Shown piece by piece: positions 1 through 64,000 of a stretch of 64,000 nt of DNA. Origin of the DNA: a virus (taxonomy: Duplodnaviria; Caudoviricetes); IMG/VR virus record IMGVR_UViG_2721755486_000003. One strand, written 5' to 3'. The notes beneath the pieces were generated by a model. The model was not told where the DNA came from. It saw nothing but the letters and a program-made list of their open reading frames with translations, and did not search any database. Each line of letters opens with the position of its first letter. The first letter of the stretch is position 1. The translations under genes and the position numbers were made by a program.

Positions 1-189
1 TCACTCGCCCTGCATGCCGTAGCGGTACAGCGTCGCGCCGACCTCGATCAGCAGGGTGCGCTCGCGCCCCTGGATCGCCGGATCGGTCAGCAGCATCGCC
101 AGCCGCGCGATCGCGTCGTCCACCGGGAGTTCCTCCGCCTCGTCGAGGGCAAGCCGCTCGAACTCTCGGATCACATCATCTGGTTCCAT
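1..189 (-). CDS. Small acidic helical hypothetical protein, paralog of 46786-47001
   Basis: MEPDDVIREFERLALD...VGATLYRYG aligns with MDPDDVIRRFEELALD...AGATLYRVG. Confidence 0.8.
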   Translation of the reverse strand: MEPDDVIREFERLALDEAEELPVDDAIARLAMLLTDPAIQGRERTLLIEVGATLYRYGMQGE

Positions 190-399
190 GGGTTTCCTCA
201 TATCGGTACGAATTGGCGCGCCTGCCTTCGCAGCGCGCCGCCCGGCCGATTATCTCAGCGCGCCCATCCGGCCGCCATGACTTCCGCGCCCGGCCATGCC
301 CGCCACGCCCCCTCCCCCGAGCCGCGGCGGCGGCAAGCAGCGCGCCCGCCAATACACAGTTGCGTAACAATTTCCACCGCACCGCGCCCGACAATAGGC

Positions 400-462
400 C
401 CTCAACCACTTGCGCCCTGCGCGGGCTGGCGGCCTCGCCTGGCCGACCAGCCCTTTTTTTTC
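400..462 (+). ncRNA. Candidate small RNA / intrinsic terminator
   Basis: GACAAT -10-like hexamer near 390, hairpin GGGCTGG-CGGCC..GGCCG-A-CCAGCCC followed by a T9 run. Confidence 0.4.
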
Positions 463-541
463 GCGCGCCGCATCGCCGCCAGCCAGCGCGGAATCCCACG
501 ATCCTCCGTCTGCCACAAAGCCTCGCACCGGGCCTCGACTA

Positions 542-557
542 CTGTACATTCATACAG
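542..557. promoter_or_regulatory. LexA (SOS) box
   Basis: CTGTacattcatACAG matches CTGT-N8-ACAG; upstream of 607-867. Confidence 0.85.
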
Positions 558-606
558 TATTCTGTAGTACATTGCGCAGCAATCACCCACGCACGGAGAC
601 TCCACG

Positions 607-867
607 ATGCCCGCTTCCGCCATGACTGATACCCGCACTGTCAAATACATCGTCGTGCCCTACCGCAAGGGCAACGGCGACGCACTGCAGCCCGGGGAAA
701 TCCGCCAGGCTTCCAGCGAAGTCAGCGCCATCCGCATCGCCACCGCCATGGCATCGAGCTTCGCGGGCGTCGCCGCCTACGAGGTGCTGGTCGACGAGGA
801 AACGGGACAGATGGACTCCCCTCGCATCCTGACCAGGGAAGGTCAGATCCCGACCCTGGACGACTGA
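607..867 (+). CDS. SOS-regulated hypothetical protein
   Basis: GGAG RBS, host-like codon usage, directly after LexA box. Confidence 0.75.
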   Translation: MPASAMTDTRTVKYIVVPYRKGNGDALQPGEIRQASSEVSAIRIATAMASSFAGVAAYEVLVDEETGQMDSPRILTREGQIPTLDD

Positions 868-1265
868 CGGGCGCGGCTGTCGCCATCGACCTCGGCATGG
901 CTTGCGAAGATCAGCGGCGACACCAGCGGCGACACATCAGCCCGCCCGCCGTCTGCCGGCACGATCGCGCAACCGGTGCCTGCAGGCCTCCGATGGAACA
1001 TCGTGTCGAGCAATACACGGCTGTTGTCCAGCACCCCTCTGCCGAGTTCGGTGATGAAATACACGCGCCCGACGCCGTCCCTCGCCGCGCTCGCGATACA
1101 CCCCTTCGTCAGCAGTGTGCGCAACAGCGGCCTCACCGCAGCGATACCGCCCGCCGTGTGGTACTCGAGGAGCCGGTCCCCCAGTTCCACTGCCGTGGCC
1201 GGCATTTCCAGCACCAGTTGGAGCACGTAGAACTGCGCCAGCAAATCAAGCGACTCTCGTTTCAT
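843..1265 (-). CDS. PadR-like winged-helix regulator
   Basis: VRPLLRTLLTKGCI...GRVYFITELGR resembles PadR wing motif. Confidence 0.55.
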   Translation of the reverse strand: MKRESLDLLAQFYVLQLVLEMPATAVELGDRLLEYHTAGGIAAVRPLLRTLLTKGCIASAARDGVGRVYFITELGRGVLDNSRVLLDTMFHRRPAGTGCAIVPADGGRADVSPLVSPLIFASHAEVDGDSRARQSSRVGI

Positions 1266-1648
1266 ATCGCAGCCACAGGAGATTGAAGCGACGCCCGATG
1301 CGCCGCGCACCCCCGGCGGCGCGGCGCAGGAATATCCGGCACACCGGGGGCGGAATCCAATCCGGCAAGTCTACGGATCAGCCCCGTCGCCGACCGCGGG
1401 AAGAGGGCCCGTTTCCGACCGCTCCTCGGCCTCAACCTTTCCGACAACACGCGGGAGCCGCCGCATTCTCGTTCTGTCCGAAGAGGACCGACGGGTGATC
1501 GTGGCCCCGGCAGTCAGACCACGACGAGGCCGCCGCGCTGAAGCGGGCAGTGGCGGAAGACGCAGGCAACGACGGCACTCGCATTCCGCATGCGGGCCTC
1601 AAGACGCCGGCGGGCGTGACAGACGTGCACTCCATGTGGCAAGAAGAG

Positions 1649-1696
1649 AAAAAAAGCCCGCCTCGGCGGGGAGCGTCGACGGACCGGAAGTGCAAC
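1649..1696 (-). ncRNA. Candidate sRNA, GCUCCCCGC-loop family copy A1
   Basis: TAGACT -10 (1703-1708, minus), GTTGCACTTCC leader, hairpin with GCTCCCCGC loop, T-run. Confidence 0.55.
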
Positions 1697-2233
1697 GGCG
1701 CGAGTCTACTCGGTACCGTCGAAACGCGGCTTGTCCGGAACAATCAGATTGCGGACATGTTTCCGACCAACCGATAGAAACAAGCGCACCGCGAGTAGGA
1801 TCAATCCAGGCAACAGAAGCGCATCGTCCGCATAGCCAAACACCGGAATGAAATCCGGAACCAGCTCAAGAGGGCCGACGATGGAGACAGAGTGACTTGA
1901 CGGCTAGTGGCATGCGCGGGTGCCGATATGCCAACCAAAGCGCCACCGCATCACGCTTGATCTCGCGTGCGGCCAGACGCATGCGCTACCAGATTGACCG
2001 TTCCACCTCGGCCCCCAGGATTCCGTTCAGGCGTGCTTCGCAGCGCCAGAGGGACGACGCCACAACGAAGTCAACACCGATACTTGCGGTGGGTACGGAT
2101 CAAGCGCGACTGTCCCCGCAGCACCATGCCGCCCCGGCACTACCATTGCCGCTGGAACAACTTCCACGGCGCCGGTGCCTGGGATGCGAATCGGTAGGTA
2201 TGGGTGGGTCTGGGTAGTGCGGTCTGGCAGACG

Positions 2234-2440
2234 CTAGTCCTCGCCGTCAGCGGCAACCTGGTCGACCTCCCGCTTCGCAGCGGCAAGAGCCTCGTCGATC
2301 GCCACGGCTTCGGACGAAGCCAGTTCGCCGGCATTCTGCCTATGGCCATGCCCTCGAACGACATACGACCAGTCCCAATGACCGCTGGTGACCAGCCTGA
2401 CGTGAATCAGGATTTCACGGCCTCGGTATCGAAATTCCAT
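2234..2440 (-). CDS. Small hypothetical protein
   Basis: GGAGGG RBS, ATG start, protein-like composition (MEFRYRGREILIHV...WDWSYVV). Confidence 0.7.
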   Translation of the reverse strand: MEFRYRGREILIHVRLVTSGHWDWSYVVRGHGHRQNAGELASSEAVAIDEALAAAKREVDQVAADGED

Positions 2441-2472
2441 AGCAGGCCCTCCGATGTCAGAGGAATCCTAGC

Positions 2473-2584
2473 ATGACGGGCCTGATCAACCTGCGCTTCG
2501 TCGGCAAGGCCGAGGCCATCCGCTCGGACTGCGAGCAGCATCGCAGTGCTTTCTGGCGCGAATCGGACAGCAGCCGGCCCGCGC
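2473..2584 (+). pseudogene. 5' fragment of DUF1643 gene
   Basis: MTGLINLRFVGKAEAIRSDCEQHRSAFWRESDSSRPA vs 58604 MKRLITQTLVGEAGAILSDCEQYRYRLWREWDSSRPA. Confidence 0.8.
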
Positions 2585-2655
2585 CACGACCGAGGGCTAC
2601 ATCACGCAGCGCCAGATGCCAGTGTCGATGCGGCTTACCGCTGCCGTCCGCCTGA
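2585..2655 (+). pseudogene. 3' fragment of tyrosine integrase gene
   Basis: TTEGYITQRQMPVS vs integrase C-terminus TTEDYIKQRDVPVS. Confidence 0.75.
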
Positions 2656-2718
2656 ATATTAGAGAGTTTCTAATATCACGGTCTGATATCACGCAAAGCG
2701 CTGACGCCAGAATGAGAA

Positions 2719-2750
2719 AAGCCCGCGTAATCGAATGATTACGCGGGCCT
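2719..2750. terminator. Hairpin next to tRNA 3' end, contains an IHF-like site
   Basis: GCCCGCGTAATC-GAAT-GATTACGCGGGC; counterpart at 60777-60808. Confidence 0.6.
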
Positions 2751-2751
2751 T

Positions 2752-2800
<49 letters not shown>

Positions 2801-2852
2801 GCAGGTACTGGAAAAGCACTTTTCCCAATACTGGCAACGGATTCCGGGATCC

Positions 2853-2929
2853 GTGTCCAATAAGACCAGAGGATACACATCACGTATTCATGCGGCTTGG
2901 CGCCCTTCTCTGCTGGTGTTATTGGACAC
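2853..2929. promoter_or_regulatory. Putative integrase arm-type sites
   Basis: GTGTCCAATAA (2853-2863) and TTATTGGACAC (2919-2929) inverted pair; same TTGGACA core in palindrome 60723-60745. Confidence 0.6.
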
Positions 2930-2939
2930 TTTCAAGGGC

Positions 2940-2989
2940 AAAAAAAAGGCCCGCCTCGGCGGGGAGCGTCGACGGGCCGGAAGTGTAAG
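2940..2989 (-). ncRNA. Candidate sRNA, GCUCCCCGC-loop family copy A2
   Basis: TAGACT -10 (2996-3001, minus), stem GGCCCGTC/GGCGGGCC, T-run. Confidence 0.55.
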
Positions 2990-3082
2990 GGCCGCAGTCT
3001 ACGCGCCATCGCTGACGGATGGCTGACCGAGGAAGCGCGGGTTCCCACCGCTGTTCTCGCCAAGCCTGGCACCCAGGCTATA

Positions 3083-3098
3083 CTGTATATCCATACAG
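3083..3098. promoter_or_regulatory. LexA (SOS) box
   Basis: CTGTatatccatACAG overlapping a TATACT -10. Confidence 0.9.
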
Positions 3099-3118
3099 TA
3101 TTCAGCAGGTGATGCATC

Positions 3119-3436
3119 ATGGGCAATCCCAAGCTCCGCCCGGTCGACAAGTCCGACAGCGACTCGCGCGGCCCCACCATCAACCCGGCGAACGGCGTCC
3201 TGGCATACATCGCGGGCGACTACGTGCACCAGGCGCGGCAGACGCTCGGCCCCGCCGACAGCGACAGCCGCACGCATGCCGAGGTGGTCATCGAGGCCGG
3301 CAACTTCGGTACCGTCCGGATCTTCTTCGAGCGGAAGCTCTCCCGCCACCACAAGAGCTACTACCACTATTGGATGGCCTACCGAGCCGAGCCGGTCACC
3401 CCGGACACGGCGCACGCCGATGCCGACCACGCGTAG
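3119..3436 (+). CDS. SOS-regulated hypothetical protein
   Basis: First ORF after LexA box, host-like codon usage. Confidence 0.75.
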   Translation: MGNPKLRPVDKSDSDSRGPTINPANGVLAYIAGDYVHQARQTLGPADSDSRTHAEVVIEAGNFGTVRIFFERKLSRHHKSYYHYWMAYRAEPVTPDTAHADADHA

Positions 3437-3824
3437 CGGCCGGTCGCGCAGCTTCCCGCCGGCGCTGACCAAGGCCGAGTTGCGGGCGCTCTACGAGCGC
3501 TGCCCTACCCCCGAGGTCAAGCGCCTGCTGTGGGAGATCGCCCGGCTGCAGGCTCTCGCCCAGCGCGCCCAGGATTTGGCCGACATGCTGGCGCCGACTC
3601 AACTCGACCAGCTCCTGGTCGCCGAGATCCCGCTCGAGACCGCGATTGCGCCCTACCTGCATGCATTGCGGACCGCGCTCAAGCGGGAAGCCTGCGTCAT
3701 GGCAGGCAGGATCGATTACCCTGGCCCGGCCTCCGACTTCGGGCCGCAGCCGGAGCGCGCGATCTCCGCCGGCGAGGCCAGGCGCGAGGCCGAGCGGGAA
3801 GCCCGGCGCCTCCGCGGCGGGTAG
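3420..3824 (+). CDS. Hypothetical protein of the kind found upstream of phage SRAP genes
   Basis: LTKAELRALYERCPTPEVKRLLWEIARL motif; overlaps previous ORF. Confidence 0.75.
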   Translation: MPTTRSGRSRSFPPALTKAELRALYERCPTPEVKRLLWEIARLQALAQRAQDLADMLAPTQLDQLLVAEIPLETAIAPYLHALRTALKREACVMAGRIDYPGPASDFGPQPERAISAGEARREAEREARRLRGG

Positions 3825-3874
3825 GCTTGCATGCGCGGCCCAGGCGCTGCGCCAACGATCGGGAGGAATCGCCG

Positions 3875-4537
3875 ATGTGCACGAATTACGCCCCAGTGCA
3901 GGCCCAGCTGCTGCGCGACGTCTTCGGCGTCGAGCCGCCGGCGTCGGTCTGGAAGTCCGAGACCTGGCGCGACTACCCGGCCCCGATCATGCGCGCCGAC
4001 CAGGACGGCCGCCGCGACTGCGTGCTGGCCGGCTTCGGCATGATCCCGCGAGCCGAGATCAAGCGGCGCAATGCCGAGCAGGAAGAGCGCACCGGCGCGC
4101 CGCCGAAGCTGAAGGACTACGACACCATGAACGCCCGGGCCGAGACGCTCGGCTCGAAGGCGTCCTTCTCAGGCTCCTGGAAGAAGGGCCAGGTCTGCTT
4201 GGTGCCGATGACCGCCTTCTACGAACCGAACTACGAGCACGGGCCCAAGTCGGTGCGGTACCGGATCTGGATGAAGGACGAGCCGGCGTTCGGGGTAGCC
4301 GGACTTTGGAGGGATTGGCCGGATGGGGCCTTCACGTTCACCATGCTGACGGTGAACGCCGACCACCACCCGGTGATGAAGCGCATGCACGCGCCGGGGA
4401 AGGAGAAGCGAGGCATCGTGATCGTGCCGCGCGGGCATTGGGATGACTGGCTGACGTGTCGGGATCCGGAGGTGGCGCGGAGTTTCCTGCAACTAAGCCC
4501 ACCCGATTCCTTGGTGGCAGAGCCAGCAACGGCATAA
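3875..4537 (+). CDS. SOS response-associated peptidase (SRAP/YedK/HMCES family, abasic-site protection)
   Basis: N-terminal MC, NARAET, FYEP, AGLW, MH..KR motifs; GGGAGG RBS. Confidence 0.92.
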   Translation: MCTNYAPVQAQLLRDVFGVEPPASVWKSETWRDYPAPIMRADQDGRRDCVLAGFGMIPRAEIKRRNAEQEERTGAPPKLKDYDTMNARAETLGSKASFSGSWKKGQVCLVPMTAFYEPNYEHGPKSVRYRIWMKDEPAFGVAGLWRDWPDGAFTFTMLTVNADHHPVMKRMHAPGKEKRGIVIVPRGHWDDWLTCRDPEVARSFLQLSPPDSLVAEPATA

Positions 4538-4620
4538 CTAGGGTTAACACGTAACCCTTTGCGGCGGAAGGAAAGGACAACTACGGCGTTTAAACTCACG
4601 CGTCATCCGATACAGGGAAG

Positions 4621-5496
4621 GTGACGATGAAGAAGATCAAGATCCACTATTTTAAGGTGGAAAGTTATGGTGCCAAAACCGAGCCACTCGAGACGCTGCT
4701 CGGCAAACTAGCAGCTGTAGATATATCCGATCGCACGAAAAACTGTAACTACATAGACGTGCGACTGGATCATCTTACCCCGCCAACTGCTGATAAAGCC
4801 TATTGGCTGCTTCGGTTCTCTCGTTTCCGGAACGACAATTGGCCCGCAGTGGCCACCTTGGAAGAGGCCGCAAAAGATCTCGAGCTAGACGAGGATGAGA
4901 TCCTTTCGGAGGAAACCTCTATGCTGTATGCGCCAGCCTCTCAACGTGCAGTTATTCAGTACAACCATTTTGGTGTGCGAGCATCTAAAATTCAAGAATA
5001 TCTGCTGCAATCCGGTGCATACGGCGAAGGCGGCCATAGTCTCTTGCCGGTTCTGAGCAGCGACGCCCTCGACAAGTATGCGGACAAGAAGATCGTTACA
5101 GCTATCGATGTGGTGATCGACGACGTGTCGGCCACGGACATAGCCTACTTTGGAGGAAGCGGCCTCCAGGGGGCAATTAATCAAGCAGTGGATGGGACAG
5201 CACGACGAATGAGGGTTACATTTTCAGTCGATGCGCGTGAACGCAAGAATCAGTTGGACAAGGGAACTGTCCAAAAAATGGTAGATAAAGTACTTGGCCG
5301 CAATGGAGATAATGACAAGCTGGTTGTTTCGGCCAAGGCGGATGAAGACGATGCAGTCGAGGAACTGAACCTTCTAGAATCGAAGAAATGCGTGGAGTAT
5401 AATGCTGACAGTATTCCTCGCACCCAGGGCAGGCGCTATTCGCCGGACCACATGTTCGCCCTCCTGGAACAGGCTTATCGAGAATGGGAAAAGTAA
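4621..5496 (+). CDS. DUF6731-like soluble protein, candidate defence sensor
   Basis: AT-richer ORF; LELDEDEILSEETSMLY...VIQYNHFGVRASKIQEYL pattern recalled for DUF6731. Confidence 0.65.
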   Translation: MTMKKIKIHYFKVESYGAKTEPLETLLGKLAAVDISDRTKNCNYIDVRLDHLTPPTADKAYWLLRFSRFRNDNWPAVATLEEAAKDLELDEDEILSEETSMLYAPASQRAVIQYNHFGVRASKIQEYLLQSGAYGEGGHSLLPVLSSDALDKYADKKIVTAIDVVIDDVSATDIAYFGGSGLQGAINQAVDGTARRMRVTFSVDARERKNQLDKGTVQKMVDKVLGRNGDNDKLVVSAKADEDDAVEELNLLESKKCVEYNADSIPRTQGRRYSPDHMFALLEQAYREWEK

Positions 5497-5978
5497 GAAT
5501 CCCTGTCGCCCGCATTTGGGAGAAATCCTACCCGGCCGCCATTGCGACGGCGGCCGCGGTAACGGCATGGCATATGAACCTAGTCTTTGAAGACGCAAAG
5601 GTTACCAATCAACTGTCATCCACCATCAATGTATCAGCAATCTTGATGGGTTTCCTTGGCACCGCAAAGGCCATGCTATTATCATTTAATTCGAGACAGT
5701 ACCAGGCGATTCGCGCAAACAAGTATTTATGGGGCATGCTATTAAGCTACTTCAGTCAAGCAATGCTCGCCGCGCTATCACTTTGTATTTTCTCGCTAGT
5801 TCTTTTCTCGCTGGACCCGGGAAGATATAAAGGGTGGAATGTCGGACCGTATTGGGGTGTCGGCCCGATCCCTATCTCTCAAGTACTATTGCCCATGTGG
5901 GTTGGTCTCTCAGCATTCGCGTTCCTCGCATTTTTCCGAATCCTTCGCGTAATTTTTGGACTACTGAAGACATCATAG
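5484..5978 (+). CDS. Four-TM membrane protein, candidate defence effector
   Basis: About four hydrophobic segments, overlaps 3' end of previous gene, AT-richer. Confidence 0.7.
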   Translation: MGKVRIPVARIWEKSYPAAIATAAAVTAWHMNLVFEDAKVTNQLSSTINVSAILMGFLGTAKAMLLSFNSRQYQAIRANKYLWGMLLSYFSQAMLAALSLCIFSLVLFSLDPGRYKGWNVGPYWGVGPIPISQVLLPMWVGLSAFAFLAFFRILRVIFGLLKTS

Positions 5979-6135
5979 ATACGGACTTGGTGCGGAGAAG
6001 CATTTACCCTTAGATTTAGTCGCCCTCCATGCCGGCCAACTCCGGCGCCGCATCCCCTTCGGTGTCCCCTTCAGCTTCCGATCAGCGCTCGGTGTGGTCA
6101 TCAGGCACCTCCAAGTCTCTATAGGAGAAGGCAGA

Positions 6136-6291
6136 TGAACGGTCAGCATGTCAAGCCCGCTGTCGCATCGCAGCATCAGGGAATTTCCCGCATTCAAGCG
6201 ATCGTTTGACGCAAGCCAGAATTGCTCTGGGCTCGTTCGCAACGCCCGTCTTATTGGGCCCTCGGCTGAGCTAGCGAGGGCCCTCTTCTCT
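6136..6291 (+). repeat. 156-bp non-coding element repeated at 61997-62152 (promoter + double-hairpin sRNA 6229-6291)
   Basis: 141/156 identical by hand alignment, no gaps; GGGAATTTCCC palindrome, TTCAAG-N18-CAGAAT, two hairpins. Confidence 0.75.
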
Positions 6292-6400
6292 TCGTCGCCG
6301 ATAAGCGGCGCGCGCAATTGCTCAACATGCCACACGGATCGCACTGACGTGCCCCATTTGAGGCAAGCCGGCGGCCGCCATACACCGTAGACTCAGTCTT

Positions 6401-6455
6401 GGGGTGCAATGCATCCCGTTCCCTTTTGAGCCCCAGACATCAGTTGGGGCTTTTT
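6401..6455 (+). ncRNA. Candidate double-hairpin sRNA
   Basis: TAGACT at 6388-6393; GGGGTGC-AAT-GCATCCC, pyrimidine linker, AGCCCCA/TGGGGCT + T-run. Confidence 0.5.
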
Positions 6456-6701
6456 CTTTGCACATCACCAGAGCGGCCACACCGGCACTGTCTTCCAGTG
6501 CCGCGCTGCACTGTCGCTCAGCGCACCGAGCAACTATCCCATCATCCACGCCTGCCGAGCCGAATAGCAGCCTAGCACTGTCGCCGCAGTTCCCGAACCA
6601 CCAGAATCTTTACCCTTCCTTCTGGTGCCCCATACGCCTAGGGGGATGAAAAACCATATCCAAGGTATGGAAAATCATCTCAGCAACTCGACCACCATCT
6701 T

Positions 6702-6749
6702 GTTGCATTCTCAAGGGCATAGGAGCTCCCCGCACCTATGCCCTTTTTT
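6702..6749 (+). ncRNA. Candidate sRNA, GCUCCCCGC-loop family copy A4
   Basis: GTTGCATTCTC leader, stem AAGGGCATAGG/CCTATGCCCTT, loop AGCTCCCCGCA, T-run. Confidence 0.55.
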
Positions 6750-6956
6750 CTTTCCGCAGCCACCACGCAGGCACACCGCCCACAAGATCGGCCGCCAGCG
6801 TAAGGCATTATCTATACCCCACTCTTGTATGCACCAGACTTGTGCGGGGTAACGAATTTGTCACACTAGAGCAGAATGCGCCTAGGCAGCGACATCCGAC
6901 CCGCTGCCACTCCCAGAGGGCAAAGGCGCTACCCGCGCCTTTGCCCCATTTTTCGG

Positions 6957-7349
6957 CTAACCGCCGGTCGGCGCCTGTGAGGTGGCTGGTTCCCAGTGCG
7001 ACCCGCCACCCAACCGCACACCCCAGAACATCAGCCACCGGCGCCACACCGGCACGCCAGTGACCGCCGAAGCCTCGCGCAGCACGGCATCCGCCACCGC
7101 GCGCGGTACCGGGTGCTCGGTGTACAGGAAGTCGTGCACCACGGCGGCTTCGTTGGACGTGCCGCCGGCCAGAAGGTAGACCACCGGCAGCCGCGGCACC
7201 GATGCCAGGTCGGTTTCGAACCCGGCCGGAACTTCGAAGGTCTGCCCGGCCATGTCCGACTGGTAGACCAGCGGCTCGACCAGCCGCCACAGGCCGTCAT
7301 CCTGGTCCGTGGCGTTCTCCATGACCAGCCTGGTCAGGAACTGGCTCAC
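6957..7349 (-). CDS. DUF1353 domain protein
   Basis: VPAGFETDLASVPR...AAVVHDFLY...AD motif; GTG start overlaps upstream stop. Confidence 0.88.
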   Translation of the reverse strand: MSQFLTRLVMENATDQDDGLWRLVEPLVYQSDMAGQTFEVPAGFETDLASVPRLPVVYLLAGGTSNEAAVVHDFLYTEHPVPRAVADAVLREASAVTGVPVWRRWLMFWGVRLGGGSHWEPATSQAPTGG

Positions 7350-7822
7350 GACGTCGCCCCGGCAACCGCCGCCGCGGGCGCGGCCGGCGCGCTGGCCGGC
7401 GCCAGGGTCGAGCTCGGCGCCGGCGCCCCATACTGCGCCAGTGCGGCAGCCAGGGCCACCTGGAATGCCATCAGCCCGATCTGCACGCCGCTGCGCGCGG
7501 CTGGGTCGAGCGGCAGCAGGCCCACCACCTGGATGGCGGCCGGCACCGACGTGTTCACCAGCGATTGCACGCTCGAGGCGTCGACCGACGCGCCGGCGGC
7601 ACACACGGCGCCATTGTCCTTCACCAGCTGCGCCAGGATGACCTGCTTGGCCGGGTCGTCGACCGTCATGGCCTGGACCGACTGCAGGGTCGGCTGCACG
7701 ACCGCGCAGGCCTTCACGACCTGGGCCTGGAAGGTGGTGGCGGCCTGGGGCGCGCCGGCGCAGCCGGCCAGGGAGACGAGCGCGACGATTCCTGCCGCGC
7801 ACAACAGCATCAGCTTCTTCAT
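7346..7822 (-). CDS. Lipoprotein with C-terminal hydrophobic helix (possible unimolecular spanin)
   Basis: MKK + hydrophobic core + LAGC lipobox; GVQIGLMAFQVALAAALA near C-terminus. Confidence 0.7.
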   Translation of the reverse strand: MKKLMLLCAAGIVALVSLAGCAGAPQAATTFQAQVVKACAVVQPTLQSVQAMTVDDPAKQVILAQLVKDNGAVCAAGASVDASSVQSLVNTSVPAAIQVVGLLPLDPAARSGVQIGLMAFQVALAAALAQYGAPAPSSTLAPASAPAAPAAAVAGATS

Positions 7823-7873
7823 GTGACGTTCCTCTTACGGGTGAATGCCGCGGACGCGGCGGGATGGGACTGC

Positions 7874-8092
7874 TCAGAAAATCCAGCTGGCGCCGACCAT
7901 GAGGCGGCCGGCACGGTCGAAGGTGGCGGTGATCTGGGTCGAGGGCGGGATCTCGACGAAGGCGCAGCAGCAGCTGACGTGCAGGCTCTGGTCCACCAGC
8001 GGCACGACCTGAGCGTGCTCGACCACCGCGCAGCCGGGCAGCGCCAGGGCGGCCAGGCACGCACCTGCGGCCGCCGCGCGGCTAGGTCGCAT
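7874..8092 (-). CDS. Small putative lipoprotein
   Basis: LALPGC lipobox-like, ends LMVGASWIF; overlaps upstream gene. Confidence 0.55.
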   Translation of the reverse strand: MRPSRAAAAGACLAALALPGCAVVEHAQVVPLVDQSLHVSCCCAFVEIPPSTQITATFDRAGRLMVGASWIF

Positions 8093-8570
8093 GGTGGATC
8101 ACCTCCCCCGGCGTGAACTGGTAGCCCTCGCGGCCGAACTTCTGGGCCAGCCACAGGGGGAACGGCAGCGCGTGGATGCCCGCGTCCTTGCCAGTGTGGT
8201 GCTGGCGGCAGAGCAGCAGCCCGTTCACCGTCATGTCGTCGACGAAGGTGTACGGGTCGGCCGGGTCGAAGGCGGCCCAGTCGAACGCCGCGGCGTGCGG
8301 CCCGAGCGCGCCGGCGCGCGCGGCAGCCTGGACCGCCGGCCAGTCGATCATGTTGGCGAGCGACCGTTCGATCGGGTGGTGATGGGCTTCCAGCGGCTGG
8401 CCGCTCTCCTGCGCCGTGGCGCCGCAGACGTAGCAGCGGCCGCCCTCGCGAGCGATCAGCTGCTTCTTCGTGCGTTCGAACAGCGCCGTGGTGGCACGCG
8501 GCTCGTGCCCGGGCAGCAGCACGTCGACCGCCAGGGTCTCTTTCTCTTCGTGGGTATCCGTGACGGCCAT
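8082..8570 (-). CDS. HNH-like zinc-binding protein
   Basis: CYVCG...EAHH...LLLCRQHH; GGAGGG RBS. Confidence 0.75.
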   Translation of the reverse strand: MAVTDTHEEKETLAVDVLLPGHEPRATTALFERTKKQLIAREGGRCYVCGATAQESGQPLEAHHHPIERSLANMIDWPAVQAAARAGALGPHAAAFDWAAFDPADPYTFVDDMTVNGLLLCRQHHTGKDAGIHALPFPLWLAQKFGREGYQFTPGEVIHHAT

Positions 8571-8631
8571 AGGCCCTCCAGAAATGCAAAGGCCCCGCAC
8601 ACGGCGGGGCCTGGGGTGCAGGTGGTGCAGG

Positions 8632-10137
8632 TCAGACGGCAGGCGGCGAGATCACCCGGAACGCCAACTGGGCGATGTCCACCGAGATTGGCTGCGTGTT
8701 GCCGCCGGCGCTCGAGGCGCCGATCAGGACCGACACGTTGGCCGCGCCAGCCGGCACGAGCAGGCGCTCGCAGATGATCCCGCTCTCGGACGCGCCGGTA
8801 TTCGTCTGGCGCAGGTAGGCCGTGCTGATGGTCTGGCTCCAGCTGGCGTTCTGCCACGCCACACCCAGCATCTGGCCGAACGGCCCCGTGATGGCGTCCG
8901 CCGTGCCCCAGGTCACCGCCGGCGTGCTCGCGCGCAGGCGGCAGCTCACCTCGATCACACTGCCGGCCACGACGCCGCCGAACGCCAGCGACGACGCGCC
9001 GACCGCCCCGGCGTTCGCCGGGCGCGTGAAGCGTTGCCAATTGCCCAGGCACTGGCCATCGTTGACAAGCAGGCCCGTCACGCCGCTGGCCAACTGCACG
9101 CCATCGGCCACCGACGTGCTGCCACTTCCCGAGTTGAACAGGCCGTTCTGCAGCAGATTGGCCGGGTCGGAGTTGTAGGTGACCAGCCAGGGCGGCGTGT
9201 CCTTCTTCGCCGCGGCGTTGAACTTCGGATCGGCCAGCACGTACGCCGCCAGCGCGCCGCTGCCGAGTACCGTCGGGTGCGTCCCGTCGAAGGTGTACGC
9301 CGCCTTCAGAAATGCCGGGTTGTTCGGATCTTGGAAAGCCGCATTGCAGTCGACCAGCGGGAAGCCGTACTGCGCCTGCATCTGGTAGACCAGCGCGTTC
9401 CAGGCATTGATGCCGGTCTGGCTGCCCGGCACGTTGCCGCGCGGCGGGATGGTCCACAGGATCGGCTGGATGCCGGCGGCAATCAGCTGGCGGATCATGG
9501 TCGTCACGGCCGCGAAGCCGCTGGCGATCTCCGCCGACGAGTTGTAGTTGTTCGAGCCGCATGCGATGACGCACGACTTGGGCAGCGGGTTCATCGCCAG
9601 CACCTGCGGCAGTTGCGACGCCAGCGCTTGTTCCGCGGTCGAGCCGGACACGGCGAAGTCGGCGCCGTAGCGGTAGCGGTAAGTCTGCCCGCTCAGATAG
9701 CACAGGTCGCGCAGCCAGTTCGTCAGGCCCGAGTAGGCGATCGCCGAGATGCTGTCGCCGACGCCGACGATGCCGACCTTCTGGCCGGCAAAGGTCAGTG
9801 GCGCCATCACAACGGCTTCTGCGGCTGCGGCTGCTGATGCGGCCGTGGAAGCCGTCGCGGCAGCAGCCGTCGCCGCCGAGGCAGCAGACACTGCCTCCGC
9901 AACCGCCTCCTGCGCCGCCGGGCTCAACTCGGCCCCGGCCACGAAGAGGTTCCATTGCATCGGCGTGATGTCCGGCTGGGCGCCGACGCTCGCAGTCAGA
10001 GCGGTATAGGCCGAGCCGTTGTAGGTCACGCAGTCGTTGATGGCATAGGCTACGGTCGACGACCAGGTGCCGCGCAGATTGATGCCAGCGCCCGGCTCGC
10101 CTTGCGGGCCAGGCGTGCTTGCCAGAATTACGGTCAT
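8632..10137 (-). CDS. SGNH/GDSL esterase with N-terminal virion-attachment-like and C-terminal CBM-like regions
   Basis: GDSIS, AVSG, GSNN, DGTHP blocks; GPQGEPG start, Ala-rich linker. Confidence 0.85.
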   Translation of the reverse strand: MTVILASTPGPQGEPGAGINLRGTWSSTVAYAINDCVTYNGSAYTALTASVGAQPDITPMQWNLFVAGAELSPAAQEAVAEAVSAASAATAAAATASTAASAAAAAEAVVMAPLTFAGQKVGIVGVGDSISAIAYSGLTNWLRDLCYLSGQTYRYRYGADFAVSGSTAEQALASQLPQVLAMNPLPKSCVIACGSNNYNSSAEIASGFAAVTTMIRQLIAAGIQPILWTIPPRGNVPGSQTGINAWNALVYQMQAQYGFPLVDCNAAFQDPNNPAFLKAAYTFDGTHPTVLGSGALAAYVLADPKFNAAAKKDTPPWLVTYNSDPANLLQNGLFNSGSGSTSVADGVQLASGVTGLLVNDGQCLGNWQRFTRPANAGAVGASSLAFGGVVAGSVIEVSCRLRASTPAVTWGTADAITGPFGQMLGVAWQNASWSQTISTAYLRQTNTGASESGIICERLLVPAGAANVSVLIGASSAGGNTQPISVDIAQLAFRVISPPAV

Positions 10138-10152
10138 GCAAAGCTCCGGTGA

Positions 10153-10539
10153 TCAGAATGGAGGGGTCTCGCTCAGCGCCAGCAGGATCTGGCCGCAGAG
10201 GTACTTGATGAGGCCGCCGCCAGGCGTCTCGACGAAAAGGTCATAGACCCCGAACGGCATCGCCCCGAACTGCGGCAAGGCGTACGGTTGCCCCGAATAG
10301 AGCGCTGTCGACGCGCCAGGCACGGTCCAGTTCAGTTGGCCCAGGGGCCCGTTAAGCGTGATCGTCCCTGCCTTCGTCGAGAGGTCGATCAGCGCAGTCG
10401 GGCTCGATTGCGACGCGCGGCACTTGAGGTAGATATGGCAGCCGGTCAGGTTCAGCGGCGTTCTGTCGTCGTTCTGCAGAACCAGCTGGACGCTCCAATC
10501 GGCGCCCTGGTCAATCAGGAAATCCAAGCGATCAGCCAT
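10153..10539 (-). CDS. Phage structural adaptor-like protein
   Basis: IDQGADW...PLNLTG...GVYDL motif typical of tailspike/baseplate adaptor proteins. Confidence 0.7.
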   Translation of the reverse strand: MADRLDFLIDQGADWSVQLVLQNDDRTPLNLTGCHIYLKCRASQSSPTALIDLSTKAGTITLNGPLGQLNWTVPGASTALYSGQPYALPQFGAMPFGVYDLFVETPGGGLIKYLCGQILLALSETPPF

Positions 10540-10610
10540 AGGGGTCCAGGATGAAGAGAGCCCCGCGCGCGGCGGGGCCTGGGGTGTGGAGGGGGCAGAT
10601 GGGAGAGGCC

Positions 10611-10946
10611 TCAGCCCCACCTGTCTGGGAAGGCGACCATCGGCACTGTCTGGCCGGCCAGCGCATGCGTGCAGTCACCCAGGTACTGGATCTGCCCGTC
10701 CGTCACGAACGTGTGGCAGACCTCCGGCGGATCGCCGTCCATCGGCACAAAGGCCGGGTCGACCGCGCGGCCAGTGCGCACCAGCACGCTCGGCGTAAAG
10801 GTCGGCCGCTCGGCGTGGCCGTTCCAACCCCACCGCGGCCCCGGCCCGGCGCCGTACTGGATCGAATGCGAGACGCCGCAACCCGGGCACCAGAAGGACA
10901 GCACTCCGGGCGCAAGCTCGCGCAGGACGTTGGAGAGGGCCGTCAT
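10611..10946 (-). CDS. DUF6527-like zinc-binding protein
   Basis: FWCPGCG..H...WNG...PTFTPSVL...CHTFVTDGQIQYLGDCTH. Confidence 0.8.
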   Translation of the reverse strand: MTALSNVLRELAPGVLSFWCPGCGVSHSIQYGAGPGPRWGWNGHAERPTFTPSVLVRTGRAVDPAFVPMDGDPPEVCHTFVTDGQIQYLGDCTHALAGQTVPMVAFPDRWG

Positions 10947-11425
10947 GCGAGCACCCCACCCGCCTGCACGTAGATACCGCGCAAGTAGTCGAGCGAATGT
11001 TCGTTCTGCCCGTAGCCGGCGCCCGGCAGGCTTGCCCATATGTTGCGCACGCGGGACACTGCCTCGTCGAAGCGACCCGCAGCGATCAACTGCAGCGCCA
11101 AGCGTTCGCGGATCTGCTGTACCGCAATACGGTCCTGCGCCACCGGGCCGAAGTCCGTCAGTCCCAACTGGCGCCTGTAGATGTCATACCAGCGCGCGAG
11201 AACCTGGTAGCGGCCGGCCGCCGTCGAAGACAGACCCGCCCGGATCAGCACCAGTTGCCGCGGATGGTCGGCATAACTGCGAAACAGCTTCGGCGCAGCC
11301 GGTGTGCTACCCACAAGGACGTTGTAGCCATTATCCGACTTGGCGATGAGTGCCCGGCCAAGCTCGGCGACGGCAATCATGTCCAGGAAGGGCCGGATGT
11401 TCGGGGTATCCATGTCACCCGGCAT
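10943..11425 (-). CDS. Endolysin, lambda R-like transglycosylase (GH104)
   Basis: FLDMIAVAE, STAAGRYQ, QD, WASLPGAGYGQ. Confidence 0.93.
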   Translation of the reverse strand: MPGDMDTPNIRPFLDMIAVAELGRALIAKSDNGYNVLVGSTPAAPKLFRSYADHPRQLVLIRAGLSSTAAGRYQVLARWYDIYRRQLGLTDFGPVAQDRIAVQQIRERLALQLIAAGRFDEAVSRVRNIWASLPGAGYGQNEHSLDYLRGIYVQAGGVLA

Positions 11426-11861
11426 GGTTCTCTCCTGCCACCGCTTCCTTGGCATCGGCCATCAGCTCACCGATGTCCTTGCCCCGGCGCTTCTCGAACC
11501 ATCGCACGACGGCGCCGATCACCCACCAGGCCGGCAGGCCGGCGATGACCAGGAACGGCGCGCTGGCGTAGAGCACGCCGAATTCCGGCGGGACGCCGAA
11601 AGTCACGCCCATGGCGCGCGCCGACGTGAACAGATCCGGCGCCTTGGCATTGACGTAGGCCACCAGCGCCGGGCCGAAGACGATCGACGCCAGGACGGAC
11701 GAGACGAGCCGGGCGAACCCTTCCCGCTTCGTCTTCGGCCAGAGCACCATGAAGCCCAGCGCGGCTGCGACGGCGCCGGCGCCGATCTGCAGGCCGAAGA
11801 GTTTGGCGGTGGCGCTGACAGCTGCGCCGGTTGCGACGGTGCCGCTGATTGGTTCGGACAT
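11415..11861 (-). CDS. Putative holin
   Basis: Three TM segments, basic C-terminus, directly upstream of endolysin. Confidence 0.75.
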   Translation of the reverse strand: MSEPISGTVATGAAVSATAKLFGLQIGAGAVAAALGFMVLWPKTKREGFARLVSSVLASIVFGPALVAYVNAKAPDLFTSARAMGVTFGVPPEFGVLYASAPFLVIAGLPAWWVIGAVVRWFEKRRGKDIGELMADAKEAVAGENHAG

Positions 11862-11945
11862 TTGACCCCCGAAAATGAAAAAGCCCGCTCGACGCGGGCA
11901 TGAGAAGACCGCTTGGAGGCGGCTTGTGTCGTTCGAATCAGCCGG

Positions 11946-12128
11946 CTACTTGGTCGGCACCGGCATCCCAGACCGCGCCAACTCTGGCAGCGACTCATAG
12001 AATGCGGCCCACCGCGCGTCGCTCGCATCGACCTCGCCCAGGTTGGCGAACACCGAACTGTCTTGCGGGGACGCGAAGTACGACACGATCGTCGACTGCG
12101 TGCCGTCGGAGAATTGGACGTTGAGCAT
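11946..12128 (-). CDS. Small tail-fibre-associated protein
   Basis: VQFSD...DARWAAFYESLP, follows fibre gene. Confidence 0.7.
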   Translation of the reverse strand: MLNVQFSDGTQSTIVSYFASPQDSSVFANLGEVDASDARWAAFYESLPELARSGMPVPTK

Positions 12129-12137
12129 GGCGCCTTC

Positions 12138-13517
12138 CTAGATCGAATAGCCAGAGATGAACCCGTACAGCGTCCCGGAGCCGGAAACGTTGGTGAGTGT
12201 GTAGTAGATCGTTTGACTCACGAGAATCGGCAGGCCGCTAAAGGAATATGCCGCGCCCGCACCCGACGCGGGCGCGGTCGTGCCGATGCGGATCGACCCC
12301 ACGGATTGCGCATTGCCAACGAAGGAGGCATTGCTACCGCCATTCACCGTGTTGTTGTTGACGACCATGGTCCCGCGCACTGCTCGCGCGTTCGGAGGGA
12401 CGATCGTACTGACGGAAACGGAGGTCGGCGTCGACGCAACCGTGGAGGTCGTCAGGATCGCCACTTCCGGGATCCACACCTCGCGATCGAGCTGGGCACC
12501 CGCTACGAGTTTCCCATTGCCATCCACTGGCCACACGGATACCAGCGCCGATGCGGTGTAGCCGGTCGGCATGTTCGCGCCCCCGTAGACGCTGGGGGCG
12601 ACCGCAGAGGTCGCGTTGACCGCCAGTAGCGCGCTCGCCCCGGTGGATGGGTTGTAGATCGCGTAGAGCGCCACGTACCCATAGGCCGGCGCAGTGCCAG
12701 TGTCCATGCCGCCGGCCCCGGTGGCGGCTAGGTTGATGGTCTTGTTGAAGTTCGGCAGGCAGTAGCGCGCGCCGCCGAGTGCGGTCTCGACGATGATCTC
12801 GTCGGCCGTGAGCGCCACCGTCGCAGAGGCCACGGCATTGTTCACCTTCAGATTGCGCGCCTGGCCAACGACGCCGGCCGCTTGCGCCACGGTCACAGCG
12901 TGATTACTCTGCGTCCCCTGGGCCACCTGTTGCGCGCCGCCCGTGCACTCCATCACGACCCAGGCGCCGTTCCCACCGTTGACGGTCGACGCGACGACGT
13001 ACAGCAGGCATGCGACGCCCTTCGCAGGCAGCTCGCCGCCCTGAAGTGGCTGCAGACCGAGCCCCAGAATCGGCTTTGCGCCCAGTCCGTCGACGTTGAG
13101 CGTCGACGCGCCGGTGTTCGCGTTGGCGATCGACACGTCGAGCGTCAACCCGGACGACGTCGGGTAGGCCGAGAGGGCGGCCAGGTTGGCCACTACATAG
13201 GCGTTCGCCGCACCGGTGTCGGCCAGAACTGGATTCTGGCGCGCGGTCACCGAGATCGCCGTCGCCAGATTGGCCAGCAGCGTCGCGGTCGTGCCATCGT
13301 CGATGGCCGTCTGGCCGGTGTTGGCAACGATGAACTGCGCCAGGACCGCCGTCATGATGCTGCTCTGGCGCCAGACCTTGTTGAGCTGCGCCGAGGGCGC
13401 GACGCCGGCAGAAAAGCCGTTGGCGATCAGGGAGGTGAGCGCCGCGTACTGGGCCTGCGTCAGCACGTTGGCGCCCGCCCCTGCAGCGAAGGGCAGAAAG
13501 TCGTTCTGGATGGGCAT
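12138..13517 (-). CDS. Tail fibre protein
   Basis: NDFLPFA...SAQLNKVWRQSS N-terminal attachment domain, ANTGASTLNV motif. Confidence 0.88.
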   Translation of the reverse strand: MPIQNDFLPFAAGAGANVLTQAQYAALTSLIANGFSAGVAPSAQLNKVWRQSSIMTAVLAQFIVANTGQTAIDDGTTATLLANLATAISVTARQNPVLADTGAANAYVVANLAALSAYPTSSGLTLDVSIANANTGASTLNVDGLGAKPILGLGLQPLQGGELPAKGVACLLYVVASTVNGGNGAWVVMECTGGAQQVAQGTQSNHAVTVAQAAGVVGQARNLKVNNAVASATVALTADEIIVETALGGARYCLPNFNKTINLAATGAGGMDTGTAPAYGYVALYAIYNPSTGASALLAVNATSAVAPSVYGGANMPTGYTASALVSVWPVDGNGKLVAGAQLDREVWIPEVAILTTSTVASTPTSVSVSTIVPPNARAVRGTMVVNNNTVNGGSNASFVGNAQSVGSIRIGTTAPASGAGAAYSFSGLPILVSQTIYYTLTNVSGSGTLYGFISGYSI

Positions 13518-13574
13518 TGGGGTTCCGGAAAAGAAAAAGCCGCCCGAAGGCGGCTTGTGTGGCAGCAGGTGAGG

Positions 13575-14234
13575 TCAGGCGGGGACCGCCCACGAGCCGG
13601 CGTCGAGGCCGGCGATGTACTGGTTGGAGACGTCGAATCCGAAGAGCGGCGTATTGTTGGCGGACGGCACGACGTAGTTGGCAAGCACCCCTTCCGGCTT
13701 GAGCGGTAGGTAGCCGCCGGAGAACAGTGCGCGCAGCAGCGCGCTCGGGATCTCCCCCGACACACCCACCGTCATCGTCATGTCCTGGTTGTCCTGGATG
13801 AAGATGTTGCTGGCCGACCCAGCGAACAGGTTCGCGTAGGCCGCCGCGGCGCCGGGCACCGTCCCGTCCCAGCTATTCGCCGCGATCTTGGCGCGGATCA
13901 GCGTCCTGAACGTGCCGTCATCGAGCGACGTCAGGCCGGTGCTGGGATCGAAGGGGCCCTGCCAGTTGCCTTGGTCGAAGCCCAGGCCTGCGGTGTCGAG
14001 CGAGAAGTAGACGTTCAGCGGTGTCCGGACCTGCCGCCTGATGCCGGCCCACAGGCCGACGGCGTCGAGCTGCACGCCAACGGCGTTGTCCAGGTCAAAC
14101 GCCGCCGGGATCGACTGCATGACGTTAATCTGGTCGCCGAAGCACTGCGCGACGACAGCCACCATGGCCATGAACTTCGGCTTGTCCGCGTGCTGGGTGG
14201 TGATCAGAGCGGTGTAGTCGGATGCCTGTGCCAT
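13575..14234 (-). CDS. Baseplate wedge protein (DUF2612)
   Basis: FDLDNAVGVQLDAVG, LDDGTFRTLIRAKI, DNQDMTM. Confidence 0.88.
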   Translation of the reverse strand: MAQASDYTALITTQHADKPKFMAMVAVVAQCFGDQINVMQSIPAAFDLDNAVGVQLDAVGLWAGIRRQVRTPLNVYFSLDTAGLGFDQGNWQGPFDPSTGLTSLDDGTFRTLIRAKIAANSWDGTVPGAAAAYANLFAGSASNIFIQDNQDMTMTVGVSGEIPSALLRALFSGGYLPLKPEGVLANYVVPSANNTPLFGFDVSNQYIAGLDAGSWAVPA

Positions 14235-14235
14235 G

Positions 14236-15420
14236 TCATGTCGCCGTGATCGTCACGCTCGCAGGTGTCGCCTGACCGGCGTGGTTGAAGGCCAGCGGCA
14301 CGTCCGGCGCGCCGACGCCGCCGGGCCCGCTCAGCGTCAGTGACGTGATGCGGAACGTGTTGCTGCCAGGCACTGACTTCGCGGCCGCCAGAGCGGAATC
14401 CCATTCGACGAAGCCACTCGGCGCGCCGCCGATCACCACCGAGTTGATGTATGCGGCCACCGCGGCCTGGATCGCCGCGCCGACGGTCGACGTGTAGCCG
14501 GTGAGCGCCTTCAACGTGATCGCGCAGGTGATGGCGTCGTACGTCGGCCGGTAGAAGCTGATCGGATGGGCGATGCCGTAGGCGTCGGTCACGTAGATGG
14601 TCGTCGTGCCGTAAGTGCCGCACCCCGGCCCCTTCTTGGCGGCGATGGCCTGCGCGATCGCCGTAGCGTCGCCGCCCTCCACCACCAGGTAGATCTTGTT
14701 GGCAGGGATGCCATTGGCATCGACGACGCTCGTGTCGTTCTCATAGGGGGTCACGCGGGTCACGCCTGGCACCGCCCACACCGCCCCGACCGTCCCCTCC
14801 AGGACTGTCCGCGACGACAGCGCCGTCGACGTGGCCTGTCGCGCCTTCAGCTGGGAATCGGTTTCGACTGGCTCGCCGGCTTGGGCGGCGCTCGCGTTCG
14901 TGACCGACTGCCAACCCAGCGTCGGCGTCGCGATCTGGTTGACCGCGCCGACCCCAGCCTGCACCGCGCCGGCCGTCTGGCAGGTCGCCGTCACGGTGAT
15001 GGTGCCGCTCGGCGGGATCGTGACCGTCGTCGGCAGCGCCCACTTGTTGCCATTGGCGTCTTGCGTCACGCCATTGGTGATCACAGTGCCCGCCACGCCG
15101 ACGATGATCTGGTCGACCGTCGAGTTGCTCGGCGTATTGCGCCGCAGGCCGTTGATCTTGACTACGCTGGACAGGTTCGCGCCCTGCGCCGTGGCCGGCG
15201 AGAAACCGTTGTACCCGGCGATGATCGCAGCATTCAGGTCATTGATCGGCGTTGCGATGCCGGCCACCAGGAACTGGTAGTCCTCCGAGTCGTTCCCGAG
15301 GTAGACGTCCGACCCATAGATCGCCCGGTACTTGGATACGACGTAGTCCAGCACGTCCGAGAACGCCGGCGCGCTGATTCCGGAAGCACTGATGACCGGT
15401 GCGACAGAGGGGATGGTCAT
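14236..15420 (-). CDS. Baseplate J/gp47 family protein
   Basis: GEPVETDSQLKAR, VVEGGD; synteny. Confidence 0.9.
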   Translation of the reverse strand: MTIPSVAPVISASGISAPAFSDVLDYVVSKYRAIYGSDVYLGNDSEDYQFLVAGIATPINDLNAAIIAGYNGFSPATAQGANLSSVVKINGLRRNTPSNSTVDQIIVGVAGTVITNGVTQDANGNKWALPTTVTIPPSGTITVTATCQTAGAVQAGVGAVNQIATPTLGWQSVTNASAAQAGEPVETDSQLKARQATSTALSSRTVLEGTVGAVWAVPGVTRVTPYENDTSVVDANGIPANKIYLVVEGGDATAIAQAIAAKKGPGCGTYGTTTIYVTDAYGIAHPISFYRPTYDAITCAITLKALTGYTSTVGAAIQAAVAAYINSVVIGGAPSGFVEWDSALAAAKSVPGSNTFRITSLTLSGPGGVGAPDVPLAFNHAGQATPASVTITAT

Positions 15421-15770
15421 AGCGTGGTCGTGAAAGTGGCTTGGCCGTACTGCGTATTGATGGTGACCGTGACAGTCAGCGTGCGCGCCTGCGTGTCGGC
15501 CGTGCTCGAGTAGCTGACGATCTCGGTCACGCCCGTGGTACCCAGGATGCGATCGCGGATCGCGGTGTCGTACTGGTCCTTCGTGTACTTGCCGAGCACC
15601 TCGGTGTTCCACGGCGTGCCATCGGTGACATCGAGGAACCACTCGCCGAGCGTGAGGCGCAGTCGTGTCTGCACGGCCTGCGCCACGGCCTCGGCCTGGT
15701 CGCGATAGAAATCGCCCTGCTGGTTGCCCCAGGAGTAGTCGCCGTTGGCGTCGAGCTTTCGGTACCGCAT
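15417..15770 (-). CDS. Baseplate wedge / sheath initiator protein
   Basis: RLRLTLGEWFLDVTDG..W motif. Confidence 0.85.
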   Translation of the reverse strand: MRYRKLDANGDYSWGNQQGDFYRDQAEAVAQAVQTRLRLTLGEWFLDVTDGTPWNTEVLGKYTKDQYDTAIRDRILGTTGVTEIVSYSSTADTQARTLTVTVTINTQYGQATFTTTL

Positions 15771-15808
15771 GGCACCTCCAGAAATGGAAGACCCGGCGCC
15801 GGGCCGGG

Positions 15809-16315
15809 TCAGTGGGTCAGCAGAGAGGGCTGAATCTGGCTTTCCAGCCTGGCCCGCTCGTCATGGAAGCGCGGGATCTCCCGCTTTCGCTCCAGCATCA
15901 GGTGCGAGCCAAAGGAGGCGCGTACCTTGGACTCGACCTCGCGCGCGATCAGCGCCTGCATCTGCTGCCAGAGGCCTTGATCCCGATGCTGCAGCGCGTC
16001 GCGCATCCGGAAGAACTCCTTCACGAGCGAGATCTTGAAGTCGACGACCTTCTCGGTGTTGCGCATCAGCGAGATCAGCAGGGCGGCCTGGTGCTCGTTG
16101 AGCAGCGCGACTTCCCGCTTCTGGGTGCCGCCGGCCGTCGCGAAGGGTGCAACTTCAAATTGCACCCCTCCCAACTCCTGCAGCGCTGCCAGATGCCGGC
16201 GGATGAGCTGGATGACGGCGCGGTGCCGCTGGCCGAGCCCTCTCGCGACCACATCGGACGACGCGCGCGGCTCGCCGTCGATGACGGTCACGAGTTGGAG
16301 CGGAAGGTCAGTCAT
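15809..16315 (-). CDS. rha: Rha family regulatory protein
   Basis: EPRASSDVVARGLG..H..VIQLIR, LNEHQAALL, FKISLVKEFFRM. Confidence 0.85.
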   Translation of the reverse strand: MTDLPLQLVTVIDGEPRASSDVVARGLGQRHRAVIQLIRRHLAALQELGGVQFEVAPFATAGGTQKREVALLNEHQAALLISLMRNTEKVVDFKISLVKEFFRMRDALQHRDQGLWQQMQALIAREVESKVRASFGSHLMLERKREIPRFHDERARLESQIQPSLLTH

Positions 16316-16455
16316 GGGGATCTCCCTGTCGAGCCCTGGGAATGGGTGGCTGCGGCAGCACGTCCAGGGAAACGTGTGTTCGGCCCGTCGGCCTATCCGC
16401 AGCACAAAAGCAAAGGCCCCGCACAAGGCGGGGCCCGAGAGGACGGCAGCGTTGG

Positions 16456-17202
16456 TCAGTTCACGTTGCCGGAGTTGCCGGTGCCAGGCTGCACGCCGTT
16501 GTGCGTGTGCGTGTCGTCGACACGCTTGCCGTTGGCGGTGATCTGGCCGATCACATTCAGCACGCCGTTGAAGACCGCCGCGGCACCGCTCACCGCACTG
16601 CCGACCATGCCGCCGATGAACGTCAGCAGCCCGGTGATCGTCACGCCGTTCGAGAAGGTAGCCAGCGGCGTGACCACGTCGAAGCCGCCCGGCGCCACGA
16701 TCTTGACCTTCTGGCTGGTCGGGTTCAGGTCGATGAAGGTCGCGCCGTCGTTGCTGCGCAGCTGCGTGCTGACGGTGCTGATGCCGCTGATCTTGGTGGC
16801 CTGGGAGAAGAATCCGACGAAGGCGAAGCCGTCGCTCAGGTCGTGCACCCGCGGCTCGATCGGCGGCTGCACACCGCCCGACTGCCACCAGGCGTCAATG
16901 CAGCGCGCGGCGAAGACCACCAGGCACTCGTCGCCGTTGGCAACCGGGAAGGTCAGCGTGCAGCCACCGCCTCGCGGGAAGTGCACCGGCACGTCGACCA
17001 GCAGCGGGAGGTTGACAAACTGCGCGGTACCGTCCGGCGCATGCACGATGCCCTTGATCGCGAGCTGCACGGTCGCGGTGACGGCGCCGTCGCTGAATGA
17101 CTGGATGATGCCGGGCATGGCGGTCCAGATGCCGGTCTGCAGGCCATCCAGCGCCACGCGCAAGGCTTCCTCGGGGTCGTCCCAACGTTCTCGGCTATCC
17201 AC
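16456..17202 (-). CDS. Baseplate spike (Gp138-like)
   Basis: VPVHFPRGGG..LTFPV..GDECLVVF, HDLSD, C-terminal HTH iron-binding motif. Confidence 0.9.
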   Translation of the reverse strand: MDSRERWDDPEEALRVALDGLQTGIWTAMPGIIQSFSDGAVTATVQLAIKGIVHAPDGTAQFVNLPLLVDVPVHFPRGGGCTLTFPVANGDECLVVFAARCIDAWWQSGGVQPPIEPRVHDLSDGFAFVGFFSQATKISGISTVSTQLRSNDGATFIDLNPTSQKVKIVAPGGFDVVTPLATFSNGVTITGLLTFIGGMVGSAVSGAAAVFNGVLNVIGQITANGKRVDDTHTHNGVQPGTGNSGNVN

Positions 17203-18118
17203 TGGTCACCGCATTCGTGTAGGTCGATGTCAGCGGCGCGGTCCCGTTGAGGCCGGCGCAGATCATCTCGGTGTAGAAGTCCTGGCCGCGCGTGTCGCCT
17301 GACTGGCTCATCGCATAGACCTTGTAGAACCCGTCGTCGTCCAGGCTCGGGAAGTAGTTCGTGGCCGTGTAGTCCACACTCAGCGCCGCCTGCTGGATGC
17401 TGGCGTTGGCGATCTGGACCCGCGTGCCGGGCCGGATATTCGGGTTCAGCAGGCTCTTGACGACGATGCCATCAACCGTCTGGACCGGGTTCCCGATCAT
17501 CCCGGTGGCCGAAGTCAGCACGACGGCCGCCCCCGGGAGAACGTCGTTCACCGGCACCATCTGCAGTTGGCCGTTCTGCACCGACCACTGCGTACCGCTC
17601 GCGCCAGCGAGCTGCCGCATATAGTCCCGCGTCATTCCGTAGCAGACCTTGCCTCGCGGCATCTTCGTCGGCGCGAACGCCGGCGAATACCCCGAGACGA
17701 TGCCGTACTGCGCCATCGACTGCAGCAGCGCCGCACGGTAGTCCGACTGCGACCAGCCGGCGGCCAGCGTCGTGTTCACGACCGACCAGTTATAGGCCTC
17801 GTCCGCATGCGCCGCGATCAGGTCGATGAAGGTATCGGTGGCGTTCTCCCGCCCCTTCCGCACCTGCTTGAGGCCGCCAGAGAAGATCAGCCCGAAGTTG
17901 TCGCCGTACCCGGCCTGCAGGAACACCTGCTTGAACTCCTGCTGGATGCTCTTGGCCGTCGCATCGGCCACGTTGTACACCCGGATGGTCGCGTGCGCCG
18001 GGCTCTGTGTGGTGGCGCTGAAAGTCCGGAAGGAGACGTGCAGTTCCGACAGGTCGAGGCCTTGCCCGCTCGCGTTCCCCACGATCAGGCTCACACGGCG
18101 AAGCCATTGTTGGGTCAT
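17195..18118 (-). CDS. Baseplate hub protein
   Basis: IRVYNV, LQAGY, WSVQNG, LLNP, GDTRG; synteny. Confidence 0.85.
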   Translation of the reverse strand: MTQQWLRRVSLIVGNASGQGLDLSELHVSFRTFSATTQSPAHATIRVYNVADATAKSIQQEFKQVFLQAGYGDNFGLIFSGGLKQVRKGRENATDTFIDLIAAHADEAYNWSVVNTTLAAGWSQSDYRAALLQSMAQYGIVSGYSPAFAPTKMPRGKVCYGMTRDYMRQLAGASGTQWSVQNGQLQMVPVNDVLPGAAVVLTSATGMIGNPVQTVDGIVVKSLLNPNIRPGTRVQIANASIQQAALSVDYTATNYFPSLDDDGFYKVYAMSQSGDTRGQDFYTEMICAGLNGTAPLTSTYTNAVTSG

Positions 18119-18426
18119 CAGGGCACCACGCAGTAGAGGTGGGATTGCGTTCCCAGGTTCGTGAACGTCGGCGGCGCGTCGGCCGCATCGGTCTGAACCC
18201 ACAGCTCGAAGCCGAAGCCCAGATAGCCGTACTGCGCCAGCAGGTCCACACCGGTCACCAGGGGAATGCCCGACAGCAATGCGTTGCCGCTCGCGTCGGC
18301 GATGTCCAGGAACCAGCCGCCGCCGTCGGTATCGCGCCAGGCCAGCGCGAACTGGTACTGCATGCCCACCAGCGTGATGGTGAACGTCTGCGGCTGCGCG
18401 GTCAGCGGAATCTCAAAGGTCTGCAT
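18118..18426 (-). CDS. Baseplate plug-like protein
   Basis: GIPLVTGVDLLAQY motif; synteny. Confidence 0.8.
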   Translation of the reverse strand: MQTFEIPLTAQPQTFTITLVGMQYQFALAWRDTDGGGWFLDIADASGNALLSGIPLVTGVDLLAQYGYLGFGFELWVQTDAADAPPTFTNLGTQSHLYCVVP

Positions 18427-19052
18427 CAGTTCAGTCCCAAAGCCGACTTCCCAGCGGAAACGCCCCGATACAGCAGGCTCGTGTTCGTGGCCTGCGGTTG
18501 CTTCGTGCCCGCGTTCGTCGACTGCCCGGTCTTCTGCGGCATCGCCTGATTCTCGGCCGGCACCAGCTGCGTCGTGCTGGTCTGCACCACGATGATCTCG
18601 CGGCAGTTCAACGTCGCGATCAGCGCGTTCTCGGTGCGGGCGTCCGTCGTGACGCTGATCGACCGGATCAACATGTTCAGGTACTTGCGCTTGCCCGTTG
18701 AGATGTTGACCAGCTCGCGCAGCTTCTGCAGCTGCAACAGCCGGTCGTAGGCGTAGGACGAGTAGTTGCCGAACTGTAGCGACGTGACGGACGCGAGGCT
18801 GCTGTTCGTCCAGCCGATCGTAATGGTCAGCTCCGCCGGCTTCTTGTAGGCGTGATCGGAGATCTGGGCGCCCTGCTCGACCGGGTGGTCCGTGATGACC
18901 AGCTCGTCGCTGTGCTGCTCCTCAAGCGTCACGTAAGCGCTGAACGTCCCAAGCGACGAGCTGATCGACCGCTTCGGCATGAAGATCGCGCTGACCAGGT
19001 CGGCGCCTGCGAGCGCGGCCACCGCCAGACCGCTTGTTACGAGACTCGTCAT
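18426..19052 (-). CDS. Tail tube initiator / Dit-like protein
   Basis: EEQHSDELVITDHPVEQGAQISDHAY. Confidence 0.85.
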   Translation of the reverse strand: MTSLVTSGLAVAALAGADLVSAIFMPKRSISSSLGTFSAYVTLEEQHSDELVITDHPVEQGAQISDHAYKKPAELTITIGWTNSSLASVTSLQFGNYSSYAYDRLLQLQKLRELVNISTGKRKYLNMLIRSISVTTDARTENALIATLNCREIIVVQTSTTQLVPAENQAMPQKTGQSTNAGTKQPQATNTSLLYRGVSAGKSALGLN

Positions 19053-20914
19053 TGCGCGGCCGTCCTCATGTTGCGCACCAGGCGCTGGTTCACCCCGTTC
19101 TGGGCCTGAGCCACCGCCTGCGCGGTGCCTTGTGGGTCGCTACCACCCGTCACGTGAATCGTCGTTTCCTGGGTCACGCTGACCGGCGCGCCGGCCGCGG
19201 TCTGCGGGCCGGCGGCCCGCGCTGCCGAGGCAGACGCCAGCTGCTCGGTGCTGTAGGGGTTCCGGCCGTTCTCGACCTTGATGATGGCGTCCATCAGGCC
19301 ATGCATCAGGCGCGGGTCGTTCAGGTTGAGGGCCGCATCGGAATCCACGCCCAGGCGCCGCGAAACGCTGCCGATATAGGCCTGCGTGTTGTTCTCACTG
19401 GGCGGCGCAAACTTCGAGATGATGGCGCGGACCGAGTTGATCCCCCGCGCGCCGTACCGGCGCAACTGGTCGGCCAGCGCCCGCAAGCCAGCCTCGGCCG
19501 TCTCGAACACCGCGAACCGCCCGTTCGGGCCGGTTTCCCGGGTCGCCCCGGCCTGGCCGACGAAGTTCAGGTTGCCCGGGTTGTTGTTGCGGATGCCTCG
19601 CGGCTGGCGCCCGGCCGCCGCCGCCGGCGCAGCCGCCCCGGCGGACGCGGCGGGCGCCGCGGTCGCTGCCGGCTGTTGAGCGTCGGACCCGCCGTAGGGC
19701 TTACCGTTGCCGTGCAGGAACTCGCCGACGGCGAACTTCAGGCGCCCCCAGTCCTTGTGGACGATCGCGTCGATGGCGTCGACGGCGGCGATCGCCCGGT
19801 ACATCATGTCCCCGAGCAAGTCCCTCAGCCAGGCGATCGCCTTGCCCGCGAGCTTGATCCCCGGTTCCCACTTCGACCAGTCGATCAGCGCCTGGCCGCC
19901 CTCCCTCCAGACCTTGTAGTCGTCGTAGAGCGCCAGGATGGCGGCGCCGAGCGCGATGATCCGCCCGATCGGCGTAGCCAGGAAGCCAGCCGACAGCACC
20001 TTCCAGGCGATCCCGAGCGCCGCGACTGCCTCGATGACGGTCTTCACCGTGCCGTCCAGACCGTTGAACCAGTCCACCACCGCGCCGATCGCCTGCATCC
20101 CCCGCAGGGCCAGGGTGCTGATGATGTCGGCCACCAGCAGCACGCCGCTGGCGACCTTCTCGACGATGCCGGCGATCCGCCCGAAGTTGTCGACCACGCC
20201 GTCGCGGAAGCGCCGCAGATCACCGGACAGCTTGCCGGTGAGCGTCGTGGCCACCTTCTGGCCCAGGATCACGAACGCGGCGCCCAGCGAGCGCACCTCA
20301 TTCATGAACGCATGCGACGACTTGGCGGCCTCCTGCGAATCCATGCCGGCCTTGGCCAGCATGTCCTGGTAGTCATCGCCGAACTGCCCCATGCCCTCGC
20401 GCAGGGCCATCAGCGTCTTCTCGTCGATGCCGAGCGCCTGGGCGTAGGCGTTGGCCCGGTAGAAGGGCATGCCGGCGAACTGCTTGCCGAGGTCCGCCAG
20501 GATCTCGGTCGTGTCGCGCAGCCCGCCGTTCGCCTGGCGGGTCTGCACGCCAATGCTGTGGATCAGCCCTTCCCCGCCCGGACTGTTGCGCATCAGGCGC
20601 GCCAGGCTCTCCAGCGACCCGCGCGCGGCCTCCGCCGTCGATCCCATCTGCGCGGCGGCGAAGCCCAGGGCCTGGATGTTGGCCACGGCCGCGCCGGTGC
20701 GCTGCGACGCGAAGTACAGCGACTCCATCTGGCTGGCGATCACCGTGACACTGGCCACCACGGCAGCCGACGCGGTCTTGATCGCGATCCCGAGCTCTGC
20801 AACCTTCAGCGTGGCCGAGAGGATGCCGTCGGTGAACTTCTTCTGGCCGCGCTCGTCGACCTTGAAGCCCAGGCCGACGAGAAACTCGCGGATCGTATCG
20901 ACGTCACCTGCCAT
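19049..20914 (-). CDS. Tape measure protein with C-terminal lysozyme-like domain
   Basis: IREFLVGLGFKVD start; RGIRNNNPGNL...FAPPSENNT..Y domain. Confidence 0.88.
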   Translation of the reverse strand: MAGDVDTIREFLVGLGFKVDERGQKKFTDGILSATLKVAELGIAIKTASAAVVASVTVIASQMESLYFASQRTGAAVANIQALGFAAAQMGSTAEAARGSLESLARLMRNSPGGEGLIHSIGVQTRQANGGLRDTTEILADLGKQFAGMPFYRANAYAQALGIDEKTLMALREGMGQFGDDYQDMLAKAGMDSQEAAKSSHAFMNEVRSLGAAFVILGQKVATTLTGKLSGDLRRFRDGVVDNFGRIAGIVEKVASGVLLVADIISTLALRGMQAIGAVVDWFNGLDGTVKTVIEAVAALGIAWKVLSAGFLATPIGRIIALGAAILALYDDYKVWREGGQALIDWSKWEPGIKLAGKAIAWLRDLLGDMMYRAIAAVDAIDAIVHKDWGRLKFAVGEFLHGNGKPYGGSDAQQPAATAAPAASAGAAAPAAAAGRQPRGIRNNNPGNLNFVGQAGATRETGPNGRFAVFETAEAGLRALADQLRRYGARGINSVRAIISKFAPPSENNTQAYIGSVSRRLGVDSDAALNLNDPRLMHGLMDAIIKVENGRNPYSTEQLASASAARAAGPQTAAGAPVSVTQETTIHVTGGSDPQGTAQAVAQAQNGVNQRLVRNMRTAAQ

Positions 20915-21149
20915 GTTTCTGCTCTGCGAGTTGGTGCGCCAGCTGGGTGTTCTCTGCCAGCACGTCCAGCGCTTCGTTCATCAGCGCGATGTCCGCCAGG
21001 TCGATCCTGCCGTCCTTTAGGCTTTCGAAGAGGCACATGCCCTTCACGACCGGCCGCATCAGCCAGTCCAGCCCGTCGGGCAGGGTTGCCCAGGCTATGC
21101 CGCCGGGTTCGTCGCTTGAGCGCTGGCGAGGAACCCGGACAAGAAAGGG
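20904..21149 (-). CDS. -1 frameshift extension of tail assembly chaperone
   Basis: Slippery C CCT TTC at 21149-21143; -1 frame reads ...WLMRPVVKGMCLFESLKDGRIDLADIALMNEALDV... to TGA at 20904. Confidence 0.75.
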   Translation of the reverse strand, partial: PFLVRVPRQRSSDEPGGIAWATLPDGLDWLMRPVVKGMCLFESLKDGRIDLADIALMNEALDVLAENTQLAHQLAEQKHGR

Positions 21150-21541
21150 CCCAGGCTGTGCCAGATCACCTTGGCGACCAGCTGGACGGTGCCGCCCAGG
21201 TCGATGTCGTCGAACATCAAGCCGCCGCCCGGCACGAAGACCGGCGCCCAGTTGTTCATCTGGTTGCGCAGCACCACCGCCAGGCAGGTGTTCACCACGT
21301 ATTCGAAGTCCCCGTCGGTCATGTCCGCCAGCGCTTGCGCCAGCGGCTCGACGGCGGCCGCGATGCCGGCCAGATCCTCGTTGGGGGTGCCGGCCTTGGC
21401 CGACTCGGTGAACTTCACGAACACCGGTAGCAGCTTGGGCAGCACCGGCCCGATCTTGCGCGACACGTGCAACTGCTTGATCGTGTCCAGCTTGGCCGCC
21501 CGGTACCGCTGGCCCGCGATGTCAAATTCGATCGTCTGCAT
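21095..21541 (-). CDS. Tail assembly chaperone
   Basis: Between tube and tape measure, slippery site near the end. Confidence 0.85.
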   Translation of the reverse strand: MQTIEFDIAGQRYRAAKLDTIKQLHVSRKIGPVLPKLLPVFVKFTESAKAGTPNEDLAGIAAAVEPLAQALADMTDGDFEYVVNTCLAVVLRNQMNNWAPVFVPGGGLMFDDIDLGGTVQLVAKVIWHSLGPFLSGFLASAQATNPAA

Positions 21542-21553
21542 CTATGCCCCCGG

Positions 21554-21994
21554 TCAGTAGGTGCCAAGCACCGAGTCGATCTTGATGCAGTCGAACACCC
21601 ATTCGATGATGTCGCCGTCCTTGGCGTACTTCATGTTGGGCTTCTTCTTGAAGGCGCACTCGCGCGCGACGTGCAGGTCGGCCGCAGCAGTGTTCGAAAT
21701 CGTGATGATGTTCTTGCCCCAGAGCGATGCGCTAAGGGCCTGCGCGTCGTAGGCAACCATCAGCTTCCGGTTTGCCGGGCTCGTCTTGAGCAAGCGAAAG
21801 GTGATCTGGCCCGATTTGTCGGCATGCAGACTGTGCATGCCCTCCCCGTCCGCGGCGACCGTCATGGTGTTCTTGTCGCTGGCGGCGGCCACATCAATGC
21901 CTTCTTCGGCGGCGGCTGAGCCGTAGCCCAGTTCGATGGAGCCGGTCGGGCCGACGAGCGTCGCGGTGACGTCTTTGAAGCTATACGAGGGCAT
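21554..21994 (-). CDS. Tail tube protein (DUF3277)
   Basis: YSFKDV, GADG-like ADGEG, LLKTSPAN. Confidence 0.88.
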   Translation of the reverse strand: MPSYSFKDVTATLVGPTGSIELGYGSAAAEEGIDVAAASDKNTMTVAADGEGMHSLHADKSGQITFRLLKTSPANRKLMVAYDAQALSASLWGKNIITISNTAAADLHVARECAFKKKPNMKYAKDGDIIEWVFDCIKIDSVLGTY

Positions 21995-22002
21995 GGTTCA
22001 CC

Positions 22003-24463
<2,461 letters not shown>

Positions 24464-24466
24464 GGG

Positions 24467-24838
24467 TCACCCTGCGAGCTTCTTCAGCGTGCACGTCGCG
24501 GCGATGAAGCCACGGCCGTACGAGCTGTAGCTGTTCACGTTGGTCACCGTCCATTGCCGGCCGGACCACGTCACCATATCGGCGTCGAACCCTTCCTGGC
24601 CCGGGATCAGCTGGAATTGCGTGTGGATGGTGATCGTGTCGGTGATCCGCGCGCCTTCCGCCACGCGCTGCAGGACGGCGCCGCCCATGCTGGTGACCAC
24701 GCCGTAGAAGGGGCCGGTCATCGGCGTGTCGACGGCGATGCCGTCGCTACCGACCGTCTGCGCGTTGCGGGTCACGACCAGCGTGGTGTCGAGGAAGTCC
24801 GGGTCCAGCAGGACATCGGAGACGTCGAGTAGCGGCAT
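24467..24838 (-). CDS. Head-tail adaptor / closure protein
   Basis: LDVSDVLLDPDF; synteny. Confidence 0.8.
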   Translation of the reverse strand: MPLLDVSDVLLDPDFLDTTLVVTRNAQTVGSDGIAVDTPMTGPFYGVVTSMGGAVLQRVAEGARITDTITIHTQFQLIPGQEGFDADMVTWSGRQWTVTNVNSYSSYGRGFIAATCTLKKLAG

Positions 24839-24844
24839 GGTCGA

Positions 24845-25003
24845 TTACCCCCGCGCCTGCGCCGGCACGGTGTCGCCCGGCTCGTAGACGGTGTAGTTCA
24901 CGCCGTCGCAGACCGTGTAGATCCGGTTGTCTGGAAGCGGCGAGGCCGGCGCGATGACTGGTCCGGAATCGGTTTGAACGATCACGACTGGCACGGTAAT
25001 CAT
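24845..25003 (-). CDS. 52-aa hypothetical protein (below ORF-track cutoff)
   Basis: MITVPVVIVQTDSGP...VYEPGDTVPAQARG; ATGA overlap with upstream stop. Confidence 0.6.
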   Translation of the reverse strand: MITVPVVIVQTDSGPVIAPASPLPDNRIYTVCDGVNYTVYEPGDTVPAQARG

Positions 25004-25812
25004 TTGTTCAACACCTTAACGGTCATAGCGTCCAGCGTGATGCTGTCCGCTGCGTTGGCCAACTGCATGAGCATAGTCAGGGTGATCGCTTGCGTCGGGT
25101 CTACGGCACGCGTCTGCAGGCCTGCGGTGATGGATGTCGCCGGCACGATGGATGTAGCGTGCACCATGGAAGTGCCGCGCCGGTAGAACTCCATGTAGGG
25201 GAACGACCCAAATGCTGTAGTCGCGAGCGTCGTGGTCAGGCACGAAATGCCGTTGAGCGCCAGCGTGAACTGCCGTGTACCCGCCGGGCTCGTGTTTGCA
25301 CTCACGATCCCGTCGACCTCCAACTTGCCGCCATCAGCGATCGCATTGGCTGGTATCACCACCGTCGCCATGACCGTCTGCGACGTGGTTCCCGTCAAGG
25401 TGCTGGCCGCAGACGATGTGTACAGGACTCCCGGCGCCTTCAGTCCAACGCCGCCGCCGTTCGACAGGCCGCGAGTCGTGTACCAGTTCGTGCCGTCCGT
25501 GAAGAATCGACACCCGGTGTTCGGGTAGAGCGTGACCGATCCGTTGCTCACGCCGTCCAGGCTCACGCCAGCGGGCACCGTCAGCGTCACCACGTTGCCC
25601 GAGACGTTCTCCACGCTGGCGTTCCAGCCGTTCGCGAAGTTGCCGGACGAGCCCGTTGGGGTCGGCAGGGCCTGCGAGATGGCGGACGCGGGGTTGAGGA
25701 TCAGGCAGTTGCCCAGGTCGCCGGCGGCCCAGGTGTAAGCGGCGGTCTGGATAGCGCCGCCCGCGAGGCCTACCGTTGGAACGGCGCTGGTTACCGCAGC
25801 TCGCATCGTCAT
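25000..25812 (-). CDS. Putative virion appendage / fibre-like protein
   Basis: Thr/Ala/Gly-rich, FTDGTNWY motif. Confidence 0.65.
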   Translation of the reverse strand: MTMRAAVTSAVPTVGLAGGAIQTAAYTWAAGDLGNCLILNPASAISQALPTPTGSSGNFANGWNASVENVSGNVVTLTVPAGVSLDGVSNGSVTLYPNTGCRFFTDGTNWYTTRGLSNGGGVGLKAPGVLYTSSAASTLTGTTSQTVMATVVIPANAIADGGKLEVDGIVSANTSPAGTRQFTLALNGISCLTTTLATTAFGSFPYMEFYRRGTSMVHATSIVPATSITAGLQTRAVDPTQAITLTMLMQLANAADSITLDAMTVKVLNK

Positions 25813-26168
25813 TGTGCGTCCCCCACGCTGACATACACCGTCGAGCCAGGCCCCGGCGCGATCAGACTGAGCTTCGACGTGCCGGCCGGCAGATAGAACG
25901 TCTCGACCGTCCCGGCCAGCATGAAGACGCCGTTTGCCATCGTCAGCCCCGCCGCGGTGCCGTATGCGAAGGCGATCGGCTGCGTGCCGTAGTTGGCGAT
26001 GCGCACCGTCGCGGCGCGCGTGAGCGTGGCCGGCAGGCTGATCTGCTGGACCGCGGCGGTCACGGCCAGTGCCGCGCCGGCGGTCGGCGGGTTCTGCGCG
26101 GCGCCGCTCGGGTAGAAGCTCAGGCCAGCGCTGACCTCCACGAGATCGCCATTGATCAAGCGTTGCAT
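25809..26168 (-). CDS. Putative virion accessory protein
   Basis: Beta-rich composition, GAGG RBS, coupled to the next gene. Confidence 0.65.
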   Translation of the reverse strand: MQRLINGDLVEVSAGLSFYPSGAAQNPPTAGAALAVTAAVQQISLPATLTRAATVRIANYGTQPIAFAYGTAAGLTMANGVFMLAGTVETFYLPAGTSKLSLIAPGPGSTVYVSVGDAQ

Positions 26169-26309
26169 TTCAGTCCTCGGGAATCAGGGGTGCGGGGTGG
26201 CTGCGGCAGTCCGGAGACTGGCCGAGGGGCCGATCAGGGCTGACCGGCGGGGAAACGCCCAACGGAAAAGGGCCGCACGCGGCAGCCCTCAGGTTTCAGT
26301 GATGACGGG

Positions 26310-26843
26310 TTACTTCTGGCGGACCACGTAGGTGATCGCCTGCCTGTATTGGCCGGTGTCGATCAGCGGCTTCGCGTTCGCGTTGTCCGGGGTGTTGCCA
26401 GCGGCGCGGCTGGCCAGCTCCTTCGCGGCGCCCTTCCGGCCACGCCGCGCGCGCGCACGCAGCGTCGACTCGGCCAGCGGCACGAACGGCCCATCGGTGA
26501 TCTTGGCGCGCACGCCCCGCTGCCCGACCATGCCAGCGGCGTTCAGCGCAGCGTTGACGCCGCTCGGCGAGCCGGTCAGCGCGGCGGTCGCGGCCTTGCG
26601 CAGCCGGCCGGCGACCTCGTCCTGGACGTCCTGGATGCCGGGCACCAGGTGCGGGCGCGCCCGGATGTTGTTCGCCGGCGAGCCGGTCTCCATCAGGTAG
26701 CCGATCGCCGCGTTGCTGATGGGCTGGTCGTCGTCCCGCTCGGCATTCGCCTGCGGCACGCCGACGAGCACCTCCTTGGTGGCCAGTTGGCTGATCGCCT
26801 TGATGACCGCGCCGAGCTTGTCGACGGTCATCTTGACGGTCAT
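26310..26843 (-). CDS. Neck / tail completion protein
   Basis: VLVGVP, ETGSP..IRARP, KPLIDTGQ. Confidence 0.85.
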   Translation of the reverse strand: MTVKMTVDKLGAVIKAISQLATKEVLVGVPQANAERDDDQPISNAAIGYLMETGSPANNIRARPHLVPGIQDVQDEVAGRLRKAATAALTGSPSGVNAALNAAGMVGQRGVRAKITDGPFVPLAESTLRARARRGRKGAAKELASRAAGNTPDNANAKPLIDTGQYRQAITYVVRQK

Positions 26844-27223
26844 AGCTGCAGGCCCCCGGCGCCTATCATGCGCGCGAAGTTGAGGAACCGGATTCCGTAC
26901 GACGTCATGTTCCAGAATCCGGCGTCCGACAGCGCCACGGCGCCCGTGTCGTAGGAGACCGACACCTTGTCGACCGACTTGGACGACGTCGGCCCCTTGA
27001 CCTCGCCGGGCGTGCCGCCCACGTCGGCCGTGGCGCCGTCCCGCTGCGCCAGCACCAGGTGGTGGGCCGTGACGAGCGCCAACCCCAGATTGGTGAGTTC
27101 CATCCAGCGGACGGGATTCACCAGCGACGTCGCCACGGTCAGCCACATCTGGATGAGCGTGTTCGGGTACTTCGTCGTGTCGGAGAACTCCGGGAAGTCG
27201 GCGCGGAACTGTTCAGGTGTCAT
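26840..27223 (-). CDS. Head-tail connector (DUF4054)
   Basis: FRADFPEF, AH.L, SVSYD, T.YG. Confidence 0.88.
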   Translation of the reverse strand: MTPEQFRADFPEFSDTTKYPNTLIQMWLTVATSLVNPVRWMELTNLGLALVTAHHLVLAQRDGATADVGGTPGEVKGPTSSKSVDKVSVSYDTGAVALSDAGFWNMTSYGIRFLNFARMIGAGGLQL

Positions 27224-27262
27224 GGCAGGAATGGCGATGCCCCTCTCGGGGCATCATACCCC

Positions 27263-27724
27263 TCATTTCGACTGCTTCGACGCCTTCGGCGCTTCCGCCG
27301 TGGCCTTCTCGGCTGCCTGCTCGCGCTCGGCGATCGCCTTCTCGCGGTTCAGCAGCGAGACGTCGCGCTCGTCGGCCGCGTCTTCCCGGTCGGCGACGGC
27401 ACGCTCGCGCGCGGCGAGCGCCGCATCGCGGGCGGCCAGGTCGGCCGTGCGCTGGTCGAGCTGCTGCTCGCGGCCGGCCAGCGCCTGGGCGGCGGCGTCG
27501 AGCGCCGCGCGCTGCTCGGCCAGGCCGTCGGCCTCGGTGGGGCCCACGGGGGCGCCCTCGGCCGACGCCGGCGCCCCGGCTACCGGCTTCTCGCCGGCAT
27601 GCGCCTTGACGTACCAGTGATCCGCGAGGGCCTGGTCGACTTCCTGCTCACCGATGACGAAATGCACCTTGGCGCCGTCGTCGTGGGTGAGCGTGAACGG
27701 GGTCTTGATGTAGATCTTCGGCAT
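27263..27724 (-). CDS. Hypothetical protein after the major capsid gene, coiled-coil C-terminus
   Basis: PFTL...ADHWYVKAH. Confidence 0.75.
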   Translation of the reverse strand: MPKIYIKTPFTLTHDDGAKVHFVIGEQEVDQALADHWYVKAHAGEKPVAGAPASAEGAPVGPTEADGLAEQRAALDAAAQALAGREQQLDQRTADLAARDAALAARERAVADREDAADERDVSLLNREKAIAEREQAAEKATAEAPKASKQSK

Positions 27725-27725
27725 G

Positions 27726-28814
27726 TCAGATCCCGTCGCGGTAGGCCGCCGTCACGCCGTAGCGCCACTCGATCTGGCCGAGGCGGCTCCAGTAGGTCGT
27801 GATCTGGAACAGCGAGCGGTACTCGAGCGGCGTGCGCTGCAGGTCCGTCATCGGGTACTGCACGTACTTCTTGTCGTTGTTGTACGCGACCATGCGGTCG
27901 ACCGTGCCCAGCTGGCCCTGGGTGCCGCCGACGCCGGCGCCGATCAGCCACTTCAGCTCGAGGATCTCCAGCGGCACGCCTTGCTGCGTGCAGATGTTGT
28001 TCTCGAGGATGTAGGTCAGAATCGACTTCTGGGCGGCGGTGTTGACCGGCTGCGACGCGACATAGCCGAGCTGGGCCGGCGGCAGCATCAGGCGGTTCGG
28101 CTTCACCTTCCAGCCGGAGGCCTGCCAGGCAGAGGTCAGCAGCTCGTTGACGTCCTTCAGGATCTCGCTCGGCGTCTTGGTCGTCCACTGAGGCGTGCCG
28201 CCGACGCCGTTGCCGACGTTGGAGACGCTGCCGACTGCCGAGTTGGAGTTGACCAGGCCGGTGAAGCCAAGCTGCGAGTCGCCGTAGTAGACGATCTGGT
28301 CGATGTCCATGTTCCGCTTCAGGTTCATGGCCTCGACCTTCTGCGCGTCGATCGGCATCCCGAGCCGCTGCGATTTCACCAGTTCGGGCACCGTGTACTT
28401 GACCTCGGCACCCCACAGGCGCAGCGGCTGCGGCGTCTTGCCGATGTCGACCGACGGGCCGGCGAGCGCGTTGCCCTCGTTCGAGATCCAGTTGAGGCCG
28501 TTCGGGTTGATGCCACCGCTCATGCCGAAGGCCGAGTTGGTGAACGACGCGATCTCGTCGGCCGCCGACACGTCGCTGCGGATGTGGACGTCGCGCGACC
28601 AGGTGTACTCGACCAGGGGCTCGTTCAACGTCTGGTCCAGGCGTTCGAGCTGGCCGACGAGAAACACGCCGGTCGAGTCGATAGTGGCCTGGTCGTAGGT
28701 CATCATGCCGTCGTGCGTGCGCGCACGGATCAGGCGGCGAGTCGCTTCGGCGATCTCGCTGCGGCTGCCTGCGGCGGCCAAGCGCTGCAGGCGCTTCAGT
28801 TCGGACATATCCAT
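27726..28814 (-). CDS. Major capsid protein (DUF2184)
   Basis: FLVGQLERLDQTLNEPL, IVYYGD..LG.TGLVN, YRDGI end. Confidence 0.92.
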   Translation of the reverse strand: MDMSELKRLQRLAAAGSRSEIAEATRRLIRARTHDGMMTYDQATIDSTGVFLVGQLERLDQTLNEPLVEYTWSRDVHIRSDVSAADEIASFTNSAFGMSGGINPNGLNWISNEGNALAGPSVDIGKTPQPLRLWGAEVKYTVPELVKSQRLGMPIDAQKVEAMNLKRNMDIDQIVYYGDSQLGFTGLVNSNSAVGSVSNVGNGVGGTPQWTTKTPSEILKDVNELLTSAWQASGWKVKPNRLMLPPAQLGYVASQPVNTAAQKSILTYILENNICTQQGVPLEILELKWLIGAGVGGTQGQLGTVDRMVAYNNDKKYVQYPMTDLQRTPLEYRSLFQITTYWSRLGQIEWRYGVTAAYRDGI

Positions 28815-28882
28815 GTGTTGGCTCCGGAAAAACAGAACCCCGCCTGGGCGGGGCTGGTTGATGCGCCGTCCGGCGCCAAGGA

Positions 28883-29389
28883 TCAGATGTTGATCGCGAT
28901 CTCGGTGATGCTGTAGGCGTCGGCCGGCCCCGTGAAGTACCAGCTGGCCGGCATCGCGACGGTGTTGGCGCCGTCGGCCGCCGCCTCGAAGCCGCCGATC
29001 GGCTTGCCGGCGCTGGCGTTCGCCACGCGCACGTAGACGGTGCCGCCCTTCGCCGCGGCGGTCGCGCCGTTCAGTTGCACGTTGACGTAGCCGCGCTTGA
29101 GGATGTCGGTCAGACCGGCCACGGGCGGCGTCGAGGTGCCCAGCGGGTCGCTGCCGTTGGTCTGGATCGGGTAGGCGCGCAGATTGACGCCGTAGACCAA
29201 CGCCGCGGTGTCCGAGCCGCTGTTGATCGGCTGGACCTTGCCGTTCACCATCTTCACGGCGACGCCGAAGGCGGTGGGCGGGGCGGACGAATCGATCAGC
29301 TGCGGTTCCACAGTCGACGCTTCGGCGCGCTGCAGGTCACCGGCGAAGCCCGCCGGCATGCGATAGGTATAGGCTTGCAACGAGGGCAT
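28883..29389 (-). CDS. Capsid decoration/cement protein
   Basis: RMPAGFAG, LKRGYV.V, GG.VYVR. Confidence 0.85.
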   Translation of the reverse strand: MPSLQAYTYRMPAGFAGDLQRAEASTVEPQLIDSSAPPTAFGVAVKMVNGKVQPINSGSDTAALVYGVNLRAYPIQTNGSDPLGTSTPPVAGLTDILKRGYVNVQLNGATAAAKGGTVYVRVANASAGKPIGGFEAAADGANTVAMPASWYFTGPADAYSITEIAINI

Positions 29390-29398
29390 GTCGGCTCC

Positions 29399-30853
29399 TT
29401 ACTTCCGGTTTTTCCAGAATTCCGCGTGGATCTGGTTGATGTCCTTCTTCTCCGCCGGCTGCTGGCCATGGCCATCGCCGGTGCGGGATTGGAGGGCGAT
29501 CTTGTTGCGCTGCTTGACGAGCTCGGACGCCGCGTTGAACACCACCTTGGCGGCGTCGCAGGTCAGCTTCGAGACGTCGGCGCCGCCGGTCACGGACTGC
29601 ACCAGGTCGGCGTTCTCGTTCGCCAGCGAGGCGCGCAACGCGCGGCGGCGCAGCACGCAGATCGAGTCGGCGGTCTTCTTGCGGTCCGACTTCGAGTCGT
29701 AGGTCGGTAGCCGGACGCCCGGGGCCAGGATCTCGGCGCGCGAGAGCGCGTCCTGGAACTCGTCGCGCAGGCCGGCGCTGTCGGCGGTCGGCTTGGCCCC
29801 TTTGCCACCATCGCCGGCGCCATCGCCCTCCCCGGTGCCGTCACCGTCCTCGTCATCATCGCCATCGCCGGTGGCCGTGCCGCCGGCTTCGAGCTTCGCG
29901 ACGCGGTCGCCGATCGCCTTGACCGCCTCGCCCAGCTCGGCGATCGCGCCCAGCACCTTGTCCATGGGCTCAGCGCCGCCGCCGGCACCGGCACCGGCAC
30001 CGGCACCGGCACCGGCACCACCGCCAGCGCCCTCCCCGCCGTCTTTGACGGTGGCGCCTTCCGCGCCGGCGGCACCAGGCATGTGAATGTGGATGTGCTG
30101 CTCGCCGGACTCGTCTTCGTCGCCCGTCATCTCGTTGGCGGCGGCCTCGAAGGCCTCCGAGTCGCGAGTCATGAAGGCCTTGCGCAGCTTGTCGAGCAGG
30201 CTCGACGGCGCCGGCTTCTTCTTGGTTGCCATATCGCTTTCTCCAGTCAGGTTGGCTTTGCTATCCCCAATCGAACAACTGGGGCCACAGCGGGCGTTCT
30301 TCACAAGCGCGACGTGGTTTCCCAGCACCGTCACCTGCCGCGCCCGCCCCGGCGCGATTTGCTCGTAATCGGAGTCGTAGCCGCAGCTCACCTCGAGCAG
30401 CTGGCCGGCGCGCACTTCATTAATGGCGCCCTTGTCGGTGATCAGCAGGTCGGCCAGCAGGAAGTCGCTCAGCGCGCCGGCGCCGCGCCGGATGTTGTGG
30501 GCAGTTCCCTTGGCCACCGCAGACCAGTTGTCCGGTGTCACGCCATCCGACGGGTGGTTGATCGTGACGGGCTTCCCGGCGAAGCTGGCGATCGTCTCCG
30601 GGCTGAACACAACGTCGGCCGTGCGCTCGACCACGATCACGCCGTCCTTGCCCACCAGGCCCGGCAGCTCGATCTCGGCGTAGTCCTGCGTGCCGATGCG
30701 CGCGATCGGCACCTCTTCGCACAGCAGGAAGCCTTCAGGCGTGAACGACTGCTTGGGGCCCAGCTGCTGGGACGTGAAGAAGCCCGAGGCGCTCACGGCG
30801 TCCTGAGTGGCGGTCTTCGGCCGGCAGCGGCCGCATTGGCATGGAGCGGTCAT
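29399..30853 (-). CDS. Prohead protease/scaffold (DUF2213)
   Basis: TPEGFL, IARIG, SFAGKPVTINHP, EVSCGY, NHVALV..ARCG. Confidence 0.9.
   Translation of the reverse strand: MTAPCQCGRCRPKTATQDAVSASGFFTSQQLGPKQSFTPEGFLLCEEVPIARIGTQDYAEIELPGLVGKDGVIVVERTADVVFSPETIASFAGKPVTINHPSDGVTPDNWSAVAKGTAHNIRRGAGALSDFLLADLLITDKGAINEVRAGQLLEVSCGYDSDYEQIAPGRARQVTVLGNHVALVKNARCGPSCSIGDSKANLTGESDMATKKKPAPSSLLDKLRKAFMTRDSEAFEAAANEMTGDEDESGEQHIHIHMPGAAGAEGATVKDGGEGAGGGAGAGAGAGAGAGGGAEPMDKVLGAIAELGEAVKAIGDRVAKLEAGGTATGDGDDDEDGDGTGEGDGAGDGGKGAKPTADSAGLRDEFQDALSRAEILAPGVRLPTYDSKSDRKKTADSICVLRRRALRASLANENADLVQSVTGGADVSKLTCDAAKVVFNAASELVKQRNKIALQSRTGDGHGQQPAEKKDINQIHAEFWKNRK
29982..30017. repeat. (CCGGCA)x6 coding tandem repeat, Gly-Ala linker
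   Basis: Six exact hexamers. Confidence 0.9.
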
Positions 30854-30889
30854 GGTCAGACGCAAAAAAGCCCGCGCTGGGCGGGCTGG

Positions 30890-30902
30890 TAAGTGCTTGA
30901 TT
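30890..30902. promoter_or_regulatory. IHF consensus site
   Basis: TAAGTGCTTGATT = YAANNNNTTGATW. Confidence 0.5.
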
Positions 30903-30947
30903 CGACACAGATAAACGCGGCGCGAGATCGGCGCTATAATCGCCGCT

Positions 30948-31020
30948 GAGACCGACGGAGGTTCAAACCATCCCGCCCTGGCAGCGTGCGAGGTACCTTA
31001 CTTAAACGCCGGTCTCTTTT
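30948..31020 (+). ncRNA. Candidate structured RNA with tRNA T-arm-like hairpin, antisense to the late operon
   Basis: TATAAT 30935-30940; terminal stem GAGACCG/CGGTCTC + TTTT; internal GGAGG-TTCAAAC-CATCC. Confidence 0.5.
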
Positions 31021-31541
31021 CATTTCACGAGCCCGTGGTCGTAGTAGCGACGGCCATCCGAGTACTTCTTCACGGTCAAGATCGCCCTGTGGGCCTGGCC
31101 GTCGATCGTGACCGGCGCCTCGTAGGTCTCCACCGCCAGGATGTTCACGTCCCCGCGCTTGTCCGGGGCCGACGCCACCAACTTCGCTTCCTCGAGCAAA
31201 GCCGGAATCGCCGGGACCGTGCGCACCAGCATGTCCGATGCGCCAGAGACGGTGTGCTTCACGCCGGCTTTGGTCACCAGGATCTTGTTGCCCGTCGCGC
31301 GGTTGCTGAACGACTTCCCGATGAACTGCTCGGCGTGCGCCAGCGCCTTCTGCCGCAGCTCCTTCATGCTGGTGTAGTCGCCCAGCTCGTCGCCGCGGAC
31401 CGTGACGGCGTGCTCGCCGCTCGCAGCCTGCGCGCCGCCGGCGCCGCCAGCACCGAACTGGCCGTTCTTGGCGCGCGGGTGCTTCTCTTCCTCCCACTGC
31501 GCGTCACGCACGTGGATGTGGATATGCAAATTCCGTCGCAT
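31020..31541 (-). CDS. LPD3 / BECR-fold putative RNase with head-protein N-terminal motif
   Basis: WEEEKHPRAKNGQF N-terminus; N.ATG.KI.V...GVKH...IPALLE.A...YYDH pattern. Confidence 0.7.
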   Translation of the reverse strand: MRRNLHIHIHVRDAQWEEEKHPRAKNGQFGAGGAGGAQAASGEHAVTVRGDELGDYTSMKELRQKALAHAEQFIGKSFSNRATGNKILVTKAGVKHTVSGASDMLVRTVPAIPALLEEAKLVASAPDKRGDVNILAVETYEAPVTIDGQAHRAILTVKKYSDGRRYYDHGLVK

Positions 31542-31545
31542 CAAT

Positions 31546-32283
31546 TCAGTCCGGCAGTACCGGGTCGGCGTAGCACCGGCAATTCGGCAGGCAGCCGGCG
31601 TGGCCGGTCATGCCGTCTAGCTCTGGCGGCTCATCCCAGGGGACGAACTCGCTGTTCATCTCCCGATGCGACTTCCGCACGTCACCGTCGCCAGCCGTGC
31701 GCCAGATGTATCCCTTCGACCCGACGTGCGTGGCGCGGGCCTGCGTCAGCGTGGTCGCGGTGCGCGTGACCTCTGTCCGCGCGATCAGCAGCGCCCGGCT
31801 CGCCGAGACCTCTTCCGAGCGCATGATCTCGGCCGCGATCGCGCTGGCCCGGCTGCTGTTCTCGATGCCTTCCAGCGTGAGCCGGTGCACCCGCACGGCA
31901 GCCTCGCGGGGAATGCTCTGGATCAGGTCGACCTGCTCGGCCAGCAACTGGCGCATGACCTCGCCCGTCGGCGCGTTCCGGATCTCGTCCCGCAGCGACC
32001 GGCCCATGTCGCGGGCCAGCACCTTCCAGTTCTGCTCATCCCGCAGCGCGACGTCCATCAGCATGTTGCTGGCGGTCATCGTCGCCCACTGCTGCAGCAT
32101 GTCGGCGTAGGCGTTCAGCAGGCGCTCGATCGTCGGCACCTGGCTGAGGTCGCCGGGCGTGAACGGCTGGATGATCGTGCCCACCTGCGCGGCGACCTTC
32201 TTCAGCGCCGAGCCGTAGCGCTTCTCTGCGCCGCGCGTGTTGACCGGGTTGCCTTTGCGCTTGCGGTCGAGGGTGAGGATCAT
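31546..32283 (-). CDS. Minor head protein (MuF / SPP1 gp7)
   Basis: RALLIARTE, YIWRTAGDGDVRKSH, PNCRC. Confidence 0.93.
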   Translation of the reverse strand: MILTLDRKRKGNPVNTRGAEKRYGSALKKVAAQVGTIIQPFTPGDLSQVPTIERLLNAYADMLQQWATMTASNMLMDVALRDEQNWKVLARDMGRSLRDEIRNAPTGEVMRQLLAEQVDLIQSIPREAAVRVHRLTLEGIENSSRASAIAAEIMRSEEVSASRALLIARTEVTRTATTLTQARATHVGSKGYIWRTAGDGDVRKSHREMNSEFVPWDEPPELDGMTGHAGCLPNCRCYADPVLPD

Positions 32284-33725
32284 CGCTTCGTGAAGAATCG
32301 CCGGAAGAACGAGTCCTTGGTGTTCGCCAGGGCGCCCAGGTCGGGCAGCGCCAGCTCCGGCCCGGGCGGCGGCACATCCCGCTCCTGCTGCTCGGCCTCG
32401 GCGATCTGCTCGTCGGTGATGCTGCCGAACATGCCGGTGTTCGGCGCGGATGCCTTCAGCTCCTTCATGCCGCCGCTGCGGCTGAGCAGGTTCGCGTCGA
32501 CCGCCGTGGCGACGGAATTCGTCGTCTTCTCGCCGATCTCGGACTTCTCCTTCTCCGACATCTCCTGCAGGCTGCGGAACTCGAAGGCAAAGTCTTCCGG
32601 CAGCGGCCGGCCGAGCGACGACATCGACATCACCGCCAGCAGCCGGTGCATCGGGTTGCGCAGCGAGCGTTCCTGCCGCCCGTGCACCTTCTCGTGGTAC
32701 TGCTTCATTTCGCCTTCGCCCGTGGCGTTCAGGCCCTGCGGGGCCTGGCCGAACAGCCGCGTGAGCGGGATGCCAGTGGCGCCGCTGAGCTGCTGCGCGA
32801 ACTGGATCAGCACGTCCGACAGGCCGCTGAAGGTGTACTGGTGCGTCTCGAACTTGTCCTTCGCATCGAGGACGGTCATGCCCTCGTTCGTCTGCGCGAG
32901 GCGCGTGAACTCGATCTGCGCCTTCAGGCCAGACAGCGCGGGGCCGCCCATGGCGACAATCTCGCGCAGGTTCTCGATGCTGATGACGCGCAGGTGAGCC
33001 TTGTAGACCAGCTGGCCGACGCCGACCGTCGCGCTGTCGAACGCGATCAGCCGGTCCCACATCGGCTCAAGCACCGACAGGCCCCACCCGTTCTCGCTGA
33101 TGCGCTGGAAGTGCGGCAGCTCCTTGCCATCCATCCGCAGCACGCGGGAATGGTGGATGCGCCCCCTCGGCAGCCCAGCCGACTCGGCGATGACGTCGTA
33201 GTACTCGGGCTTGCCGAGATCCGGCCCGAGTTCCTTCACAACCTCGCCGACGGGCGGCGCGATCATCCAGCGATCGAGCACGGCGAGCCCCTTGAACTGG
33301 CCGCGACCGACCGTCTCGACCCGAAGCGGCGTCGCCAGATCCTGGCCCTCGATCAGCATGACCGCGATCGAGCCGCCGTAGAGCTGGGCCCACTTGCCGT
33401 TGTCGCACAGCGATTCCCAGATCGCCAGGCGCATCATGTCGCGCTCAAGCTTGTTGATGTCGGCCGGGTCCAGGCCGGACATCTCAATGCCCTTGCGGGT
33501 CATGTCCTCGGGGATCGCGTCGACCGCGGCGCCGACGATCCAGGAACCGCGATACGCGGCTTCCAGCCAGACCCGGTTGCGGCTCTGGTAGGTCAGCGTG
33601 TACTGGGACGCGGACGACTGGTTCTCGGCGCCCCAGCCCAGCCGAGCCTGGAAGTTCGCGAACGAGTCGTTCGTGCGCTGCGCGGCCGGCTGCTGGCGGG
33701 AGGTGGGCCGGTTCTTTCGCGCCAT
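32280..33725 (-). CDS. Portal protein (DUF1073)
   Basis: VDAIPEDMTRKG, IHHSRV, GIPLTRLFGQAP.GLNATGE. Confidence 0.92.
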   Translation of the reverse strand: MARKNRPTSRQQPAAQRTNDSFANFQARLGWGAENQSSASQYTLTYQSRNRVWLEAAYRGSWIVGAAVDAIPEDMTRKGIEMSGLDPADINKLERDMMRLAIWESLCDNGKWAQLYGGSIAVMLIEGQDLATPLRVETVGRGQFKGLAVLDRWMIAPPVGEVVKELGPDLGKPEYYDVIAESAGLPRGRIHHSRVLRMDGKELPHFQRISENGWGLSVLEPMWDRLIAFDSATVGVGQLVYKAHLRVISIENLREIVAMGGPALSGLKAQIEFTRLAQTNEGMTVLDAKDKFETHQYTFSGLSDVLIQFAQQLSGATGIPLTRLFGQAPQGLNATGEGEMKQYHEKVHGRQERSLRNPMHRLLAVMSMSSLGRPLPEDFAFEFRSLQEMSEKEKSEIGEKTTNSVATAVDANLLSRSGGMKELKASAPNTGMFGSITDEQIAEAEQQERDVPPPGPELALPDLGALANTKDSFFRRFFTKR

Positions 33726-33746
33726 GGGGAGAACGTCCTGTCGTTG

Positions 33747-35297
33747 CTACCCGGCCAGCTTCTCCCAGACCGAAAGGCCCCGGGCAGCGCCGAGCATGTC
33801 ATTGATCGCGTCGACCATCGGATCGATCTGGTCGTCGTGCATGTGCGTGTCGTCCGCGGTGAACGCATCGCACTCAGTCGTGAAGTCGCTCGCCCACGGC
33901 GCCTCTTCTGGAATGCAGACGAAGCCGGAATCGATCCAGCTCACCACGTCCATGACGCGCGTGAGCTTGTCGGTCGAGCGCGGGATGCCCTCGATCGGGA
34001 ATCGCCCCTCGTCCTGGATGTCCTGGATCAGGCCGGTACCGCTCGCCTTGTCCTCGACGTACATCTGCCGCAGCGCGCCCAGGTTCGCGTCGCTGCCGGC
34101 GGCCAGATGCTTGTTCCAAAAGTCGATGGCCTGCTGCTTGAGCTGCGGCGCCGTCCACTTCCCGCGGATCAGGTCCAGCAGGTAGAGGCGGTTGTCGTAG
34201 CCAAGCCCCCAGCATTCGAAGACGCTGTAGTCGTTGCGCTCGGCCGTCTTCTGCGCCGTGTCGCCGTAGATGTGGCGATGGCGCAGCTGCGGCAGCACGC
34301 GGTAGCGCTGGAACTTGCCGCTCTGGATGATCCCGCCGCCCAGCGGGCTCGGGCGCTGCATGTACTGGCCGCTGAAGACGTAGCGGTCAGCCTTCTCGCT
34401 GGCCAGCAGGTCGTCGAGCGGCTCCTTATACGGCCAGTAGCTGAACCGGCCCGCGTCGTCCGTCTCGCCGCGCTCGACCAGCGCGCGCACGCGCTCGGGC
34501 AGCCGATCGACATACTCATCGGTGATCAGCGCCGGGATCTCGATGAACTCCCAGTCGCCCGGCACCTTGCCGGCTTTGATGAAGCCCGTCGGGTCTTCCT
34601 CGGCCAGCCGCTGCATGATCACGATGATCGGCGTGTCCGGGTTGGCCTTCCGGCTCTTCACCGTCGACAGCAGCTTGCGGTTCGCCTTGTCGCGATTCGT
34701 CTTGCTGTAGGCGTCCTCGACCTTCAGCGGGTCGTCGATGATGATGGCGCCCTGCCACCCCTCCGCCATGTGGCCCGCGCGGAAGCCCGTGATCTGGCCG
34801 CCGAGCGAGACCGCGTACACGCCGCCCGCTTTCTTGCCCTCGGAAACGACGTTCCAGCGCTTCTTCGACTTGGCGTCTGCCGCGATGGTCAGCGGCCAGA
34901 GAGCCTGGTACTCGTCCGACTGCACGATCTCGCGCGCCGTCTCGCTGTTCAGCAGCGCCAGGTCATCCGAGTAGGAGATGTGCAGGAACCGCGCGCGCGG
35001 GTTCCGCGCCAGCCCCCGGGCGATCAGGTTGATCGCCACCAGCTCGGTCTTCGACGAGCCCGGCGGCACGTTGATGACGACGTTCTTCAGCTCGCCGTCG
35101 ATCACGCGCTGGACCGTGTCCGCAATCAGGACGTGGTGCCAGTTGACCCGGAACTTGATGCCTTGCCGGTGCTTGAAGAAGTACCGGCTGAAAAACAGGT
35201 GATCGCGCTCGCACTTCGCCTTCAGGACGGCGCGCTCGACCGCAGGGTCAATAGTCGTCCTCGAGCTTGGCGACGGCGGCTGCGACCTGTTTTTCAT
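33747..35297 (-). CDS. terL: Terminase large subunit (start uncertain)
   Basis: [10 protein letters not shown] Walker A, IIIDDP Walker B, MQRL, YMQRP, HDDQID. Confidence 0.95.
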
Positions 35298-35658
35298 CGA
35301 CGACGGTGGTGCGTTGTTCGACCGGTCCGCCGTCCTTGCCGGTCAGCTCGACGCCCTGAGGTGGCTCCTTCCAGCCGGCCTGGGTCTTCAGCCAGAAGAT
35401 GGCCGCCGTCACGGCGCCTTTGCCGCTGCCGGTGGCATGCCGGAACAGCGACTGCGCGACGAGCGTGTTGGCCTGGTCCTTGCCGCTGTCCAGCTCCTTG
35501 CGGAAGTACTTCCTGAGCGAGACCACACCGAGCGCCTTGCCCGTCTGCGGGTTGTGGACCCGCTCGGCAATGTACTCGTGCGGCGCGCCGAAGCCGGCGA
35601 GGGAGAGCACCAGCTTCCGGTCCTCGTCCGTCGGCACGAAGGGCTTGCGTCCTGCCAT
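35248..35658 (-). CDS. terS: Terminase small subunit
   Basis: [31 protein letters not shown]. Confidence 0.88.
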
Positions 35659-35747
35659 GTCATTGCTTCCCACCCCCAACTTCCGGAGGGCTTAAACAGC
35701 CGGGCTCACCGCCGAAATAGAAGGATTTGCGTCTTTCAGGATTCGAG

Positions 35748-36233
35748 ATGGCACAGCATAGGAGATCGCTACGCCGCCCAAGCCACCGCCGTTCGCAGGT
35801 GGCCGCGCCGCCACGGGCACTGGCTGCAACCCACAGACGGGCAGAGAGCATGGCGGTCTATACGGCCATATTTGGCCAGTACTGGTCTTGGAAGCAGGAG
35901 TTCATGAAGCACTTGACCCTGCTGAACGGCCTAGGCCTCACCGCATCTGCGACGCTGGCTGGCACGGGCCTCCTACAGGGGAAAGCTGGCGTCGCCGGCG
36001 CATGGATCTGGCTCTTCACGCTCGGCCTCTACGCCGCCGTGCTGGCGCTTGGAATGGGCTCGCAAGATCTCCGGATGCACCGAAAACGGCAAATCGAGGC
36101 GCTCATCCTCGGGGACGCCGATCATCCTGAAATGCAGCAGGTACTGGAATCCCCCTGGTTCAAGTGGCTCGGCTTCGCATCGCTTGCCTTCTTCCTGTTC
36201 GGCGCAGGCTGGCTCAGCTACGCCCTGTCCTAG
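35748..36233 (+). CDS. Membrane protein moron, antisense to late operon (start uncertain)
   Basis: Three hydrophobic segments; stop overlaps the stop of 36230 ORF. Confidence 0.6.
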   Translation: MAQHRRSLRRPSHRRSQVAAPPRALAATHRRAESMAVYTAIFGQYWSWKQEFMKHLTLLNGLGLTASATLAGTGLLQGKAGVAGAWIWLFTLGLYAAVLALGMGSQDLRMHRKRQIEALILGDADHPEMQQVLESPWFKWLGFASLAFFLFGAGWLSYALS

Positions 36234-37612
36234 GACGTCTCGGCGTCGGGGAACAGGTCGTCTGAGATCTCCACATCGCCGCAGGCGGCCACTGCCCGCT
36301 TCCAGTCGCCCTTCACGAACACCAGCACGTGCTGGTGGGCTGTGCCCAGCTTCCGGCTGGCGCTGAACTGCTTGCCGGCCCGGATGGGCAGGCTGCCCAG
36401 GGCGGTCAGTAGCACCGCGTGGTTGTACAGCGCCATGCCCGCATCGAGGAAGGCTTCGATCGTGTCCGCCACGAAGTTCCGGTATGGCCCGGTGCCGCGC
36501 TTCTCGCGCACGTCGCCGACCACGAAGCAGGCGAAGCGGTCGGGCTTGAGCTGCCCCACTGCGCCGGCGATCACCTCGCGGTAGGCGGTCAGGAAGGCCG
36601 GATAGTCCATCGTGGACAGGTCGGCCGGATCGTCCGAATAGCGCTCGAGGTCCGCATAGGGCGGGCACGAGAACACGAAGTCGGCTTCCAGGTCTGCCAG
36701 GCGCCGGCCGATCTGCCGGCTGTCGCCCACGTGCCAGGCCGGCGCCGGGTCTTCCGTCCGCACCAGGTGGAGCTGGCCGCGGTTCGCTTCCACCTGCTCG
36801 GCGCGCAGCTCCATGCCGATGTACTGCCGGCCCAGCCGCGAGGCCACCAGGCCGCGCACGCTGCCGCCGGCGAACGGGTCCAGCACAATCCCGCCCGGCG
36901 GGCAGAACCAGCTGTAGGCCAGTTCGCACAGCACCGGGTCGAAGATGCTGGTCCGGTGCTGCGCCGGCGCGCCGCTGTCCGCCTTCTGGTGCTCGGACGC
37001 CTTGGCGTAGGCCGGCGCGTCGCGGCCCAACTCGGACTGGATACCCAGCGCCAGCCAGGCGGCCTTGCGTTCCTGCCAGGCCGCGTCGCGCGCGTTGAGC
37101 GTGCTGAACGGCGGCACCATGAACCGGTCGGCCAGGCTCTTGCTGGCGCCGCCCGGGCCCGGCTCGCCGGGGTCCAGCAGCTCGGCCAGCTCACCCGCGT
37201 CGAAGCCGATCAGGCTCAGGTCGAACTCGGCATCACGCAGGTCCGCCAGCTCGGCGGCCAGCAGTGCGGTGTCCCAGCCAGCGTTCTCGGCCAGCTTGTT
37301 GTCGGCCAGGATGTAGGCTCGGCGCTCGTCAGCGTCCAGGTGTGACAGGTCGACCGTGGGCACCTCGCCAGCCACTGGGCAGTGGCGGATGGACTCGCCG
37401 GCCGCCCACAGCTGCGTGGCCGCCTCAAGCCGGCCGTGCCCGGCCAGCAGCTCGTCGCCGGCGGTCAAGGCCGCGTTGGTCCAGCCGAAGCGCCGCAGCG
37501 AGGCCTTGAGCTGCTCGATCTGGGCTGCGCTGTGCGTCCGCGCATTCCGCTCATACCGGACCAGGTCGGCCGCCGCGCGGTACACGACGGCGAGCTGGTC
37601 GGGGTTTTTCAT
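36230..37612 (-). CDS. ParB-like domain + amino-methyltransferase fusion
   Basis: NARTHS, AGHGRL, LADNKL; LDPFAGGSVRG and SCPPY. Confidence 0.88.
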   Translation of the reverse strand: MKNPDQLAVVYRAAADLVRYERNARTHSAAQIEQLKASLRRFGWTNAALTAGDELLAGHGRLEAATQLWAAGESIRHCPVAGEVPTVDLSHLDADERRAYILADNKLAENAGWDTALLAAELADLRDAEFDLSLIGFDAGELAELLDPGEPGPGGASKSLADRFMVPPFSTLNARDAAWQERKAAWLALGIQSELGRDAPAYAKASEHQKADSGAPAQHRTSIFDPVLCELAYSWFCPPGGIVLDPFAGGSVRGLVASRLGRQYIGMELRAEQVEANRGQLHLVRTEDPAPAWHVGDSRQIGRRLADLEADFVFSCPPYADLERYSDDPADLSTMDYPAFLTAYREVIAGAVGQLKPDRFACFVVGDVREKRGTGPYRNFVADTIEAFLDAGMALYNHAVLLTALGSLPIRAGKQFSASRKLGTAHQHVLVFVKGDWKRAVAACGDVEISDDLFPDAETS

Positions 37613-37805
37613 AGGCGACAGAAATGCTGGGACGCGGAAGAAAGAAGCCCGGCGCGTGGCCGGGCAATCCACTGCGGGGAGCGGTGGAGGAGACAGAGGA
37701 AATCTATCCGCTGGCGCCAGATCGAGCGCCAGCGGAGGGGAGTTTGCTGCGCGCACAAGATGGGAGGAAAATCGTTCGATTTCCCCTCATTCGATCGCGT
37801 GCCGC

Positions 37806-38387
37806 ATGAATACCATCTACAAAGACAAGAAGCTCCGCGAGGCGCTGTATTCGATATACCTTGCGCAATTCAAGGCTTTCAAAGCCTGTCCTGACCAATT
37901 GAATAAGGCCGATGCAACCCGGATGCTCACGAGTCTGATGGGCTCCAAGCCCTGGTCGTGGCGCGTGGTTGGCATCACACCTGCTGCGCTGGAAGTCTTC
38001 AAAGAGCACCACTTCGAGAAGCCCAAGGAAAAGCTACTCCAGCGCGGCCACATTTACAGCCGTTCCAGCACTGCGGAAGCCTTGCTCAGGAGCGATGAGC
38101 CGAGACCCCTGAAAGACTTCTTCGATTTTTTCCTCGAACGGGACAAAACGGTAATCGGCCTAACCAGTGAGAACCCTAGCCGCGGCAATCATTCAACTCC
38201 TTGCTACTACCCCATCGATCTATCCAGCGAGCTGTTCCCGTGCGGGTCGCTTATTGGCTGGAAGCAGGGCGAGAAGGAGGCAACGTTTCTGAGGGCCCTG
38301 TACGAAGCTCGGCATAAGGCGCCCCGATCATGCGGTTGGCCACAGAATGAGAGCTGCCCTCAATGCAAAGCAGTAGCGGCAAAGTAG
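37806..38387 (+). CDS. Moron, possible HNH-derived nuclease
   Basis: AT-richer ORF; QRGHIYSR...VIGLTSEN spacing resembles His-Me finger. Confidence 0.6.
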   Translation: MNTIYKDKKLREALYSIYLAQFKAFKACPDQLNKADATRMLTSLMGSKPWSWRVVGITPAALEVFKEHHFEKPKEKLLQRGHIYSRSSTAEALLRSDEPRPLKDFFDFFLERDKTVIGLTSENPSRGNHSTPCYYPIDLSSELFPCGSLIGWKQGEKEATFLRALYEARHKAPRSCGWPQNESCPQCKAVAAK

Positions 38388-38483
38388 AGGCCCACGAAAG
38401 GCGCCCTCTCCAGCGAGAGTCGCGAGCACACCCGAAGCCGGTCCGCAGCGATAATTGAGGCTGGCTGGCTATTGAGAATCCAG

Positions 38484-38684
38484 ATGACCGAAAGAAAGCG
38501 AGTCGACGCCTTCAAGGTGCGGCACCAGGGAACTGGCACCGTGCACGACGTGTTCGTCTACGAACTGCGGATCGGCGACAAGCCGGCGCAGACCTTCGAA
38601 ACCCGCAGTGGAAAGGCGCTGGTTCGAATCTCCGAGAACCAGTTCGAGATGCCTGACACGAAGGCAAGATTTACCCGCATATAA
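38484..38684 (+). CDS. Small hypothetical protein
   Basis: GATAAT upstream, ends at hairpin 38690-38710. Confidence 0.6.
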   Translation: MTERKRVDAFKVRHQGTGTVHDVFVYELRIGDKPAQTFETRSGKALVRISENQFEMPDTKARFTRI

Positions 38685-38688
38685 CGCA

Positions 38689-38710
38689 AAAGCCCGCTTG
38701 CGCGGGCTTT
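38689..38710. terminator. Bidirectional terminator-like hairpin
   Basis: AAAGCCCGC-TTGC-GCGGGCTTT. Confidence 0.6.
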
Positions 38711-38768
38711 GGACGTAGTTCTCAGGTGTATCGAGTTGACGCCATTTTTGTGCACGATTTGCACATTG

Positions 38769-39371
38769 TCAAGCGGCGACCTCGATTTTCACCATCCCAG
38801 CGGCCTTCAGGCGGATGTCGATGGCCGTCCAGGCAACCTGCTCTACCCCGGGCGCCGAGTTCAGCCCGCGGCGGCCGCGCTCGCCCTCGATCCACAGCTT
38901 GAGGCGCTTGTTCTGCTCGCCGACCGTGTTCCGGTGGGCGCCGCAGTCCTCGGCGATCTGCACCAGGTCGATCTTCACCCCGAAGATTTTCTCCAGGATC
39001 GAGCGGCGCACACGGTAGTGCGAGAACGACCCCGACAACTGCTGCATGGCCTGGTCCGTCAGCCAGACGATGGCCTCGGCCCATTCCGGGTTCAGTGTCT
39101 TGCCCATGCAGCAGGCCGACCGGCACTCGCACGGCAGCTCGCGCGGCGCGGCGCGCGCGGTCAGCACACGCTGATGCAGCTCGGGCAGCGTACCCAATTC
39201 TCGACGGATCATGCCGGCCTGGGCGGCCCCGTCGACACCGACAAGCCCCTTCCCTGACCCGATCGCGGGCGACATGGCCTTGTTCATCGCCGAGGCCTGG
39301 TACTGCTGGCCCGAGTAGCTGAACGCGAAGCGCAGCGCGTCGTGAGAGCTGTCGAAGAGGCGTTCTTCCAT
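38769..39371 (-). CDS. Putative late antiterminator/activator (Q position)
   Basis: CECRSACC zinc motif, C-terminal HTH, last early gene before the late operon. Confidence 0.65.
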   Translation of the reverse strand: MEERLFDSSHDALRFAFSYSGQQYQASAMNKAMSPAIGSGKGLVGVDGAAQAGMIRRELGTLPELHQRVLTARAAPRELPCECRSACCMGKTLNPEWAEAIVWLTDQAMQQLSGSFSHYRVRRSILEKIFGVKIDLVQIAEDCGAHRNTVGEQNKRLKLWIEGERGRRGLNSAPGVEQVAWTAIDIRLKAAGMVKIEVAA

Positions 39372-39399
39372 CGTGGTTTCCCCCGTCACGTTCAATCCT

Positions 39400-39870
39400 T
39401 CAAGCCGCTTGCAGCGGCAGTTGTTCCACGCTCACGCGCACCCCGGGCGAGGCGCTGTAGCGCTTGCTGATGCGGTACTCGACCGCCTGGGCATCGTCGA
39501 CCCACACGATGCCGTTCATGCCGTCCTTCACGGCCTTGAGCACGTTGTCGGCATCGGGCTTTTTCGTCGCCGCGATCTGGCCGGCAATGGCCTGCTGCTG
39601 GCGCTTCTTGGACCAGCTGGCCGGGATCTGCAGCTCGATGTCGAGCCAGAGCTCGACCGGGCCCTCGATGGGCGGCCGGCCGGCCATGGCCTGCGTCGCG
39701 GCCAGCTTGACCAGGTTCTCGTATCGAGCCGTCGGCTCGGGGGTGTAGGTCCGCACGAAGCCGCCCTGGCGCGAGAACTTGGGCCGACCCTTGGCGACCG
39801 GCTGCCCGGGCACGGCGAACACGACGCGGCGCAGTGCGCGGCCGTCGGCGAAGAGCGATTGCGTCGTCAT
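39400..39870 (-). CDS. rusA: RusA family Holliday junction resolvase
   Basis: PGQPVAKGRP, KPDADNVLKAVKDGMNGIVWVDD. Confidence 0.92.
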   Translation of the reverse strand: MTTQSLFADGRALRRVVFAVPGQPVAKGRPKFSRQGGFVRTYTPEPTARYENLVKLAATQAMAGRPPIEGPVELWLDIELQIPASWSKKRQQQAIAGQIAATKKPDADNVLKAVKDGMNGIVWVDDAQAVEYRISKRYSASPGVRVSVEQLPLQAA

Positions 39871-40865
39871 GCTGCGGCCACCTGTCCCGGCGCCACGCCG
39901 TACATGAGCACGTGCACGCGCTCGAACTCGTTCGGGTTCATGCGCTCGGCCTTGCTGACCTCGCGCTCGATCAGCCGCTGGTCGCCCGAGGCCCCGATCA
40001 CCCGCAGACGGAACCAGAGCCAAGGCTCGTCGGCGCCCTGCCTCAGCCCGTGCTCGCCGGCCTTGGCCAGCACGCCGTCGGTCGTGGCATCCCAGTCCGT
40101 GCCGGGCGGACCGCTGCGGTCGCCGGCCAGCGCCTCGTCGACGAACGGCTCGAGGAAGCCGGGGTTCACCGCCGAGCTGTCCCTGTCGGCATCCCTTCGC
40201 GCACGCGCGAGGGCATGAGCCCGGAGCAACACCGGCACGGCAATGCGGCGCACGGCAATCCGGAGCAACGCCTCGCGTGCGCGCGGGGTCAGGGCGACGG
40301 TCTTGCCCCGCTCGGCCTCCAAGCGCTGGAGGGCTTCCCCGATCTCATCGGCGGAAAGCGGCGGCGGCGATTCCGAGTTATCCACAGGGCCTACCACGTT
40401 CGAACTACCTACGCCGCTTGAGTAGGTATTGTTTTTCTGGCTATGGCTATGGTTAACCAGCGCGGGTTCTGAGGTGGGTTCAATTTGGGTTACCGAACCG
40501 AAACCCATTGGGTTTTCTGGTGGGTTATCCGTGGGTTGCCCTTTCCTCGGACGGCCGCCCTTTTTTCCGTTCTCTCGGTTTGCATCCGCCTTCGGCTTGG
40601 CTTTCTCGATTTCCGCGTCGATCCGCTTGTGGCGGAACCCGTCGATGCCATCCTGGAAGAACTGCAAGAGGATGCTGTCAACGGCTTTCTGTTCTGCCTT
40701 GTCGGTAGCACGCGCGATGCGGTAGACGGCCTTACGGTCGGTGGGCAGCGGCTTCTCGGTCGAGTAGTAGAAGTCCATCAGGCGGTTGTAGGCGCCGTCC
40801 TCGACCATCGAGAGGTGGACCGTATCGCGCGCGTAGTCGCCTGTGTAGCGCTTGTAGAAGTTCAT
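39867..40865 (-). CDS. Replication initiator (YdaU/DUF1376)
   Basis: GDYARDT.HLS..E.GAY..L.D.YY, HKRID.EI, NGKKGGRP. Confidence 0.88.
   Translation of the reverse strand: MNFYKRYTGDYARDTVHLSMVEDGAYNRLMDFYYSTEKPLPTDRKAVYRIARATDKAEQKAVDSILLQFFQDGIDGFRHKRIDAEIEKAKPKADANRENGKKGGRPRKGQPTDNPPENPMGFGSVTQIEPTSEPALVNHSHSQKNNTYSSGVGSSNVVGPVDNSESPPPLSADEIGEALQRLEAERGKTVALTPRAREALLRIAVRRIAVPVLLRAHALARARRDADRDSSAVNPGFLEPFVDEALAGDRSGPPGTDWDATTDGVLAKAGEHGLRQGADEPWLWFRLRVIGASGDQRLIEREVSKAERMNPNEFERVHVLMYGVAPGQVAAA
40464..40540. repeat. Putative origin iterons (TGGGTT repeats) inside the initiator gene
   Basis: GGGTT repeated about seven times in an AT-richer patch. Confidence 0.55.
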
Positions 40866-40914
40866 GAGGCCCTCCAATGCGGAAGGGCCTTGAAATTGAC
40901 GTCTGCGAGAGTGC

Positions 40915-41139
40915 TTAGCGCTGTTCTTCCAACAGCTTCAGCAAGCCCTTCGCGAGCGCCTCGACGCAATCCAGCGGCACGTCGACTTCCTTGATACTGA
41001 CTGACTCGAAGTCCTGCGCGATACCCGCCACGGTGATCTTGACATCCCTGTACGGTGTCAGCTCGATCGAGATCTGCGGCCGATCGCCTACCACCACGTA
41101 CCCGTTTTTCCCATCCGATTGCATCCTTGTCTGCCTCAT
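40915..41139 (-). CDS. Hypothetical protein
   Basis: Protein-like ORF in operon orientation. Confidence 0.55.
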   Translation of the reverse strand: MRQTRMQSDGKNGYVVVGDRPQISIELTPYRDVKITVAGIAQDFESVSIKEVDVPLDCVEALAKGLLKLLEEQR

Positions 41140-41289
41140 GTCCTGCCTGGTTGAAGGGACGGGCGGGCGCGGCATGGCAGGCGACTGCCGCGCGCCGGTG
41201 GCCACCGGCTGCCCGACTGGAAACCAGATCATAAGCCAGCGCGATGCGCAGGAAGCAGTCGGGGGGTGTCAGTGGCGGTTGGTCGGAGT

Positions 41290-42339
41290 TCACGTTGCAG
41301 TCTCCAACACCAGCCCCGGCTGGCGCGTGCGCTCAGCCTGCAGGGCGATGTATTCGGGGTTGAGCTCGGCGCCGAGCCAGCGTCGGCCGAGCCGCTGCGC
41401 GACGCTGGCCACCGTGCCCGAGCCCATGAACGGGTCGAATACGATGTCACCAGGGCGGCTGCCGGCCAGGATGCAGGGCTCGACCAGGGCCTCGGGGAAG
41501 GTGGCGAAGTGGGCGCCGCTATAGGACTGTGTGGCGATGGTCCAGACGGAACGCTTGTTGCGCGTCTCGCAGTACTCGATGTCCTCACGGCCGGGCCGGT
41601 GCTGAGCCTTCTGGCCGTGCTCGGCAGTGGAGTACTTCGTCTCGCGCGCGAAGCTGTTGCGCTTCGACCCGGCGGTGATGCGGCCGCGGGCCCGCCAGTC
41701 GGCGTCGTAGCCGTGGCCAAATCCCACACCGCTGGGCGTCGCGCCATAGGTGGCCGGTTCCTTGATCGCCTCGGCGTCGAAGCGGTACCGCGCGCTCTTC
41801 GTCAGGAGGAACAGGTACTCGTGGGCCTTCGTGCAGCGGTCCGTGACCGATTCCGGCATCGGGTTCGGCTTGTGCCAGATGATGTCCTGGCGCAGCCACC
41901 AGCCGGCGTCCTGCAGGGCGAAGGCGAGGCGCCAGGGCTGGCCCATCAGATCCTTAGCCTTGATGCCAGGCTCTCGGATGGTTCCGGTACCGCTGGCCTT
42001 GCGCTGACTCGCAGCGACCTGCCGGGCGCTCAGCGCGGACACCGCCACGCCACTGTACTCGCGACCCTGCGAGCCCCACGAGCCAGCGTAGCTGTCGCCC
42101 ATGTTCAGCCAAAGGGTACCGTCGTCCGCGAGCAGCTCGCGCGCCAGGTCAAACACCTCGACCATGTTGGCCAGGAACTCGCGCAGCGTCGGCTCCAGGC
42201 CGAGCTGGCCGCCGACGCCATAGTCGCGCAGGCCCCAGTACGGCGGGCTGGTCACGATGCACTGCACGCGCACGCCGGCGGCGAGCAGATCGCGCATGAC
42301 ATCGCGGCAGTCGCCTTGGTAGCAGTGGTCGAGCGTCAT
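41290..42339 (-). CDS. DNA methyltransferase (N4-C/N6-A, beta class)
   Basis: TSPPY, IIWHKPNPMPES, HFATFP, DPFMGSGT. Confidence 0.93.
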   Translation of the reverse strand: MTLDHCYQGDCRDVMRDLLAAGVRVQCIVTSPPYWGLRDYGVGGQLGLEPTLREFLANMVEVFDLARELLADDGTLWLNMGDSYAGSWGSQGREYSGVAVSALSARQVAASQRKASGTGTIREPGIKAKDLMGQPWRLAFALQDAGWWLRQDIIWHKPNPMPESVTDRCTKAHEYLFLLTKSARYRFDAEAIKEPATYGATPSGVGFGHGYDADWRARGRITAGSKRNSFARETKYSTAEHGQKAQHRPGREDIEYCETRNKRSVWTIATQSYSGAHFATFPEALVEPCILAGSRPGDIVFDPFMGSGTVASVAQRLGRRWLGAELNPEYIALQAERTRQPGLVLETAT

Positions 42340-42371
42340 GCTAGGATCGTCAAGAACAACAAGGAGCAGGA

Positions 42372-42566
42372 ATGCAGTACAAGGTCGAAGGATCGAGGGT
42401 AATCGTCGGGGAAAAAGTCTACGTTTTCGCGACGAGCACGCAGGCACGGAGCTTCACGAGCTGCCTTGACAACGGAGGGAGCACTGACAGTTGCGCTCTG
42501 GAGGTGAAGCCGCTCCGCGTCGAGCGGCTGCGCTCGCCATCCGCTTCTATAGACCTCGACATGTAG
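42372..42566 (+). CDS. Small antisense-oriented hypothetical protein
   Basis: AAGGAG RBS, TAGGAT upstream. Confidence 0.55.
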   Translation: MQYKVEGSRVIVGEKVYVFATSTQARSFTSCLDNGGSTDSCALEVKPLRVERLRSPSASIDLDM

Positions 42567-42598
42567 GGCCTCTGCCAGTCGTTCGCCTGTAGATCCAC

Positions 42599-42868
42599 TC
42601 ACGCCTCCACCTCCGCGCCCTCTTCCGCTTCGACCGGCACGCCGCTGATAGGACGCAGGTCCGCGTCCAGGCAGTCGCCATCATTGCTAAGGCCACGTGC
42701 CCCCGTTGACACGTCCAGCACGTGGAACGGGGCGCCCTCACCTTGCACCGTCCAGGCCGCGCACCCGTAAATCGGGCTGGCCGGTGCGATGACGCGCACC
42801 ACACGCCCAACGTTCTCGGGGAACGGGTCTCGCACGATGTAGGCCAGAATCCCAGGCTTGCAATTCAT
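42599..42868 (-). CDS. Phage hypothetical protein
   Basis: MNCKPG.LA.IV...N.GRVV.V...D..LRPI motif. Confidence 0.75.
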   Translation of the reverse strand: MNCKPGILAYIVRDPFPENVGRVVRVIAPASPIYGCAAWTVQGEGAPFHVLDVSTGARGLSNDGDCLDADLRPISGVPVEAEEGAEVEA

Positions 42869-42947
42869 GGCAAGAACCCCCACACGATCGAGCCGACGAT
42901 CGCCACCAGCAGCAGCGCGACGGCCCCTTCCATGACCAGCTGATCCA

Positions 42948-43259
42948 TCACGACACCTCCATCCCTTTCATGCCGATCTCGGCCAGCGTGCGCAACGCTT
43001 CGAACTGCGCGCGTGTGATGGTCACCATGTCCTGGGCCGGCTGCCCGGGCTCGTCGTCATCGCCGGCCAGCTGGGAGAGATCGATGCCGAGGAAGGCCAG
43101 CAACTCGCAGAATTTCTTCAGCTGCAGGCCGTGGCCGCGCCCGTTGTGGAAGCGACTGAAGTTCGAGGCCTCAACGCCGATCGCTTCGGCGACTGTCTTC
43201 TGCGTGTGCTGCGCGATCCGGCGCACTACCACAACTTCGTTGCGATCAGCAACATGCAT
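42948..43259 (-). CDS. CII-like regulator
   Basis: TQKTVAEAIGVEASNFSR HTH, C-terminal ALRTLA; position after cro. Confidence 0.7.
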   Translation of the reverse strand: MHVADRNEVVVVRRIAQHTQKTVAEAIGVEASNFSRFHNGRGHGLQLKKFCELLAFLGIDLSQLAGDDDEPGQPAQDMVTITRAQFEALRTLAEIGMKGMEVS

Positions 43260-43572
43260 CGGTTGCTCCCAAGTGCATTGCGGTTTCCATACGATTCATC
43301 CCAACGAGACAGCAGAGCCGGCGCGCCACGGTGCCCGGCCAGGAAAAGGAAAACATGGGAAATGGATGCCACCACCGGCTACCGCTCGCGGCGGCGGCGA
43401 TGCCGGCGCGTGCGAGCGCCGGGTGGTCACAAAGCGATACCTGCAGCGTGCGCGGCATGGTTCATTCCCCGGTCGGGCGTGGGCCCGTTGAAATCACAAA
43501 GCGCGCCGACAGGCGGCACGCGGAACTGCTGTTGTTCGATTCAGCTACTGCGCGCGGGCGTGCGCTTCGTGC

Positions 43573-43812
43573 TCAGCCCTTCGGCCACGGAAGCCAGTCG
43601 ATCACCCACACCGCCACCCAGAAGGTGAGGATCACGACGAACGCACCGAGCTGGCCGGCGATGAGCCTCGAGACGAGCGGGAAGCGACGCCGAAACGCTC
43701 GGATTCGGTCAGGCAATCCGGTCCCCTTCTCCGCCGATTGCGACTCGCCCAGCTGGCGAGCTCGGACCTTGACCCACCAGATGGCGGCTGTCACGGCGCC
43801 CTTCTTCATCAC
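43573..43812 (-). CDS. Small membrane protein
   Basis: C-terminal TM segment; overlaps cro stop. Confidence 0.5.
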   Translation of the reverse strand: MMKKGAVTAAIWWVKVRARQLGESQSAEKGTGLPDRIRAFRRRFPLVSRLIAGQLGAFVVILTFWVAVWVIDWLPWPKG

Positions 43813-44117
43813 GCGGCCTCGCTGTGGGCCTCGTGGGCGGCGGCCCGGGGCTTGCCGGGCTTGCGCGGCGGGGTGCCGGACGTCGGCAAACCGCGCGATG
43901 CCTCTGCAAGCTCAGGCCAAATCAGATGCCAGTCGTTTGGGCGCAGCTCTTTCCGTGTGGCGACCCCCACTCGTTCCGCATACGGGGCCAGCCGAATCAG
44001 CTTGTCATCAGGAATGCCCTTTTCGCGCCAAGCCGTGACAGACGGCGCCTTGATGTTGAGCAACCGTGCTACGGCATTGGTGCCGCCAAGTGCGTCGATG
44101 AGAGTGCTTGCATCCAT
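43809..44117 (-). CDS. cro: Cro-like repressor
   Basis: LIDALGGTNAVARLLNIKAPSVTAW..GIP, LRP..W..IWPEL; divergent from cI. Confidence 0.88.
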   Translation of the reverse strand: MDASTLIDALGGTNAVARLLNIKAPSVTAWREKGIPDDKLIRLAPYAERVGVATRKELRPNDWHLIWPELAEASRGLPTSGTPPRKPGKPRAAAHEAHSEAA

Positions 44118-44148
44118 GGAAGGTCTCGTGATCGGTCCTAGCATGATG

Positions 44149-44212
44149 TTAGGACTAGCTAATACACAAGTCAATAGCAACTCCTAACCGACTGAATGTT
44201 AGTCTTGGCTAA
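44149..44212. promoter_or_regulatory. OR: three operators TTAG-N6-CTAA with PR (TTGACT-N17-TAACAT, minus)
   Basis: 44149-44162, 44174-44187 (one mismatch), 44199-44212; cI ATG has no RBS (possibly leaderless). Confidence 0.8.
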
Positions 44213-45162
44213 TGCTCTCTGAACGACTCAAACTCGCCATGAAGGAAGCCGGCGTCAGCCAGGCTGATCTGGCTCGTGCCTGTGGCGTGAAGCCCCCCAG
44301 CGTCAATGGATGGCTGAGTGGCAAATCAAAATTCTTGCGAGGAGAGAACCTCCTTGCGGCTGCCCGGGCTCTCAATGTCTCGGAGGAGTGGCTCGCGACG
44401 GGGCAAGGCCCAATGCGGACGACCACTGGGCTTCGACTTGAATCGCTTAGGACCACTCCTGAGCAGCGAGAGCACGAGAATGCCGAGCTTCTGGCGGCGA
44501 CAGCTATTCCACTGCAGGACCGCCTCGACGAAGTCTTTGAGGAGTGCAGCGCTGTCGACTTGCTCCGCAAAATCGGCATGTCAGATTCTGAGTTCACTCG
44601 CGTCGCAGGCGGCTACACGATGCCCGTGGATTTGGCAGTAAAGATCCAAGAGGCTACTGGCATCAGTTCCGTGTGGCTATTGCTCGGAAAGGGGCCGAAG
44701 AAAGTTGCCATTCGCCACAACGACGACTGGAACCCTCTCCCGATCCCGCAAGCTTCCATCAGAAAAATTCCGGTCCTGGCGATGGCACAACTCGGCGACA
44801 ACGGGCACTTCTGCGACATGGAATACCCGGTCGGCCACGGCGACGGGTATCTGCAATTCTTCAGCTCGGACCCTGATGCCTACGGCCTACGGTGTGTGGG
44901 CGACTCGATGGAGCCGCGGATCAAGGATGGCGAGTTCGTCGTGGCCGCCCCCAACCACTCGGTCACGAATGGCGATGAGGTCTTGGTCAAGTCCAAGGAC
45001 GGCCGCGTCATGATCAAGATCCTGGGCTTCGCGCGGGACGGCTACACTAGCTTCCTGTCCGTCAACCAGAAGCACGGCATCGTGAAGATTCCGAACGACG
45101 ATATCGAGAAGCTGGACTTCATCGAGGCCATCGTGAAGGCGTCGGCCTGGGTGCCGGACTAA
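44212..45162 (+). CDS. cI: CI-like repressor: HTH + second HTH-like domain + S24 peptidase
   Basis: SQADLARACGVKPPSVNGW; VGDSMEP, VMIK. Confidence 0.92.
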   Translation: MLSERLKLAMKEAGVSQADLARACGVKPPSVNGWLSGKSKFLRGENLLAAARALNVSEEWLATGQGPMRTTTGLRLESLRTTPEQREHENAELLAATAIPLQDRLDEVFEECSAVDLLRKIGMSDSEFTRVAGGYTMPVDLAVKIQEATGISSVWLLLGKGPKKVAIRHNDDWNPLPIPQASIRKIPVLAMAQLGDNGHFCDMEYPVGHGDGYLQFFSSDPDAYGLRCVGDSMEPRIKDGEFVVAAPNHSVTNGDEVLVKSKDGRVMIKILGFARDGYTSFLSVNQKHGIVKIPNDDIEKLDFIEAIVKASAWVPD

Positions 45163-45169
45163 GGCAATA

Positions 45170-46006
45170 ATGAAGCGCATTCTAATCTCGGCAGCGATTG
45201 CACTATCCGGGCTCTCCCAAGCGGCTGAGTACTCTGTTAATGCGAATGCGCTGACTCTCGTTCAGAGATTGGTTGCGCAAGATCTACGCGTTACCAGATC
45301 GGCCGGCCAAGGAATATTCAAACTTCCAGCCGGAGAATCTGAGACGCAATTTTTAGGCGAGTTGAGCGAGTGGCTATCGGGCAAGAGCCCCAACCTGGCT
45401 CCTGTCCCGGCGGCACAAAAAGCATACCTCTTTCTCATCTACTGGGCAGCCGCGCGAATACCGGAGACATCTTCCTGTTTCAAGGATGCGGAGGATCCAG
45501 CGTGCGCGCGGGATTTTGACGAGGCCATCGAAAATACAAAATCGTCGAAGCCTGCGTTCCTGAAAGACTACAGCGTCGCACGAGGCCCTTTGGGACTACC
45601 GGAGAGGTCCTCCGTAGATCTCTCTGCTGAGCATTTGGCAGCATTGCCTGCGGCGTTGCCGATGCCGCATCCTCAGGCGCTTGTTAACGCTGACCGTACC
45701 TGTGACGACTTAGGGTTTTCGTCTGGCCGACAGGGCTTTGGCGACGCCTGCAAACGCGGTAACCACCGAGGTTACGATGACTTGTTGGCGATGCGATCGG
45801 ACCCTGAAGTTCGCGTTGATTTCTGGGCGGCGTGCCAGGATGCCGTTGGATTCAGCGTGTCCGAGAACTACCTCGGTTGGTCGCAATGCGTGAAGTTCGT
45901 GCGTGCATCATGCCCAGCATCGAAGGTGTCCGGCGATAACGACATTCGGCGGTGCTTGCGCGCCATCCAGAGTAACGGATGGGTCTTGAATTCCGCCGTG
46001 CGCTGA
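45170..46006 (+). CDS. Exported Cys-rich hypothetical protein
   Basis: Signal peptide MKRILISAAIALSGLSQA, eight Cys, AT-richer. Confidence 0.7.
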   Translation: MKRILISAAIALSGLSQAAEYSVNANALTLVQRLVAQDLRVTRSAGQGIFKLPAGESETQFLGELSEWLSGKSPNLAPVPAAQKAYLFLIYWAAARIPETSSCFKDAEDPACARDFDEAIENTKSSKPAFLKDYSVARGPLGLPERSSVDLSAEHLAALPAALPMPHPQALVNADRTCDDLGFSSGRQGFGDACKRGNHRGYDDLLAMRSDPEVRVDFWAACQDAVGFSVSENYLGWSQCVKFVRASCPASKVSGDNDIRRCLRAIQSNGWVLNSAVR

Positions 46007-46086
46007 GAGGCGCGGGCTTCGCGACTACTAGGCATCAACCTGACACCAGGATTGATCTACATGACCTCAATGAAACGCTTGCCCTC

Positions 46087-46326
46087 ATGAAAGTCACGCC
46101 CACCTGCCGGTACGAGCACGGGGAGTTGCAGGAGATCCCCCGAGAACCCGAAACGCACTACTTTGGCCTCATGGGGGCTACGCTCGTCCCATTTCGGGCG
46201 GGGACACCCGTCGGCGAACCTCTCTCGCGGACAACGGTATCCGGTCGCATATATACCGTGTCCATCTTTCGTTGCCCGGTCTGCGGGTATCTGGAGATGT
46301 TCGACGACGAGGTCGGCAATGGCTGA
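46087..46326 (+). CDS. Small zinc-ribbon protein
   Basis: CRYEHG...CPVCGYLEMF. Confidence 0.65.
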   Translation: MKVTPTCRYEHGELQEIPREPETHYFGLMGATLVPFRAGTPVGEPLSRTTVSGRIYTVSIFRCPVCGYLEMFDDEVGNG

Positions 46327-46744
46327 GCGCCGCCTCGCACCCGTCGACGAGAACTATGAGCATTCCGGCGGGGGCGGCGGGCCGCCCTATAATGGCGATA
46401 TGGAACGCATTGAGCGCCTCGAGGGCGCCGTCTCCCGCCTGGAATCCGACATGGCCGCTCTCAAGAGCGATGTGGCGGTGATCGTGGCCAACTATGCGAC
46501 CAAGGCGGACGTCGCCGAAATCCGGGCTGATATCCACAAAGCGATCGCGGAGAATTCACGTTGGACGCACACTGCGACAATGGGGATGTTCGGCGCCTTT
46601 GTGCTCGGGGCGATCGGCCTCCTGTTCACCATTTGGAACGCCGCGAAGCCTGCATCCTCGCCGCAACCCCAGGCTGCGGCCGCGCCGATTGTGATCCAGG
46701 TGCCGGTGCCAAGCCCCGCTGCCCCGGCGCCGCCGGCAAAGTAG
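46319..46744 (+). CDS. Coiled-coil membrane-anchored protein (DUF1640/CCDC90-like)
   Basis: GGGGPP..GDMERI..LE, YATKADV, C-terminal TM. Confidence 0.75.
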   Translation: MAERRLAPVDENYEHSGGGGGPPYNGDMERIERLEGAVSRLESDMAALKSDVAVIVANYATKADVAEIRADIHKAIAENSRWTHTATMGMFGAFVLGAIGLLFTIWNAAKPASSPQPQAAAAPIVIQVPVPSPAAPAPPAK

Positions 46745-46754
46745 CCATCCCGAA

Positions 46755-46782
46755 GAACCCGCCGGCCCAGGCGGGTTTTTTC
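46755..46782 (+). terminator. Intrinsic terminator of the cI operon
   Basis: AACCCGCC-GGCCCA-GGCGGGTT + T-run. Confidence 0.8.
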
Positions 46783-46785
46783 TGC

Positions 46786-47001
46786 CTATCGCCGCCGTCT
46801 CGCCGCCGCAATAACCCTCTCATTCAGCCCCACGCGATAGAGCGTAGCCCCGGCCTGCTCTAGCGCCGCCCTCTCCTTCCCCTCGATCGTCTCGTCGGCC
46901 AGCAGCGCCGCCAGCAATGCGATCGCGTCATCCACGTCCAGATCCTGGTCGTCATCGAGCGCCAGCTCTTCGAACCTGCGGATCACGTCGTCTGGGTCCA
47001 T
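46786..47001 (-). CDS. Small acidic helical hypothetical protein, paralog of 1-189
   Basis: AGGAGG RBS; paralog within the window. Confidence 0.8.
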   Translation of the reverse strand: MDPDDVIRRFEELALDDDQDLDVDDAIALLAALLADETIEGKERAALEQAGATLYRVGLNERVIAAARRRR

Positions 47002-47091
47002 GAGTGCCCTCCTGAGTACCCGATCCAGTCTAGTCCAGTTGCATAGCTAGTCCGGCCCTCAAACCATGGGCCAGGCCCTCTACGCAGAAAA

Positions 47092-47134
47092 TTAGGAGTT
47101 CCTATTGACTTCATGCATTAGCGTCTCCTAATAT
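47092..47134 (+). promoter_or_regulatory. OL/PL: two operators and TTGACT-N18-TAATAT promoter
   Basis: TTAGGAGTTCCTAT 47092-47105, TTAGCGTCTCCTAA 47118-47131. Confidence 0.8.
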
Positions 47135-47178
47135 TCCTCCACGCCGCTCACCTCCGCAGCGGCTCGCTGGAGACAGAG

Positions 47179-47526
47179 ATGCCCAATGCCGTTCCCACCG
47201 CTGCCGCGTACCAGCACGCCTATGAGGCGCGCCAGCGCGCCGCCGGCCAGCCTGCGCCGGCTTTCCTCGCACCGGCCACCGCGCCGCGCCTTCCGCGCGC
47301 CGACGAGCAGTCCGCCGTCGTCATGACCGCCGGCGAGTGGTGGTCGGTCATCGGCGAGTTCACCACGCCCGGGCCCGGCCAGGCCCCCGCCTTCGTCGCA
47401 GCCAGCATCCGCATGGTCAACGCCGACGGCAGCCAGGGCCCCGAGCTGATCGACTTCTTCACGGCCATGTCGGTTGCCGAATTCGAGCGCCTGGCGGTCG
47501 AGTTCCTGACGGAAGGGAGGGCTTGA
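47179..47526 (+). CDS. Early hypothetical protein
   Basis: First ORF after PL, GGAG RBS. Confidence 0.7.
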   Translation: MPNAVPTAAAYQHAYEARQRAAGQPAPAFLAPATAPRLPRADEQSAVVMTAGEWWSVIGEFTTPGPGQAPAFVAASIRMVNADGSQGPELIDFFTAMSVAEFERLAVEFLTEGRA

Positions 47527-47529
47527 GCC

Positions 47530-47826
47530 ATGGCTGATGCCAAGTTCGGACCCTGGGAGGCCTGCAGCAACCTGATCCGCGAGAAGCGCACGGCGGAGAG
47601 CGGCGCCGGTTTTCTGGTCGCAGAAGTGCCCGCGAACACCGAAGGCGCCAGCGCGAAGGCCACGCTGATGGCCGCCGCGCCCGAGCTGTTCGGCGTGGTC
47701 GACGCCCTGATCAAGTCCTTCCGCATGGCGGGCATCGCTGCCGACCTGGACAGCAACGACCCTGCCGAATGGCTGATGGCCAAGGCGGTCATGGCGCATT
47801 CGAAGGCGCTGGGAGATCGGGCATGA
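47530..47826 (+). CDS. Phage hypothetical protein
   Basis: GPW...ATLMAAAPEL motif. Confidence 0.75.
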   Translation: MADAKFGPWEACSNLIREKRTAESGAGFLVAEVPANTEGASAKATLMAAAPELFGVVDALIKSFRMAGIAADLDSNDPAEWLMAKAVMAHSKALGDRA

Positions 47827-48296
47827 GCGCAATGCAAGAAGCCTTCGACCGCGCGAGCGGGAAGAAGACCCCCTGGAATCCTTCGCGCAAGGCGACGGCG
47901 CGCGTGAAGAACCCTCTGCCCGCCCCCACCAGTTGCCCCCACTGCAACGGTGCTGTCGACCTCGTCAACAACAGCGCTATCTACGGCCGCGAATACGGCG
48001 AATGGCCCTATGCCTACGCCTGTACGGCCGCAGGCTGTGGCGCATACGTGGGCCTGCACCCCTTTACCGCAATCCCGCTCGGCACCTTGGCCGACGGCCC
48101 AACCCGCGCCGCGCGGAAGCGGGCCAAGGCTGCCTTCAATCCGATCTGGCAGTCGGGCCGCATGACTCGCGGCGAGGCCTATGCATGGCTCGCCCGGGCG
48201 CTCGGCATCGAGAAGACCGAGGAGTGCCATATCGGATGGTTCGACGTGAGCACCTGCCAGCGAGTTGAGCAGGTCATCCGGGAGTCGCGTCAATGA
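47823..48296 (+). CDS. Zinc-finger protein (DUF3268-like)
   Basis: CPHC, C.AYVG.HP, PLGTLA, AY.WLA, CHIG.F. Confidence 0.85.
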   Translation: MSAMQEAFDRASGKKTPWNPSRKATARVKNPLPAPTSCPHCNGAVDLVNNSAIYGREYGEWPYAYACTAAGCGAYVGLHPFTAIPLGTLADGPTRAARKRAKAAFNPIWQSGRMTRGEAYAWLARALGIEKTEECHIGWFDVSTCQRVEQVIRESRQ

Positions 48297-48451
48297 CCCC
48301 GCGCCACGACCCAGCGCGCATCGCGCGCAACACCCGCCGGCTGAACATGGTCACCGTCGCAGTGATCGTGGTGGTCGCCCTCGCCTACTTCTTCGCCACG
48401 AACGCGCCGGCCGCGCCGGTCCGGCCCACCAAGCACGTGAGGACCGTATGA
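48293..48451 (+). CDS. Small single-TM protein
   Basis: MTPRHD...VTVAVIVVVALAYFF; ATGA overlaps at both ends. Confidence 0.6.
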   Translation: MTPRHDPARIARNTRRLNMVTVAVIVVVALAYFFATNAPAAPVRPTKHVRTV

Positions 48452-48582
48452 CCGCTCTCCCCATCGTGCCGGGCCACACGTACCACGTCCACGGCGCCGG
48501 CCTCTCGCTCACCGTGATCGCTCAGAACCCCGTCGATGCCATCTGCGTGGCGCTCGACATCATCCTGGAGTCGCTGCAATGA
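48448..48582 (+). CDS. Small hypothetical protein
   Basis: MTALPIVPG...ESLQ; ATGA overlaps. Confidence 0.55.
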   Translation: MTALPIVPGHTYHVHGAGLSLTVIAQNPVDAICVALDIILESLQ

Positions 48583-49373
48583 ACATCGTCACCATCCGCG
48601 CCAGCTCGCTGGCAGAGTTATTCGACTGCCCGGCGCGCTGGGAAGCCAAGCACATCCTGGGCATGCGCATGCCTTCGAGCGGCGCATCGCACCTGGGCAC
48701 CGCTGTGCACGCCGGCACGGCCGCTTTCGACCAGGCCGTGCTGGACGGCGCGCCCATCACCGCGGACGACGCGGCCGCCGCCGTGGTGGATTCGATCCAC
48801 GACAAGGATGCCGAGGTCGACTGGGAGGACAGCGACCCGGCCACCGCCGAGCGCATTGCGCTGGCCCTGCACACCCGGTACTGCGTCGAGATCGCGCCGC
48901 GCCAGCACTACATCGGCGTCGAGGTGAAATGCGAGCGCCTGGAGATCCCCGAGCTGGGCCTCGCGCTGACCGGCACGACCGACCGCGTGCGCACCACCGA
49001 GGCCGGCGCCGGCATCAGCGACCTCAAGACGGGCGGCCGCGCCGTCGGCACCGATGGCGTGGCGGTCACCGCCGGCCACGGGCCGCAGCTGGGCGTCTAT
49101 GAGCTGCTGGCCGAGCACGCCATGGGCATCCCCATCAGCGCACCGGCGCAGATCGTCGGCATGAACACCGGCAAGACGGCCGCCGGCCAACGCGTGGGCA
49201 CCGGCGAGATCGAGTCGCCGCGCACCGCGCTGTTGGGCACCGAGGATCAGCCCGGCCTGCTGCAGCACGCCTCGCGCCTGATCCAGTCCGGCGCCTTCTA
49301 CGGCAACGGCAAGTCCTTCCTGTGCTCGGCGAAGTACTGCCCGCGCCACGCCACCTGCCCCTACAAGAGCTGA
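48579..49373 (+). CDS. PD-(D/E)XK exonuclease (RecB/Cas4-like)
   Basis: CPARW, GTAVH, GTTD, DLKTG, QLGVY, C..KYC. Confidence 0.9.
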   Translation: MNIVTIRASSLAELFDCPARWEAKHILGMRMPSSGASHLGTAVHAGTAAFDQAVLDGAPITADDAAAAVVDSIHDKDAEVDWEDSDPATAERIALALHTRYCVEIAPRQHYIGVEVKCERLEIPELGLALTGTTDRVRTTEAGAGISDLKTGGRAVGTDGVAVTAGHGPQLGVYELLAEHAMGIPISAPAQIVGMNTGKTAAGQRVGTGEIESPRTALLGTEDQPGLLQHASRLIQSGAFYGNGKSFLCSAKYCPRHATCPYKS

Positions 49374-49380
49374 GGCAGCC

Positions 49381-49872
49381 ATGCAGCGCATCCCTCTCGA
49401 AGGCAAGGTGTTCGGCAAGTGGACAGTGCTGTCCCGCGCCATGAACCCGCCCGCGCCAACGCGATACCTGTGCCGATGTGCGTGCGGCGTTGAGCGCGTC
49501 ATCGCCTCGCAGACGCTGCGCAGCGGCGAGTCTCGGTCGTGCGGCTGCCTTCGCGCCGAGATGATGCGCGCAAAGCAGACCAAGCACGGGCACTACGCAT
49601 CACCGACCTATCGCAGCTGGCGCGCGATGCTCGCTCGCTGCAGTGATCCCACCCACGAGCAGTTCAAGGACTACGGCGGCAGAGGGATCAAGGTCGCCGA
49701 AGCCTGGAAAACCAGCTTCCAAGCCTTTCTCGCGGACATGGGCGAGCGCCCGCCAGACAAGACGCTGGACCGCATCGAAAGCAACGGCAACTACGAACCC
49801 GGCAACTGCCGGTGGGCCACACGAACCGAGCAGAACCGCAACAAACGAGCCACCGCAAAGGACACGCAATGA
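49381..49872 (+). CDS. HNH homing-endonuclease-like protein
   Basis: C.C.CG, SCGC, YGGRGI, TLDRI..NGNYEPGNCRWAT. Confidence 0.88.
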   Translation: MQRIPLEGKVFGKWTVLSRAMNPPAPTRYLCRCACGVERVIASQTLRSGESRSCGCLRAEMMRAKQTKHGHYASPTYRSWRAMLARCSDPTHEQFKDYGGRGIKVAEAWKTSFQAFLADMGERPPDKTLDRIESNGNYEPGNCRWATRTEQNRNKRATAKDTQ

Positions 49873-50945
49873 CCGCCACCACTACCCTCGCCGAGATGAA
49901 ACAGAGCGCCGGCCCGCGCGAAGCGCAGATGCCGACCGTCCGCGCCGGCTTCTTCGATCTCCAAGGCTTCGAGCTCATGCAGCGCGTCGCCAAGGCTTTC
50001 GTGAGCACCGACCTCGTGCCCAAGGCCTACCGCGGCAACCTGGCCAGCTGCATGATCGCGCTGAACATGGCGCAGCGTATGAACGCGGACCCGATCTTCA
50101 TTATGCAGAACCTGTACGACGTGCACGGGCAACCGAGCTGGTCGAGCAAGTTCCTGATCGCCACGGTCAACGCCTGCGGCCGCTACGCCTCGCTCAAGTA
50201 CGAATGGCGCAACGAGGACAAGCCCGGCTCCGAGGACTACGGCTGCCGCGCCTGGACCACCGAGAAGGCAACGGGCGAGCGCCTGAATGGGGTCTGGGTG
50301 ACCTGGAAGATGGTCCGCGCCGAGGGCTGGGACTCGAAGAACGGGTCCAAGTGGAAGACCATGCCCGACCAGATGTTCATGTACCGGGCGGCGGCATTCT
50401 GGGCGCGCACCAACGCACCCGAACTGAGCATGGGCCTGCCGACAGTGGAAGAGTCGATGGACATCATCGACGTCCATCCGGACGGCACGTTCAGTGTCTC
50501 CGGCGCCACGGTGGACGAACTGCGTGGCGGCGCGCGACAGCCACGCGCGCAGCGCGCCCAGCCTGCCCGCCCTGCCGAAGTGGTCGAACGCCAGCCCGAG
50601 ACGTTCGCCACGACCTCCGGCGATGACGCGCCCACCGGCACTGCCGAGGGTGACCAGGAAGACGACCTGCTGCCGCCCGACGATGGCGACCCGGGCACGA
50701 CCACCGACGCCGCCGGCGCCCGCACCTTCCAGGAAGTGAACCGCGAGCTGCTGGGCGCGAAGTCCGTCGAGGATCTCGACTATGCCCGCAGCCTGATCCG
50801 CGACGTGGCCGACGAGAAGGAAAAGGCCTCGCTCAACCAGGTGGCCGCGCGCCGCATGCGCGAGTTGGCCTCGCCGGCGGACGCCGAACCGGCCGCTGCA
50901 GCCCAGCCGGCGCGTCGCACGCGCACCCCGATCGGCGCCGAGTGA
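49869..50945 (+). CDS. RecT-like single-strand annealing recombinase
   Basis: VP..YRGN...C.IAL, GSKWKTMPDQM..YRA. Confidence 0.8.
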   Translation: MTATTTLAEMKQSAGPREAQMPTVRAGFFDLQGFELMQRVAKAFVSTDLVPKAYRGNLASCMIALNMAQRMNADPIFIMQNLYDVHGQPSWSSKFLIATVNACGRYASLKYEWRNEDKPGSEDYGCRAWTTEKATGERLNGVWVTWKMVRAEGWDSKNGSKWKTMPDQMFMYRAAAFWARTNAPELSMGLPTVEESMDIIDVHPDGTFSVSGATVDELRGGARQPRAQRAQPARPAEVVERQPETFATTSGDDAPTGTAEGDQEDDLLPPDDGDPGTTTDAAGARTFQEVNRELLGAKSVEDLDYARSLIRDVADEKEKASLNQVAARRMRELASPADAEPAAAAQPARRTRTPIGAE

Positions 50946-50956
50946 GATAGACGGCC

Positions 50957-51637
50957 ATGGACAAGTTCCAATTCATGGGCAACGCGACCATCCTGCACCT
51001 GAACACCAGGAAGGAAGGCCCCGAGGACGCGCAAGAACTGGCGGTCGACCTGAAGCTGAAGGCGACGGCCGACGTCATGATCACGCGCTACTTCGACGAG
51101 CAGCTGGCCACCTTCGTCTTCCTGTCGAACGGCGCGGTGCGCAACAAGGTCATGGGCCCCATCACCTTCGCCCATGAGCTGGAGAGTTACCGCCTGGACA
51201 TGGTCGGCAGCACCTTCACCGGCGTGCGCGTCAAGAAGTTTGCGCTCGAACCCAAGGACGGCTTCAAGGTCGGTGTGACCTTCGCGGTCTCGTTCAAGCC
51301 CAGCGGCGACGAGGTGGCGCGCGTCGCCGAGTTCCTGCAGGACGAGATTGACCTGTGCCTGACGCCGAGCGACAGCGAACTGGACTTCGGCGACGGCGGC
51401 GCGGCTCACAGTCACGTCAACACCTACGACGGCGCCGACGACGAGCTGCTTCCGGCGGCGCGTGAGCTGGTCGCCAGCCACCGCAGCGCGTCCATTTCCC
51501 TGGTCCAGCGCCATCTTCGCATCGGCTACAACCGCGCCGCCCGCCTCCTTGAGGCCCTCGAAGCACGAGGCGACGTGTCAGCCACCGACGCCGCTGGGAA
51601 TCGCATGGTCCTGATCACCGCAGAGGCAACAGCATGA
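50957..51637 (+). CDS. Protein with C-terminal FtsK gamma domain
   Basis: ASISLVQRHLRIGYNRAARLLE.LE..G.V. Confidence 0.85.
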   Translation: MDKFQFMGNATILHLNTRKEGPEDAQELAVDLKLKATADVMITRYFDEQLATFVFLSNGAVRNKVMGPITFAHELESYRLDMVGSTFTGVRVKKFALEPKDGFKVGVTFAVSFKPSGDEVARVAEFLQDEIDLCLTPSDSELDFGDGGAAHSHVNTYDGADDELLPAARELVASHRSASISLVQRHLRIGYNRAARLLEALEARGDVSATDAAGNRMVLITAEATA

Positions 51638-53373
51638 AGATCACCGCCATCCACATCCGCAACTTCCTGGGCATCCAGGCCGCCGACATCATCCCGGCCA
51701 CGCCGGTCTCGCTGATCTGCGGCCCGAACGGCGCCGGCAAGAGTTCGATTCAAGAGGCTGTCCGCCTGGCGCTGGCCGGCGAGAGCGTGCGCGTCGGCCT
51801 GAAGAAGGACTACGGCCAGCTGCTGCACGACGGCGCCGAGACGGGCTCGATCGTCGTCTCGGCCGGCCCTCAGGCCAACAGCGTGCCCCTGCCCTCCGGC
51901 AAGGCCAAGAACGGGCTGCCCGACGATCCGCGCCTGGCCTACGTGCTGGACGCCCAGCGCTTCGCCAGCTTGGACGAGAAGGCGCGCCGCGCGTTCCTCT
52001 TCGACCTGATGGGCCTGAAGCTGGGGACCGACATGGTGCGTGAGCGCCTGGCCGCCCGCGGCTGCGATGCGAAGAAGATCGCGGCCGTCCTGCCGCTGGT
52101 GCGTGCCGGCTTCGACGCGGCCGCCAAGGAAGCGCAGACCAAGGCCACCGCCGCCAAGGGCGCCTGGCGCGCGCTGACGAACGAGAACTACGGCGCCGTG
52201 AAGGCGGCCGACTGGACCGCGCCGGTCCCCGCCGGTGGCCCGGCGCCCCAGGATGCCGCCGCCGCGATCGCCGAGCTCGAAGCCGAGATCGCGGAGGCCA
52301 CCGGCGACGCCGGCGACCTGCAGCGCCAGTTGGGCCAGATGGACGCGGCTGAGCAGCAGCGCCGGCAGCGCGCCGAGAAAATCGCCGGGCTGGTGTCCAA
52401 GGCCGACCAACTGCCGAAGGCGGAAGAATCCGTCGCGCGCGCCCTGGCCGAACGCGATGCCTTCCTGCCCAAAGTGGAAGCCCTGCGCGCGGCCGCCGGC
52501 GGCAAGCAGGCCGGCGTGTCGTGCACCTGCCCGGAATGCGGCGCCCTGCTGCAGTACCTGGCCGGCCAGCTGGCGCAGCGCGGGGTCGCCCAGGCCGACC
52601 CGGACGCCGCCGGCCGGCTGCCCGAGTACGAGCGCAGCCTGACCGTGCTGGAGAACGCCCTGAAAAGCCGCACGGCCGAGCGCGACGCCGCGGCGGCGGC
52701 CGCCAACCAAGCCGAGCTGCTGCGCAAGGACGCCGCGGCCGACGCCGGCGACGACGCCGAGCTGCGCGGCAAAATCGAGAGCGAGCTGAAGACCCTGCAG
52801 GAAGCCATCAAGGGCGTCGGCGAAGAACTGACCGCCGCGCGCGCGGCGCAGCGCGCTGCCGGCGAGGCCGCCGAGCTGACCCGCAAGGCCGGCCAGCACC
52901 ACGCCGACGTGGTCGCCTGGGAAGCCCTGGCCGAGGCCCTGGGCCCCAGCGGCATCCCGGCCGACCTGCTGGCCGAGGCCCTGGGCCCCATCAACGAGCA
53001 GTTGGCGGCCGCGGCAAACCTGTCCGAGTGGTTCCGGGTCGGCATCGAGCGCGACATGACCATCACCGCCGGCGACGGCCGGCTCTATGCCCTGCTGTCC
53101 GAATCCGAGCAGTGGCGCGCGGACGCCATGGTCGCCTACGCCATTGGCAAGCTCACCGGCCTGCGCCTGCTGGTGCTCGACCGCGCGGACGTGCTGATCG
53201 GCGCCGAGCGCGACCGGCTCTTCTGGTGGCTGGCTGACCTGGCTGACGCCGGCGAGATCGACACCGCGCTGGTGTTCATGAGCCTCAAGAGCATGCCGAC
53301 GGGGCTGCCCGAGGGGATCACCCCCTTCTGGGTGCAGGACCACCAGGTCGGCACTGTGCGGGAGGCGGCGTGA
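51634..53373 (+). CDS. Rad50/SbcC-like coiled-coil ATPase
   Basis: GPNGAGKSS, CPEC hook, LSESE signature, LVLD. Confidence 0.88.
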   Translation: MKITAIHIRNFLGIQAADIIPATPVSLICGPNGAGKSSIQEAVRLALAGESVRVGLKKDYGQLLHDGAETGSIVVSAGPQANSVPLPSGKAKNGLPDDPRLAYVLDAQRFASLDEKARRAFLFDLMGLKLGTDMVRERLAARGCDAKKIAAVLPLVRAGFDAAAKEAQTKATAAKGAWRALTNENYGAVKAADWTAPVPAGGPAPQDAAAAIAELEAEIAEATGDAGDLQRQLGQMDAAEQQRRQRAEKIAGLVSKADQLPKAEESVARALAERDAFLPKVEALRAAAGGKQAGVSCTCPECGALLQYLAGQLAQRGVAQADPDAAGRLPEYERSLTVLENALKSRTAERDAAAAAANQAELLRKDAAADAGDDAELRGKIESELKTLQEAIKGVGEELTAARAAQRAAGEAAELTRKAGQHHADVVAWEALAEALGPSGIPADLLAEALGPINEQLAAAANLSEWFRVGIERDMTITAGDGRLYALLSESEQWRADAMVAYAIGKLTGLRLLVLDRADVLIGAERDRLFWWLADLADAGEIDTALVFMSLKSMPTGLPEGITPFWVQDHQVGTVREAA

Positions 53374-53555
53374 TGGTCAGCACCACCACCATGATTCAGC
53401 GGCTGGAAGGGCTGCTGGGCACCGACGACCTGAACACCTCGGAACAGAGCTTCGTGCGCTCGCTGGCGACGCGCATGCACGCTGGCGAGGTGACGAAGCT
53501 CAGCGGCGACCAGGTCGAGAAGCTGGACGAGCTCCACGGGAGGCATTTCGCATGA
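53370..53555 (+). CDS. Small phage hypothetical protein
   Basis: Translationally coupled, protein-like. Confidence 0.7.
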   Translation: MMVSTTTMIQRLEGLLGTDDLNTSEQSFVRSLATRMHAGEVTKLSGDQVEKLDELHGRHFA

Positions 53556-53866
53556 ACCTCCCCCGCCACTTCACCCGCACCAACGTCCTGACGCACCTGC
53601 GCGAGAACGCCGGCAAGCGCTACACGCCCACCCAGATCGGCCACCTGTTCAAGCGGCCGACCGACCAGGCGCGCGAGATGCTGAGCGAGCTGTTCGAGGC
53701 TGGCCAGGTCCGCCGCATGGTCGACGGCAAGACCCGGATGTTCTTCATCCCGGCGCCGGAAGAGCTGCGCGAGCGGCCGACGCGCATCGTGGGCACCGGC
53801 GAGCTGCGCGGCTGGGAAGCCAGCCTGCGGCGCTTCTCGGACCTCTGCATGCTGGCGCGAGGCTGA
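53552..53866 (+). CDS. Winged-helix-like hypothetical protein
   Basis: YTPTQIG...LSELFEAGQV. Confidence 0.65.
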   Translation: MNLPRHFTRTNVLTHLRENAGKRYTPTQIGHLFKRPTDQAREMLSELFEAGQVRRMVDGKTRMFFIPAPEELRERPTRIVGTGELRGWEASLRRFSDLCMLARG

Positions 53867-53868
53867 CC

Positions 53869-54120
53869 ATGGACCAGACCCTGATCAACGACCTGCACCA
53901 GCGCGTAGCCACCGCCGAGCGCGAGCGCGACGAGGCGCAGCAGCTGCTGGCCATCGGCCGCGAGTCGGCGGTCCTCACCGCGGCGCGCGTGCTCGAGCTG
54001 GAACGGCTGGCGGCAGCTATCAACCACGCCGCGGCGAAGAGCCCCTTCCAGGCGCTCAGCCGCTGGGTGCACTTCGGGCCCGAGGCCGATCTTCTGAAAC
54101 GGATGCGAGACGCAGCATGA
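53869..54120 (+). CDS. Hypothetical protein
   Basis: Operon context, RBS. Confidence 0.65.
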   Translation: MDQTLINDLHQRVATAERERDEAQQLLAIGRESAVLTAARVLELERLAAAINHAAAKSPFQALSRWVHFGPEADLLKRMRDAA

Positions 54121-54389
54121 CCACCACCAAGACCAAGTACGAAAAACTCGACGCCCTGATCATGGCCGCCATCGTTGGCAACCCGATCGACTTCAACTCT
54201 ATCTACCAGCGGAACGTCAAGAAGGAGTGCGAGCGCATCGCGGACGAAGACAACAAGGCGCGCGACCTCCCGAAGTGGCGCGAAATTCATGGCTGGCGCA
54301 TTCTGGACCGCCGCCTGCAGGCCCTGCGCAAGGCCGGGAAGATCCGCCACACCGGCAAGGGCTGGGTACGTGCCCAGGAGGCAGCATGA
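54117..54389 (+). CDS. Phage hypothetical protein
   Basis: LDRRLQALRKAGKI...GW motif. Confidence 0.75.
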   Translation: MTTTKTKYEKLDALIMAAIVGNPIDFNSIYQRNVKKECERIADEDNKARDLPKWREIHGWRILDRRLQALRKAGKIRHTGKGWVRAQEAA

Positions 54390-55288
54390 CGCGCAATCAA
54401 ACACGCGAGGCGCAGGCATGGCTGCTCAACGTGATGGGCGATCACGACTTCACGATGCCGGCGGTGGCGTTCGACACGATCGTCGCCGCCCTCTCGCAGC
54501 AGAGCGAGCCAAGCGCATGGGTGCATGAGGACGACCCTACGCGCGTTATCTCGGCCGCTCAGAAGGCGGGAGCAGTGCGCGATGGTGGCGCAAGCGCTTC
54601 TTCTGTCCGACCTTACTCGTTGGCTGCCTTCGTTTGCCAGGCGCAGAGCGCATCGCTCCTCGACGCAAAGGCAGCGTTCGAAGTGTGGGCCCGTGGCCAG
54701 GGCCTGGACCCTCTGCCGGCCAGCGAGGGCTCGCTCCGCACCTATCGCTACCTCGAAACAGAGCATGCATGGCGAGGCTGGGCCAACAGCAAGCCGAGCG
54801 CATCGCCTGCCGCGCTGACAGATGAGCCAAGATGGGCACGCGCTGGGCTCACCGAGCATGAGGTGCAGCAAATCGCGTGGTCATACTTCCATGATGGCGA
54901 TACGGACTTGGGAGACATAAAGGCCGCCATCAAGCGTGCGCTCTGTGTCGCTGTGGATCGCGCTCTGCTCGCCTCCAAGCCCAGCGAGACGCGCGATGCG
55001 GACGAGTACGAAATGCGCGCGGACGGCAAGCGTGTGCACAAGGGCCGCTGGGAGGACGGCTTCCGCAGCATCGTCTCCATCGTGCGTGGGCCGCGCGGCG
55101 GCTTCGAGATTGACGAGATTGTGGAGCTGGTGCGCGGGTTGGCGCTTGATGCGGAGCGGTATCGACTGGCGCGGCGTGGGCAGCATTGGAGCGTGGTCGA
55201 CGGCATTGGAAACGCGTTGCGGGCGGAGGAACTGGATGCCGCCATCGACGCCGCCCTGGCCGCCCAGCGCGAGGGAGGTGCGGCATGA
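54386..55288 (+). CDS. Mosaic phage hypothetical protein (Ead/Ea22-type region)
   Basis: DAERYR...LDAAIDAA motif; patchwork composition. Confidence 0.7.
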   Translation: MTRNQTREAQAWLLNVMGDHDFTMPAVAFDTIVAALSQQSEPSAWVHEDDPTRVISAAQKAGAVRDGGASASSVRPYSLAAFVCQAQSASLLDAKAAFEVWARGQGLDPLPASEGSLRTYRYLETEHAWRGWANSKPSASPAALTDEPRWARAGLTEHEVQQIAWSYFHDGDTDLGDIKAAIKRALCVAVDRALLASKPSETRDADEYEMRADGKRVHKGRWEDGFRSIVSIVRGPRGGFEIDEIVELVRGLALDAERYRLARRGQHWSVVDGIGNALRAEELDAAIDAALAAQREGGAA

Positions 55289-57156
55289 TCCGCCGCGAGT
55301 ACAGAACGTTCGGCTTTTGCTGCGGCCTTGGCGGGGGTGCCAAAGGCTTCAAGAAGGCGGCCTCGCGCGTTGGCAACATGATCGCGACCTGGCGCTGCAT
55401 CGGGGGCATCGATGTGGACCCGGCCGCGGCGCGGGACTTCGAGATGCTCGTGGGTGTGCCATGCACGGTCATGGACCTATTCACGCGACAGCAATACACC
55501 GCCTTCTGGGACAAGGAGCCGCCAGCTGGCTGGCGCGAAGCACTGCCTATCGACATCCGGCGCGCCGCCGGCAACGAGCGGCCACATTGCGTGTTCATCT
55601 CGTCGCCGTGCAAAGGCGCGTCCGGCCTCCTGTCGGAGGCGCTGAGTCGCACGCCGAAGTACCAGGCGCTCAACGAGCTGACCCTACGATGCGTCTGGCT
55701 GATGTGCGAGGCGTGGAAGGACGACCCGCCCGAGCTGATCGTCTTCGAGAACGTGCCACGGTTGGCCACGCGCGGCCGGCACCTGCTCGACCAGATCGGC
55801 CAGATCCTGCGGCACTATGGCTATGCGGTGAACGAGACCACGCACGACTGTGGTGTGATCGGCGGCCTGGCACAGAGCCGCAAGCGGTTCCTCCTGGTCG
55901 CACGGCACACCGCGAAGGTGCCAGCCTTCTTGTACGAGCCGCCTGTGCGACGACTGCAAGGCGTCGGTACAGTGCTCGGCCGTATGCCGCTGCCCGGTGC
56001 GACCGCCGGCGGCCCGATGCACCGCGTGCCAGCGCTGCAGTGGAAGACGTGGGTGCGCTTGGCCTTTGTCGAGGCCGGCAGCGACTGGCGCAGCCTGAAC
56101 AAGCTGGCGGTTCAGGACGGCTACCTGAGCGACTACCTGATCCTGCCCGAGCGCCGCGGTGGCCATCTGGGCGTGGTGGACTGGCACGAGCCAGCCGGCA
56201 CCGTGGCTGGCGAATCGCTGCCGACGAATGGGGCATTCTCGGTGGCAGATCCTCGTCACGCAGCCGGCGCGGCCCAATACCAGCAGTACGGAGTTCTCCG
56301 CTGGGGCGAGGCGTCCGGTGCCATCACGGCCGGCACCAATCCCGGGCAGGGCACGTTCAGCGTCGCGGATCCACGCCATGACGGCACGCCGAAGCACAAC
56401 AACGAGTTCCGGATCGTGCCGTGGCAGCAGGCTGCTGGCGCCGTTACCAGTGCCCACGGCACCGGGCAGTGCGTGCAGGATCCGCGCGCCTCAACCGGCT
56501 TCGAAGGCGCAGGAAAGTACCGCGTCACCGGCTACGACGAACCGGCCGGCACGGTCATCGCGCGCAGCGACACCGGCCAAGGCGCATTTGCTGTGGCCGA
56601 CCCGCGCCCGGGTATGCGCCGCGAGCGCGGCGATGCCTACCTGACCGGCGGTCACTACGGCGTGGTCGGCTGGGATCAGCACAGCGGCGCCGTCTCGGCA
56701 GCTGCCGGTCATGACAACGGGCGATGGTCGGTCGCTGACCCGCGGTTGCCCCTGGCCAACGACAAGCTGGTAGCCGTCATCCGCGCGTTGGATGGAACTT
56801 GGCACCGCCCCTTCACCACGCTGGAGCTGGCGGCCCTGCAGAGCCTCATCGATCCGGCCGAGCTGTGGTCAGCTGACCCGAAGGTCCAGCGGGAAATCGA
56901 TACCTTCGACGCGCACAACCGCGCCGCCCTGCTTGGCCCCAAGGCCTTCAAGTTGGATGGCGAGAGCGACCAGGCCTGGCGCGAGCGCATCGGCAACGCG
57001 GTACCGCCGGATGCCGCCCAGGCGATCGCCGAGGTGATGGGCACCACGCTACTGCTGGCGGAAACCGGCGAGACGTTCATGCTGTCGGCCACGCCGGTTT
57101 GGGTGCGCCCGGTGGCCGTTGCGCTCTCCGTTGCGCAACAGGCGGAGGCTGCTTGA
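55285..57156 (+). CDS. DNA cytosine-5 methyltransferase with tandem internal repeats
   Basis: CCGLGGG, SSPCKG, FENV, QSRKR, IGNAVPP. Confidence 0.92.
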   Translation: MIRREYRTFGFCCGLGGGAKGFKKAASRVGNMIATWRCIGGIDVDPAAARDFEMLVGVPCTVMDLFTRQQYTAFWDKEPPAGWREALPIDIRRAAGNERPHCVFISSPCKGASGLLSEALSRTPKYQALNELTLRCVWLMCEAWKDDPPELIVFENVPRLATRGRHLLDQIGQILRHYGYAVNETTHDCGVIGGLAQSRKRFLLVARHTAKVPAFLYEPPVRRLQGVGTVLGRMPLPGATAGGPMHRVPALQWKTWVRLAFVEAGSDWRSLNKLAVQDGYLSDYLILPERRGGHLGVVDWHEPAGTVAGESLPTNGAFSVADPRHAAGAAQYQQYGVLRWGEASGAITAGTNPGQGTFSVADPRHDGTPKHNNEFRIVPWQQAAGAVTSAHGTGQCVQDPRASTGFEGAGKYRVTGYDEPAGTVIARSDTGQGAFAVADPRPGMRRERGDAYLTGGHYGVVGWDQHSGAVSAAAGHDNGRWSVADPRLPLANDKLVAVIRALDGTWHRPFTTLELAALQSLIDPAELWSADPKVQREIDTFDAHNRAALLGPKAFKLDGESDQAWRERIGNAVPPDAAQAIAEVMGTTLLLAETGETFMLSATPVWVRPVAVALSVAQQAEAA

Positions 57157-57158
57157 TG

Positions 57159-57683
57159 TTAGTGAATATTTTTCACCTCGGTTTCGATCTTGCCTCGAAT
57201 GTCTTCGATGGCAGTTCGCATCTGCTTGAGCGCCTTGAAGAAGGCCTCAAACTGCGCCGCGTCCATTTCGCGATGGAACTCCAGCGCCGCCGCCACCTGC
57301 TCCTTCAGTTGCCGGGTCAGCGACCCCAGCATGATGACAAAAGTAACGAGGTTCGCGGTGTTGAGCTCGTGCAGAGGGATGCCCGACACGCTGCGGTCAA
57401 TCTGCACGAGAACCTGCTGGTCAAAATGCTTGTTGCCCTGGGCGATGTCGTATACGGCCTGACGATCAGGGATCTCTTTGATGACATGCCCGGCAGTGTC
57501 GCGCGCAGCCTCAGCAATCTTCTGCACCGCTTCGCCAAGAGTCTTGCGCGCGTGCTGCCTGTCGGAGCGCTGCAACCGGACGCTGGTATGCCCGGCCCAC
57601 CAGATAGCCGCGACCGATGCCACCGCCTGAACCCATCCAGCCAGTGCAGGATGCGCTTCGATCCAACCCAGGATGCCTGCCAT
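57159..57683 (-). CDS. Antisense-oriented moron with N-terminal TM helix
   Basis: AGWVQAVASVAAIW motif; fills the gap between two plus-strand genes. Confidence 0.7.
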   Translation of the reverse strand: MAGILGWIEAHPALAGWVQAVASVAAIWWAGHTSVRLQRSDRQHARKTLGEAVQKIAEAARDTAGHVIKEIPDRQAVYDIAQGNKHFDQQVLVQIDRSVSGIPLHELNTANLVTFVIMLGSLTRQLKEQVAAALEFHREMDAAQFEAFFKALKQMRTAIEDIRGKIETEVKNIH

Positions 57684-58407
57684 GCGTGAACTCCCTATTC
57701 TCTTTTCTGGCGCCATGGTACGCGCCGTCCTCGACGGCCGGAAGACGCAGACGCGGCGCGTGGTGAAGCCGCAGCCAGGCCCGTACTGGAACCCTCTCGT
57801 CGGAGCCTACAACCCTACCGTCATCGCCAATGGCGGATATGAAGTGCCCGGTTCGGAAATCTTCGGCGCATCGGATGAAACAGAAGGTCGTAAGAGCCCT
57901 TACGGTCAGTCTGGCGATCGCCTGTGGGTGCGCGAGACGTGGGCACAGCCGGCAGCGCTGGACCCGGGCCCGACCGTCTATCGCGCAGACTACCCGGCCT
58001 GCGTGCCGGCCGGCTTCGAAAACGTCCCGCCAGCCGAGACGATTACCTGGAAGCCGAGCATCCACATGCCGCGCGCGCTGTGCCGGCTGATGCTGGAGAT
58101 CAGCGGCGTGCGCGTCGAGCGGCTGCAGGACATTAGCGAGGAGGACGCGCTGGCCGAGGGCGTGGCGCAGGTGGACGTCGAGCGGTATGAGCCAGACCAC
58201 TCCATCTGCCGCTGGTGCGGCGGAACTCGTCTCTACACCGCCATCAGTGCTGGCGGTGGTGCCCTGCCGGATACGGACTGCCTGCACTGCGACACGCACG
58301 TGAAGCGGTACGAGCAACTGTGGGAAGAGATCAACGGCGCCGGCACCTGGGAGACCAATCCCTGGGTGTGGGTGGTGGAGTTTAGGAGGGTCCAATGCGC
58401 GAACTGA
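57682..58407 (+). CDS. ASCH/PUA-like phage protein
   Basis: GRKTQTRR, GDRLWVRETW, WKPSIHMPR, NPWVWVVEF. Confidence 0.85.
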   Translation: MRELPILFSGAMVRAVLDGRKTQTRRVVKPQPGPYWNPLVGAYNPTVIANGGYEVPGSEIFGASDETEGRKSPYGQSGDRLWVRETWAQPAALDPGPTVYRADYPACVPAGFENVPPAETITWKPSIHMPRALCRLMLEISGVRVERLQDISEEDALAEGVAQVDVERYEPDHSICRWCGGTRLYTAISAGGGALPDTDCLHCDTHVKRYEQLWEEINGAGTWETNPWVWVVEFRRVQCAN

Positions 58408-58607
58408 CGCTGGACGAATATCGACAGGCCCGCGCGGCCATACAGGTCGAACGTTACCCCGGCACCGCCCCGTCTCTCGACGACTGGGACCCTGTCATGG
58501 TGGCCGGCGCGCTGGTAAGCCTGCGGCGCCCGCGCACTCTGGTGTGCAGCCCACAGGGACTGGCGGACCTCTTCCCGTGTCTCGCTCGCAAGTCGGAGGC
58601 TCCATGA
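58395..58607 (+). CDS. Hypothetical protein
   Basis: AGGAGG RBS, coupled. Confidence 0.6.
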   Translation: MRELTLDEYRQARAAIQVERYPGTAPSLDDWDPVMVAGALVSLRRPRTLVCSPQGLADLFPCLARKSEAP

Positions 58608-59140
58608 AGCGCCTGATCACCCAGACCCTCGTCGGCGAGGCCGGCGCCATCCTCTCGGACTGCGAGCAGTACCGCTACCGCCTCTGGCGCGAGTGGGACA
58701 GCAGCCGGCCGGCGCTCGGCTTCATCATGCTCAACCCGTCGACGGCAGACCACGAGGTCGACGACCCGACCATCACCCGGTGCCTGCAGCGCGCGATCGC
58801 CGGCAAGTACGGCCGCCTGGAAGTGGTCAACCTCTTCCCGCTGCGCTCGACCGATCCGGACGGGTTGCTGACGCACCCGGCCCCGCTGGGCGAGCGCGCG
58901 GACCAGAACGACGGCGCCATCATGGACGCGATCGACCGGTGCGCGATGGTCATCTGCGCCTGGGGCGCCCACAAGGCGGCGCCGGCGCGCGCGGCCGAGG
59001 TGCTGCGCATCGTCCGGATGTGCGGCCGCGGGAAGCTGCTCTATCACCTCGGGCTGAACCAGGACGGCAGCCCGAAGCACCCGCTCTACATCGCGGCCAA
59101 GACGCGGCCGCAACCATTCAAGCCAGAGGATCAATCGTGA
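58604..59140 (+). CDS. DUF1643 domain protein
   Basis: YRYRLWR.W, MLNPSTAD, DDPT..RC, CAWG, PKHPLY. Confidence 0.9.
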   Translation: MKRLITQTLVGEAGAILSDCEQYRYRLWREWDSSRPALGFIMLNPSTADHEVDDPTITRCLQRAIAGKYGRLEVVNLFPLRSTDPDGLLTHPAPLGERADQNDGAIMDAIDRCAMVICAWGAHKAAPARAAEVLRIVRMCGRGKLLYHLGLNQDGSPKHPLYIAAKTRPQPFKPEDQS

Positions 59141-59313
59141 CAGAGCAACAGAAGAAGGCCATCCGCCGCGCCGCCGAGCTGTTGGACAGCATCGCCAGCG
59201 AGATGGACGAGACCTTCATGGTTGGGCGCCGCTGGGAAGGCAGCGAAGCACAGAAACAGGACCGCGACGAGTACCGGAAGCTGGCCACAGCCCTGAGGGC
59301 CATCCCAGCATGA
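59137..59313 (+). CDS. Small hypothetical protein
   Basis: GTG start with GAGG RBS, coupled. Confidence 0.55.
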   Translation: MTEQQKKAIRRAAELLDSIASEMDETFMVGRRWEGSEAQKQDRDEYRKLATALRAIPA

Positions 59314-59609
59314 CCGAAGCAGCAGCACAAGTGATCGAAACGACCCGGAAGGCCTGGGAGATGCAGATGGACAACCGACTGATGAGCGAGCAAGACCTGC
59401 GTGACGTAACCGGCCTGCGCCGGCACAAGCTGCAAGCGGCATGGCTTCAACGCCACTTCGGCCTGACGCCTGTCCAGCGCGCCGACGGCAGGATCATCCT
59501 GACCTGGGCAGCCTTCGAGGCCCTGCAGGCCAAGCGCGCCGGCGTGCTACCGGGCGCTGCTCAACCGGACAACCGCCCGGCCCTCGTGCCCCTGCGGAGG
59601 GCCGCGTGA
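59310..59609 (+). CDS. Excisionase-like protein (DUF4224-like)
   Basis: LRDVTG.....Q..WL...G.....RADGR, directly before int. Confidence 0.75.
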   Translation: MTEAAAQVIETTRKAWEMQMDNRLMSEQDLRDVTGLRRHKLQAAWLQRHFGLTPVQRADGRIILTWAAFEALQAKRAGVLPGAAQPDNRPALVPLRRAA

Positions 59610-60724
59610 ACGCCCGCCGCAGAACCAAGGCAGACGGCCTGCCGAGTCGGGTCTATGTGCGGCGCAACAGCTTCTTCTGGGTACGACCAACGGACGAGAA
59701 GTGGCTGAAGCTGTGCCGCGTGGCCGAGGGCGAGACGCTGATGTATGAGCGCCTGGCCGCCGAGAAGCGGAAGGTGGAAGTGGACGGCGACGAAGGCAGC
59801 ATGTCCCGCCTCGTCGCCATCTACATGGACAAATTCGAGGGGCAGTACTCGGACACCTTCCGCGATGAGTGGAAGCGCCGCGGCGAGGATGTACGGAAGG
59901 CATTCAAGCACCACAGCGTCGAGCAGGTGGACTCCGGCCTGATTGAGGACTTCCTGCTACAGAACTGGGCCGACAAGCTGCCGACGCAGCGTGCGATGAA
60001 AGGCTGGCTGTCCAAGTTCTTCGCCTGGGCCGTCCGGCGCCGCCACGCGCAGGTCAATCCCTGCCGCGAGGTCGAGGTCAAGAAGCCGACTGTGCGCGAC
60101 GTCTACATCCCGCACGACCACTTCATGGCGATCCGCGCCGCGCTGGCCAGCTACAGCTACGAGAAGAAGATTAAGGGGAAGCTCCAGGTCATCACCGCCA
60201 AGGTCCCGACCGGGCCGGAAATGCAGATCTTCGTCGACCTGTGCTACCTGACCTGCCAGCGCTCGACCGAGATTCGGCTGCTGCGTTGGTCGCAAGTGGA
60301 TGAGCGCGCCGGCGTGATCCGGTTCAAGCCGACCAAGACGGAGAACAGCAGCGGTCAGGCGGTGGACTGGCCGATCACCCCCGAGATTGCCGCCGTCCTC
60401 CGGCGCGCGCGCGCACTGAGGCGGGAACTGACGGTCCAGCCGCTGCACGACTACGTCATCACGGATCGGAGGGGAAAGCCGAAGACCGCAGCGGCCTGCC
60501 GCGATGCCTGGCGAGACGGACTGGTCCGCTCGAAGCTGGAGAAGATGGACTACGTGGTGAAAGACATTCGCGCGAAGGCGCTCACCGATGCGTATCGGTC
60601 CGGCCACGGCATCGATGAGCTGCAGGTCGCCGGCGCCCATGCGGATCGGGCCACAACGGAGGACTACATCAAGCAGCGCGACGTGCCTGTTTCAGTCGTG
60701 CGCCTGCGTCTCCCTGCCGCGTAA
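59606..60724 (+). CDS. int: Tyrosine recombinase (integrase)
   Basis: TCQRSTE (R), KT, KDIRAKA, AH, TEDY (Y); adjacent to att. Confidence 0.93.
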   Translation: MNARRRTKADGLPSRVYVRRNSFFWVRPTDEKWLKLCRVAEGETLMYERLAAEKRKVEVDGDEGSMSRLVAIYMDKFEGQYSDTFRDEWKRRGEDVRKAFKHHSVEQVDSGLIEDFLLQNWADKLPTQRAMKGWLSKFFAWAVRRRHAQVNPCREVEVKKPTVRDVYIPHDHFMAIRAALASYSYEKKIKGKLQVITAKVPTGPEMQIFVDLCYLTCQRSTEIRLLRWSQVDERAGVIRFKPTKTENSSGQAVDWPITPEIAAVLRRARALRRELTVQPLHDYVITDRRGKPKTAAACRDAWRDGLVRSKLEKMDYVVKDIRAKALTDAYRSGHGIDELQVAGAHADRATTEDYIKQRDVPVSVVRLRLPAA

Positions 60725-60745
60725 TTTTGGACACTGTCCAAAATT
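60723..60745. promoter_or_regulatory. Perfect palindrome, putative arm-type sites
   Basis: AATTTTGGACA-C-TGTCCAAAATT. Confidence 0.6.
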
Positions 60746-60776
60746 CAGCATCTTTTGCGGACGGCAGAAAAGACGA

Positions 60777-60808
60777 AGGCCTCTGTAATCGATTGATTAC
60801 AGAGGCCT
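60777..60808. terminator. Hairpin next to tRNA 3' end containing an IHF consensus
   Basis: AGGCCTCTGTAATC-GATT-GATTACAGAGGCCT; TAATCGATTGATT at 60786-60798. Confidence 0.6.
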
Positions 60809-60809
60809 C

Positions 60810-60858
<49 letters not shown>

Positions 60859-60995
60859 ATACATATGTAAGTGATATAAATCAATCACTTACGCAGATTC
60901 CTCTAACTTGCTGCGTAAAATTTAGGCACGGCGGCATGCGGGATCCCGGGCGATTCGGAGTGCATCTTAGACAGCATTTCGGGCCCTATGAAGGG

Positions 60996-61043
60996 AAAAG
61001 CGGCCCGCCTCGGCGGGGAGCGTTGACGGGCCAGAAGTCCAGC
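60996..61043 (-). ncRNA. Candidate sRNA, GCUCCCCGC-loop family copy A3
   Basis: TAGACT -10 (61050-61055, minus), stem GGCCCGTC/GGCGGGCC, weaker T-run. Confidence 0.5.
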
Positions 61044-61136
61044 GGCGCGAGTCTACGCGGCATGGCTGACGAGCGCCTGACCGAGAAAGCGCGAGTTCCC
61101 ACCGCTGTTCTCGCCAAGCTTGGCGCCTACGTTATA

Positions 61137-61152
61137 CTGTATATTCATACAG
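61137..61152. promoter_or_regulatory. LexA (SOS) box
   Basis: CTGTatattcatACAG overlapping TATACT. Confidence 0.9.
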
Positions 61153-61170
61153 CATTCAGAATGCCCAACC

Positions 61171-61461
61171 ATGCTGCCATTAGCCGCTATCGAGTCTGCC
61201 ATCCAGGATGCTCTCCCGCCTATCATCGCCCGTCACCGCTCAGCCGGGCACCTGACCTGGAAACTGCTTCACCAGATCGAGGACGAGGTTATGTCGGAGG
61301 TGTCCGCAACCGGGAAAGTGGCGCCGATGATGCTTGCTGTGCTGAAGTCGTCGCCCTTCATGTCATTCCCACGGAATGACAGCGTGGCAGACCTAAGCAA
61401 GCACGATGTCCTGCCGATCGCCTTCGCCCTGACCGCACAGGCATGGAACAAGCTCCATTGA
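61171..61461 (+). CDS. SOS-regulated protein, DUF2471-like
   Basis: IIARHR..G.LTWKLLHQIEDEV (family recalled). Confidence 0.7.
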   Translation: MLPLAAIESAIQDALPPIIARHRSAGHLTWKLLHQIEDEVMSEVSATGKVAPMMLAVLKSSPFMSFPRNDSVADLSKHDVLPIAFALTAQAWNKLH

Positions 61462-61471
61462 GGTGCCGGCC

Positions 61472-61732
61472 ATGCCCGCCTTCCTCGCCACATCCATCTT
61501 CCTCGAAGCCGACTACCTGCCAGGTGACCGGGAGGAGATCCGGCTGCCCTGCTCCACCGTCGTGGTCCATAACGGCGCCGTGAGCGTGCGCGGCATTGAG
61601 ACGCGCCACCTAGAAAGGCTCGGCTGGACGCCGGACGCGCTGTCCTTCGAAGTCGCCGGCGAGCATCACCGCTATCGCGTTGCCGCGCCATCGCTAGGCG
61701 GCGCGCTCACGGCCAAGTTCCCGATCAGGTAG
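61472..61732 (+). CDS. Hypothetical protein
   Basis: GAGG RBS, host-like codons. Confidence 0.7.
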   Translation: MPAFLATSIFLEADYLPGDREEIRLPCSTVVVHNGAVSVRGIETRHLERLGWTPDALSFEVAGEHHRYRVAAPSLGGALTAKFPIR

Positions 61733-61779
61733 AACCCCGTGCGTCGTTCTAGAATGGTTGCAAGTATGGGGGGATCAAC

Positions 61780-61989
61780 ATGGAAGACTCCGAGGAATGG
61801 AGGCGCCGGGTCGTCGCTGGAGGTCAGACTTTCTGCCCGGCATGCCAGTCAACTGACGTCACCATGGGCGCTTGCGCAATTGGCGCCCTGACAGTTCACC
61901 AAGAATATACCTGCGAGGACTGTCAGCATGAATTCACGGCCCTCTTTGTCCTGGTCAGCTGCTATGCGGGCCATGAGACGGATAGCTAA
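61780..61989 (+). CDS. Small zinc-ribbon protein
   Basis: CPAC...CEDC; TAGAAT and GGGGGA upstream. Confidence 0.65.
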   Translation: MEDSEEWRRRVVAGGQTFCPACQSTDVTMGACAIGALTVHQEYTCEDCQHEFTALFVLVSCYAGHETDS

Positions 61990-61996
61990 CGGCCGG

Positions 61997-62152
61997 TGAA
62001 CGGCCCATATGTCAAGCCCGCTGTCGCATGGCCGCATCAGGGAATTTCCCGCATTCAAGCGACCGCTTGGCGCAAGCAAGAATTCCCCAGGGCTCGTTCG
62101 CAACGCCCGTCTTATTGGGCCCTCGGCTGAGCCAGCGAGGGCCCTTTTCTCT
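61997..62152 (+). repeat. Second copy of the 156-bp element (double-hairpin sRNA 62090-62152)
   Basis: 141/156 identical to 6136-6291. Confidence 0.75.
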
Positions 62153-62263
62153 CCTGCGGTCACTGGAAACAATGACCCGATGCGGATACGGCGACTACGA
62201 ATAATCCGCAGCATCACCCGTTCAAGGGTCGAATTGCGTGCGGTCGCCACGTAAAGTTGAACG

Positions 62264-62323
62264 CGGTCGCGCCCGGGGGTGCGACCGTCTTTTTTGCCCT
62301 CCGGCAGGTGGAGGGCATTTTTT
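62264..62323 (+). ncRNA. Candidate double-hairpin sRNA
   Basis: TAAAGT 62252-62257; CGGTCGC/GCGACCG, U-rich linker, TGCCCTCC/GGAGGGCA + T-run. Confidence 0.5.
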
Positions 62324-62446
62324 CGTTGCCGCACGCACGTTATGTCCGCGCGTATAGACGCGCCGGCTCCCCCCCCAAGCGCAGACCTATGACACACCAC
62401 TCGTTAGTAGGGGGTATTTGTGAAAAATCTGTATTTATCCTGCCAT

Positions 62447-62510
62447 CGGATCTTCGAACCAGGATCCGCGTTCGTTGCGCCCCGGCTTCCCGGCAGGGGC
62501 GCTTTTTTTT
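62447..62510 (+). ncRNA. Candidate double-hairpin sRNA
   Basis: TATCCT 62436-62441; CGGATC/GATCCG, linker, GCGCCCC/GGGGCGC + T8. Confidence 0.5.
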
Positions 62511-62576
62511 GAGTAACTGGCCGTCGGTCGCGAAGAGGCGTGGGCGGCGACGAGACTTTCTAGCAGAATCCGGCTG

Positions 62577-62638
62577 CGCGCGCCTCCCTGGGCGCGCGAT
62601 CCCTAACTTGGGCCCGCCATCGAGCGGGCTTTTTTTTT
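62577..62638 (+). ncRNA. Candidate double-hairpin sRNA with CUCCC loop
   Basis: CAGAAT 62564-62569; CGCGCGCC/GGCGCGCG, linker ATCCCTAACTT, GCCCGC/GCGGGC + T9. Confidence 0.55.
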
Positions 62639-62801
62639 AGCCTCTCCCAAGACGAAATCCGGCCTACCTGGCACGACTTCCAGGCATCACCGCTTACCAC
62701 GTTCAGATTGTCAGACTCACGATCAAGGCTCCCGCCCGATGCAGGGTAGCGACGTCCGTGCGCCGCACCAAAAATGCCGCCTGGCAGCGCACATTGACCC
62801 C

Positions 62802-62851
62802 GTTGCCATTCCTGGGCGCATAGGGGCTCCCCGCACCTATGCGCTCTTTTT
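62802..62851 (+). ncRNA. Candidate sRNA, GCUCCCCGC-loop family copy A5
   Basis: GTTGCCATTCC leader, stem GCGCATAGG/CCTATGCGC, T-run. Confidence 0.55.
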
Positions 62852-62920
62852 CCCAATGCCCATCGTTCGCCACCGTTAGCGCCATAGGCTCGCTCGGAGG
62901 CCGGCGCCGGGTCCAGTCCT

Positions 62921-62971
62921 CAGTGCGTCCTCCCATCCATCCGCACGCCACAGAACATCAGCCACCGGCGC
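62921..62971 (-). pseudogene. 3' remnant of a DUF1353 gene
   Basis: 44/51 identical to 6994-7044; RRWLMFCGVRMDGRTH vs RRWLMFWGVRLGGGSH. Confidence 0.75.
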
Positions 62972-63215
62972 TTGACCACGCGTCCACTGTCTTGCGGTGC
63001 CGCGCAGCGCAGTCGCCCAGCGCGCCCAGCACGGGCCCCATCACCCACGCCTGCCAAGCGTCGTAGTCGCCAGCTGCCGGCGCATCCGGCACCTCGCACG
63101 GCGCCGCCAGCGCGCTATCGAGCGGCGGCGGCTTGCTTGGCTGCGTCGACGGCGTTGGAGAGCATGCGCACCCGGCCAGCATCAGGCCGGCAGTCAGCAG
63201 GCAAAGGCTTCGCAT
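62958..63215 (-). CDS. o-spanin (Rz1-like lipoprotein)
   Basis: LAGC lipobox, Pro-rich, C...C..RH; overlaps i-spanin. Confidence 0.8.
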   Translation of the reverse strand: MRSLCLLTAGLMLAGCACSPTPSTQPSKPPPLDSALAAPCEVPDAPAAGDYDAWQAWVMGPVLGALGDCAARHRKTVDAWSSAGG

Positions 63216-63489
63216 TCTTCAGCTCCTTCTGGATGGCGTCGAGCCGGGTGCTCAGCGTCGACTGAATAGCGCGGTACTCGTCGGCCCGCGCGCGGATGCC
63301 AGCGCCGGCGGCGCGCAGCTCGCCCAGCGCCTGGTTTGCGGTCGCCACGTCAGCCTGGGCGCGCGCCGCAGTCAGTTCGGCCAGCTCGGCGTCCTTTCGC
63401 CAGCCATTGGTGACCCAGCCGGCTGCGAACAGAGCGCCGGCCAGCACCGCGGCGCCGGCAGAGCGCCCGTTCAAGGGAACGTCGATCAC
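63115..63489 (-). CDS. i-spanin (Rz-like)
   Basis: N-terminal TM, GW...GWR, coiled coil, C-terminal Cys. Confidence 0.8.
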   Translation of the reverse strand: MIDVPLNGRSAGAAVLAGALFAAGWVTNGWRKDAELAELTAARAQADVATANQALGELRAAGAGIRARADEYRAIQSTLSTRLDAIQKELKNAKPLPADCRPDAGRVRMLSNAVDAAKQAAAAR

Positions 63490-63959
63490 AGCGCTCGCCT
63501 CCCCTCGCAGTACTCGCGCGCCAGGGCGCGACGGTTGACCAGGCCACGCACAGGCTTGCCGTTGACGTTGACCCACAGCGCCAAGGCCGCGCACGCGCCG
63601 TCCATATCGCCGGCGTTCGCCCTCCGGGTCATACTGCTGCCGCAGAAAGCTGCCACGCCGATGTTGTAAGCCGTGTCGACGAAGGCCACCTTCTGGCCAT
63701 CCGTCAGCGGCACGCGCACGCAGGCCATGACACCCTCCGCATGCCGTGCCAGATCCTTGTCGAGCTGGGCCCGGCACTCGGCCGGCGTGTAGGTCTTTCC
63801 CCACTGCGCGTTCTCGGTGGCGCCGTCGCAGTAGGTCAGCACGCCCCCGATGTCGCGGTAGGTCTTGTAGACGGTGCCCTCGTTCTTGGGCACCAGCACC
63901 AGCAACGCAGCCGCCGCCGCAGCGCCGACCACGCCGACCAGCTTGGGATTGAGCGCCAT
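63486..63959 (-). CDS. Lysozyme (GH24), SAR-type endolysin
   Basis: Ala-rich N-terminal anchor, EG....YRD..G..T.C.G.T, YNIG, GLVNRR. Confidence 0.92.
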   Translation of the reverse strand: MALNPKLVGVVGAAAAAALLVLVPKNEGTVYKTYRDIGGVLTYCDGATENAQWGKTYTPAECRAQLDKDLARHAEGVMACVRVPLTDGQKVAFVDTAYNIGVAAFCGSSMTRRANAGDMDGACAALALWVNVNGKPVRGLVNRRALAREYCEGRRAL

Positions 63960-64000
63960 GTCACTCCTCCCGCTGCCGCACGCGCCGCCACGGTCGGATG

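Follow-up and report, generated by a model that had tools for sequence, protein, structure and literature searches.

Does a stretch of phage DNA that lies between an accessory operon and the lysis genes, and that holds no obvious gene, carry a payload of small RNAs, or are its hairpins only terminators? We addressed this question in a window of 64,000 nucleotides of viral DNA (Caudoviricetes; IMG/VR record IMGVR_UViG_2721755486_000003), by which we mean the whole stretch that was analysed. The locus belongs to the second of two myovirus-type prophages, A and B, which lie in tandem and share one tRNA attachment site. The host of both prophages is Cupriavidus.

Setting and anatomy of the array

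Both prophages show the same order at the integrase-distal end: the attachment site, a plus-strand accessory operon with a LexA box, a row of short plus-strand units, and finally the lysis and late genes, which run on the minus strand and turn their 3' end towards the units. In prophage B, the array (array B) is flanked by an SOS-box operon on one side and by convergent lysis genes on the other. For the LexA-box pattern CTGT-N8-ACAG, the window yields five matches where 0.59 would be expected. The features of prophage B are as follows.

61137..61989, plus strand: SOS-box accessory operon, a LexA box and three genes
61137-61152, plus strand: LexA box of this operon, a match to CTGT-N8-ACAG
to 61461, plus strand: DUF2471 gene (Pfam)
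61463-61732, plus strand: 89-aa gene, member of the SOS-box operon
61780-61989, plus strand: 69-aa zinc-ribbon gene (Pfam zinc ribbon)
61991..62152, plus strand: non-coding block D1, with a counterpart in prophage A at 6130-6291
62252..62323, plus strand: unit 2, -10-like TAAAGT, two GC hairpins, six T after each
62436..62510, plus strand: unit 3, -10-like TATCCT, a hairpin, a terminator hairpin with apex GGCUUCCCGGCA, eight T
62564..62640, plus strand: unit 4, -10-like CAGAAT, two hairpins, nine T
62770..62854, plus strand: unit 5, a member of the R1 family described below (84.7 bits)
62958..63959, minus strand: convergent end of the lysis cassette (PHROGs, Pfam)
62958-63215, minus strand: o-spanin-like lipoprotein gene (PHROGs Rz-like spanin)
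63486-63959, minus strand: endolysin gene (PHROGs endolysin; Pfam Phage_lysozyme)

The initial annotation had seen no credible ORF in this stretch, and our results agree. The listed ORFs within 61990-62957 have a flat GC content over the three codon positions (0.59-0.71), while the flanking genes reach a GC3 of 0.80-0.88, and none of the five array-B ORFs scanned against Pfam gave a match. The five plus-strand units described earlier fold into hairpins as stated, with z-scores against shuffled sequences of -1.6, -4.3, -2.0, -3.1 and -3.2 for units 1 to 5. They are mutually unlike when compared by nhmmer.

A scan of 61500-63300 returned six terminator-like sites, compared with 1.4 +/- 1.2 in shuffled sequences. 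Four of these are on the plus strand of array B (two in unit 2, one each in units 3 and 4), and the two on the minus strand are both weak; the loop and T-run limits of the scan exclude units 1 and 5. Upstream signals follow one layout: in 9/9 units, five in array B and four in the corresponding array of prophage A (array A), the gap between an upstream -10-like hexamer and the first hairpin is 5-7 nt, as had been claimed for the five. Such hexamers occur eight times in 968 nt of the plus strand (about 0.008 per nt), against 0.0029 per position genome-wide. A scan for full -35/-10 promoters found no site in array A or B, and no recognisable -35 element was seen at any unit.

Unit 1 forms the 3' part of block D1 and consists of AAGAAT (62078-62083), a weak hairpin and a 9-bp GC hairpin followed by UUUUCUCU. 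Block D1 is 89.5% identical between prophages A and B over 162 nt, and unit 1 is common to both prophages and one metagenome relative. No compensatory changes were found in D1 or unit 1 when the A/B differences were placed on the consensus fold. The T-run of unit 1 amounts to only four T in B and none in A, so that the described ending, a GC hairpin and then a T-run, holds for the units in general but is weak here. Units 2 and 3 are singletons as judged by sequence searches, and nhmmer found no paralogue in the same genome for unit 2, unit 3, the middle unit of array A or a further unit at 400-470. Since these searches gave no relatives of units 2, 3 and the array-A middle unit, they are indistinguishable from plain terminators.

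The equivalent slot of prophage A spans 6130-6956, and its features, together with the further unit near the window start, are listed here.

400..470, plus strand: hairpin with eight T (fold z -2.4), in a gap between divergent ORFs
6130..6291, plus strand: copy of D1 and unit 1, -10-like CAGAAT at 6217-6222, without T-run
6388..6455, plus strand: middle unit, -10-like TAGACT, a hairpin, fold z -2.9, singleton
6486..6560, no strand assigned: 3' remnant of a spanin gene, 80% over 75 nt to 62985-63059 in the prophage B spanin gene
6670..6753, plus strand: first R1 copy, 72.7 bits, -10-like GAAAAT
6872..6956, plus strand: second R1 copy, 83.9 bits, -10-like CAGAAT
6957-7400, minus strand: DUF1353 gene, whose end adjoins the second R1 copy

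The terminator scan gave three sites in array A, against 0.8 +/- 0.9 expected. Its middle unit carries the linker GUUCCCUUUUGA and a terminator hairpin with UUUUUCUUU. The initial annotation had rightly described the same first and last unit around a different middle, but it had missed the second R1 copy and the spanin remnant. The two R1 copies (6675-6753 and 6878-6956) form a tandem homologous pair that is present in prophage A only. The hairpin earlier assigned to 400-462 is indeed present, with its eight T; a third LexA box (542-557) lies to its right.

Unit 5, unit 4 and their relatives

Unit 5 comprises the -10-like AAAAAT, a first hairpin, the linker AUUCCU and a terminator hairpin with the loop GCUCCCCGC. 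It had been placed at 62802-62851, an extent that leaves out the first hairpin; the structure actually runs from about 62776 to 62854. We built a covariance model, R1, from the five close copies in this genome, of which unit 5 is one. The five copies fold alike, and 5/18 pairs are changed on both sides among them. The scores of 62776-62854, 6675-6753 and 6878-6956 (72.7-84.7 bits) are those of seed members of the model.

The genus was represented by one genome from each of 77 other species, and 58 of them have full-length relatives of R1 (E <= 1e-3). Outside the genus, 140 genomes from 28 genera yielded none at E <= 1e-4, a cut-off at which only 4/10 same-genus genomes scored. There was also no match at E <= 0.1 in 96 unrelated phage or genome loci, which comprised 14 genome loci and 80 IMG/VR loci (both from endolysin-linked searches), one DUF2471-linked IMG/VR locus and 20 kb of this genome beyond the window. 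Among 42 aligned matches, 95.3% of the cells pair, compared with 74.8% in shuffled alignments and 32-58% with slid partners, and 16 of the 18 base pairs change on both sides, in an alignment fitted to the model itself. The CCC at the terminator apex is present in all 42 copies, YCCY in the linker in 32/42 and CCC in the first loop in 16/42. The invariant feature of R1 is thus the C-run of the terminator loop, and a UCCY linker is usual.

The placement of the copies is also informative. No same-strand gene precedes 34 of the 42 copies, which are therefore orphans, and only one lies within 60 nt of a same-strand ORF end. Directly upstream of the chromosomal core copies stands TTTACA-N17-TATATT; the phage-type copies have GGGTAAC-N17-NANAAT instead. 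Chromosomal members stand between a chemotaxis receptor gene and hfq2-fliC, beside genes for the cyclic-di-GMP enzymes EAL and HD-GYP, and on either side of a polysaccharide synthesis cluster. Rfam has no entry for the family, and we found no description of it, or of small-RNA arrays in Burkholderiales prophages, in the literature outside subscription journals and supplements. Together, the comparative data make a strong case that unit 5 is a member of an uncatalogued, genus-wide family of structured RNAs. The proposal that the last unit is a small RNA gene has gained accordingly: by covariation, an invariant C-rich loop and mostly orphan placement, it is a real family member.

Unit 4 offers a second, more modest example. 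It consists of a hairpin with CCUCCCU, the linker AUCCCUAACUU and the terminator GCCCGC-CAUCGA-GCGGGC, followed by nine T. A paralogue lies on the chromosome (G000:C1:2812885-2812950; 86% column identity), in which the loop, the linker and the terminator loop are conserved and the genomic context differs. There is a moderate case, from this comparison, for unit 4 as a second RNA type with a chromosomal sibling and as a candidate regulatory RNA.

Kinship of unit 4 beyond that one paralogue appears doubtful. A model built from the pair, R2, has matches in 36/77 species; as judged by eye, only about a dozen of the matches share more than the terminator, and most look like generic terminators. A model of the best outside group, R3, matched unit 4 at only 14.3 bits (E 0.099) and reached no better than E 0.19 on the genome itself. 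R3 gave no match to the array-A middle unit, which we had considered as a relative of that group and dropped for this reason.

The variable slot and its possible readings

Comparison with relatives showed how variable the slot is. At the corresponding prophage end of C. necator A5-1, other genes occupy the slot and the array is absent. Contigs of a relative from run X1 cover both flanks and not the array, where the uncovered part is not read as absence. A metagenome contig of run X2 matches up to 62151, the end of unit 1, and then diverges; its lack of cover further on is likewise not taken as absence. Block D1 ends at one and the same base whether A is compared with B or the metagenome contig is aligned, and break points in the slot fall right after terminators. 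When phage records were searched at the DNA level, the sole matches were from Bordetella phages and fell on the spanin gene, and a genus search with the 971-nt stretch yielded only 26-27 nt terminator matches, in 2/77 species. Because relatives lack the array, we regard it as variable cargo. The variable modular cassette proposed earlier, which lies on the other strand from the late and lysis genes, is thereby upheld, as the middles of A and B differ and the C. necator relative is without the array.

We consider it probable, on balance, that the stretch is a cargo ("moron") slot of stand-alone small-RNA genes rather than protein genes, with expression of these genes as a prediction. At least one unit appears to belong to an uncatalogued genus-wide small-RNA family, and the phages therefore probably carry regulatory RNA cargo.

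Alternatively, the hairpins may be terminators and nothing else, left over from gene turnover or serving as a barrier between the SOS operon and the lysis operon, with no functional RNA. We hold this to be unlikely. It would fit a slot in which all units are plus-strand terminators between convergent operons, which is a mosaic with a gene remnant and holds other cargo in relatives; units 2 and 3 have no relatives, and the promoter scan found nothing complete. It accounts poorly, however, for the unit 5 family, which keeps its loop and linker over 58 species while the stems co-vary, mostly does not follow a gene (34/42 copies) and has a good candidate promoter directly 5' of its core copies. 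The constant spacing of 5-7 nt between each unit and its -10-like hexamer also speaks against it, as do the unit 4 loops kept in a chromosomal copy with another context. In our judgement, moreover, five or six serial terminators exceed what insulation would need.

Two further explanations carry less weight. The units might act in cis: late or lysis transcription on the minus strand, which meets no good terminator past the spanin gene, would run on through the array in antisense, and the plus-strand RNAs, or their mere transcription, would pair or collide with it, and thereby set the time of lysis or make the late mRNA more stable at its 3' end. This would fit the two weak terminator-like sites that are all array B has on the minus strand, and the way units and lysis genes face each other in either prophage; but the R1 family occupies many chromosomal sites without a convergent phage operon and phage relatives manage without the array, so a role in cis seems improbable. 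It is hardly credible that any of the units is a gene for a very small protein. The best example, a 30-aa ORF at 62420-62512 that overlaps unit 3, is in the ORF list and has a GGGGG stretch 5 nt upstream of its GTG start, yet it spans both hairpins, stops inside the T-run and found no relatives in a DNA search. The flat codon-position GC of the array ORFs argues the same way, and the 15 A/B differences in D1 fall mostly on codon positions 1 or 2 of the sole shared ORF frame, as counted on the alignment.

We then propose a model for the cargo of small-RNA genes. Beyond the observed structure, conservation, covariation, orphan placement and modular turnover, we infer transcription, action in trans and targets. 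Each unit, which has the look of a -10 element, a hairpin or two and then an intrinsic terminator, would give rise to an RNA of about 65-80 nt, driven in the lysogen by its own promoter. Unpaired C-rich stretches of these RNAs may pair in trans with mRNAs of the host or the phage, at their G-rich ribosome-binding regions, and the unit terminators may also block plus-strand transcription from entering the lysis genes. In RsaE/RoxS, LhrC and MmgR-type RNAs, C-rich stretches pair with the ribosome-binding regions of mRNAs. Exact complements of the loop motif stood at ribosome-binding positions in 9/141 cases, against 12/126 to 89/767 for shuffled words, with no enrichment and no coherent gene set. 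RNAduplex runs of the core RNA against neighbouring leaders returned only uninformative whole-length duplexes.

It is tempting to speculate that the prophages carry mimics of a host R1 regulatory family, because chromosomal R1 copies adjoin movement and surface genes and the phage copies keep the C-rich loop under a putative promoter type of their own. We rate this idea as rather unlikely. If it were true, the phage would tap motility and envelope control of the lysogen by RNA alone, which could mask receptors from other phages or alter the lifestyle of the host, and the slot would be an exchange site at which RNA genes captured from hosts are shuffled between phages.

To our knowledge, prophage-borne regulatory RNAs are well studied in enteric bacteria only, and little is charted of the small RNAs of Cupriavidus, a genus that serves bioplastics and metal resistance research. 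One Cupriavidus transcriptome study reports 35 unnamed small-RNA candidates (PMC7563307). R1, as an uncatalogued genus-wide family with clear covariation, would suit an Rfam entry and target prediction, and its members on both chromosome and prophages point to movement of the family between host and phage. With several unlike RNA units in a single slot, the moron idea would be broadened beyond proteins to include RNAs. Should the phage copies prove to target motility or envelope genes, lysogeny would have a simple, testable way to change host behaviour.

Relation to known RNAs and phage cargo

At gathering thresholds, the only Rfam match in the whole window was int-alpA, elsewhere than in the array. 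Kinship with the betaproteobacterial toxic small RNAs had been suggested and is not borne out: the best match of RF02278 was unit 4 (18.4 bits, E 0.9, against a gathering score of 50), and no other unit matched (E <= 10 in array B, E <= 1 in array A). The likeness is a general one: either kind is a short RNA of two hairpins, has pyrimidine-rich stretches and occurs in Burkholderiales. RF00519 (suhB/MmgR, alpha-r8), a family described from alphaproteobacteria, matched unit 4 over its full length with 33.2 bits (E 1.1e-4) and shares with it the first hairpin, a UCCCU-A-ACUU linker and the terminator; as this is below the gathering score of 41, we do not assign unit 4 to the family and speak of a resemblance only. 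RF02837 (anti-hemB / Burkholderia RNA 7) gave 29.7 bits on unit 4, below its gathering score of 49.5.

RsaE/RoxS and LhrC1-5 are C-rich anti-Shine-Dalgarno small RNAs, with unpaired C-rich motifs in a hairpin loop, the linker and the terminator loop. R1 places its C-rich motifs similarly without any sequence relation, and pairing of R1 with ribosome-binding sites would be a hypothetical parallel.

Phage morons are accessory transcription units between conserved phage genes. The array units resemble them in being self-contained and in occupying a hypervariable slot near the lysis genes and the attachment site. Morons carry a protein gene, whereas the payload of the array would be RNA.

Prophage-encoded base-pairing small RNAs include AgvB and AsxR of EHEC. 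According to a recent preprint, PasA-D of pathogenic E. coli prophages are small RNAs that end in a terminator hairpin at the 3' side, variable between strains and repeatedly acquired, mostly with one gene per prophage region and with copies not in tandem (10.64898/2026.05.13.724894). The Pas RNAs and the arrays described here are alike as accessory cargo of lysogenic phages that varies between strains; they differ in their bacteria and in their unrelated sequences, and here four to five unlike units share one slot.

Tandem sibling small RNAs such as PrrF1/PrrF2, OmrA/OmrB, AbcR1/AbcR2 and the csRNAs are homologous genes that stand head to tail and have a terminator each, according to a review (PMC4211561). 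The R1 pair of prophage A resembles these siblings. Such siblings are chromosomal duplicates of one family, whereas array B consists of unlike units and R1 is both chromosomal and phage-borne. Tandem small-RNA genes and prophage-borne small RNAs are thus already in print. What is new is only their combination in Burkholderiales, with a single cargo slot that holds a row of unlike units.

Tandem prophages and the turnover of their cargo slot

The window (G000:C1:3005291-3069290) belongs to a 7.95-Mb genome of three replicons, and its phage endolysin has its closest named relative in Cupriavidus necator. Two prophages stand in tandem at a single tRNA attachment site, with one integrase at the junction. 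A 90-nt repeat with the 3' part of the tRNA is found at 2711-2800 and 60769-60858; the window holds no whole tRNA.

Prophage features and small-RNA-like units in the window
about 2.76-60.8 kb: prophage A, with minus-strand late genes (tail sheath, major head protein, large terminase) and plus-strand early genes
59441-60724: integrase of prophage A
from about 60.86 kb: prophage B, continuing beyond the window end
3083-3098 (A) and 61137-61152 (B): LexA boxes at the integrase-distal ends
61990-62957: array B, gene-free, with plus-strand units 1 (62078-62152), 2 (62252-62323), 3 (62436-62510), 4 (62564-62640) and 5 (62770-62854)
6130-6956: array A, with a copy of unit 1, a middle unit (6388-6455) and two unit 5-type copies (6670-6753, 6872-6956)

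Far from the integrase, both prophage ends follow the same order: LexA box, plus-strand accessory genes, gene-free stretch and the 3' end of minus-strand genes. The LexA-box pattern matches five times in the window against 0.59 expected. The minus-strand genes bordering the slot encode spanin and endolysin in B and a DUF1353 protein in A. The accessory genes of B are a DUF2471 gene, an 89-aa gene and a zinc-ribbon gene; those of A are an SRAP (SOS response associated peptidase) gene at 3875-4537 and, 3' of it, a low-GC DUF6731 pair at 4621-5978. The two genes encode a DUF6731 protein of 291 aa and a second one of 164 aa whose sequence suggests a membrane location; together they may serve in defence or exclusion.

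The initial annotation had proposed a variable cassette, and comparison of the slot bears this out. The block shared by A and B ends at 62152, and a soil-metagenome contig matching 61572-62151 diverges there too. Array A contains a remnant of the 3' part of the spanin gene (80% identical), and a C. necator A5-1 relative has no array in the slot but different genes, among them one for a DNA ligase. The contigs of another relative cover 60900-61726 and 62998-63966, with other sequence continuing in between, and a single contig weakly joins 61733 to 62942 (30 letters on the shorter side).

Further elements lie elsewhere in the window. Positions 1-2700 look like what is left of a third element; a separate LexA box (542-557) lies there, as does one copy of the 73-nt attachment-site unit described below. 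The sole Rfam match at gathering threshold is an int-alpA RNA (16334-16403, minus strand, 53.6 bits), and the tail genes are interspersed with three copies of a 57-nt hairpin repeat (8579-8635, 10547-10603, 16403-16459).

Anatomy of the arrays

Array B lacks a credible ORF, as had been claimed: GC of its ORFs is flat by codon position (0.59-0.71) compared with a GC3 of 0.80-0.88 in the flanking genes, and no Pfam match was found for the scanned ORFs of 61990-62957. The five units likewise fold as described. Terminator-like sites number 6 in array B and 3 in array A, against 1.4 +/- 1.2 and 0.8 +/- 0.9 expected, respectively.

The most striking regularity of the arrays is the placement of -10-like hexamers, defined by A at position 2, T at position 6 and at least four of six positions matching. 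Their genome-wide frequency is 0.0029 per position, and the plus strand of the 968-nt array B holds eight. Five of these end 5-7 nt 5' of the first hairpin of units 1-5, in agreement with the spacing noted earlier, and all four units of array A have the same spacing. No -35 element is evident for the units, and a full promoter scan of both arrays was blank.

An RNA family defined by unit 5

BLAST and nhmmer identified copies of unit 5 at 6706-6749, 6909-6952, C1:1265790-1265870 (minus strand) and C2:2294117-2294193. With their flanks, all five share the same two-hairpin fold, of which the initial annotation had overlooked the 5' hairpin. The sequence joining the hairpins is, for example, AUUCCU or ACUCCC, and the terminator hairpin has the loop GCUCCCCGC. 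Among these five copies alone, pairing is kept through two-sided changes in 5 of 18 pairs.

A covariance model built from them, R1, gave 12 matches in the source genome and full-length matches in 58 of 77 other species of the genus (E <= 1e-3). It matched none of 140 genomes from 28 other genera of the family (E <= 1e-4, a cut-off that scored 4 of 10 same-genus genomes) and none of 96 unrelated phage and genome loci. Across 42 aligned matches, 95.3% of cells pair, compared with 74.8% after shuffling and 32-58% when the partners are slid; two-sided changes affect 16 of 18 pairs in this alignment, which was fitted to the model. The terminator apex is CCC in 42/42, and the linker contains YCCY in 32/42. 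Rfam gave no match to the phage copies (E <= 10 for array B, E <= 1 for array A) or at ten loci with other members (E <= 1). Unit 5 belongs to a real RNA family absent from Rfam.

Upstream regions divide R1 members into three types.

Types of R1 member
Core type: a single copy in the genomes of many species, flanked by a chemotaxis receptor gene and hfq2-fliC; TTTACA-N17-TATATT directly upstream
Second type: beside EAL and HD-GYP genes, and in genome G063 flanking a polysaccharide cluster on both sides; AGCAGGGTAA ... CAATAAT upstream
Phage type: prophage copies; GGGTAAC-N17-NANAAT, with a TTACCCC...GGGGTAA inverted repeat 5' of the element

The core member of the source genome (locus L032, G000:C2:2798361-2801438) has the chemotaxis receptor gene on one side and the second Hfq gene, then flagellin, on the other. 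The polysaccharide cluster is of GDP-mannose type (G063:C2:1264735-1292972).

A small island at a tRNA on chromosome 2 (L022 3500-6575, G000:C2:2292500-2295575) carries only a LexA-box gene and, directly 3', a single R1 copy, and may be a minimal form of the slot. It follows a tRNA-like 3' end and is bounded by a CTGCTTTCCGCCA repeat; its LexA-box gene begins MGNPKLR, like window 3119-3436. The gene upstream was taken for selA from its first residues only. At a further locus (L033 2123-2329, G000:C1, about 1.279 Mb) lies a C4 antisense RNA (56.3 bits, above threshold), with its a1/b1 target region (43.9 bits, where the gathering score is 46.7) and a weak R1 match close by. This points to a further prophage with P1/P7-type immunity near C1:1.265-1.28 Mb, where one phage-type R1 copy also lies.

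Other units, function and known systems

Under the main alternative, the hairpins would be no more than terminators, either remaining from the turnover of cargo or retained for insulation. Unit 5 does not fit this reading; by a crude ORF call, 1 of the 42 R1 matches lies within 60 nt of a same-strand ORF end and 34 are orphan. Unit 4 fits it poorly. One clear sibling, chromosomal and intergenic (C1:2812885-2812950), conserves CCUCCC in the loop, AUCCC in the linker and both the terminator and its loop. Unit 4 aligns along the whole length of the MmgR model, where its 33.2 bits fall short of the gathering score of 41 (anti-hemB 29.7 bits, toxic sRNA model 18.4 bits). A two-sequence model of unit 4 and this paralogue, R2, matched in 36 of 77 species, mostly at ordinary terminators. 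Two groups, together about a dozen loci, have a C-rich linker and the terminator GCCCGC-CAUCGW-GCGGGC in common; R3, modelled on the better of the two, scored unit 4 at only 14.3 bits (E 0.099). We therefore read unit 4 as a probable sRNA with one sibling and doubtful wider kin. The middle unit of array A, considered as an R3 relative, had no R3 match at all, and this kinship was rejected.

For units 1-3, plain terminators explain the data as well as sRNAs do. Unit 1 makes up the 3' portion of a block of 162 nt common to both prophages (89.5% identity); no proper T-run follows its hairpin, most clearly so in A. The block is non-coding; most of its 15 differences, by our own count on the alignment, fall at codon positions 1 or 2 of the sole shared ORF frame, and none is compensatory between A and B. 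Units 2 and 3 and the array A middle unit, for which anatomy is the sole support, have no relatives in their own genome, 77 other species or phage records.

Two other small elements were seen. A conserved 73-nt element (84% between copies), a third type of unit, adjoins the attachment site on the minus strand (2933-3005, 60987-61059, 1640-1712), with a TAGACT hexamer, a hairpin and T-run, the same GCUCCCCGC word as the R1 terminator loop, and no minus-strand gene upstream; it matches MmgR weakly (21.2 bits) and folds no better than shuffles. A highly conserved candidate sRNA at locus L148 and six orthologous loci (for example G030:C1:227002-227063; 93% column identity, 7 species) combines two hairpins, a UUUCCCGCA linker and CAGAAT as its -10. 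Beyond it come the words CCAGAAT-TGGGG and, about 110 nt further, another terminator; two RNA genes may stand in tandem here on the chromosome.

We favor the view that the units would be stand-alone small RNAs, transcribed from the -10-like elements and acting in trans by base pairing of their unpaired C-rich stretches with ribosome-binding regions; they might also form a transcription barrier before the lysis genes. A naive scan gave no enrichment of loop complements before start codons. Fold, covariation, the conserved loop, orphan placement and turnover uphold the initial annotation in part.

Prophage-borne sRNAs have been described in a preprint on the Pas family (10.64898/2026.05.13.724894) and tandem sibling sRNAs in a review (PMC4211561). 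We found no published description of the R1 family or of a slot of unlike RNA units in the main texts of openly accessible papers. What is new here is an uncatalogued Cupriavidus-wide RNA family with chromosomal and phage members, and a cargo slot in which RNA units of different kinds are lined up.
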